Source of the DNA: Eledone cirrhosa | Lineage: Eukaryota | Direction: 5' to 3' | DNA: 64,000 nt | Assembly (NCBI GenBank): GCA_964016885.1 | Contig: OZ024740.1 | Location: forward strand, 334,676,001-334,740,000 | Shown here: positions 1 through 64,000 of the stretch, piece by piece | Layout of the letters: every line of letters begins with the position of its first letter | Numbering within the stretch: position 1 is the first letter of the stretch | Made by a program: the position numbers and the translations under genes | The notes under the pieces: generated by a model | Told to the model about the DNA's origin: nothing | Seen by the model: only the letters and a program-made list of their open reading frames with translations | Databases searched by the model: none

Positions 1-13138: not shown

Positions 13139-16100
13139 TCAATAACTATTAACTTCTGTGCGTGTGTATGTACGTGCGCGTATGTTTATGTGTGTGTGCG
13201 TGCGTGCAGCCTTCCATAGAAAGTAAAATCTATCAACATGTGTGAGTGTGTGCGTGTGTAAGTTTGCGTGCGTGTGCGCGATTCCTTGCGTGTATGTGTG
13301 TGGCGTTCCACAATCGCCACGCAGTTTATCTGTATGTGTGCCTATCTGTCAGTATAACATACACAGAGTTGTGAAGGGAGTAAATAGGGACCTTTTTTTA
13401 CATTGACAGACATCTTTTATATTTTTTATTGTGTCATTTTTTGACAATTGCTCGAAAAGAATACTGATAATAAAAGCAATTCGACTTTATCAAACAGTGA
13501 ACTACAGCGGCGATGGCGTGCAGCCAGCAATGAAGAAAAGCGGGCCGAACAGCTCCATCGGAACGCCGAACTTCAGAGGCGAAGACGTGCCGCCATGAAT
13601 GAAGAGGAGCTGGCTGAACACGCCAACGAAACACTGGAGCCAAGCATCAACGGCGTGCTGCGATGATTGAAGACGAACTGGCTGAGCATCATCAGCAGAT
13701 GGCCAGAATTCAGCAGCAACAGCGTGCTGCGATGGATGAAGAGGAGCTGGCTGAACAACGCCAGCGCAATACAGAAGTTCAGAGAATGTGTCGCCAAAGT
13801 GCTTCTTATTCCAGTAAAGAGGCTAAAAGGCGAACGGATGATATTAAAAATGGATCATGGCAACCGTGTCATTTTCAGATTGGTGGACGAGCAGAGTGCC
13901 CACATTGTGGATCATTGCTTTGGAGGCAGGAACAGACGTGGACCCCAATGTGCTGTCATAAAGGAGCAGTTCAACTAGAACAATTGCGAGTGCTGGACGA
14001 TGAGGAGTCACCGGAGTTTAAAATACTAAGTATGTGGGGTGATCAAGGAGACCGAGGTAGATTACTGCGCAAATATTCGCGGCAAATTAACAATTCATTA
14101 GCTTTAGCATCGCAGAGAGTTAGTGAGATGTTTGAGAGTGGGGCATGGCAACCCAATGTAGTCATTCAAGGCCGTTTGTATCATTGTATCGGTAATTTAG
14201 AAGTTACCCCAGGTGAGAGGCCTCGATTCGCTCAAATTTACGTTAACGATCCAGATTATAGTGAATCGGAGGAGGATATCAGGATCGGTTGGATGAAGTT
14301 GCCGGGAAATATAACTGAACTTGAACGGCAAAGGTTAAGTGATTTGATCCGTGATTTGTTATCATGGCTAAGACATCGTAATCCTTATGTTATGGATTTC
14401 ATGTTGGTGGCTGAACTGCAAAATGTTCAGCAGCAAACATTGGTGATTAAGGCTGACGCAGTGCCAAGGAATCAACACGAACGGCGATATAATTCCCCTG
14501 AAGGATTTCGTGAAGTTGCTGTGTTGATGGACGATAAGCCTGGATCGGGAGATATCGTGCTCAATCGCAGAGATGGTGGTCTCAAGACTATCAAGGAGTC
14601 AAATAGGGCATACCATCCATTGCATTATGTTCTTTTATTCCCAAAAGATGAAAATGGATGGAACATGTCTGTTCATTTAGATGCTCATGAGAATCAGCAT
14701 CAACAGAGAGGCGGCGATAGACACAATAATTCGATTCGCGACTTTTACGCGTTCCATTTGAACGAGAGGAATCAACAGAGAAATGCGCTATTTCAAGCTA
14801 GCAGTTTGTTCCAGGAATACTGTTGTATGGCATTCGCAAAGATCGAAAATCAAAGGCTAAATTATATAGCTACACATCAGCAACATATCAGAGCTGAATT
14901 GTATAATAATATACAGGATGCGATAACAGCCGATGATGCCAATTACAAGCAAATTGGTCGACGCATCATTTTGCCATCGTCGTTCATCGGCGGCGCGAGA
15001 TATATGAACATTCGCTATCAGGATGCAATGGCTATTGTCAGAAAGTTTGGAAAGCCGGATTTGTTTATAACGGTTACATGCAATCCTGAATGGACTGATA
15101 TTAAGGATGCACTTTTGCAAGGACAACAGCCAAAGAACAGTCCTGATATTGTGGCAAGAGTATTCAAAGGATATCTGAAAAAGATAATGGATGATGTGGA
15201 AAAGGGGGAATCTTTGGAGGTATAAATATACCTCCAAAGATTTTACATACGTAATTGAATTCCAAAAAAGAGGATTGCCACATGCATATTTGCTGATCAT
15301 TTTACATAGAGATTGCAAATTGAGATGCGCTGAGGATGACGACAGAATTGTGTGTGCTGAACTGCCGGAGAATGAGGCACTAGGCAACTTGGTGGCAAAG
15401 TCAATGGTGCACAACCAATGCGGAGTGGCAAATCGGAAAGCGCCTTGCATGAACAATGGCCAGGGCAGCTTTCCGAAATCTTTTGTCACGAATACTTCCT
15501 GGAACGATGGCGATGCTCATCCCTCATACAGAAGACGGTCGCCTGCAGATGGCGGTTTGGTCGAAAATGTAAACGGTCGACAGGTTACAAATCAATGGGC
15601 TGTGCATACAATCCATATTTGATTATGAAATATCGTTGTCATATTAATATGGAAATTTGTACCTCAGAATATTAATATAGAAATTTGTAGCTTGCAAATA
15701 TCTATTCAAATATGTTTACAAAGTTCATGATCGGGAAATGATCAATATCAGGAATGAGGAAGCGAACCAAGATGAAGTTGGCAGGTTCCAGGATGTTCGC
15801 TCGATTGGATCTAGCGATTCTTGCTGGAGATTGTTCGATTTTGATCTCAATGAACGCAAACCCAGCGTTCAGAAACTGCCGGTTCACTTAGCGAAGAGGC
15901 AAATGGTCTGTTTTCAGGACACTAGTTGAGGTGTCGAAATAATTGCTAACGCACCACCTCCTAAGACGCAATTGACTGAGTGGTTCAAGCATAATAGGGA
16001 ACATGCTTTGAACCCGGATCAAAGGCAACTCTACTGCGATTTCCCTTCGCACTATACGTAGGATAAGAAGGATAAAAATGGAATGATAGAAAACAAAAGT

Positions 16101-18403
16101 TGAGATTCATAACTATTGGAACTATTGGACGGGTTTGTAATGTCCATCCAGAATCTGGTGATGTGTTTTATCTCCGAATTCTGTTGCATAATGATTTTTC
16201 GAGAAGTAAACAGAGCTTCGCTGATTTGAAAACAATCAGTGACATAGAATATGAAACATACCAGGCTGTGTGTCAGCATCTGGGACTCCTTCAGGATGAC
16301 GCTGAATGGAATAACGCCTTGGAAGCTGCTGGAACAACACAGATGCCAGCTCAAATAAGGCAGTTGTTTGTCACGATTCTAGGATTCTGCAATCCTGCCG
16401 ATCCACGAGAATTATTTGAACGCCATTGGGGAATTATGGCTGATGATTTTAGGCATCGTGTTCAGGTCGATGATGAAAATTTGATGAAAGCTATTGTTTT
16501 GCTCAATAGTGAGCAACTGCTTGAAGTTCATTTCAAATGTTTAACAGATTTCAATTTGCCAATTCCTGATGAAGAAATGCGGCAACGTGTCTTAGCATTG
16601 AACATGCGATTGCAGCTTATACGGTTGCCACTCGATCGGAGGGAATTATTCCAGTTTGATCGGCTGGAACAGCAACGTATTGTGGATGAAGGTATGCCAA
16701 TGTTGACCCAATCTCAGAGAGAATTGGTCAATGGCGTTCTCCAGTCGATTTCCACTAATGAGCAACTTTGTGCTTTCATAGATACTCCAGGAGGCACCAG
16801 AAAGACATTCTGTTTCAACACTATGTTATCGGCAGTCAGAGCTCAGAGGAAGATATTGCTCTCCCTGTGGCCACCAGTGGGATTGCTGCGACTTTGCTGA
16901 GTGGTGGAAGGACCTTCCACTAATGCTGCAAGGCTCCATTGGCTCCGGATGAGTTGAGTGTCTGTAACATTACAGGACAAAGTGAACTCGCGGGCCTTAT
17001 ACGCAATACATCTCTGATTATTTGGGACGAGGCTTCAATGGCACAAATATATTTGCTGGAGGCATTGGACATAACTTCGAGAGATATATGCGGTAGTGAC
17101 TTGCCATTCGGTGGTAAGACTATCGTTCTTGGTGGCGATTTCAGACAGGTGCTACCAATTGTTAGGAATGCTCAAAGAGCGCAAATTGTCGATGCATATC
17201 TGAAAAAGTCCACGCTGTGGGGCCATTTCAAAGTTTTGCGATTACACGATAATATACGACTTCGTATGTTCGGGAAAAACGAAGGGGCTGAGACATACGG
17301 CTGATGGTTGATGCAGTTGGGAAACGATGAATTGCCACACATTGGTGATAATCAGACTGTAAGAATACCAGACCATTTGGTCGTGCCACTGGACCGCCAA
17401 GCATTGATTGACTGGGTGTTCCCTAATTTGAATGCCTTTTGGAAGAATATCTCCTGGATATCGGAACGCGTTATTCTAACTCATACGAATGCAACGGTCG
17501 ATGAAATAAATTCACAAGTAGCCGGAATGGTAGTCCTGGAGAGGAATGGTTGACCGTTAGTGCGGATGCAATGGAGCCTAATCAGCAGAACAATATCTGA
17601 ATTCACTTCAAATACCCGGATTTCCCCCACATATTTTGAGGTTGAAAAAGGGTATGCCGATTATATTGCTTAGAAATATCAATCATGAAATGGGTCTTTG
17701 CAATGGTACCAGATTGATTGTTGAGAGATTGATTAACGGAAGAGTTTTAGAAGCTAAACTCCCAGGCAGAGAGGAATCGGTTCTCATTCCGAGGATCATG
17801 CTGTGACCAAGTGAAGATCTGCTGCCATTCATTTGGCAAAGGGGACAGTTTCCCGTCAATTTGGCCTTCTCCATGACTTTCAACAAGTCACAGGGACAGA
17901 CTTTCAAGCGAGTCGGTGTCTACTTGAATGAACCAGCATTCAGCCATGGACAACTGTATGTTGCTGCATCTCGAGTGTGCGATCCTGATAGTATAACATT
18001 TGCAATTGATACCACTAACAGAGGAACAGGCCTAAATATTTTCTATAATGAAGCTTTGAGCTAATGTATGCATATATTTAATGCTATCAATAAGCGACAT
18101 AAATGATTCGCACATTGGTGTCCTTTGATCAGTATTGTGAGCTTTGACAGAGTTATCATTTAGGTTCAATGTCATTTAATGTTGTTTTGAGCAATAAAAA
18201 CAAACAAGTATTGGTAACAATTGCTTTCACTGCTATGTTGCGCAATAAATACCAACACGCATTAAGAACCTGACTTAGGAATCTAGATGTTAACATATAT
18301 CTGCGGAGCTTCCGATACCAGAATCAGGTTCGATCATTAATCGATTGTTCCTCGAGCTGATCGACAGAGAAACGTATGTAATATGTATATGGTGCAACAC
18401 TAA
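13139..18403 (+). mobile_element. Helitron (decayed autonomous copy)
   Basis: Rep/PIF1 coding region; candidate ends A|TC at 13139 and CTAA|T at 18400-18403 are tentative. Confidence 0.85.
13448..18064 (+). pseudogene. Helitron Rep (HUH)/PIF1 helicase, frameshifted
   Basis: CPHC..CC Zn finger, PDLFITVTCNPEW, EFQKRGLPHAY, KYLFKYVYK, Walker A PGGTRKT, DEASM, GGDFRQVLP, TFNKSQGQT, FSHGQLYVAASR. Confidence 0.95.
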
Positions 18404-18529
18404 TTCTTTGTTCCCTTATATATTACTATTCTCTCTCTATATATATATATTTATATATGTATATATATATATATTTCGTTTCTGAATTTGTTTAGCAATA
18501 TTCTTTATCTGAAAACGTGTGTTGAAACC

Positions 18530-21145
18530 GATATTGTTATGCTTTGGGAGGGTCATGTTGTCAATAAGAAACACACGCACCAGTTGCTTTCACTCCAATT
18601 TATTATAAGTTAAATTTATAAATTTAAGAATTTATAAATTTCCGGTTGGTTGGTTGGTTGGTTCCACAACCGGACGGTTATTCATATATTGTCAAAGTTC
18701 TTTCGTAACACATTCTGAGACCTCTTCAGTGACTGGGGATTATTTTCTTTGTTTTTGTGCCTCTCCTTTGTTCTGTCCTACGCCATCTTCTTTGTGTGTG
18801 TGTTGTGTGCTTAGTTTGCGCATTTTTTACATCCGGGTGTCTGTGTGTGTTCATATTTGTTTATTTATTTGTTTATTTACATGTTACTGGTTGGTTGTTT
18901 GTTCTATGTGTGTGTGTGTTTTCATTTTGTCCTTAATTGTAAGTTGTGATGTTGCGATTCCATTCATGTTTTCTATTTAATTTTTGTTGGAGTTCATTTA
19001 TGTTTATTGCCTCTGTGATTTGTCTAAACATTGCGTCTTTTCTGTGTGTAGATTCTATTTTTATTTCTATGTTCTTTAATTTACCCTTATGTTCTATTTT
19101 AGCATGTTGGTAGAGTACAGATGATTCTTTACTATCTTGAAGTTCTCGCCAGTGTTCATTTATCCGTTCTCCTATACTACGAGCTGTCTCACCTATGTAC
19201 ACTGTATTCTTATCTCTACATTGTCCTTCATTACATCTTATGCTATATACATTTCTAGTTTTACGGTTAATATGAGGGCTTAGTTTACAGATTCTTATCT
19301 ATACAGGGAGGTCTTTGAAAAGGGTATGTATTGCTAATAACTCTTTTTATGGAGGTACCTGGTATTTCTACTATCTTAATATTGAGTTTATGTTTATCTA
19401 GGGCCCTTCTCAATTTGTAAGCTAATTCACCTCTAGGGGTTGTATTGATGAACATTACACTCTGGTCTTTATTGCTATCATACAATGGGTTTATTCTATT
19501 AACCTTATTCCTCGTTCTTTCTATTCTATTCCAAAATTTGCTCCTATACAAGGGGCAGGTCCGATTTGTATCATATTTACCATTTTTCCCCATTTGATTC
19601 TGGCTCCTCTATATACTCTGATTTTATCTCTCTGATTGTAACCAGAGAACTGCATACGGTGGATGAAGTGTTGTATGTGTCTCTCAAGTTATTTAGGGTT
19701 GCACATGCTGAACACGTTTCTCATCTCCCGTACCAAATCCGCAATCAATATGTTGATTTTAGTTTGGTCCGAAACAGCTGGGTTTCGGTGGATCAGATAT
19801 TTGGAAGTCATGGGTTTGGCATAATGGGAATGTAGGATTATGCCAAACCCATGACTTCCAAATATCTGATCCACCGAAACTCAGCTGTTTCGGACCACAC
19901 CAAAATCAACATACTGATTGCGGATATGGTACGGGTGATGAGAAACGTGTCCCACATGTGCAACCCCAAAGAACTAGAGAGACATATACAACACTTCATC
20001 CACCGTATGCAGTTCTCTGGTTACAATTAGAGAGATAAAATCAGATTATATAGAGGAGCCAGAACCAAATGAGAAAAAAAGGTAAATAATAATACAAATG
20101 GGACTTGCCCCTTGTATAGGAGCAAATTTTGAAATAGAATAGAAAGAACTAGGAATAAGGTTAATAGAATAAATTCATGGTATGATAGCAATAAATACCA
20201 GAGTGTAATGTTCATCAATACAACCCCTAGAGGTGAATTAGCTTACAAATTGAGAAGGACCCTAGATAAACATAAACTCAATATTAAGATAGTAGAAAGA
20301 CCAGGTACCTCCATAAAAACACATATTAGCAATACATACCCTTTTCAAAGACCTCCCTCTATAGATAAGAAATGTATAATCTGTAAACTAAGCCCCATAT
20401 TAACTGTAAAACTAGACTAGAAATGTAGTATATAGCATAAGATATTCTGAAGGACAATGTAGAGATAAGAATATAGTGTACGTAGGTGAGACAGCTCGTA
20501 GTATAGGAGAACGGATAAATGAACACCTACGAGAGCTTCAAGATAGTAAAGAATCATAATGTACTCCACCAACATGCTAAAATAGAACATAAGGGTAAAT
20601 TAAAGAACATAGAAATAAAAATAGAATCTACACACAGAAAAGACGCAATTTTTAGACAAATTACAGAGAAAATAAACATAAATGAACTCCAACAAAACTT
20701 AAATAGAAAACATGAATGGAATAGCAACATAACAACTTACAATTAAGGACAAAATGAAAACACACACACACATAGAACAAAAACCTAACCAGTAACATGT
20801 AAATAAACAAATAAATAAACAAATATAAACACACACAGACACCCAGATGCAACACATGCGCAAACTGAGCACACAACACACACAACAACAAGATGGCGTA
20901 GGACAGGACAAAGGAGAGGCACACAAACAACGAAAAGAATACCCAGTCACTGAAGAGGTCACAAAATGTGTGACGAAAGAACTTTGACAATATATTAACA
21001 ATCGTCTGGTTGTTGAAACCATCCAACCAACCGGATATTTATAAATTCTTAAATTTATTAATTTAATTTATAATAAATCGGAGTGAAAGCAACTGGTGTG
21101 GTGTTTTCTGATTGGCAACATGACCCTTCCAAAGCATAACAATAT
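18530..21145. mobile_element. Head-to-head inverted pair of 5'-truncated PLE copies (~1.3-kb arms)
   Basis: Arms meet at an 11-nt spacer (19826-19836); both encode HYAKPMTS..PLYRSK..TPRGEL..YIGETARSIGER and end in the same pLTR. Confidence 0.9.
20946..20988 (+). ncRNA. Hammerhead-like motif (inverted copy at 18691-18733)
   Basis: GTCA CTGAAGA g GTCACA-aaatg-TGTGAC GAAA GAAC TT TGAC; one extra G before stem II. Confidence 0.6.
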
Positions 21146-21161
21146 ATATATATATATATAT

Positions 21162-21216
<55 letters not shown>

Positions 21217-21382
21217 CATACATATACATATATGAGATGTTCCTTCAGAAGCTGATTTAACTCACAGCGATGTTGCATATTTATAATGTACAATTGTTGC
21301 ATACGGATCAGCGAAACTGTAGTCTGTGTTTGAAAAAAATAGGTATATATCTGTGTCTATTATTTCCTCTTATATTATAATT

Positions 21383-21414
<32 letters not shown>

Positions 21415-21419
<5 letters not shown>

Positions 21420-22305
21420 TATGTACACGTACATACATATATGTATACCGACGTACAGTAGTATGTATATATATATATACATACATGCACACATATATAT
21501 ATGCACGTATGGATTCACAGAATATTTATTATAATGCTCGGTGTGTTTGTAAACAAACATCCCGTATTAAGCCGTAGTGTCTAGCAACGACCGTTGCTCG
21601 TTTGTTCAACACTGACAAAGGAACGCTGTACTAGTTTCAAGCTTGTTAGCTATCGTCAGCAACGTATACCTTCCTGCCAGATTGTTGAACGTATATACTT
21701 ACCTTATGCATATTAACGGCTGAGTAGCCCAATTTGCATATCGAGTGGGTTAATCGGCCGGGTACACCGAAAACGATAAACGGAAAAAATGAAACGATAT
21801 TTCATTTCCCACTCTTAGTACGGCTGTTACTTAAATATAAGTATGTACACGTACATACATATATGTATACCGACGTACAGTAGTATGTATATATATATAT
21901 ATACATACATGCACACATATATATATGCACGTATGGGCTACTCAGCCGTTAATATGCATAAGGTAAGTATATACGTTCAACAATCTGGCAGGAAGGTATA
22001 CGTTGCTGACGATAGCTAACAAGCTTGAAACTAGTACAGCGTTCCTTTGTCAGTGTTGAACAAACGAGCAACGGTCGTTGCTAGACACTACGGCTTAATA
22101 CGGGATGTTTGTTTACAAACACACCGAGCATTATAATAAATATTCTGTGAATCCATACGTGCATATATATATGTGTGCATGTATGTATATATATATATAC
22201 ATACTACTGTACGTCGGTATACATATATGTATGTACGTGTACATACTTATATTTAAGTAACAGCCGTACTAAGAGTGGGAAATGAAATATCGTTTCATTT
22301 TTTCC

Positions 22306-22310
<5 letters not shown>
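21415..22310. mobile_element. ORF-less 422-bp HHR unit, tandem on - strand plus permuted inverted copy
   Basis: AAGTATGTACACG at 21417 and 21839 (period 422); 21935-22310 is the reverse complement of 21730->21415 continuing into 21835->21777. Confidence 0.8.
22000..22042 (+). ncRNA. Minimal type I hammerhead ribozyme (inverted copy at 21623-21665)
   Basis: ACGTTG CTGACGA tAGCT-aaca-AGCTt GAAA CTAG TA CAGCGT. Confidence 0.85.
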
Positions 22311-22343
<33 letters not shown>

Positions 22344-22387
22344 AGGAAGTTATAGTTCACTTGAAGCATTGTGTAATGAGGTATAAT

Positions 22388-22835
22388 CGTTTGTATTTGT
22401 AAAGCCAAAACAATGCAGGTATGGACATAGAATATAAATGCAAATGCAAAAGATATTGTTGACAATTAGTCTTTTACCTTAAATGTATTTAAATGTCCTT
22501 AATTTTCAAGATAATATCTTCTTCGGGGGGAAGTAAAGCGGTTAAATCAGTGTTCTAAATAGATTGCCAAGTCATACTGACAGGAAATGTTATAGAGTAT
22601 CTGTTCGTGCTCTAATGTCAAAGAGTTAAGGTTAGGTGGATAGAGAGTAGTCTCCTTTTAAAAGGTGTTTTGTACATGTATGTGTAAGTGTGTGGGAGAA
22701 TACGTGAAGGTGTAAGTATGTGTGTGTGTGAGAAGATATGTCTATACGTAGATGTGGGGGATAGATGCTCTCTTGTGTTAGAACTGGTCTTTGTGTGTGT
22801 ATGTGTATGTGTGAGAGAGAATAAGTGGAGGTGTA

Positions 22836-22886
<51 letters not shown>

Positions 22887-23187
22887 ATGTGGGAGGGGGG
22901 GGGGGTATGTATGGGGCTAGATACTCTATCAAGTTATAAATTGGGTGTTGAGTTCTAGTCTATTATTGATTGGTGGTTGCGTTTTGTCTATAATTAGTGC
23001 TTCCTTAATTCTAAGATTGCCGAGGTTTCTTTCCTTAGTTTCTATCCTAACTGTTATGGTTTTATCTCGAAAATTAAGGACATTTAAATAAATTTAAGGT
23101 AAAAGACTAATTGTCAACAATATATTTTGCATTTGGATTTATATTCTATGTCCATACCTGCATTGTTTTGGCTTTACAAATACAAAC

Positions 23188-23188
<1 letters not shown>
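22388..23188. mobile_element. Probable pLTR remnant with terminal inverted ~125-bp copy
   Basis: 22388-22513 is the reverse complement of ~23063-23188; degenerate CCGAAGA..GAAA motif on - strand near 22496-22530. Confidence 0.55.
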
Positions 23189-23232
<44 letters not shown>

Positions 23233-23233
<1 letters not shown>

Positions 23234-23430
23234 CGAAGGAAGTGTGTTAAGTAACCAGCTGGAACAAAACGCACCAAAATACTCGATACTACGTAGGAGA
23301 GTTGGTAATAGTAAAAGAGTCAGGACCCCGACGGCTGATATCCGGCCGTTTCGATAGCTATGTCTGAACGCAAACTTAGCTGTCGAAGCAGCCGCAGCTC
23401 AGCCGTCGGGGTCCTGCTGACTATTTTCCT
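23233..23430. mobile_element. Short inverted fragments of the GUC-HHR pLTR family
   Basis: Similar to 29735-29932, 38013-38122, 50020-50152 and 57109-57216. Confidence 0.7.
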
Positions 23431-23446
23431 ATATATATTTATATAT

Positions 23447-24960
23447 ATGGAGAAAAAGTTTATGAAACGGAAATGCGGGTATAAAGAATTTATTAGGGAA
23501 CAATTGTTTCTATAGTGTATGGGTTACCTATACCTCGCTATTTGAATAATATAAAAATATTATCATAAATCGTAGGTACACTGTAAGAAAACACACTAAG
23601 ATTATCTCACAATTCTATACACTAATCAATAAACACTTTACAACTTCACATAAATACTATAAAATCTTAAACTCGCGCACCATTAGACTCTCATACTCCA
23701 CTGAACAACTAATTAAAAAACTCAACTCAACAATACTAAATAAGTACATCCCTAATGACACAGCGCACCAGCATAGCAACATACAACGCATTAACACGCA
23801 TCTACAACCCCACCTAACTATCCAGGATACTACTGCAAAACATAAAAATAACTGTAAATGCACCAAACCAGGTACGTGCCCACTGAATAACCAGTGCCTA
23901 GCACGCAATATTGTCTACCGATGTACAATAAATTCCGGAACCAACACATGGTATTACGTCGGATGTACCGCAACATCTTTCAAAGCTCGCCTATACCAAC
24001 ATCGATCTTCGATCAGGCATGAGAAAATGCGCTCCGTAACAACCCTCGCCGATAAAACCTGGCAGCTTCGGAGGAACAATCAAGCATTCTCCCTTGATTG
24101 GCAAATTATTACACTTGCGCCTGCATATAAGCAAAATCATCGATTCTGTAAATTATGCAATATGGAGATATACTGCATCTTAACGTCGGAAAACAAACTT
24201 TTGAACAGCAAAATTGAACGTTCACTTTACTGTAACCATCGTTTGAAAACGACTTTTTCTTTTTTTAAATGCATGTAATGTCACCTTTTTACACCACAGT
24301 TTGCAAATTTCTGTTTTATATGTTTATACACACGATATGGCTTTCTATAATAATAGTACTAAACACTGTTTTTGGACCCCTTTATAAATAATCTGCTACT
24401 ATAATAGCCCCAATAACTTGTCTGTAACTCTATACCACTTTAACCCCTTTAACTAAATTTTGTCCAAACAACACCACTAGAAGAATTTACTTCTCCCGCC
24501 AACCCTTACACGACTCATTAAGCTAACTGGTGCCAAGGCATTCTCTCCTTACAATCTCTACTACTCTGACAGTCTTAAATCCTAAGACTCCCTCCCCCTT
24601 ACTCGCTTCCCTCTTCCCCTTCCCTTCCTACCTCCTTCTTTATCTTATATCGAGTGTATAAAATATTTTCATATCATTCTACTACAAAGGTCTGATGACA
24701 TGGTGTGTTTTCTTACCGTGTACCTACGATTTATGATAATATATTTATATTATTCAAATAGCGAGGTATAGGTAACCCATACAATATAGAAACAATTGCT
24801 ACCTAATAAATTCTTTATACCCGCATTTCCGTTTCATAAACTTCTTCTCCATATTTTCTCCGGATTTTAAAACACACTTTATTATACGTTGAGCAATCTC
24901 CGACGTCGGTTGACTCCATCCAATGCGACTACTTATTAACATTGGAATACAAATTTATTA
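23447..24960 (+). mobile_element. 5'-truncated Hydra-like PLE with inverted pLTR; GIY-YIG remnant ~23597-24278
   Basis: CKCTKPGTCPLNNQC, NIVY..YVG, CKLC..E, LLNSKIE..CNH; 23447-23596 is the reverse complement of ~24705-24853. Confidence 0.88.
24688..24804 (+). ncRNA. Hammerhead motif with ~90-nt stem II, U16.1 mutated in this copy
   Basis: AGGT CTGATGA .. GAAA CAATTG CT ACCT; the inverted partial copy reads GAAA CAATTG TT. Confidence 0.55.
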
Positions 24961-26302
24961 ATTATATATATATATATAATTAATAAATCTTGATAAATTC
25001 CGTAAAGATTTAATTAGTACCTTTGCTAATCTTAACCTTAAAATTACTATAGATACGAACCTTACTAATGCTAACTTTCTTGATATTAATCTTGATCTAC
25101 TTACTGACTCTTTTAAACCCTATCATAAACCTAATGAAAATCTTAGGTATATACACAAAGAGTCTTGCCATCCCCCTATAGTTTTTAATAATCTTATTCC
25201 TAACATTAGCCATAGGATTTCTACCTTATCTTCGTCTATAGACATTTTTAATAAAGCCGCCCCTTATTATAATAAAGCCCTTAAGAACAGCGGTTTTACA
25301 GAAAATATTTCTTATTTACCTACTCCCCCCCCCTAAAACTAACCATAATAACAGGAAAAGGAAGATTATTTGGTTCACACCCCTCTTCTCTCTAAATGTC
25401 AAAACTAATGTAGGAAGGAAATTCCTTGAACTATTAGACAAACATTTTCCTCCTATTCATAGATATTATAAGATTTTTAATAGGAATGTAGTTAAGATCA
25501 GCTACTCTTGTTGCCCATCCATGAAGTCCAAAATCACCAGTTCAAACCGTACGAGGATAAATCCAGGATGCAGTTGCAGGAAGCCGGATGAATGCCCATT
25601 GCAGGGTAAATGTAACACAAAATATGTCGTTTATGAGGCTAAGATAACGCCAGTTATCAACAACCAGCCAGCCAGAAGTGAGCGATATGTCGGTATGACC
25701 CAGGACAGGTTTAAAACCAGATTTTACTCACATGTCGCTTCTTTTAAACACTCAGATAAACGAACATCAACGGCCCTCGCAAGTAAGGTATGGGATCTCA
25801 AGGATAGTAATATCCCGTACTCTATTGATTGGTCTATATTAGACCATTCGAGGGAGTACCAAAGGGGCACAAAGAATTGTTCTTTGTGTACCACAGAAAA
25901 GTATAGGATTTTGCTAAACTTGAGAGCCACTTCCGCTTGCCTTAACTCAAAGACTGAGATCTTCAGATGCTGTCCTCATCTGAAATCGCATCTGATCTGT
26001 AACTGGATTGACACTCCTACGATAAATCAACCGCCTTGAACTCCTTCTCTGCTCTTTACTTTTGCTACGGTTTTTATTTTGCTGATTCTACCTTCTGTAC
26101 TCTTGTATATTTAAAAAATGTTTTCTCCCTTACCTCCCCTTATATTTTTACCTCCTCTTAGCCCCCCCCCCCATATATTCTTTTTGTTTTGCCCTTCACA
26201 TACCTATGTGTATGTGTATGTATTTTTGTGTGTATATATATGTGAGTATATATGTATATATGTACGTATATGTTTGTGTGTATATATATATATATATATA
26301 TT

Positions 26303-26350
<48 letters not shown>

Positions 26351-26430
26351 TGTGTGCGTGTCTGTATGTGTGTATATAATTGTATATTTGTGTGTGTATA
26401 TGTATGTATATGTGGATAAACCAGGCTTTT

Positions 26431-26489
26431 TTTCATTCTGAAGATTGAAGGAAACTTTTTTTGCTTTTAAGAAACCTCTGGTGAATGGA
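26431..26489 (+). ncRNA. Hammerhead copy with G17 (predicted non-cleaving)
   Basis: TTTCATT CTGAAGA TTGAAG..CTTTTAA GAAA CCTCTGG TG AATGGA. Confidence 0.65.
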
Positions 26490-26645
26490 TTAATTGCCTT
26501 GTATGGTTTTATTACTTTACTACTATATATACGTTTATGTAAGGTTCATTTGTCTTATCTAATACTGAGCTTTACACATACACACATGTATATATGTGTG
26601 TGTATATGTGTATGCATGTGTGTATGTGTACGTGTATGTGTGTAT

Positions 26646-26705
<60 letters not shown>

Positions 26706-26965
26706 GTATGTATGTATATGTGTATATATATATATGTGTATATGTATGTGTATGTATGTATATGTGTGCGTGTGTATTTATTTATTATTATGTATGTGTG
26801 AGTGTGTGTGTGGATGTGTGCGTGTATGTGTGTGTGTGTTTGTATTTGGTTGTGCGTTCTTTTGATATATACGTATTTGCATGTGTATAATTGTTTAGCT
26901 ATGTATGTATATGTGTGTTTCCGTATTTATATATGTGTGTGTGCGTTTATATTTTTATATTTTTG

Positions 26966-27020
<55 letters not shown>

Positions 27021-27378
27021 ATAATTACATATACATGTGTGTGTTTATATTATATACGTGTACGTGTTTGTGTATGTATGTGTATGTACGTGTTTATGTA
27101 TTTGTATATGTATATTTATGTGTGAGAGTGTGTGTATGTGTTTACTATTTCGTACGTATGTATATGTGCTTTTGCGTGTATTACTTACCACGCGTGTCTG
27201 TCCTGTTAGCTGGGGCATGTATCGCTGTCAAAAATTTGTTAATATATATTTATATATTTTTTTCTTATATTTATTTGCGTGTGTGAATATGTAGTGGAGT
27301 GCATTCATGTATGTGTATGTATGTACGTTGTATGTTTGTGTGAATGTATGTATGTGTGTATATATATGTGTGTGTGTA

Positions 27379-27409
<31 letters not shown>

Positions 27410-27724
27410 GTGTATGTGTGTGTGTGTATGTATGAATGTATGTATGTGTATATGTGTGCATATATGTGTATGTGTGTGTATGTGTACGCTCTTTATATTT
27501 ATATATATATATATATATGTGTATATGTATATGTGTATGCGTACATTTATATATATGTATATGTGTATGTGTGTGTAAGTATGCTTTTGTGTTTTTTTGT
27601 GTGTGTTTGCATGTGTAGTTTTATTTTATTTTATTTTCCCTTTCCTTTTCCCTTTTCCAGCCTCACTTTCATATAGATTGCATTTTTGTTTTTAGAATCC
27701 ATATTCAATAAACAAACCAGGATT

Positions 27725-27784
27725 TTTCATTCTGAGGATTGAAAGCAAAACCCTTTGCTTTTAAGAAACCACTGGTAAATGGAA
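27725..27784 (+). ncRNA. Type I hammerhead ribozyme
   Basis: TTTCATT CTGAGGA TTGAAAGCAAA-accc-TTTGCTTTTAA GAAA CCAcTGG TA AATGGAA; 11-bp stem II. Confidence 0.85.
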
Positions 27785-27883
27785 TAATTGCCTTATGTTG
27801 TTTATTACATAATAATAATAATTAAGCTCTGTTGCTTACATAGAGCACTCTTTTTTCCTGGACTTTTCCGATGGAATTATTTC

Positions 27884-27952
<69 letters not shown>

Positions 27953-28292
27953 TATATATATATGTATGTATATGTATATATGTGGGGGGGGGGGGGGGCT
28001 GTGTGCGTGTGTATGGTAAACTTATCGCCTGGAAACACATGTTAATTGTGTATATATATTTATACACGTTTGTGAAGTATCGGTTACACATATTATTCAT
28101 AGATATATAACTTCATCAGCGGCTAGAGTACTTCTCAATGAACATATTAACTAATTATCATAAATGTGTCTAATAGTAATTTCTGGCGTGTTCACACAGA
28201 TATATATTAGATACCTGTATATGTTTATGAAATTCGGTGCAATCTCAATTGCGCAATTTCAAATACAGCAGAAACACCGGTTGCTAGCATAC

Positions 28293-28341
<49 letters not shown>

Positions 28342-28348
<7 letters not shown>

Positions 28349-28448
28349 ATCTATATTTGAAGTTCACTCTAAACTTCAATTAGTTGCGTACCTAGCTATG
28401 TGTGCTTATACCCTTTACAAATTATCCCCTATGTTTGTTTTATATGTT

Positions 28449-28522
<74 letters not shown>

Positions 28523-28940
28523 TTCTAGTTGATATAAAAGCTCGGATCTATTCATTGGAATCTTTGAGCATTTTCTACAGAGGTTGTGGCGCATGTTTCT
28601 CAGAAATGACATCCTTAATTTTTAAATGTATCATTTTCAAATGCAACACGTGCTTCTAATTATTCGCAGATTTGCACTTGCTGTGTAAGCACAAATAGTT
28701 AAATATATTCCTTTGCTGACGATCCGTGATTTGACTACTGTGATTTAGCGATTGATAGTGAAATATATACAAAGGAGCTTAATCATTTTTAAAAGGAATC
28801 TATATTTGAAGTTCTCGTTAATCTTTAATTAGTTACCTACCTAGCTATGTGTGCTTACACTGTTTACAAATTATCCCCTGTGATTGCTTTATATGTTTAT
28901 TTCATATATATATATATATGTCAATCGATTTCTAGTTGAT
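28342..28940 (+). mobile_element. ORF-less ~450-bp tandem HHR unit (retrozyme-like)
   Basis: CTATATTTGAAGTTC..CTAGCTATGTGTGCTTA..TTTACAAATTATCCCCT..CGATTTCTAGTTGATAT occurs from ~28351 and ~28800; HHR between the copies. Confidence 0.7.
28709..28776 (+). ncRNA. Type I hammerhead motif
   Basis: Perfect 7-bp stem I TCCTTTG/CAAAGGA around CTGACGA .. GAAA TATA TA; stem II pairing is weak. Confidence 0.72.
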
Positions 28941-28941
28941 A

Positions 28942-29061
<120 letters not shown>

Positions 29062-29444
29062 AAAACGATTATTAGGAAGAAACATTTGTTTTTCCCCATT
29101 ATTTTTTTTCTGGGGTTAAAAATGTTTAAAACAAATGATTTAACTTTCTGTGAAGTGTCAAAGCATTAATTAATTTATTTATTAATTAACAATCACCGGT
29201 TTCGGGCATTTTATGCATTTTAAAATTGTGTGAGTGGGAGAGAAAAAAAAAGGAGTTTGTGTTTGTACAAAATGTAGAATAGAAATTAAGGTGATGTTAA
29301 ACATGTTAAAATAAGAACAGGAGGTGATGGGAAAGAGGAAATAATATTATTTACAAACATGGTTTTTGAAGACAAGCAGTGCAAACATTATTTTTTAGGC
29401 GAGATAATTGGAAAACGTTCCTTCTTTGAGGAGGCAAATGGCCG

Positions 29445-29476
<32 letters not shown>

Positions 29477-29607
29477 GTAGGAATGTGATGTGAAAACATG
29501 TTTATCCACTTGCGTGCGAGGCACGTTTCGCGATCGATCAACTCAAGGTATAATCAGTAGCGATCGTACCCGACTTTGTTGACAACGGCTCATTAAAATC
29601 GTAGTAC

Positions 29608-29669
<62 letters not shown>

Positions 29670-29673
29670 ATAA

Positions 29674-29734
<61 letters not shown>

Positions 29735-29736
<2 letters not shown>

Positions 29737-29931
29737 AAAATAGTCAGGACCCCGACGGCAGAGCTCTAGCCGTTTTGACGGCTATTACTGGACGTCCAAA
29801 AATAGCCGTCGAAATGGCTTGAGCTCCGCCGTCGGGGTCCTGACTATTTTCCTATTATCCACTCTACTACCCAATATATTGAGTACTCTTGTGCGTTATG
29901 GTCCCCCTGGTTCCTTACCACACTTTCTTCG

Positions 29932-29932
<1 letters not shown>
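29735..29932. mobile_element. Inverted mini-element of the GUC-HHR pLTR family
   Basis: 29735-29790 is the reverse complement of ~29795-29853; holds only the 3' half of the HHR; sits in (TA)n. Confidence 0.75.
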
Positions 29933-29973
<41 letters not shown>

Positions 29974-29984
29974 ATATATGTCTT

Positions 29985-30027
<43 letters not shown>

Positions 30028-30643
30028 CGTGTGCTTTATTCATCAACATCATACATCATACATTGCCTATCGTTATGTTCTCCTTTGACCTACAGGTATT
30101 GTTGTAGAAAATTGTTCTTTTTCCTAGGTACCCTTTAAGAGAACGATGTCTTGCTTTTATGGCATTCCTAGCCATGGCATTATTTGTACATATCTCTATA
30201 TTTCCTCGCATAAACTAACTAATTGCAGTCTATATGTAGACATCTGTAAATATTTCGTCGACACCTATGATGCTATAAATCTGAGATATGTGCATATTGC
30301 TATTTCGAACTCGGATTATAAATCACAAATATACAGAGGGCCTATCTCTTAATTTCTTATTTCTTTGTGCTCTCTGTTTATGTTTTAGTATATGTGTGTA
30401 TGTGCAGTGAGTTGAATGGTATATATTTGCGTGCGTGTATAGTTTGCTGATGATGGGGATGGTGGTGGTTGTGATTGTAGTTGCGTTGGTGGTGGTGGCA
30501 AAATGTGTATTTTTATTTTTATTTTATTTTTGCTTTTAGTGACGAGTGTTCACGTGTGTGAATATATGCGAGCAATGTTGCCATTTTTTTTATTTTGGTT
30601 TTGGTTTTCGATTTCATTATATCTACTCGCTCTCTCCTCCCGC

Positions 30644-30687
<44 letters not shown>

Positions 30688-31202
30688 ATCTCTCTCTCTC
30701 TCTCACTATCTCTATCTCTCTCTCTTCCTCACACACTCTCACACATATATATAGACGTGTGTAGACATATACGTTTGTTATTTTTGTGGTTCTTGATTGC
30801 ATTTTTTGTTAATTTTATTTCTGTCCAATGGCTTGTCGTCATTTGCATTTATTTAAATTTTTTTTTTCATCTCATCCGTTCCTTTTATGTCGTACGTCCG
30901 CCTGGTGACCATTTCTGTTTATTGTCTTTGTTGGTTTTTGCTGGTTATTGAGTTTTTGTTCTGTCCTATCAAGTGTTTTGCGGTTAACGATTGAAGTATA
31001 TTCTTGCCAATATTTTTTGCTGCTTTTTATTTATTTATCCCGAAGAATTCATGCGTGTCGGTGTTTGTCTGCCTAGCTCAAGCTAAAGGCACACTGTGAA
31101 ATGATTACCTGATCATCATCATCATCGTCATCCTATTAACAATTATCACCGCTTCTGTTGTGTGTTCCTCATAGATATGAATGTCTACCACACAAATATA
31201 TA

Positions 31203-31489
<287 letters not shown>

Positions 31490-32450
31490 AACTGTTGAAA
31501 TGGCAAGTGCACCGCTCTCAGGTCCCAACTCTTTATATTATACATATAAACAGCTCTAACTCTGTATATGGAAAACATTGGACCAACCCCCAAAAGAATA
31601 GGGCAATAAATACACGCATACTGGGGACCGTGACAACCACGATCTTTAGTCTACTCCTCTAAACTCACTGAAAACCGTCGGGAAGTCATAGCTTAAAATC
31701 CTGTCACGATGATTCTTACAAATTTGAAATACATCGTTCAGAAGATATGGATAAGACGAATGGCTGAATAGTAAGACTGCACGACACAGGAGGTAGACGA
31801 AGATACAAATTGTAATTAAATGTCTAAGATAATTATGGACAGACAAGAGCAAAAGGGCTGCTGTAACAATACCAAACAACTGGTCGTCAGATCTAGAAAA
31901 CTTTACACATAGATGATGCATCGCTATAGGAAGAAGGCCACGTTTAGGAGGACAATGATGCGTCCACTTCGAAATATAGCCATTAAGAAAGCGAAGTTTG
32001 AAGCGCCGCAGTCAGCTCTTGCCGAGAAAAATAGGGAGATAATCAAGCAGAGAGAAGGATATGGATCTAGAAATGGTGACAAAAATACGTGGGACAAGAA
32101 AGAGATATCTGTTCACAGTTAACAGCTTTTAACCAAAAGTCAGAGATGAGAGAATACTTTGATGTATTAACTTAGTGATGATTCGAGTGGACATTGAGCA
32201 ACACATGAGCCAAAAAGATAGTACAGTAACGGACGTAAAAGCTGAGGAACGTAATATACACAACAATGAGAACGATAAATGCCGATTTTCAGGCTTAGCG
32301 TCCTATAACGAGAATAATTCCAAATTATCGATGTAAATGATGAACACGGGGAATAGAAGGCTACATGAGGCCGACGCACAAACTGGCAAAATGTTAGGTA
32401 AATAAGGAAATTGTAACTGAATACCTGGGAGCAGATCATATATGCGTGTG

Positions 32451-32497
<47 letters not shown>

Positions 32498-33299
32498 ACA
32501 TGTATGTATGTATTTATGTTTATATATATGTACGTATGGATGTATTATGTATATGTGTGTATTCATGTATGTATGATTCTTTGTATTAACAACTTGTTAG
32601 TAACACAGGGTTGACGAACAGTTAATATATATTAAACTATTAACATTTAACATATATTTTAGAAGATTTAACTTAATGAAAATGAAGATATAACTACAGA
32701 TTATTTAAATATATCTTTTTAATAGAAGACTCATTGTTGAATGAATGATGCATAAACCATTCCCTATTGATCTAAACACAGAAAACATAAGATTACTTTT
32801 AAGCATTTCAGAGATTTTTTGCTTCCATCAAAATATAAATATCATGCCATTTTGATTGTGTATTGAGGTGAATCTTTCTATAACATGATATATAATACAG
32901 CTGAAGTAGCGTAATTTGCATGTGGTTCATTTGTTTTGAAACTTAATGAGTTGAGAAAAGATATTTATGCTATATCACGGTGTATATTAGACGGTTTAAG
33001 CTCTATTTTTGTCACTCCTAAATATTTGAAGGTTCTGTATCCGGGGAACATCTAAACAAGTTTTAGATCCATGGTTTCTTATAGGAAATAAACAACAGTA
33101 AACGCATACTTTAAAAGGAAAAGGACCCCATAATGTAGATTTTTGGGAGCTCCAGCATGTTTTGTGAGGCGATAGACTTTTTTGCTGCCATAAGTATCAG
33201 TGGAGCATGTAGCTGTGCGGTGGTTTGACTGATAACTAACCGCAACATGAACTAAGTTGTTTTTGGGTGTGCCTTTGTATTTTTCTTTAGGGGGATAAG

Positions 33300-33385
<86 letters not shown>

Positions 33386-34250
33386 GAGGCAGACTGATGA
33401 AAAATGGGTGTGACAGCGAAGAAAAGTATAGATTCTCCATGAAAGATGGTATAACAGATACATAATAGATATATAGATGGGTAAGAGAAAACAAAGGCGT
33501 TAAATCATAAGTTACGTAAAGGAAATTGACTGGCAGCTAAGTCATATACACACACGTACATACGTGCATATATATATATATACATATATATAGAGCGAGT
33601 GAGACACATACATAATTTTATGCATCCATATATATATGTATGTACTCACATATGCATACATAAATATATACATAGGCACATGTAAAAGGAAAGAGTACCG
33701 CCGGAAGATTCCTATCAAAACACTAGTAAAATGTAAACATAACCCTCAAGACGTAATGGAAGATGACAGTAAAATGAAAGCATGCACAGTAGTGGGAATC
33801 AAATGTGCAGTGTATCTAGATATATTGTTAGTGATTAGTGAAAAGTCATGCTCATGTTTTTGGGAACCTAACGGTACACAACACTCACTATCGGTTTAGA
33901 TTCTACCTATGATATTAAGGGCTTTTGTACGTAAGTAACTGCCTCTTCAACTCAACATTGGTTCATTTACGTTTTAAAATGTGTTTGCAGCTAAGCTTCT
34001 AAGAGCCAGAAAGATAAATGTATTTTTGGAAATTATAATTAATTAATGGAATTGAGAAAATATGTAAATACATGTAATAACTCCATATACTCACATATAG
34101 ATATAGAACTATATATATATATATGTGCCCATGTGTAATTAGAAATATACAGATCCTTCTATCTATCCATATATAATACACAAAGATGGGATTAGAAGAT
34201 TGATGAATATGCACACACACACACGTTTGCATTACCAATATTTCATAGAC

Positions 34251-34442
<192 letters not shown>

Positions 34443-34544
34443 GTGCGTGTGTGTGTGTATAGTGTATAGTGGTAGCTATGGTGCTTCCGTAGGGGGTATG
34501 ACAAAATAAATTAACACTCGATATTCATCAGAGTAGAGTGTAGA

Positions 34545-34885
34545 TATTATAAAGAAAACGAAAAATCAGTGATGCTTCTCGACTTCGTTTATTTCGTGTT
34601 ACAAATGTTTCGCCGGCATGTAGCTCGAGTCATGGTCCTTGTATGGATCTGGCTGATTCTACTTCTGCGGGTTCCTTCAGACACGGGTGTTATGTCCGCA
34701 GCAAATGTTATCACAGTGATAACATTTGCTGCTGACATAACACCCGTGTCTGAAAGAACGCGCAGAAGTAGAATCAGCCAGATCCATACAAGGACCATGA
34801 CTCGAGCTATATGCCGGCGAAACATTTGTAACACGAAATAAACGAAGTCCAGATGCATCACTGATTTTTCGTTTTCTTTATAATA
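34545..34885. repeat. Near-perfect ~340-bp palindrome with an HHR-like motif in each arm
   Basis: Centre GTTATCAC-A-GTGATAAC at 34715; arm motif CGTGT CTGAA(A/G)G .. GAAA CATTTG TA ACACG (34745-34835). Confidence 0.85.
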
Positions 34886-35825
34886 TATATATATATAATT
34901 GTGTATGAACATGTGCGTGTTTATCCATATAATTCGATCGCACTTATGTATAGTGATTATCCCAAGATTCGTGACAAAAAGACATATAATAACTGCCATA
35001 AATACATAACAGGTAATCTTATAAAACTTATATAACAAATTTTGTTTAATAACATAAAGTATGTATAACACAAAATTTCCTTTAATATCTTAACAATTTA
35101 ACACTTTATAAGATTCCTATATCTTAAATTAAATTAAAGAATCCTTTATATTTTGTATGTATATGTTATATACGTACTTAGATATGTATATGTATTTTTA
35201 TAAGTGTGTATATATATTTTTTGCGTGTGTATTCGTGTTATGTTATATATAGATCTTTAATAATATATTGATTTCTTAATATATAGATCCCAATTTTTAA
35301 TATATTGATCTCAATATTTAACTGATTAACTAAACATCTTATCATATTTAAACAATGGTTAAATTTTTCATATTATATATGTATATTCCATTCATGATTA
35401 TTAACATTTCTAATTTTTATTTATTCATTTCATCTCAATTGTTAAGTTAACTCAACAAGATATGACTTAGAGTTTTTCGTTCTCTCTCATTTTTTTCGTC
35501 TCCTCTGTTTCTCTCTCTGTTTATTCTGCTCTCTCTCTTTCATTCTCTATCTTTCTATTTCTCCGTAACACAACGGCTTATTTTAAAAATATCCAATACT
35601 AATAATTAACGCTATAACTCCCCTATCCGGGAGCTTCCAACAGTAATGGTTGCATTCTTTAAGGGTATGTCAATATTTATTTATAAAACTTATCTATATT
35701 ATATTTTATCTAATGAAAGCACACCATAATTTAACTTGGTGTCCTTGAAATATGTATAATGAAATAAATATGGTTTTATAAATATAGTTTCCATTTGTTA
35801 ATATCGTATATATATATATATATAA

Positions 35826-36026
35826 TTTTAATATAGATGAGATTCTACAGGACTAGAACTGTTGCATTCTTTAGAAATCATCAAGAATCTCATGATTCCT
35901 GATGATTTCTAAAGAATGAAACAGTTCTAGTCCTGTAGAATCTCATCTATATTAAAACTTTTACACTCTGCAATGTATTGAGTACCTTATCACCTGTGGT
36001 TACCTCTGATTCAACCCGGAATAACG

Positions 36027-36028
<2 letters not shown>
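35826..36028. mobile_element. Minimal inverted pLTR insertion (two back-to-back HHRs plus tail)
   Basis: Same family as 6014-6148; flanked by TA repeats. Confidence 0.8.
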
Positions 36029-36070
<42 letters not shown>

Positions 36071-37766
36071 GGTATTTATTTGTGGGCACAAAAATCTATT
36101 CTAATGATATATTTTCCCTGTTCATGCATCCTCTAAATGTTACTGCTATTTTTTTTGATTTGACTGGTTTTAGTCATTAGACAACGGGATGGTTAGGCGC
36201 CATGGGCAAGTCGATCATATCAACCCAATACGTATTTTTTTCGAGTTTGTTGTTTATATTATCGATCTTTATTTCTTTAACCACAACGTTAGTGTTATAA
36301 ACACAGACACGGACATGAAAAAAATACATTAACAAGACATGAGCATATAGATTCTATACAAAAATTGAAATAACTTCTCAAAAATAGAAATCTATCTGTC
36401 ATATTGTGTCATTATGTTTTTATTCTAGGTGGACTGCAATAGCACATTTTACAGACTTTTCCCTGAGCTCACTATGCGGCAAGAAGTGTTGGCAGCGGCC
36501 TATACTTTCGTCTTTGGAATAGCTAATATCTCTAATGGAACTCTAATATAAAACGGAAACGTATTTATCAAGAGAATTGCGACATCAGTTTCAGACAACT
36601 AAATAGAGATAGCAATGCACATCATATTGGGAACGAAGCCAACTCTATCCATTTAATTGTTTTTTCTTTCTATTTTTCTTTCTTTTTTTCTGATAACAAT
36701 CAATCGAACACTTGTACACAGTTGTGATTTTCTTTGTAACAGAATTGACTCGCCCAGATGATGAATGAGTAGAGCTATCTAGAAAGTAAATCTCTTGTTG
36801 CAATAATCTAGCGCTGAATTTAACGGAGAAAACAGATACGTAAAAATATATAGGAACAAACTTTGGTGGAATAAATACAAGTTGGCTGATTTCATAAAAC
36901 GGCGATGGAAAATAAAATAAATTACTCTTGATATCTGAACGCTGCATTAGCTATAACATTGCATTGGCAAATTGCGCTAAGTTTCAATCTGAGATTTCAA
37001 ATCTTTCTTGGAATGACAATGGCATTCCTCCTTGAAATGATGAGCACTGCAGTGTGTACGAAAATTAGTATATAAAATAATGTAAAAACGTTAACCTAAC
37101 ACTAAAGCGCCAGGTTCTACCTGTTGATATATTAATTATAATCCTGAAGCAGGGAAAAGGCTGTTTTACATTACTATAGTAATCTTTCTCTTAGAAGTGA
37201 CAATATATGTCCTCCTTTAAAATTTATTTCCAAGTACATTGATGCTTACTAGAGAAAAAAGTCAATTTTTCATACAAGAAATTACATTTTAACCAATGAT
37301 TCTTTGTTTGTTTTGGGTTTTTATTTTTCATCGTAGATTCCCAAATTATATATCTTCTATGGATTCTCACGTTAATCGCTTTGAATTTAATTATATACCA
37401 CTAAACTTTTTAATGGTTGTACATATACATTACTTTATTTGTTATACAAATACTGGGAAACTTGATCAAAGATATAAACTATTTTTGTTGCTTTTTCATC
37501 TGCACCTATCTATTGATAGAAAACATAACTCACTTTATTACAATTTCTTATATATCTAAATTAAATTCTGCACACACACACAAACACAGACATATATATA
37601 AATATATATAAATAAATAGATAGATATGTTTGTGGGTGCGCGTGTGTGCGTGTGTGTGTGTGTATTTATATAGATATTTATGTGTGTGTATGCATGCAAG
37701 TATGTATAGATGGGTGAATTTAAGTGCTAACCTGCTATCATAATAATAAGGAATGACAACAATAAC

Positions 37767-37922
37767 TGTTTCTACTTTTAGGCACAAGGCCAGCAATTAC
37801 CCAGTGCATTACTGGTACTTTATTTTATCGTCAACCTCGGCGGGATTTGAACTCAGATCGTAAAGGGACGTAACTATGCTGGAAAGAATGTCGTCCGAGC
37901 CTCTACCGATACTGCCAATCCA
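37767..37922 (-). mobile_element. tRNA-derived SINE (same family as 9587)
   Basis: Reverse complement of GGATTGGCAGTATCGGTAGAGG..GAGTTCAAATCCCGCCGAGG..AAGTAGAAAC. Confidence 0.85.
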
Positions 37923-38134
37923 ACAATTGATTATAAACATAGCTATTATATAATGTATATGTTTCGTGCAGGAGAAAGAGCATCAATATATATATCAATA
38001 TATATAAACAGATGGACCATAACGCACCAGAGTACTCAATACTTAGTGTAGTAGAGTGGCAAATAGGAAAAAGTATGACCCCGACAGCAGAGCTCAAGCC
38101 GTTTCGACGGCTATTTCTGGACTCTCTCTATATA

Positions 38135-39285
38135 TATGTGGTCGAATAGCCTACCAGACGTACTTAACTCAAATCTGGCACCAGTGTCCAAACCGCCAAG
38201 TGCATGCTGGAATATTACAGAAAAGATCAAAGTAAAGAGGGTAGGGGGCATGACACAACCTTCCTTCGCACAATTTGTTGCACCAACGGGTTCAGAACAT
38301 TCACCATCTGACATAACTGATGATTTCAAGCGCTCATAGAAAGCTATGATCAGATTTAGCATAGTATTATGTGTGCCAAGCTTTTTTAGAATATTCCAGA
38401 GAGCTTTGCGATCGACAGTGTGAAAGGCCTTATTCAGATCAATTAAATCCATAGATCCGTACGTGTTTGTGTTTGATATTAACCCTCACCACTTGAAGGC
38501 TAAAATACTCACACTAACAGGTATTATTCGAGATTAATTTGCTGACAAGTTTGCACTTGTTTCAAACTACCCTAAAGAGATACAGGATTCGGTGTACCCC
38601 TTTTCGCTCGCCTGTAAGGTTTTGGGTCTAACAATCAGTATCGAGAAGACTGAGGTGCTACATTAACAAAAGCTATACCACAGGTATGTAGAAGGCAGTA
38701 AACATGGGCGGCCAGATTGAGGGCATCCTCCTTCCCCCACGACTATTGATGACAAGGATCCGAAATATGTGATATCCTTTATTTACCTTTGGAGCAAAGT
38801 GGCCCACTCTGGTATGATGAGATTGTTAATCGCATTTCCATTACAAATGATGCTTTTGGAAAATTACGTCACCGCTTCTGAAGTATCAGAGGTATGTCCC
38901 TGCAAAGTTGAATACTATCGAGCAGTGATACTGACTACACTCTTATATAGCGCAGAGTCATGGACACCTTACTGCACTCACATTAATATGGTTGATGTCT
39001 TCCACAAACCCTGTTTTCCCACTGTCTGTGGATATGCAAGGTGAAACATTGGTCGGATTGAATAATTTCTTATGCAATCCCATCTCAAATGGGCTGGTCA
39101 CGTACCATGGATGTCTGAGGACCGCATAGCTAAGATATTGTCGTACAGTCAGCTATAGGATGGTGTGCATAGGTGTGAGAAAGCAACTACTTCGATATAA
39201 AGACAACCTGTACAAAAGTATAATCTTAAGTCTGTCAACATGATTCTGTCATCGTTGTATCGTCATATGTTGAATCGACGGTAGA
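38135..39285. mobile_element. RTE-clade LINE fragment with 5' inversion
   Basis: - strand 38135-38452: DLNKAFHTVDRKALW..KEGCVMPPTLF; + strand from ~38460: LFADK, LTISIEKTEV, LLYSAESWT, LKWAGHV. Confidence 0.85.
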
Positions 39286-39287
39286 GT

Positions 39288-39323
<36 letters not shown>

Positions 39324-39324
<1 letters not shown>

Positions 39325-39476
39325 ATTGTTTCTACTTTTTGGCACAAGGCCAGCAATTATACCAGTACATTACTGGTACTTTATTTTATCGACCCCGTAA
39401 GGATGAAATGCAAAGTTAACCTCGGCGGGATTTGAACTCAAAATAACAAGGGCCGACCCTCTACCGATACTGTCAA
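39324..39476 (-). mobile_element. tRNA-derived SINE (same family as 9587)
   Basis: High similarity to the reverse complement of 9587-9741. Confidence 0.85.
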
Positions 39477-39516
39477 ATATGTAAAATTTGGCTTCGTTTA
39501 TATAAATTATAGATAT

Positions 39517-39571
39517 ACTGCTATATATATTTCGGTGACAGCCATCATTGGCTGTGGCCTCTTCAGGCAGT
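39517..39571 (-). ncRNA. Type I hammerhead ribozyme
   Basis: Reverse complement reads ACTGC CTGAAGA GG-cc-ACAGCCA-atga-TGGCTGT-ca-CC GAAA TATATA TA GCAGT. Confidence 0.88.
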
Positions 39572-39699
39572 CCAAATTGGTGTGGAAAAGGCAGGTACAC
39601 ATGTTGTTGAAGTGTGTTTTACTCCATCAATACATCGATATGTCCCGCTCCTGGTAGTGTTGTTATTTCTCTGAGTAACTCGAATCATATCCAACATAC

Positions 39700-39751
<52 letters not shown>

Positions 39752-40214
39752 GAGTGTGTATATATCACACCGTATAATTACCATCTACGTGGTAGCATAT
39801 GAGATATTTCCATTTCACTAAGTAGCTCGTCAATGGCAACCCACTCTGTTTAATAGCACGGAAAGCTATAACAAGTTTAACACATAGCAGTGAGAACCAT
39901 AGTTGAGGATAATAATCAAAAGAACTAAGACGAAACTTCTATGAAAGAATGATGATTTTCATGCCATTCTTTTATCCCACCGTCTGATCAGTGTTAATAC
40001 GTTGGGCATATGCCCAAGAAAAAATATATTCATTATACTTTTTATTTTGACTCCAACCACTGATGTTTAATCTAAGATGGCAAATACTATTGAGCCATTC
40101 AAACCTCTGTGCTGTGTGATATTGAAGAACTTGTAAGTTAGTGTTTTTGTTCATTTTCCCTTATTTATATCTATATATTTTCCCTTATATCATTTTCCCT
40201 TATATATATCTATA

Positions 40215-40259
<45 letters not shown>

Positions 40260-40266
40260 CTCTCTC

Positions 40267-40381
<115 letters not shown>

Positions 40382-40552
40382 TATATTTGTAATATGGTTC
40401 TTAATGTTATCTACATCCTTAGTTATTATAATTTTATTATTTTTAACTTCATTTTTATTATCGTATATCTTTGTAAGACATTAGTGTATGTACACTCCAT
40501 ATTCTTCAGGGTTTCTGGCTTGTATCTGCCGAAATTACCTCTTGTTGTTTTG

Positions 40553-40597
40553 ATTGCCCTGATGAGTCCTTAATAGGACGAAATATTGTCGGCTAAT
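40553..40597 (+). ncRNA. Canonical-core type I hammerhead ribozyme (GUC site)
   Basis: attGCC CTGATGA GTCCT-taat-AGGAC GAAA TATTG TC GGCtaat. Confidence 0.88.
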
Positions 40598-40638
40598 AAA
40601 AACTTTTGATGTATTAAAGGATTCTTTGTTTTACTCTC

Positions 40639-40974
<336 letters not shown>

Positions 40975-41411
40975 ATATCCATATATATGTATGTATGTAT
41001 GTATATATAAATATGCATATATAATGCATTGAGTTCTTTCTGGGAATAATTGTTCTTCTTGAATGCTTTAAAAATTATTGTATCGCGGGAAAACTATTGA
41101 AATTAGCTTTTACCTTATACGGGATTAAAAAAAGAGACCTATTACAAACATTAAGGAACATCTGAGGTATTCCACTCAGAAGTGCAAAGCTTAACACGTA
41201 TTCCTAAACTGAAACAGCTTGTTATCTTTTTCTTAAATTGCTATTCCACTAGTTATCAAATGTTACAAAAACTTAGGCTACCTCAAATTTAGCGTATGTC
41301 AGCCTTGAAAATAAACCTTTTGTAAAATTTACGTCATGTGATAGAAAAGGATAATAAAGGCAGATAGAAAATTCCTATCGATATTTTTAGCACCCATAGT
41401 CGGAAACGATG

Positions 41412-44091
41412 GAAAGTACGAAGGCTGCGTTGTCAGAGCTAGGGTGCGTGCTCTCAGACACGAGGGGACGAAAGCCGTTCAATGGGCTCGAGTGGCGGAG
41501 GCGCGTCGTGGCAACAAAGCCACGATCCGGTCTTTGGTGGACCACGACGGGCGCTTGCTACTCGATCCCGGGTAAATGTGTGAAGCTTTTCAGCGACACT
41601 TCGCTCGGTTGTTCGGGGGCAGCGGCGGGCCGGATCGAGGGATGGACTTTAGTGTCTACCTCGACGGACTGCCGCGGCTCTCGGCCACTGAGGCGGAGAT
41701 TTGCGGAAAGCCGATAACAACCGCTGAAGTACGCGAGGCAATGACTGGCTGCACAAGGAGTAAATCGCCTGATTTGGATGGTCTGCTCTATGAACTTTAC
41801 GTACAGATGCCAGACTTGTTCGGAGGCCTCTTGGCGGACGTCTACTGCAAATGGCAACAGAACGGGAGAATTCCCAGCTCTGTGAGCCGAGGAGCTTTGG
41901 CGATGTTGAGAAAGGATCCGAACAAGGGGGATAACATAGATAATTTTAGGCCCATAACTCTGCTAAACACAGAGTTCAAGATTTTGGCCGAGTTGCTAGC
42001 AAAGAAGTTGGCGCTTATCGTTGGTGGTCTGGTGGGAGAGGCGCAGACATGCGCCATTCCCGACAGATCCATCCACGACAACCTCCACCTCATGCGATAC
42101 ATCTTAGAGAGGGTAGCTAGGGAACCTGGCACGGGTGGGTCCTTGATCAATTTAGATCAGTCGAAAGCTTTCGATAGGGTCGACCATCGTTACCTAGCGG
42201 CAGTCCTGAGGGCGGCTGGCTTTGGGCCCGTCTTCAGAGGCTGCATTGCTGCCATGCACAGCGACATCAGCTCTGTGGTGAGAATGAACGGTCACCTTTC
42301 GGAACCATTCAACATCATGCGCTCGGTCCGCCAAGGATGTCCCCTCTCGTCCCTTTTGTACGTATTGATTCTCGAGCCATTACTGCACAAACTGGAGACA
42401 TTGAGTGGGGTCCCGCGCGAACTAGGATGCGGAAGATCCGTGTCAGCATATGCGGACGATGTCACCGTAGTGGTGTCGAACGCCAAACACATCGAGACAA
42501 TCGGCACTACACTAAGAGAATACGAAACGGTGACAGGAGCAATGATCAACCAGGAAATGTCAGTGGGCCTGAAGCTCGGCACCTGGAGAGGCAGGTCCAT
42601 GCCGTCCAACAGCGTCGTCGGGCGCTGGACGGACGGACCAGTTAAATTGCTCGGGGTCTGGTTCGGTCCGGATCTCTAGACGGACAAAAACTGGGACGAG
42701 GTGACGAGCAGGTTGGCTTCTCTCATCCAGAAATGGGCCGAGAGGAAGCTATCCCTGAAAGGCCGAGTGGAGGTGGCTAACGCGTATATCGCGTCCGTCA
42801 TCTACTACCGCCTGACCGTCGTACCTTGTCCTAAGCCCCGCCTGACTGCGCTAGAGCGTTTGCTCTTTCGCTTTTTGTGGAAGGGACGCGCTCCAATTGT
42901 CAGGCGGTCCATCTGCTGTCAACACCCGCTACGTGGAGGGCTAGGAATGCCGTGGCTGATGATGCGCAGACACGCGCTCAGGCTACGACATCTCCACCTC
43001 TTCCTCGACTGTAATCAGATGTGGTCTCCGTTTGCTAGACGCGTCTTTCCCCAGCTCGTCTCCTTGACGGAGCTGCAGTCCTGGGTCAAGCGAAACCGAG
43101 AAAGAGCGCTTGGAGACTGGAATGTCTTCAGGCGCTCACAGACCTCAACCAATTGGGTAATGTGATCGGTGGAAATTCCACCTTGGCGTTCTGTAGAGGA
43201 TTAGTGGAGGAAAAGAGCGACGACGTACTTGGGGAAACTCTAGGCGTCGACGAAAATCAACTAGCCAATCTCTTCGGAAGAACTTTCGGGCCGGGGCCTA
43301 TGCACAACTTCCAGAAATCCCTGGCCTGGCAGTGCTACCGAGGAGCTTTGCCAGTTCGGGATAAACCCTCCAGGTATGGAGGTGCCGTTCGCCGGGCATG
43401 TCCGAGATGCACGCAGGGCGACGAAGCCGTCTTGCACGCACTCGTACACTATCCGAGCATTGCTGACTTGTGGGTTTATTTCGAACACCTGCTGTCGCGT
43501 GTAGGACGGATCCAGCTATCAGGTGAGTCCATCGCGAAGATTGCCCTGCCATCTTGCTTTAGCCGGGAAGAGCAGGCAATTTTTATCTGTCTGGTGGCCA
43601 TGGCGAAAGAGATACTATGGTGGACACGTTTGAAAGGGCTGAAGACGAGTACTTACCTCTTCGGTGATGCCCTGATTAACTTTTTCAAATTTCATTTGAA
43701 AAGGAAAATCAGGGTAGAGAGGGAAGTGCTCTCTTCCCAGCATTTTGTTGAAAGAGGGGTGAGAGAGGCAAGAAAGGCCCGAGTGAATGGGCCTACTCTG
43801 AGTATGTGTCTGTAAATTAAAGGTGGAAAACTGGGAGAGGGCACTTGCCCTGGTGGTCAGGGCCACTGTGTCTTTTTAATTGGCTTTCTCTACGAATTAT
43901 CCCTCGGAAGTCTCACCCGTATTGGGGAAATTTTCATTGTTATTTTTTTGTTACATCCTCTGTTTTTGTTTTTTACACACAGAAATGCCCACTTGTACCG
44001 TCATGTATTGTCCTGTACTGCCATTAATGTCTACTTTATGTAAACCCTTGTGGTTAATAAAGAAAGTATTATTATTATTATTATTATTATT
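41412..44091 (+). mobile_element. 5'-truncated L1/Tx1-clade LINE
   Basis: RT with NFRPITLLN, LDQSKAFDRV, RQGCPLS, AYADD; C-terminal CPRC..H; AATAAA followed by a (TTA)n tail. Confidence 0.92.
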
Positions 44092-44519
44092 GGTCTAAGC
44101 CGACGTATTTTGCTCGCTCACAGTAAGTCGCTTTATTTGCCTGTTAAAATTATTTGTTGTTAAATATGTCTTGTTGTGTAAAGACTTTGCCCAGTGAAGG
44201 GCCTTTTGGCCCAAATATTTGAACTTTTTTTTACATGTTAAAAATTTTACGAAGAAAAAAATACATGGCTGAGCCACGCCCCCCCCCCCCCCAGCGATAT
44301 GTCGGCTGTCGTCCGACAACGACGTAGGAGTTGAGAGGAGCGCTACAGCGAAATTAACACACATTGATAACACAAAGACAACCACAAACAATGTAAATAA
44401 AGACACCAATGATACCAATAAGAACACTAATTTTGAAAAAAATGACAGTAACAGCGACAACGAAAATACAGATAACAAAAAAAAAATAACAATGCAACAA
44501 CAATATCAACACCACCAAC

Positions 44520-46248
44520 ATGAAAACAAATAGCGACAACACCAACAGCGACAATACCAACTGCACCGAGAACAACGGTGGCAACAAATACAACAATGAA
44601 AACAGCGACAGTGCTAACAACAACACCAACAAGAATAACGTCAACAAAACACCCAACGAAAACAAGAACACTTTCGCTGCGGCAGCAGCAAAAAAGAGGC
44701 CATGCTTCGACATGGACCTCTCAAACAAAGATGAAAAGTTGGCCCAGGCATGGAAGCTCATCAAACAAGACCAAACTTGGGCCGACTTAACTGTCCCGGT
44801 AGAAGCTATTGCGGCAGTGGAGCGCAAAACAGTGCATTATAGATGCATCTCAGCACAAACCAAAAGGGCAGCTTTAATCCCACAAGCAGATGTCGAAGTC
44901 GCGCTGAGGTGCATTAGAGAAGACACCCAGTGCATAGAGAGGGGCAGACAGTACGGCACCATTTCGGTGTGGTTCAAGTCAGAAGCCCTCGCTATGAAAC
45001 ACGCTATGACTCCTTGCAAAACCAGCAAGGTCATAATGTACCCTTCCCACATGAGAAAAAGAACGGCTCGTCTCCGCATTCCCAGAATCCCACCAGGACT
45101 TGACATGTGGTGGCTTCTGGGATGTGTGATTGTGGAGGGGACGGATACAGTCCCTATAGAAGTGACCAGAACGGCCAGAGAGGACTGGTCCGGGGTTGAC
45201 CTGGAGATCCTTCTCCAGATCAGGCCCGAGAATGTGAAGACAATCCCGGACCACATTCGCCTTCACAATGGGACGGTCATTCACATTATGACCGAAGGCA
45301 AAAGGCCGCAGTGTTTTGTTTGTGGGGAAAAAACCCATTTGCGAGCCTTCTGCCCTCAACTGCTGAAAGAGCAAGGGTTCGAAAGGCTCCACTGCTGCCG
45401 ACGCCGGGGCGAGGAAAACAACCAACACCAGCACCGGCAAAACCACCAAAAACAACACCAATAGAAAGACCACCAGCAACATTGACCACCCAGGAGAGAA
45501 ACGAGGAACGATGTCAAATTCCCCCTCCCCCCCAAAATACACACACCAATAAAACCATAAACATACATACAGACACACTTACCGACACAGACCCCTCATA
45601 TACCAGTAGTGAAAATGAGGGAAATCCCAAATCCCCCAAAATACAAAAAAGGAAACACAAAGATAAAAAAAAAACTCAACAAAGCACAAAAGCACCCACA
45701 ATAAAAAAACGCAAACACCACCCACGCAAACATCTCTCCAATAACACCAACATCAACACCACCATCACCATCACCAGAATCCCCCAAACGCAAACAACCG
45801 AAACAGACGCAAGAACAAATATACACACAAACATCTGAAACCACAGACACCGCACTCACAACAAACACAGATACAACCGAATATAACACTACCAAAACCA
45901 TCACCACCACAGCCACGCAAACAAATAAAATCACACAAACAAAACATACAAAACTTCGTGCTCGTCAGGAGGGCCAACAATGAACTGATGGCCCTCGTAG
46001 CACGAAGTGAAAATATACAAAAAGAGGGGGAAATTTTTAAATCGAGCACATTTCGCGTGCCGGAACATTTGGTTATGGTGCGAATGTCGCTCGACATATT
46101 CAAAGAAATACGAGACAGCTTTCCTCGGGACGTGGGAACCCCGAACGTAAAACCCACTTCAAGACTTTTAAAGGGGTTCCCAAAAGAAACCCCACTAACT
46201 ATGGAGGTCGAACAACCCGACCTTCACAAGAGTCCGGAAGGTAAGTAG
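44520..46248 (+). pseudogene. Tx1 ORF1 (gag-like, CCHC knuckle), frameshifted
   Basis: TFAAAAAK; CFVCGEKTHLRAFC (CX2CX4HX4C); low-complexity N/T-rich and P/K-rich segments. Confidence 0.8.
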
Positions 46249-46279
46249 ACCTTCCTCTCTCTCTGTTTAGCCTGCCAAC

Positions 46280-49194
46280 ATGGCCGTATTAAGAGTAGGA
46301 TGTTTAAATGTTCGCGGCCTGGGACCGTCCTGGAAGCAGGGTCAGCTGCTCAACGACCTCAGGTCTATAGAAATGGATGTAATTGCGGTCAGCGAGACCA
46401 GGATTTCCGACACGCGCGCACTAGCCCCCATTTTCGACGACTATCAGATCTTTGCATGTTAGCCGGCCGGGAATGGGAGGCGGGGTGGCAGTGCTGTTTA
46501 GGAAAGGCCTGGATCTCGAGGTAAGGTCGATCTTCCGGGACCCGGACGGGAAGTTGGTGGTCCTGGACGTGAACAATAATGAAGGTGGTGCCTTTAGACT
46601 GTTGGCCGTCTATGCTCCTACTGGGACAGGACGGCCGGACTTCTTTAGACGCCTGGAAGCCTTTCTGTGTAAGTCTCGGCCTTTACTGTCAGCGGGGTAC
46701 TGGAACGGCATCTTAGACGCACGCTGGGACTGTGTGGGAGTATCCGATATGAGCGGGGGGTACACAAGCCTCAAGAACCTGATCAGCCAGTTCCAACTCT
46801 CTGACAGGTTCCGACTAGATTTCCCTAATGCGCCAGTGTGGACCTGGGCTAACCGCATAGGTTCATCTAGACAGGATATTCATATAGACAGGATATTAAT
46901 TAGGAAAATAGACAGAAATAGTGTAAGCTGTCCACGTTTTGAAACGGTCGCCTATTCAGATCACAAGTTTGTGATCTGTATGGTCGACCTAGATAAGACG
47001 CGTAGGTTAGAACCTGGTTACTGGAAGCTAAACATGTCATTTCCGGCACGCAAGGCTTACAGGGACCAGGTCAACAATTTAGTTAAGAAAAAGTTGACAG
47101 GAGGAATCGTCAACAATAGATGGTGGGGGGATTTCAAAAGAGAGTTTAGAGTAATGTCGATAGAGTTTAGCAAAGAAGTAGCATTAGAGAAAAATAGAAA
47201 GGAGGGGTAGTTGGTAGATAAGTTAGACGAGGCTATTGGTAGTGGCATTGCAACTGACGTGCTAGCGGCGAGAATGGCATTAGACCATTTCTTCAATGCG
47301 AAACACGAAGGTTGCATTGTCAGAGCCAAGGCGCGTGCTCTGAGAAACGAGGGAATCAAAGCTGTTCGATGGGCCCGCGTGGCAGAGGCGCAGCGTGGTA
47401 ATAAAACCACGATTCTGTCTTTGACGGACCGAGACGGGCACGAGCGGAGCGATTCCAAGAGGATGTGTGAAGTCTTTCGCCAACATTTTGCTCGGTTGTT
47501 CGGGGGAAGTGGCGGGGCAGAGATGGTGGCGGACTTAAGTCCCCAACTCTCGGCGGCTGACGCTGGGCGCTGCGAAAGGACAATTACTTCAGCCCAGATT
47601 CAGGATGCCCTTGTCGGCTGCATGAGGCGCAAGTCACCCGGTTTGGATGGTCTGCCCTACGAGCTTTACGTAAATATACCAGACTTGTTCTCCAATCTCC
47701 TCGAAGCCCTCTACTGCAACTGGCAGCAAAACGGGAGTATTCCCAGTTCTGTGAACCGGGGCGTAGTGACGCTGATAAGGAAAGACGAGAACAAGAGGGA
47801 GACATTAGACAATTTCAGGCCCATAACTCTGCTCAACACAGAGTTTAAGATTTTGGCCAGGGTGTTAGCGAAGAGGTTGGCGCTTGTCGACGGGCATTTG
47901 GTTGGGGAGGCGAAAACTTGCGCAATCCCAACCAGGTCCATACACGACAATCTCCACCTAATACGATACATCATATAGAGGGTAGGGTGTAAACCTGGCT
48001 TCGGTGGGGCCCTGATCAATTTAGACCAATCGAAAGCATTCGATAGGCTCGACCATCGGTACCTGGAGGCTGTCCTCAAGGCGGCTGGCTTCGGCCCCGT
48101 CTTCAGAAGCTGGATCGCTGCAAAACTTAACCCGGAAAAATCAGTGGGCTTGCAACTCGGCACCTGGAGAGGCAAGTCCATGCCGTCCAACAGCGTCGTT
48201 AGGCGCTGGACGGACGGACCGGTAAAGTTGCTAGGGGTTTGGTTCGCGCCAGACCTCCAGGTGGATACGAATTGGGACGAGCTGACGGGCAGGGTAGTCA
48301 GTCTCACACAGAAATGGGCTGGGATGAAGCTATCACTGAATGGTCGGGCGGAGGTGGCGAATGCGTACATCGCGTCCGTCATCTACTACCGTCTGACTGT
48401 CGTCCCTTGCCCCCATTCGCGCCTCACCATCTTGGAGCGGCTCCTCTTCAAATTCTTATGGAGGGGTCAGGTTCCGCCGGTGAGGCGGTCCATCTGCTGC
48501 CAGAACCCTCTACGTGGAGGGCTGGGCATGCCGTGGCTAATGATGCGCAGGCACGCGATGAGGCTGCGGCATCTCCAGATATTCTGTCTAAACGGTAAAC
48601 AGGTGTGGTCGCTGTTTGTCAGACAGGCTTTTCCGCAGCAAGTTTCTTTGACTGAGTTGCAGTCCTGGGTCAAGAAGAGACCGAGACTGGGTGACTGGCA
48701 TCTGGAATATTGCCAGGTACTCACTGCCCTCTACCAGGCGTCAATGCGGTCAGTGGAACTTCCACTCTCAAGTTCTATAAAGGGATAGTGGTGGGCAAGT
48801 GCGACGACACCCTCGGAGAGGCTCAGGGCGTCGACGAAGTCGAACTAACCAGTCTGTTCCGTAGGACTTTCGAGCCGGGGACGATTGATAATTTCCAAAA
48901 ATTCCTCGCTTAGCAGTGCTACCGGGGTGCACTGCAGATTCGAGATAAACTCTACAGGCACGGTAGGGCAGGCAATTTTCCTCTGTCTGGTGGCAGTAGC
49001 GAAAGAGGTTGTATGGTGGACGAAGTAGAAAGGACTGAAAAGTCACTTTTCTCTTCGGCCAATTCCTCATGAACTTTTTCAAATTTCACTTGGAAAGGAA
49101 GGTGAGGGTGGAGAAAGAAGTGCTGCCACCGAGCTGGGTGAATGTGGCAAGAATGGCTCGTGCGAGTGGGCCTACTCGGATCATGCGCCTGTAG
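46280..49194 (+). pseudogene. Tx1 ORF2 (APE endonuclease + RT), disrupted
   Basis: LNVRGL, SET, GGGVAVL, VYAP, IDRILI, SDH, PGYWKLN, SPGLDG, FRPITLLN; the QG/YADD block is deleted near 48121. Confidence 0.92.
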
Positions 49195-49419
49195 GTGCGT
49201 AAATTTGAGAAAGTGAGGGACGCCCTTCCCGGGGTCAGGATTGCTGGTGTACCTGAGCGAACCCTGGGCGGTCATCCCCCCTATTGGGGAATTTTTCTTG
49301 TATTTGTATTGTTACTTAATTTTTATTCATATTGTTTACTCGATTTTTCTGTAAAACCCCACTGTCCCAGTCTTTTGTATTTCCCCTATATGTCAGCCCT
49401 TGTGGCCAATAAAGAAATC

Positions 49420-49471
<52 letters not shown>

Positions 49472-49966
49472 TCTGAGGTTTTCGAATGTATTTCATTTAT
49501 GTAGTAGATAGATAGTTATGATTAAATATAGATAGTGTTATATAAGAAAATAGTTATGATATCCTGGGCGAAGATATGTTTCCATTTTCAATATAAAGCT
49601 TAAGAATTTGGAAGTAATTCTATTTTCGTATAGAAGCGGTATATTATTTTGTATATTCTATAGTTATAAATTAAATTTGTTGAATAATCAACACATTAAA
49701 TAAGTCATTGTTTATATATATATATATAGAAGTGGTTACACTTTTGTTCCACCACTGTTCCACCACCACTATATATATATATATTTACTTTACTTTTTTC
49801 TTTACACTTATTTGCTTTTCTTCACTCTCAGTATTTTTTCTTTCCTATATATTTCTACCCCCCATTGTTCTACCTACTGGCAGGTTTAGCCACCATCTCC
49901 CCTACTAATTTGCAACCACAGAATTACTACTGATTTTTGACAATCACTTTGACCATATATGGAATT

Positions 49967-50060
49967 ACCCCTTGAGAAGATCGGCTATTTAAATACCAGG
50001 ATAAATTTTCATTTAGTCCAGAATTAGCCGTCGAAACGGCTTGAGCTCAGCTGTCGGGGT
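49967..50060 (+). ncRNA. Type I hammerhead with U3-A8 variant core (related copy at 57121-57216 -)
   Basis: ACCCC TTGAGAA GAtCGGCTA..TAGCCGTC GAAA CGGC-ttgagctca-GCTG TC GGGGT. Confidence 0.7.
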
Positions 50061-50151
50061 TTTACTGGTTCCTATTACCCACTCTACTACCTCAAGTATT
50101 GAGTACTTTGGTGCGTTATGGTCCACCTGGTTCCTTACCACTTTTCCTTCG

Positions 50152-50222
<71 letters not shown>

Positions 50223-50284
50223 AATATATATGTATATATAACTATATATGACCTATAAAGACCTTAATGTGAAACCTTTCTTTG

Positions 50285-50342
<58 letters not shown>

Positions 50343-50519
50343 AGAGAGAGAGAGAGTGTGTGTGAAAGAGAGATGGGTAGATGGATAGATATAAGAGGCA
50401 TCAGTAAATCTACATAAAATTATGTTCATTTCGTTTTTTCAAAACAAACTCAAGGAAAACTGGATACAAAAATATCCTATTCGAGAGCACGAGATAATGA
50501 AGAGGATTGACATGCGCAG

Positions 50520-50770
50520 CCGGTTTGGAAGTGGTGTCACGAATGTCAGGTGTAGAATCAGTAAGCTGGAATCTACAGACGGCTTGGTATCACGTACCTC
50601 GTCAAAAGATCACCTCCACCTGCACTTGATAGCTTTCATTCCGAGCTCTGCACCGCTGGAATGAAAATCAATGCTGCACAGACTAACACACTCGTACTTT
50701 CAAGGAAGCCTTCATGTAAGTGTTCAACTGAAGCAGGTGCTGTGTCCATGAAGTATTTAAGGGAAGATAT
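50520..50770 (+). mobile_element. Degenerate RTE-like RT fragment
   Basis: ISKLESTDGLV..SS.DHL followed by GMKINAAQTNTLVLSRK, resembling the FADD..GMKIN..KT region. Confidence 0.55.
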
Positions 50771-50970
50771 NNNNNNNNNNNNNNNNNNNNNNNNNNNNNN
50801 NNNNNNNNNNNNNNNNNNNNNNNNNNNNNNNNNNNNNNNNNNNNNNNNNNNNNNNNNNNNNNNNNNNNNNNNNNNNNNNNNNNNNNNNNNNNNNNNNNNN
50901 NNNNNNNNNNNNNNNNNNNNNNNNNNNNNNNNNNNNNNNNNNNNNNNNNNNNNNNNNNNNNNNNNNNNNN
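50771..50970. other. Assembly gap (200 N)
   Basis: Run of n. Confidence 1.
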
Positions 50971-51282
50971 AAAATAATTTGTTTTTCCAGCCATTGTGAA
51001 AATCCTCTTTCTTTCTCTGAGCACGTTTTAGTTTTAGTATAAAATGGTGAAAGTTAATTGACAAATAGAGGTACTTCATATTTTCTTTGATGATGACCAA
51101 TTGATTAGAGATTGCTTGAATAGTTTCAAATTACACATATACAGATGCAGGGAAAGCGGTGAAATTAATTATTAATATGCCAAGCTAATGACAACCATAC
51201 AAGTATCTATTTAGTGGTTTCTGAAAACGTCGAATAAAATTACAATTTGACAAACAAATCTAAAAGTGCCTTGGCAAATTCA

Positions 51283-51378
51283 TCACAACCAATATCATCA
51301 TCATTCCGAACATCATTATCATCATCACAATCATCATTTTCATCCTCATCATCATCATCAACGACATCATGATCATCG
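51283..51378. repeat. Degenerate (CAT)n microsatellite
   Basis: Direct inspection; probably the tail of the adjacent - strand LINE. Confidence 0.8.
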
Positions 51379-51479
51379 ATGTACGTCTGATTATATACGC
51401 TTGCATGGGTTCGACGGGTATTTCCAAGCACAGCTTTCTTCTACCTACAGGATTTCTTGTTCACATCCTCTGATAGAGT

Positions 51480-52015
51480 CAGCCTTCAGAGATCAGCTCT
51501 TGAATTCTGACTAAGTCTTCATTCGTCATCTTCTACAAAAGCATTTTTCCACCGGAAACTTCTCATAATTCCTCACCCAACAAATGTTATCCATATGTCT
51601 TTTTACCTTGCACATTACGTTTGATTACTCTGACACCCAACTTTTTCTCTTAGCCTATCGGTTCTTTGCTGGTCATGCATATTTACATCACACATCCGTC
51701 GTAGTATACTAGTTTCCATTTCCTCCAATCCCCGCAGTTGTCTTCTTATATCGCCCATGTATCTCTTCCATACAACACGAAACACAAGCATATATACCGA
51801 TCTTTCGTTCAAACAGAGGAAGTATTTTGGAGTACATCCGTACTCGTTTTACAGTCGTAACATTGTATAGAGTTCCCACACAATCATATTTACCATTGTC
51901 ACTTGCTAATGCGACAGGAGTCCTGTGTTCTTTCCTACTTACTAATAATTTGGTCTTTGCTAGGTTTACTCTGAGTCCTTTCCATTCTATTGTATGCTGA
52001 GACCTTTTCATTCTA
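51480..52015 (-). mobile_element. RTE-clade LINE fragment
   Basis: KGLRVNLAKTKLLVS, KIGIYACV, ETSILRRMCDV..LREK. Confidence 0.7.
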
Positions 52016-55000
52016 TTCTACGCCCGAACAAAAATATTAATAACAATACCCTCCTTTACATGCCAAAAATACTGCGCCACCGAAAACATCCAGGATATTC
52101 ACCCCTATAAACATGTCCACTAATTTATGATCACCTAAACAAAACATAAGAAATGTCAGTGTCACCGACACCGAAGCAGTATGCTACGATTAGCAATATA
52201 TGTCGAGTATGATGGACGCAGAATATTGGGATCCACACATCCGGTTTTATATAAGAAAGGTTTGTATCGTGAAAGAGATGCTCTGTTTGGCTCTTATTGC
52301 TGCACCAGTAATCATGTTTGTCATTGTAATGGTCTTTTGGAAACTTAGATTATGTTCGATTGTGTGCCAATGATTCCCACTCGTACAGTAATATTTCCGC
52401 CCTCATTTAGACAAAAGTCTATATGATCTTGTAGTTCAATATCGCATTAAATCAATCGGATGCTGTTCAGACAAAATATATACAATGGGACTTGGAAATC
52501 AATACAAGCAGTTAACAAGAACTGGTGTGTGGTCATATCCTCTACAAAAGACATCATCATTATCATCATCTTCGTCGAAATTATCATCAATTGTTGCCAT
52601 CGAATTCACCATACTTGACTCCATCATCATCGACTATCAATTATGATTTGCACTTTGGAAGGAAGGGAATGCTAAGATATATCCAGTTTCAACATCACTA
52701 AGCTAAAATCTTCAGTAGTTGTGGAAAAACAGTCCTTCCTCAGACGCTTCATGACTTTTAAATGATTCCTGAAATTAATCCTCCCATGACTAGTAGTCAA
52801 GTGTGAGTGTTTCAGTCAGATCAGTATATACTTCAGACGATTGCTGCTCTTTCAATGTTCAGTTGCTGCCAGTCAATATACAATAATTACTCATTAGTCT
52901 CTATCTACACCAAGCTGAATCTAAAGGTAATCGGAAACACCCGAATACATGGAACTAGTTGGAGCGGTCAATGTTATGAACCGGTAAAGAAGGATTGCTT
53001 CATCGGTTACCCTGAAAATCATGTTCTTGAGTTGCGTTATGAGAATGAATGTTAAGATATTCTTCATATCACTAAAGATATTTCAGAAAAACACATTTGT
53101 TATGGTGCAACTCATTTATACAGAACTGGAAGACAGTCAATATTTTAAATTTTATGCGTTATATGTTTATTGAAATATGTCGATAGCCATGTAATTAACA
53201 ATGAAGACGTGTCCCACCAGATGAAGACAGTAGTGTCAAATGGTTTCAATAACAAATCCCTGACAGTGGACTATAACTCAGTATTTAAAATTACCATTCA
53301 CGATGACTGGAAATAAAATGTAATAAGCACAGCTAACAGTAAAGGTTTTTGGTTTTGAAACCATAAAGCAATATCAACTTAGAGTTGAGCTAGACAATTG
53401 GTAAATCCTAGTAAAATATAACATATATACCGATGATCTAAAACCGTTTAATTGGAATAGCGTCCACTACACGCCTTATACATATGAAACTTGAATCATG
53501 TCATCGACACTGCATTGAAGAATCTTCCTCACATAACGTCTACAATTGCTCAATCAGGCAAATTCTTTAGACACATTGATCGATTGATATTATGTTACAA
53601 GATACGTTGCATCAGCATTACTGTAAAATATGGAGAATAGGTACATGACTTGGGAATTATAAAAATGAATGGTGCATTATTCTGAACACATATTAAGATG
53701 ACTGTCAACATGTATACGTAGATCATTAAGAACTAGAAAACAAGATGTGTTGGTCCTGTGCTTTACACTTTTTCTCCTGTCTGATTCAGGGCGATATATA
53801 TACTACGTAGTAACATGAACTCTTGCTTCCAGAAGACTAATATATTTACATTCTTGTTAAAAGCGAAGTAGTTCTAGTTCACTTGAAATTTCTTATTCGC
53901 TGTAAAAATGCTCTATCAAAATATTATCGACTTTAAAATCATAAACAAAAAATTGAATATACATGTGCAAAAAAAAGCAACGTATGACATCCAAATGATT
54001 GGCTGGAATTTCTCACCAACAAATGCGAACATCTATGTAACAAATGTTTTTAACAAATATGTGTCTTATATATGCTGTACTTTTAAGTACTTGACCGTAT
54101 TCATGTTGTCACGCGTATTATGTATCCACCCACATGTCCTTACACGAACCAGCATGCGTATTGTTTGTTTTATTGGGTTTTCTTCAGAAGGTTGTACATG
54201 TTGAATTTCCTTCTTGTTAATGTTTTCCCGCAGGCAATAACTTTCCATCCGATCATTTGGTGAACTATTTTCTCCTTAATCTATCTGATGATTAAAGAAA
54301 ATGGAATACTTAAAATGAAAAAGGTTTTTAATGTAATATTTGGCAACATTACACATGTAATTACGTAGCTATTTGCCATTGCATGAACATAAATATGCTA
54401 TTACGATAATGTGTAAGTCTATCACTGAACAATGTTTGATTACCTCTCTTGAGTGGTATACGTAATCTTTTGTTCGGTGTAATACCAGTTACTTGTTCTA
54501 TGGTATATTAGACGCTACTGGCGATACTATTGACTGAGAATAATGTCATTATATATTGCTAATTACTGCAAAAATATAAATGACGCGATGGGTTCTTTTC
54601 GTCTAATATTTTTCTTGTAGAGACCATATAAATGTTCATATTTGTGCTCAATACCATCTCAGGTGAAGCTACAAATACAACATATATGTTATATTCACTA
54701 AATAAATCAGAACAAAATTGTTAAGACCGAGAAATAGAAGACATAAAGAGTGACATAGTGAGGTAAACTGTCAACTAAAGGTGCAAAAGTGAGAGGGTTG
54801 AGCAACATGGACGTTGAGAGGAAGACAAAATGAGATAGACAGTGATAGTAAAAAGATGTCAAATATAATTATATATATTATTTCTCGAATGAGAAAAATA
54901 TTCGCAAAATTCCTTAAATATTTCTGTTAAATTTGATTAATAATTCATGTTCATTTGAAGGGTTTAAATATGAATTTGTTATGAAATAATTTAAGAAACA

Positions 55001-57019
55001 CTTGTGTATTTATTCTCCATGGAGGTGTTAACAATTCAGTAAACTGGCAACGAGAGGGAATTTCAGTTATCAAACATGTACGTCTCAGTACTGCCCTTAA
55101 AACTCTCCTGAAAGATATGAATCATATCATATATTATTCAGGAATGCTAGAATATATATTGGGCAATGTGACGATTCAACCTTGAAACTTATACTTAATG
55201 AAACGCCCTGTAAGATATAGGAGAAAAAGCACTCTTAATTTCACTGAATCATATTTAAAAGGAAATGACACACAATTTTCTATATATTGAGTGAATAACC
55301 AGAGCTAGTGCTATATTGCTCTGTACCTGCTGCTCGTGAAAGAATGAAAGGAGGCTAAACACCAATATAATCAGGTGCCCTTCTCAGTCATTAAATTATT
55401 GAAAGTATTCATGAAAAAATATACATCCAATTAAATATGTGGTTGTTCTCCATAAAATGAAGAATATTTATCCAAGATATATGTGGACTTATCAAATTAT
55501 TTGAATGTCTAATTAGAAACATCTACTGGCTTTTGAATAGAAGACATTGAAAGATAATTAAGTGTGACGTATATAATTTTTGCAGAAAGATGTACATGTT
55601 AGGACAATGATTTAATTCTTTGAGAATACCTTCTATTAATTCTTTATACTTTCCGCTATCACATTAGATTTTACATATGCTCTTGGCATGAATACGATGA
55701 ATAGGAAAACGTCTAACACCATATCCAATAACATACTCCTACAGGTAATGGTATCTTAATGAAGTAATGACAATGCGTTTCAATTGTAATGAAATGATAT
55801 TAAGTTATTGTATCGTTACATTTAATTAGTCATTCGACGAGGGAATTGATGTACACCGTAAATTACTAAAGAAAACCATGGAGATTGCACAAGTAAAAAG
55901 AAATCAAGATATCCAATGAATAAATTAATAGCATCAGGTTGCTTCACTTCATTTAAATGGAATTTCTAATTTTGAAAACTTATTACTTTTACTTCAGCTA
56001 CATTGCTAATGACACTATGATACTTGAGATTTTGATTCAAATTCAAAAGGGAGACAAAGAAAGTTAAACTCTAGTGCACAATGTAACTGAGTGAGAAACA
56101 GGGAAAAGTTAAACTATAATATGTGAGATATTATATGAGGATAATTTATGTTTAAATTAAATATGAAATCCACAAAGAATTCTTTAATCACAGCATTCAT
56201 AATATCCTTAGAAAATTAAATTGAATGTAATAAAGGATATAAATGTAATAAGCATGTGCAAGAAAATATGAAATAAAAATGTATAAGGCATTCACAATAG
56301 TAATATATATATGGCAGGGGATGTAAGAATGGGTGGGTGGAAGTTGTGTGTTTGAATGTGTAGCTTATCTTCCATCTTTTTAGTAACTTATATCTTACTT
56401 ACACCAGAGCGCGCCTATGACATGACTAGTGAAATTTTGGAAGGCACTTTTTTCTCCAGCTGTGCTTTGAACACGTTGTAATTGAGGCACATGTATTCTG
56501 CCTTACTCTCATTCTGCACAGACTGTTAATTATCTATAATTAAATATATTTATATATATAAAACTTTAAGAATGTCAATGCCAGACCATACCCGTAACAA
56601 GAGGCTCATCAACAGAGAAGTGTGAACAAAGTGATCGCAGAATACTGAATGTCCAATCACCGCAGTGTCAGATATGTCGTACGATTTAAAGGCAACAAAT
56701 GAAACCGTGGTGCTTTCAAGTGGTATCCCAAAATCATCGGAAATCTCTCGGCAGACTCCCAACATAATCGGAAAACAACAACATAAAATCATTGGAATAA
56801 AAATATTGGAGTAGAGTCCAGTAAATGGCGAAAGAGGTCATTGAGTCAATCGATGTATAATGACATCCGATAGCCTGTTCGGTCCAAAGATGCAATTGTA
56901 TATATGTATAATGAATGGTCAGGAAAAGAGATGGGCTCCGCCAGGCTTAAAATACCCAAGGAAATCCGTATATGAATACGGCCCAACAACTCCAACGGGA
57001 GTTACGGGAAAAAAAATAA

Positions 57020-57110
<91 letters not shown>

Positions 57111-57786
57111 AAAAAGTATGACCCCGATGGCAGAGCTCAAGCCGTTTCTACGGCTATTTCTGGACTAAATTAGAATGTTTAGCCTGCTAAATAAATAGCC
57201 AAACTTATCAGGGGGTACTTTCTTATATGGGAAGATAGTAATTGTCAAGAGAATTGATCAAAATTTGTTATAAAGACAAATAAATCTATCATGGCATTTG
57301 GTGGAAGGTAGGGGTGGCTGAACTTGCCGGTAGAACAAAGAGGGAGTGAAGAATGCCAGTCAGGCGTTGAAAGTGAAATCTATACAGCATGATACGACAT
57401 TGCGAAGTATATAGTTATGTGCAGCATGTACACATTCAATTCTGCCATTATTTCATGCACAGTAATATAATTTACCGTATTAAATGTGTTGTCTCTCAAT
57501 TAAACTAGGACAAACGATAACTCAAAGTGATTTCACTGTAATAACAGCTGTTTATGTTTATCGTACTAAGAAGCAACGGCCAAATATAATATAAAAATAG
57601 TTATAGCCATTTAAAAAGTATAGTTGCAGTAACTTTCTCCTCTGGAATGTATATGCAGGTATATATATATATATACATATATATATGAGGAAAATAAATT
57701 GGAAATGCAACTGGAATATTTTAAGAATATTTATTTATTTACTTTACGGGTTTCACAGTTGTTTTGATTTTCAAATTTAAAATTGA

Positions 57787-57837
<51 letters not shown>

Positions 57838-57840
<3 letters not shown>

Positions 57841-59239
57841 AGCATTATTATAAAAATACTTGAACATCTGAAACTACTTCGCTTTCCCTATTCGATATTT
57901 ACTCCGTCACTCCTATGTGGAATAAGTACGTTGAGTGCTTGAATTTAATTGCATCAATGTTTACCCTAAGAATGTAGCTCCAATTAGTTGAGCGCTCTAT
58001 GATGTAACCGATATGGTGAAGAAGAGAGGAACCAGCAACGAGCTACACCCTGAAATTCCCTCTACCGAGGGGATGGAAACCTCTGATACTGGACGGACAT
58101 AATAATAACTTTCTGCAGGATAAATACGCGGAAACAAAAACAAAGATAAACCCCCATTTTCCTGCACCAAATCGCATTTGAACAGAAGCCCCTACACTTC
58201 AATCTATACATGGACAAATTGAGAATCATATTGATCATTTATCTCATTTTGCATATATGTACTCTATGTGTTTTTGCATTTATTCATTTATTAGTATTTT
58301 TCTTTTGTGTACTTTATATCTGTTTTTTGGGGGTTTTGTTCCATGTGATGGAAATTTTAACTATGTACCCGACTAACTACTACCTTTCATACTCTAATTT
58401 ACCCTCCGTTCCACTGTTCAGTATGTAGATAATATAACTGTAACATTAATACCCCTTTCAAAACTTCTTACTTAAACATCTCTCTGCTTATTATTTACTC
58501 ACTTCAATCTATATTTTTTTACTCACCTCAATCCAGATTCTCACTTGAACATTTTCTAATTTTTAATTGTTAATTATTAATTTCTAATTTTTAATATTTG
58601 ATTTCTGATTTTCGATTTTAAATTTTTATTTTTAGTTCTAATATCCAAATCTCATTCATACCTAGAATTAAGTATATTTTCTCTTAGAGGTTGATGGTCA
58701 ATTATACTGTCCATGCTTAATGAGAGGTAGGATTGAGACCTAGAGATACTCAAACTCTCCCATCCCCACTGGCTTTTGACTGACTACCACAGACGGGGTA
58801 GATAGCAGTAAGCTATATTACAGGCCTGAATTGGTCATCGTTCGGCTGACTAAACGAATTTCGTTGAAATCTGCGGTAGCTAATGGTCAACTTCCTTCGG
58901 ACCTGCGCCTGCGCAGACCGGTGGGGGTGAATTGGTACACACAGCGGAATGGATGAAGAACCCAAGAGCACACACTTCGTCCGTTCCCATGTCGATTCAA
59001 TTTGAATTGCCTCGGAAACATAACCTTATTATGTAACAAGCTGTCTGGTGATGTCGCGACACTGGCGCACGGAACAGTGTTGCCACTGTCGCCATGAAAT
59101 ATATATCACAGTATTATTATTAAAAGACTTGAACATCTGAAACTACATCGCCTTTCCTTATTCGATATTTACTCCGTCACTCCTATGTGGAATAAGTACG
59201 TTGAGTGCTTGAATTGATTTGCATTAATGTTTACCCTAA

Positions 59240-59240
<1 letters not shown>
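57838..59240 (+). mobile_element. Non-autonomous ~1.27-kb HHR element with ~132-bp terminal direct repeats
   Basis: 57839-57970 matches 59108-59240; no long ORF; inserted in (TA)n. Confidence 0.8.
59041..59111 (+). ncRNA. Type I hammerhead motif (A6->G in this copy)
   Basis: CTGT CTGGTGA TG..GCGACA..TGTCGC-CAT GAAA TATATA TC ACAG. Confidence 0.65.
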
Positions 59241-59280
<40 letters not shown>

Positions 59281-59285
<5 letters not shown>

Positions 59286-61272
59286 ATACTTGGAGAGGGT
59301 CATATTGCCAGAAATAATAACCGAAAACACTCACTGTTTTGTTGGTTTTCGCTTCTGTATCTTTTATATCAGTTAATTTATTCGGTCCTCAATGTTTCCC
59401 ATTGACTGACCAACGGTCAAAGATACAGATATATTATAGATACAAACACATATATATAGTCTAACAGGGTTCTTTCGTTGCACATCTGCAACAGGGTCAG
59501 TGGTGCTAATATGTTTCCTCCTGTTGTATTGTATGTCTACGCCATCTTTATTTAATCTGTTTATTTATTTATTATTTATTTTTGTATTCTTCTCTGCGCA
59601 TGCGTTTGTATAGCGTTTGATGTGTGTTCGCGTTTGGGTGACTGTGTTTTGGTTATTGTATTCTATCTTAGTTTACTAGTGTGTGTTTATATGTGTTTGT
59701 TGTTAATGTGCTTGTGTATATAATTGTTTATTTATTTATATTTCTCTTAGGTCAGTATTGTTTGTTTGGGTGTTGCTGTTATTCCATTCATTTTTCTGTT
59801 TAGTTTTGGCCTTCTAAGTTCTATTTCACTGGCCTCTCTGACTTGCCTATCTGCTAGGTCATTTCTATGTTTAGATACTATTTTAATTTCTATGTTGTCT
59901 ATGTTACCGTCATGTTGTTGTCTGGTGTGTTCGTATAGTACTGAACCGTTTTTTCTCCCTTTTAGTTCCCCCAGTGTTGGTCTATCCTTTCACCTATGCT
60001 ACGAGCTGTCTCGCCTATGTATGTTGTTGTAATGTTTCTGCAAGTAACCTCTGTACATCTTATGCTATTGACTACGTTTCTAATTTTACAGTTTATCCGG
60101 GGGTTTACTTTACACATAGTACATTTCCTATTAGTACAGTCTGTTTTCTTAAAAGGGCAGGTTTTGCTGATCAGGGCTTTTATGGTGGTTCCTGGCTTTT
60201 CTACCACCTTAATCTTTAAGTGGGTCTTTCTCAGGGCCTTTCTACACTGGTTAGCGAATTTCCCACCGGGGGTAGCGTCCACACACATGACACTCTGGTA
60301 TCTCTGGTTGCCGTACCACGAGGTGGCTTTCCCTATCTTATGTTTAGTCCTATCTAAGCTATTCCATGATTTGCTCCTGTATAATGGGCAAATTCCTTTC
60401 ATGTCCAGTTCACTGAGGGTCTTATACTTCTCCGTGGTTCCTTCGTATACTCTGATTCTGTCTCTTTGGTTCTAGCCAGAGAACTGCATGCGGTTGAAGA
60501 AGTGTTGGATGTGTCTTTCCATTTCTGTTGGGTCGCACATGCGGGACACGTTCTTCATACCAAGTCTGCGATCAGAATATTAAACCTAGCACTAATGGAC
60601 ATTGCTGAGTTTTTGAGTATCAGATATTTGGAGGCCATGGGTTTAGCGTAGTGTGAGTGGAGAATTTTGGCTCCCTCGTCTAAAGTGTTAATCCATAGAT
60701 CTGTGTCTAATACAGGGTGTTTGGAAGGGTAGTCGGGAGTTACAGTTATACTCTGGTGTATGGAATTAGCTATCTGCTGGATGCTTTCCATTGTGCTACA
60801 TTCTAAATCATACTTGTTAGTACTCTCTTGTGGGGATGTCCTTATTAATATATTAATAACGTCTACGTAACGAGAGTACATGATGAGGTCTATGGAGCTC
60901 TCATCAAGGAGAAATTTGAGTCTCCTTTCCCACCATACCATGAGAGGGTTGGGAACGTCACCAGCTATGAAGACGCCAATGGCTGCTCCCTCATTTTGGG
61001 TGTAGATTTTCTCGTTGAATTTGAATATGTGGCTATTTAGGGTAGTTTTAATACTAGCCTCTATTGCATGTGCGACCATTTTTCTTACCTGATCATTGTT
61101 TTTTGGGGGTCCGTATGGCTTTGGTCCACCCAATCCACCTTCCCATGGGAGTCTTTTTTGTGCCATTGAGGTTATGGTGAAAACCAACCAAACAGTGAGT
61201 GTGTTCTGTTATTATTTCTGGCAATATTATTACAACAATATGACCCCCCCCCCCCCCCAAGTATAACAATAT
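59281..61272 (-). mobile_element. 5'-truncated Penelope-like element (RT + GIY-YIG), related to 18530-21145, with inverted pLTR end
   Basis: YTQNEGAAIG, SRYVDV (YVDD mutated), VLDTDL, HYAKPMAS, PLYRSKSW, Cys-rich linker, YIGETARSIGER; 61181-61272 is the reverse complement of 59281-~59350. Confidence 0.9.
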
Positions 61273-61313
61273 TTGTTTCGACGCACGATTTCATATCAAA
61301 AACCTCGCAAAAC

Positions 61314-61354
<41 letters not shown>

Positions 61355-64000
61355 TATATGATATAACTATCATGCGGCTCTATGATCGCTCAATGAGAGA
61401 ACTGAAGCTAAAAACCCCAGGTGTCAGAGTGCTTGTACACTGCCAATTACATTGGGTGTTGAACAGGTTTATCATATTTGAAATAGTTACCAACAAATCT
61501 AAATGTACTTTCATACAGAAATTATCTCATCATATTTCGCTTCTTTCTATTATATTTGAATACATATGAATTATACATAAACAATATACCGACGCATGAA
61601 TGATGCTGAAATTTAAAATTATGTTGCACGGATGAATGCATACTATTTGGAATAATAAATATTAGCCGGAATGTAGGCACAAATATAAAATGCATCCATC
61701 TAAAAATAAAAATGCAATAAAATTTCACATTGTCCTTCAATTCCTATTATTCTTAAATGAACAGTTTTTACTTCATTCATGTATGTGCTATAAGATGTTC
61801 ATGCCTTGTAGAACAACCTAATGCTTTGTAATCCAACTGATGAACGAATAATGCGGATTGAGGCTGGACGCTCTTTTGTAGGAAACCTATTCAAACTGTA
61901 TAATTCTAAATTGAAATAAATCCTTGCCACTCAACATCATAATGATTTTCAGATATGTTAAATTTTGTATGAGTTATAGTTCGATGCATGTCCATCTTAG
62001 AAGAAGCATATTTTTCTGTAGCAATCTGATTCTGTAGCAATCTGATTAACCAACATTTTCTTTAAATGCATAGAAAAGTTTCTTCTACATCTGCAGTTGG
62101 GATACCTGTGATCTTCATCTTTATTTCCAGTCAACAATTTCCTGTTCCATGAGCAATTAAGTAATGATAAAACACGCACCTGATTGCAACAACATCGCTT
62201 AATACTTTTATCAGAATATATTTCTGACATTTTATATTAACTATATTAACAGCAATTTATACATGTTATATCCTCTCGTATGACACTACATTATTGAGAT
62301 AATCTATAACTGAAGTAACGTGATATTGTAGTTTTTCCTTTTACTTATCTAGCTGATACATAACGTAACATCTAATGAAACATTCTGAGAATATCATTTA
62401 GGTAGCCCAAACAATTCAGATTAAAAAGCAAGTCATTGCTGAGAGATCAGATACTTTAGTTATTTAATTTTGTTCATACAGTAGTTGAAACCTATTTAAG
62501 AAATTTCAATAAAATATTATAAACAATTAATAATAAACGAAGTCTATTTTAAATTAAAATATATGGTCCATATATTATCATAAACGAAAGCATATCGAAT
62601 ATGTTTATTTATAATAAACAAACATTCGTTGTATATGATCATGTCTTACCAACCTCAGTAGCCCTGTGATAATACCAAACGCTAGTTTCTTAGAATGTTT
62701 ATACATCGTCTCTGATATTTACTCACTCGTTACCAAGACAATAAGCTGATAGCTTATTTATAGTTTTGAAAAAATATATTTATAGAGAAGTTCATTTGTG
62801 TATAACGCAGCTTGCCAGTTTTGTATCAATTATTGATAACACTAACATAGCATGATTCGCAATAGATACATATATGAAAATATATATATTTGGCATTCGT
62901 TATGATCTGAACCTCGTCAAATATATCTGGTCTCGTGCACTCATGTCAATTTTACTTTTTTCGTAAATTCTTACAGAGAATGGTAGGGTTTTGTCTATTC
63001 ATAGGAACTGTAGAAATATATTCGTAAGTAAATCTTAAAATGAAGTCTAATTCAGAATATACGACATCGAATGAAAAAGAAATAATTGTGTAATTCTTCG
63101 AAAACTTCACACGTAAGGTGTTTTAGAAAGCGAGTGCTATTTCACTTAAACGAAACTGCGTGTAATTTTTAATTTCTTACTCCGTCTTACACAACTGAAG
63201 CTGTGTATGCAAGAGATAATATTTTTATTCTAGTCAGTTTCCATTAACAAAATGTTTTATTCTTTATTCACTTATGGGAAAAATATTATTGAATTATTCA
63301 ACAAAACAAATACCTCAAAACAAGCATTCTGTACTTCAACACAATGCTGTTATGTGAGAGGAATGAATATTTCTTAACTCAAATACATTAGCTGAGTTGG
63401 TTTCAAGTGGAATTTAAATTGGTTTCGACAATTCTGCTCACTAGAAGCTTCACACGACGTATGTGACGCTAGGCTAGTTATTTGACATAATATAAAATAT
63501 TAATCACCGAAACCTGAAGCAGTTTAATTATTTCCACAATTTATTACAGTTGTCAGGCATTTCTTCATAAGATATTCATGTTAAAATTTCATCTCAGATT
63601 ATAAGATATTTTTCTTATAATATCCTTTAAAAACCAAGTCTTCTTTCTTTTGTATATGAGACAATTGAATTCGTTTACTTATGGCATCATTCCTCTGGAT
63701 ATATAGGTGCAATTATATAAAACCCATTTTATTGAGAATCCTATGCTAATATGGAATTGTATTGAATAGGCTTCTCTAATTATATATGTGTGACGAAATA
63801 CGATTTGCTTTTATACGCACACACACTCATATACATGTACGCCCCCCCCCATATATATATATATACATGTGTGTGTGTGTGCGTGTGTGTACCGAGAGAG
63901 TTGATACATAGATAGAATCATAGATAGATAGTTAGAGAGAGGGGGAGAGAATGAGCGATGGATATAAAGCATTCGCCAAGTTGGTTTGCTACGCACACAT

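Follow-up and report, generated by a model that had tools for sequence, protein, structure and literature searches.

The insertion at positions 21415–22311 of the analysed window (64,000 nt of Eledone cirrhosa DNA, contig OZ024740.1, positions 334,676,001 to 334,740,000) consists of a 422-nt hammerhead ribozyme (HHR) unit repeated in tandem and in inverted orientation between two (TA)n runs, which raises the question of what kind of element it is, which enzyme inserted it and from which template. The locus is a back-to-back insertion of a non-LTR retrozyme into (TA)n, probably mobilised in trans by a Penelope-like element (PLE) protein, with a circular RNA as the likely template. The element class is already known, and the window locus is an ordinary dead-end copy.

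Architecture of the Locus

The unit, designated U, is the reverse complement of 21415–21836, and its positions are numbered u1–422. The insertion is flanked on both sides by a (TA)n target microsatellite, the left half of which lies at 21387–21417 and the right half at 22309–22341, and both arms run into it at their outer ends. The left arm (21415–21936, minus strand) is tail-less and comprises u325–422 followed by a full u1–422, with the element 3′ end at 21415; the full unit (21415–21836, minus strand) has 38% GC, is strongly self-paired and contains no ORF longer than 48 aa, while the preceding unit (21837–21936, minus strand) is 5′-truncated and consists of u325–422 plus one extra TA. The right arm (21934–22311, plus strand) is tailed and matches u106–422 and u1–61 exactly, with the element 3′ end at 22311. 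The 61-nt tail, u1–61 (22251–22311, plus strand), separates the two fixed 3′ ends described below, and a long TA/TG-rich hairpin is predicted at 22155–22241 on the plus strand, directly upstream of the tail-less end point. The arms point outward, their 5′ ends are joined by a 3-nt microhomology, TGG, read from the sequence at 21934–21936, and they are 100% complementary across 322 nt. The preliminary description of a tandem and inverted 422-nt HHR unit, with nearly identical copies devoid of an ORF, is borne out by these data, the longest ATG ORF over the left arm being 48 aa.

Each arm carries one type I hammerhead. In the left arm (21623–21665, minus strand) the predicted cut falls between 21629 and 21628 (GUA/C), and in the right arm (22000–22042, plus strand) after 22036; the cut after A22036 had been proposed at the outset and agrees with its left-arm counterpart after 21629 on the minus strand, both lying after u208. 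The folding z-score of the unit is −6.1 against 100 shuffles, and the predicted circular fold has an MFE of −131 kcal/mol, from which the hammerhead conformation costs 1.4 kcal/mol. Since there is a single hammerhead per strand at 21415–22311, the locus is unable to release a monomer and is a dead end; the two same-sense hammerheads that mark an active element according to Li et al. 2026 are absent here and present at loci L068 and L089. The haplotype C248/T318 occurs in both arms of the window locus and in none of the others among 152 loci.

Hammerhead Ribozyme

The U hammerhead is composed of CUGACGA, a U.U at the base of helix II, an AACA loop and GAAA-CUAG-UA, with 6 bp in helix I, 4 bp in helix II under the U.U mismatch and 2 bp in helix III inside the palindrome ACUAGU. 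In the available text of PMC4209133, the canonical metazoan type I hammerhead is dimer-dependent, with 6 bp in helix I, 4 bp in helix II and 1–2 bp in helix III with a palindromic loop, and the PLE min-HHR has 7–8 bp in helix II, 4–5 bp in helix I and an extra unpaired base before helix II. By this definition the U hammerhead is of the canonical metazoan type I and lacks the features of the PLE min-HHR; the earlier claim that each copy carries an intact minimal HHR is therefore right as to one intact motif per arm and wrong as to its "min-HHR" form.

The G10.1-C11.1 pair is replaced by U.U in U and is present in the sister family V, and loop 2 is AAYA in both; most hammerheads have G-C where U has U.U, which counts against a ribozyme-dependent cycle. 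Across 18 hand-picked natural variants, 91% of helix cells pair and 6 of 13 pairs show two-sided change; as these rows are mutually related (U subfamilies and one sister-family copy), the counts serve as support and not as a probability. The hammerhead core is slightly less variable than the rest of the unit (45/2,816 vs. 1,746/79,551), and purifying selection on it within U was set aside as weak. It has been reported that insertion by a PLE enzyme did not need ribozyme cleavage and that unprocessed RNA was the dominant substrate (PMC11167929), and that 8 of 9 Xenopus retrozyme dimers were not cleaved in vitro (10.64898/2026.07.22.740005, available text).

Family Size and Sampled Loci

Exact matches to the 41-nt hammerhead number 1,719 genome-wide and 0 in the reversed control, so they are not due to chance. 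There are 3,556 exact junctions of tail and TA, corresponding to at least 3,556 tail-ended insertions, together with 1,604 exact tail-less ends at TA (control, 20) and 4,625 exact unit-to-unit read-throughs from u61 to u62; arrays in the family range from 1 to about 38 units. The tandem unit with a type I hammerhead, the absence of a protein-coding region, a GC content below 50%, the stable self-paired monomer and the thousands of copies support the assignment of the window insertion to the non-LTR retrozymes. Its designation as the best retrozyme candidate of the window thus holds for the class of element; as a dead end, the locus is not a source. A U array of more than 20 kb on C12 (G000:C12:20415000-20435920; L106–L108) is a satellite-like higher-order repeat with recurring internally deleted units, in which u97–289 are missing and the hammerhead is lost.

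Two samples were analysed, both mostly from the first third of contig C1. Sample 1 comprises 63 loci, namely 43 clusters from the first 100 of the 1,719 hammerhead matches and 20 further loci; it excludes L002–L009, L011, L019 and L023, whose sequence overlaps or duplicates other pieces, as well as the large arrays on C12 and C4 (L106–108, L110–111). Sample 2 was drawn from the first 100 of the 3,556 tail ends, minus 9 rows covered by sample 1, and comprises 91 tail ends at 89 loci.

Sister families share this organization, and three or more young retrozyme families, with units of 422, about 467 and 310 nt, are present in the genome. Family V (L087:5850-7001; G000:C1:30831609-30840868, L291–L292; L293–L294) has a unit of 465–468 nt with 61% identity to U and a hammerhead with 5,096 exact matches, a G-C-closed helix II and a GUU cut site; its arrays are very young, with up to about 20 identical units across both arms. 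In V locus A, 18 of 18 units are identical over both arms and carry three changes absent from the other V loci with full units; V locus B has 2 locus-specific alleles in 20 of 20 units, and L295 has two in 6 of 6. Unit length is also locus-specific in V (465, 467 or 468 nt), and the units are seamless at the cut. Among array-wide changes in V, 11 of 24 are A>G on the hammerhead strand vs. 3 of 69 singletons, and 8 distinct A>G changes face 1 T>C, with polarity set by majority only; three of the array-wide A>G variants of V locus A lie within 6 nt. In U the bias is not significant (4 vs. 2 of 16). The V bias is a possible lead for a change at the RNA stage, which might be A-to-I editing of the template RNA. 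Family W (L095:3904-6452), located in a TA run adjoining a U insertion, has a 310-nt unit, a hammerhead with a CGCG loop, about four near-identical units per arm and one tail.

Fixed 3′ Ends and the Single Tail

Among the 121 arms of sample 1, 62 have their 3′ end at u59–62, 47 at u415–422 and 11 elsewhere, and 1 ends at the locus edge; of the 109 arms ending at one or the other site, 105 continue into a TA-rich flank. The 11 off-site ends, mostly with non-TA flanks, are likely due to later damage. The 5′ ends are scattered over the unit; an apparent pile-up at u1 (12/121) was taken, in view of the flanks, as a filter artefact, the short u391–422 pieces having been dropped. The copies had been described as circularly permuted, and a survey of their start points had been proposed; permuted start points are ruled out by the two fixed 3′ sites 61 nt apart, which account for 109 of 120 arms. 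Two fixed 3′ sites constitute a PLE tail, so the run-on of the inverted copy into the next unit, previously taken as the mark of a circular or multimeric template, has a cause other than a circle, the 61 nt being a fixed PLE-type tail.

It was found that 32 of the 42 back-to-back pairs in sample 1 combine a tailed with a tail-less arm (including one local duplicate), 0 are of the same type and 10 are unscorable. In sample 2, 49 tail ends have a partner arm, which is tail-less in 43 cases (one a duplicate), other in 6 and tailed in 0; in family V, 15 of 17 pairs are mixed, 2 are unscorable and 0 are of the same type. Two apparent tail-less/tail-less pairs, L155 and L157, proved to be run-merging artefacts, with a tail piece in both (u1–49 in the old L155 pair). 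The tail is therefore on exactly one arm, without exception among the scorable pairs of the sampled U loci and V. For PLEs, the available text of PMC3846280 and PMC8557442 describes the tail as optional, or as often present at one end; it has been reported to be the gap separating two internal sites at which reverse transcription begins, the enzyme, a predicted dimer, nicking both strands and extending each of them (PMC11167929). The 61-nt tail of U would likewise lie between two such start sites, and the whole signature of a PLE-mobilised insertion is found in U, namely a fixed 3′ end, an optional tail, random 5′ truncation, an inverted 5′-joined copy and a (TA)n bias.

Origin of the Two Arms

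Rare alleles are common to both arms in 13 of 51 pairs vs. 85 of 5,260 cross-locus pairs, and differences at two or more subfamily sites separate the arms in 3 of 44 pairs vs. 69% of controls, which indicates that both arms come from the same source. The absence of a shared rare allele in 38 of the 51 testable pairs counts against the favoured reading. The alleles that are shared would be expected equally from a single RNA and from two RNAs of common source, and local gene conversion occurs (L064). Tailed arms of 65 nt or less, compared as a test for stalling on one shared RNA, make up 11 of 49 paired and 13 of 42 solo arms.

The ribozyme cut site is read through in 92 of 109 arms, 5′ ends at u205–213 number 2 of 121 where about 2.6 are expected if uniform, and no indels occur at u205–215 in 207 units; together, the read-through, the lack of a 5′ stop at u209 and the lack of an indel leave circles or uncut multimers as templates. 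At L068, 130T is present in 9 of 9 units on both arms, and such array-wide variants on both arms favour a monomer bottleneck. A circular template is accordingly favoured by these variants and by the lack of a 5′ pile-up or indel scar at the cut.

Some arrays are less uniform. Patterns of period 2 occur at L012, L087, L097 and the V locus L298, and patterns of period 3 at L109 and in the left arm of V locus B; the alternation is strict at L175, at L298 and in the left arm of L293, at L061 one arm alone carries 70C, in 6 of its 7 units, and neighbouring units differ at two or more subfamily sites in 7 of 99 pairs. These arrays indicate that dimer or trimer templates, linear multimers or duplication at the DNA level contribute. 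L175:315-4585 alternates AB five times, and its other arm has 2 of the A alleles without the others, so that part of this pattern arose after insertion; post-insertion changes in L175 and L109 led to the rejection of AB alternation as proof of dimer circles. We infer that some arrays were remodelled as DNA after insertion, and perfect arrays could have been smoothed by assembly.

Search for an Autonomous PLE

No U copy is joined to an ORF in the sampled loci (sample 1 and 40 tail-selected loci), and no RT + GIY-YIG ORF between pLTRs was found in sampled U loci with Hydra-like proteins as the queries. By inspection, the 5′ flanks shared among solo arms are further unit pieces or short matches. 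The PLE beside L146/L111, considered as a partner, is a neighbour and is not joined. No similarity to U was detected across 30 P0001-family loci, a combined U and V profile gave no further hits in 1.4 Mb, and the matches to a degenerate hammerhead pattern were mostly mutated U copies; the partner search covered a minority of the PLE families. A distant PLE ancestor for U is likely.

Uninterrupted PLE-type ORFs exist in the genome. For instance, a 5′-truncated PLE-type ORF in the window (6580–8538), also represented at L119 and L123, belongs to a family with uninterrupted copies of about 817–834 codons elsewhere; the L123 copy reads YRGD vs. YRDD in the window copy. In Pfam, no family match was obtained for P0001, P0002 or the 817-aa ORF. 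The PLE identity of these ORFs rests partly on Atlas neighbours with GIY-YIG/HTH_animal and partly on motifs that we take to be diagnostic, "Hydra-like" and "Neptune-like" being motif labels and not tree-based names.

Proposed Mechanism and Alternatives

For the retrozyme mobilised by a PLE enzyme, cleavage, ligation and circle formation may proceed as follows. Arrays with at least two same-sense hammerheads would be transcribed, the hammerheads would cut, probably as dimers, and the monomer would be ligated to a circle. A (TA)n-targeting PLE protein would likely nick both target strands and prime reverse transcription from both ends, one cDNA beginning at u61 and the other at u422, which would make one arm tailed and the other tail-less. 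Reverse transcription would run round the circle for a variable distance, from 0.1 to more than 10 units, and the two cDNA ends would join through microhomology. A more specific version can be put forward tentatively, as possible and somewhat short of probable: the two active sites of a PLE dimer would be obliged to use different starts, one per strand, giving each two-armed insertion a single tail, the arms would be multimers of one RNA made by rolling-circle reverse transcription, and V circles would gain A-to-G (editing-like) changes. The general reading, a retrozyme mobilised by a PLE enzyme, predicts that each strand uses one of two start sites 61 nt apart, that a 422-nt circle is closed at u208/209 and that a monomer circle gives multimeric cDNA.

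The nature of the template separates this mechanism from two others that keep the reverse transcription step. An uncleaved linear multimer of the same family could have been copied by the same PLE enzyme, with duplication or conversion at the DNA level keeping the arrays long and the hammerhead a passenger. Read-through of the cut site fits this equally well, the dominance of unprocessed RNA as a substrate (PMC11167929), the heterogeneous and AB/ABC arrays and the higher-order arrays of more than 20 kb on C12 point the same way, and unequal crossover is discussed in the available text of Li et al. 2026 (10.64898/2026.07.22.740005); however, variants fixed in all units of both inverted arms and the locus-specific unit length of V require a monomer bottleneck followed by re-multimerisation, and at V locus A the DNA expansion would have had to take place on both arms before one mutation arose in more than 8 kb, which makes this template unlikely. 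Such a bottleneck without ligation would be supplied by a cleaved linear monomer on which reverse transcription, having reached the 5′ end at u209, jumped to the u208 3′ end of that monomer or of a different one; template jumping is a property of non-LTR reverse transcriptases, and jumps between different RNAs would explain mixed neighbours. The 5′ ends, which show no excess at the cut, the absence of indels at u205–215 and the seamless V units nevertheless make the jumping monomer very improbable.

The other two alternatives concern the origin of the copies themselves. That they are 5′-truncated ends (pLTRs) of one autonomous PLE accords with the tail, the inversion, the 5′ truncation and the TA targeting, all standard PLE features in the available text of PMC8557442 and PMC3846280, and with the PLE ORF fragments that lie within a few kb of many copies on the same TA-rich ground. 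Against it stand the 422-nt period with its 4,625 exact unit-to-unit junctions and the tail-selected sample of 40 loci, in which the sequence continues past u61/62 into the previous unit in 26 of 78 arms and each of the 3 arms ending at u52–75 is joined to an inverted arm; moreover, where neighbouring ORFs were closely examined, (TA)n lies between ORF and copy or the array interrupts the ORF. The preliminary description had named simple pLTRs of one autonomous PLE as the reading that would overturn its own, and with these results that reading is largely refuted and has very little probability left. Fold-back self-priming, proposed for head-to-head PLE structures in the available text of PMC3846280, would explain arm identity and is compatible by length with 19 of 32 pairs, several of which have palindromic centres; in the other 13 of 32, the window locus included, each arm holds sequence for which its partner could not have been the source, so the template was accessible to both. 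Together with arrays made by DNA rolling-circle replication, against which the array-wide A>G bias of V on the hammerhead strand points weakly to a sense RNA stage, fold-back is scarcely credible here, the least probable of the readings weighed.

Other Elements in the Window

The hammerhead motif has 14 hits in the window, and an Rfam scan of the window gave no match at the gathering score. Short palindromic or tandem elements, some with periods of 288 and 449 nt, lie at 812–1429, 1596–1947, 2226–6220, 28341–28986, 34541–34889 and 35826–35957; several carry hammerhead motifs, with cuts at 1262, 1652/1891, 2344/6058, 28769 and 35937. The one-sided tail recurs in three further PLE palindromes of the window. 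A large back-to-back palindrome at 18475–21145 is a decayed PLE with a C-terminal GIY-YIG and a tail of about 56 nt on the left arm only, has hammerheads at 18695 and 20984, and is presumably Neptune-like by its motifs; those at 22342–23188 and 23433–24965 are PLE ends inserted in (TA)n as two arms, of which a single one is extended in each case, and 23550–24278 encodes a GIY-YIG-like fragment. Small fold-back elements of about 125 nt at 23308–23432 and 29732–29855 are 79% alike and MITE-like, and Helitron-like helicase (PF14214, PF05970) and LINE-type RT/endonuclease fragments occur at 13618–16900 and 41576–48788.

Comparison with Known Systems

In L1 twin priming, both target strands prime cDNA, giving an inverted 5′-joined insertion with microhomology, and the arms derive from non-overlapping regions of a single RNA, the second start being variable. 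U differs in that its arms overlap and both starts are fixed.

Insertions of endonuclease-bearing (EN+) PLEs (PMC3846280, PMC8557442 and PMC11167929, in their available text) resemble U in their 5′ truncation, inverted 5′-joined copy, optional tail at one end, microhomology junction, (TA)n preference (Hydra, Naiad, Neptune) and hammerhead upstream of the reverse transcription starts. U differs from them, as far as those texts describe, in having no ORF, a 422-nt period instead of kilobases, a tail of 61 nt instead of 30–40, arms that can both be long multimers and a canonical hammerhead instead of a min-HHR. Chlamys elements such as MRC1 are, in the available part of PMC8557442, likewise non-autonomous PLE dependants with multicopy head-to-tail insertions, but their 3′ end resembles an autonomous family and most Chlamys lack a hammerhead.

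Metazoan non-LTR retrozymes, as described in the accessible text of PMC7229834 and 10.64898/2026.07.22.740005, share with U an ORF-less tandem unit with GC below 50% and one type I hammerhead, a range from monomers to long multimers, thousands of copies, a self-paired fold and co-occurrence with PLEs. The U.U at the helix II base is found in axolotl HHR_Amex2, and the palindromic helix III loop in HHR_Amex1. The 422-nt unit exceeds the 170–400 nt given in the available text of PMC7229834 and lies inside the 51–972 bp given in that of Li et al. 2026. In the same texts, circRNA expression is shown for metazoan retrozymes, the U circle being a putative one; PLE-type tails, back-to-back arms and (TA)n targeting, present in U, are undescribed there for retrozymes. 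By title and abstract, no prior report of the tail rule or of both-arm uniformity in retrozymes was found among openly accessible papers.

It has been reported that metazoan retrozymes show no motif indicating a helper (PMC7761336, available text), and circles have been proposed as templates for multimeric cDNA, with PLEs named as candidates (PMC7229834 and PMC7761336, available text); the route from circular RNA to PLE enzyme is thus an earlier proposal, now testable. Retrozymes have been linked to pLTRs by phylogeny, the mechanism being left open in the available text (10.64898/2026.07.22.740005). The same sources (PMC7229834, PMC7761336, Li et al. 2026) treat the identity of the enzyme behind animal retrozyme mobility, and the role of circles as real templates, as open questions; PMC8557442 does so for the way in which PLEs make tandem and inverted insertions tailed at one end. 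The full PLE insertion signature, combined with arrays uniform over both arms in three families, links the question of the retrozyme helper with that of the PLE tail.
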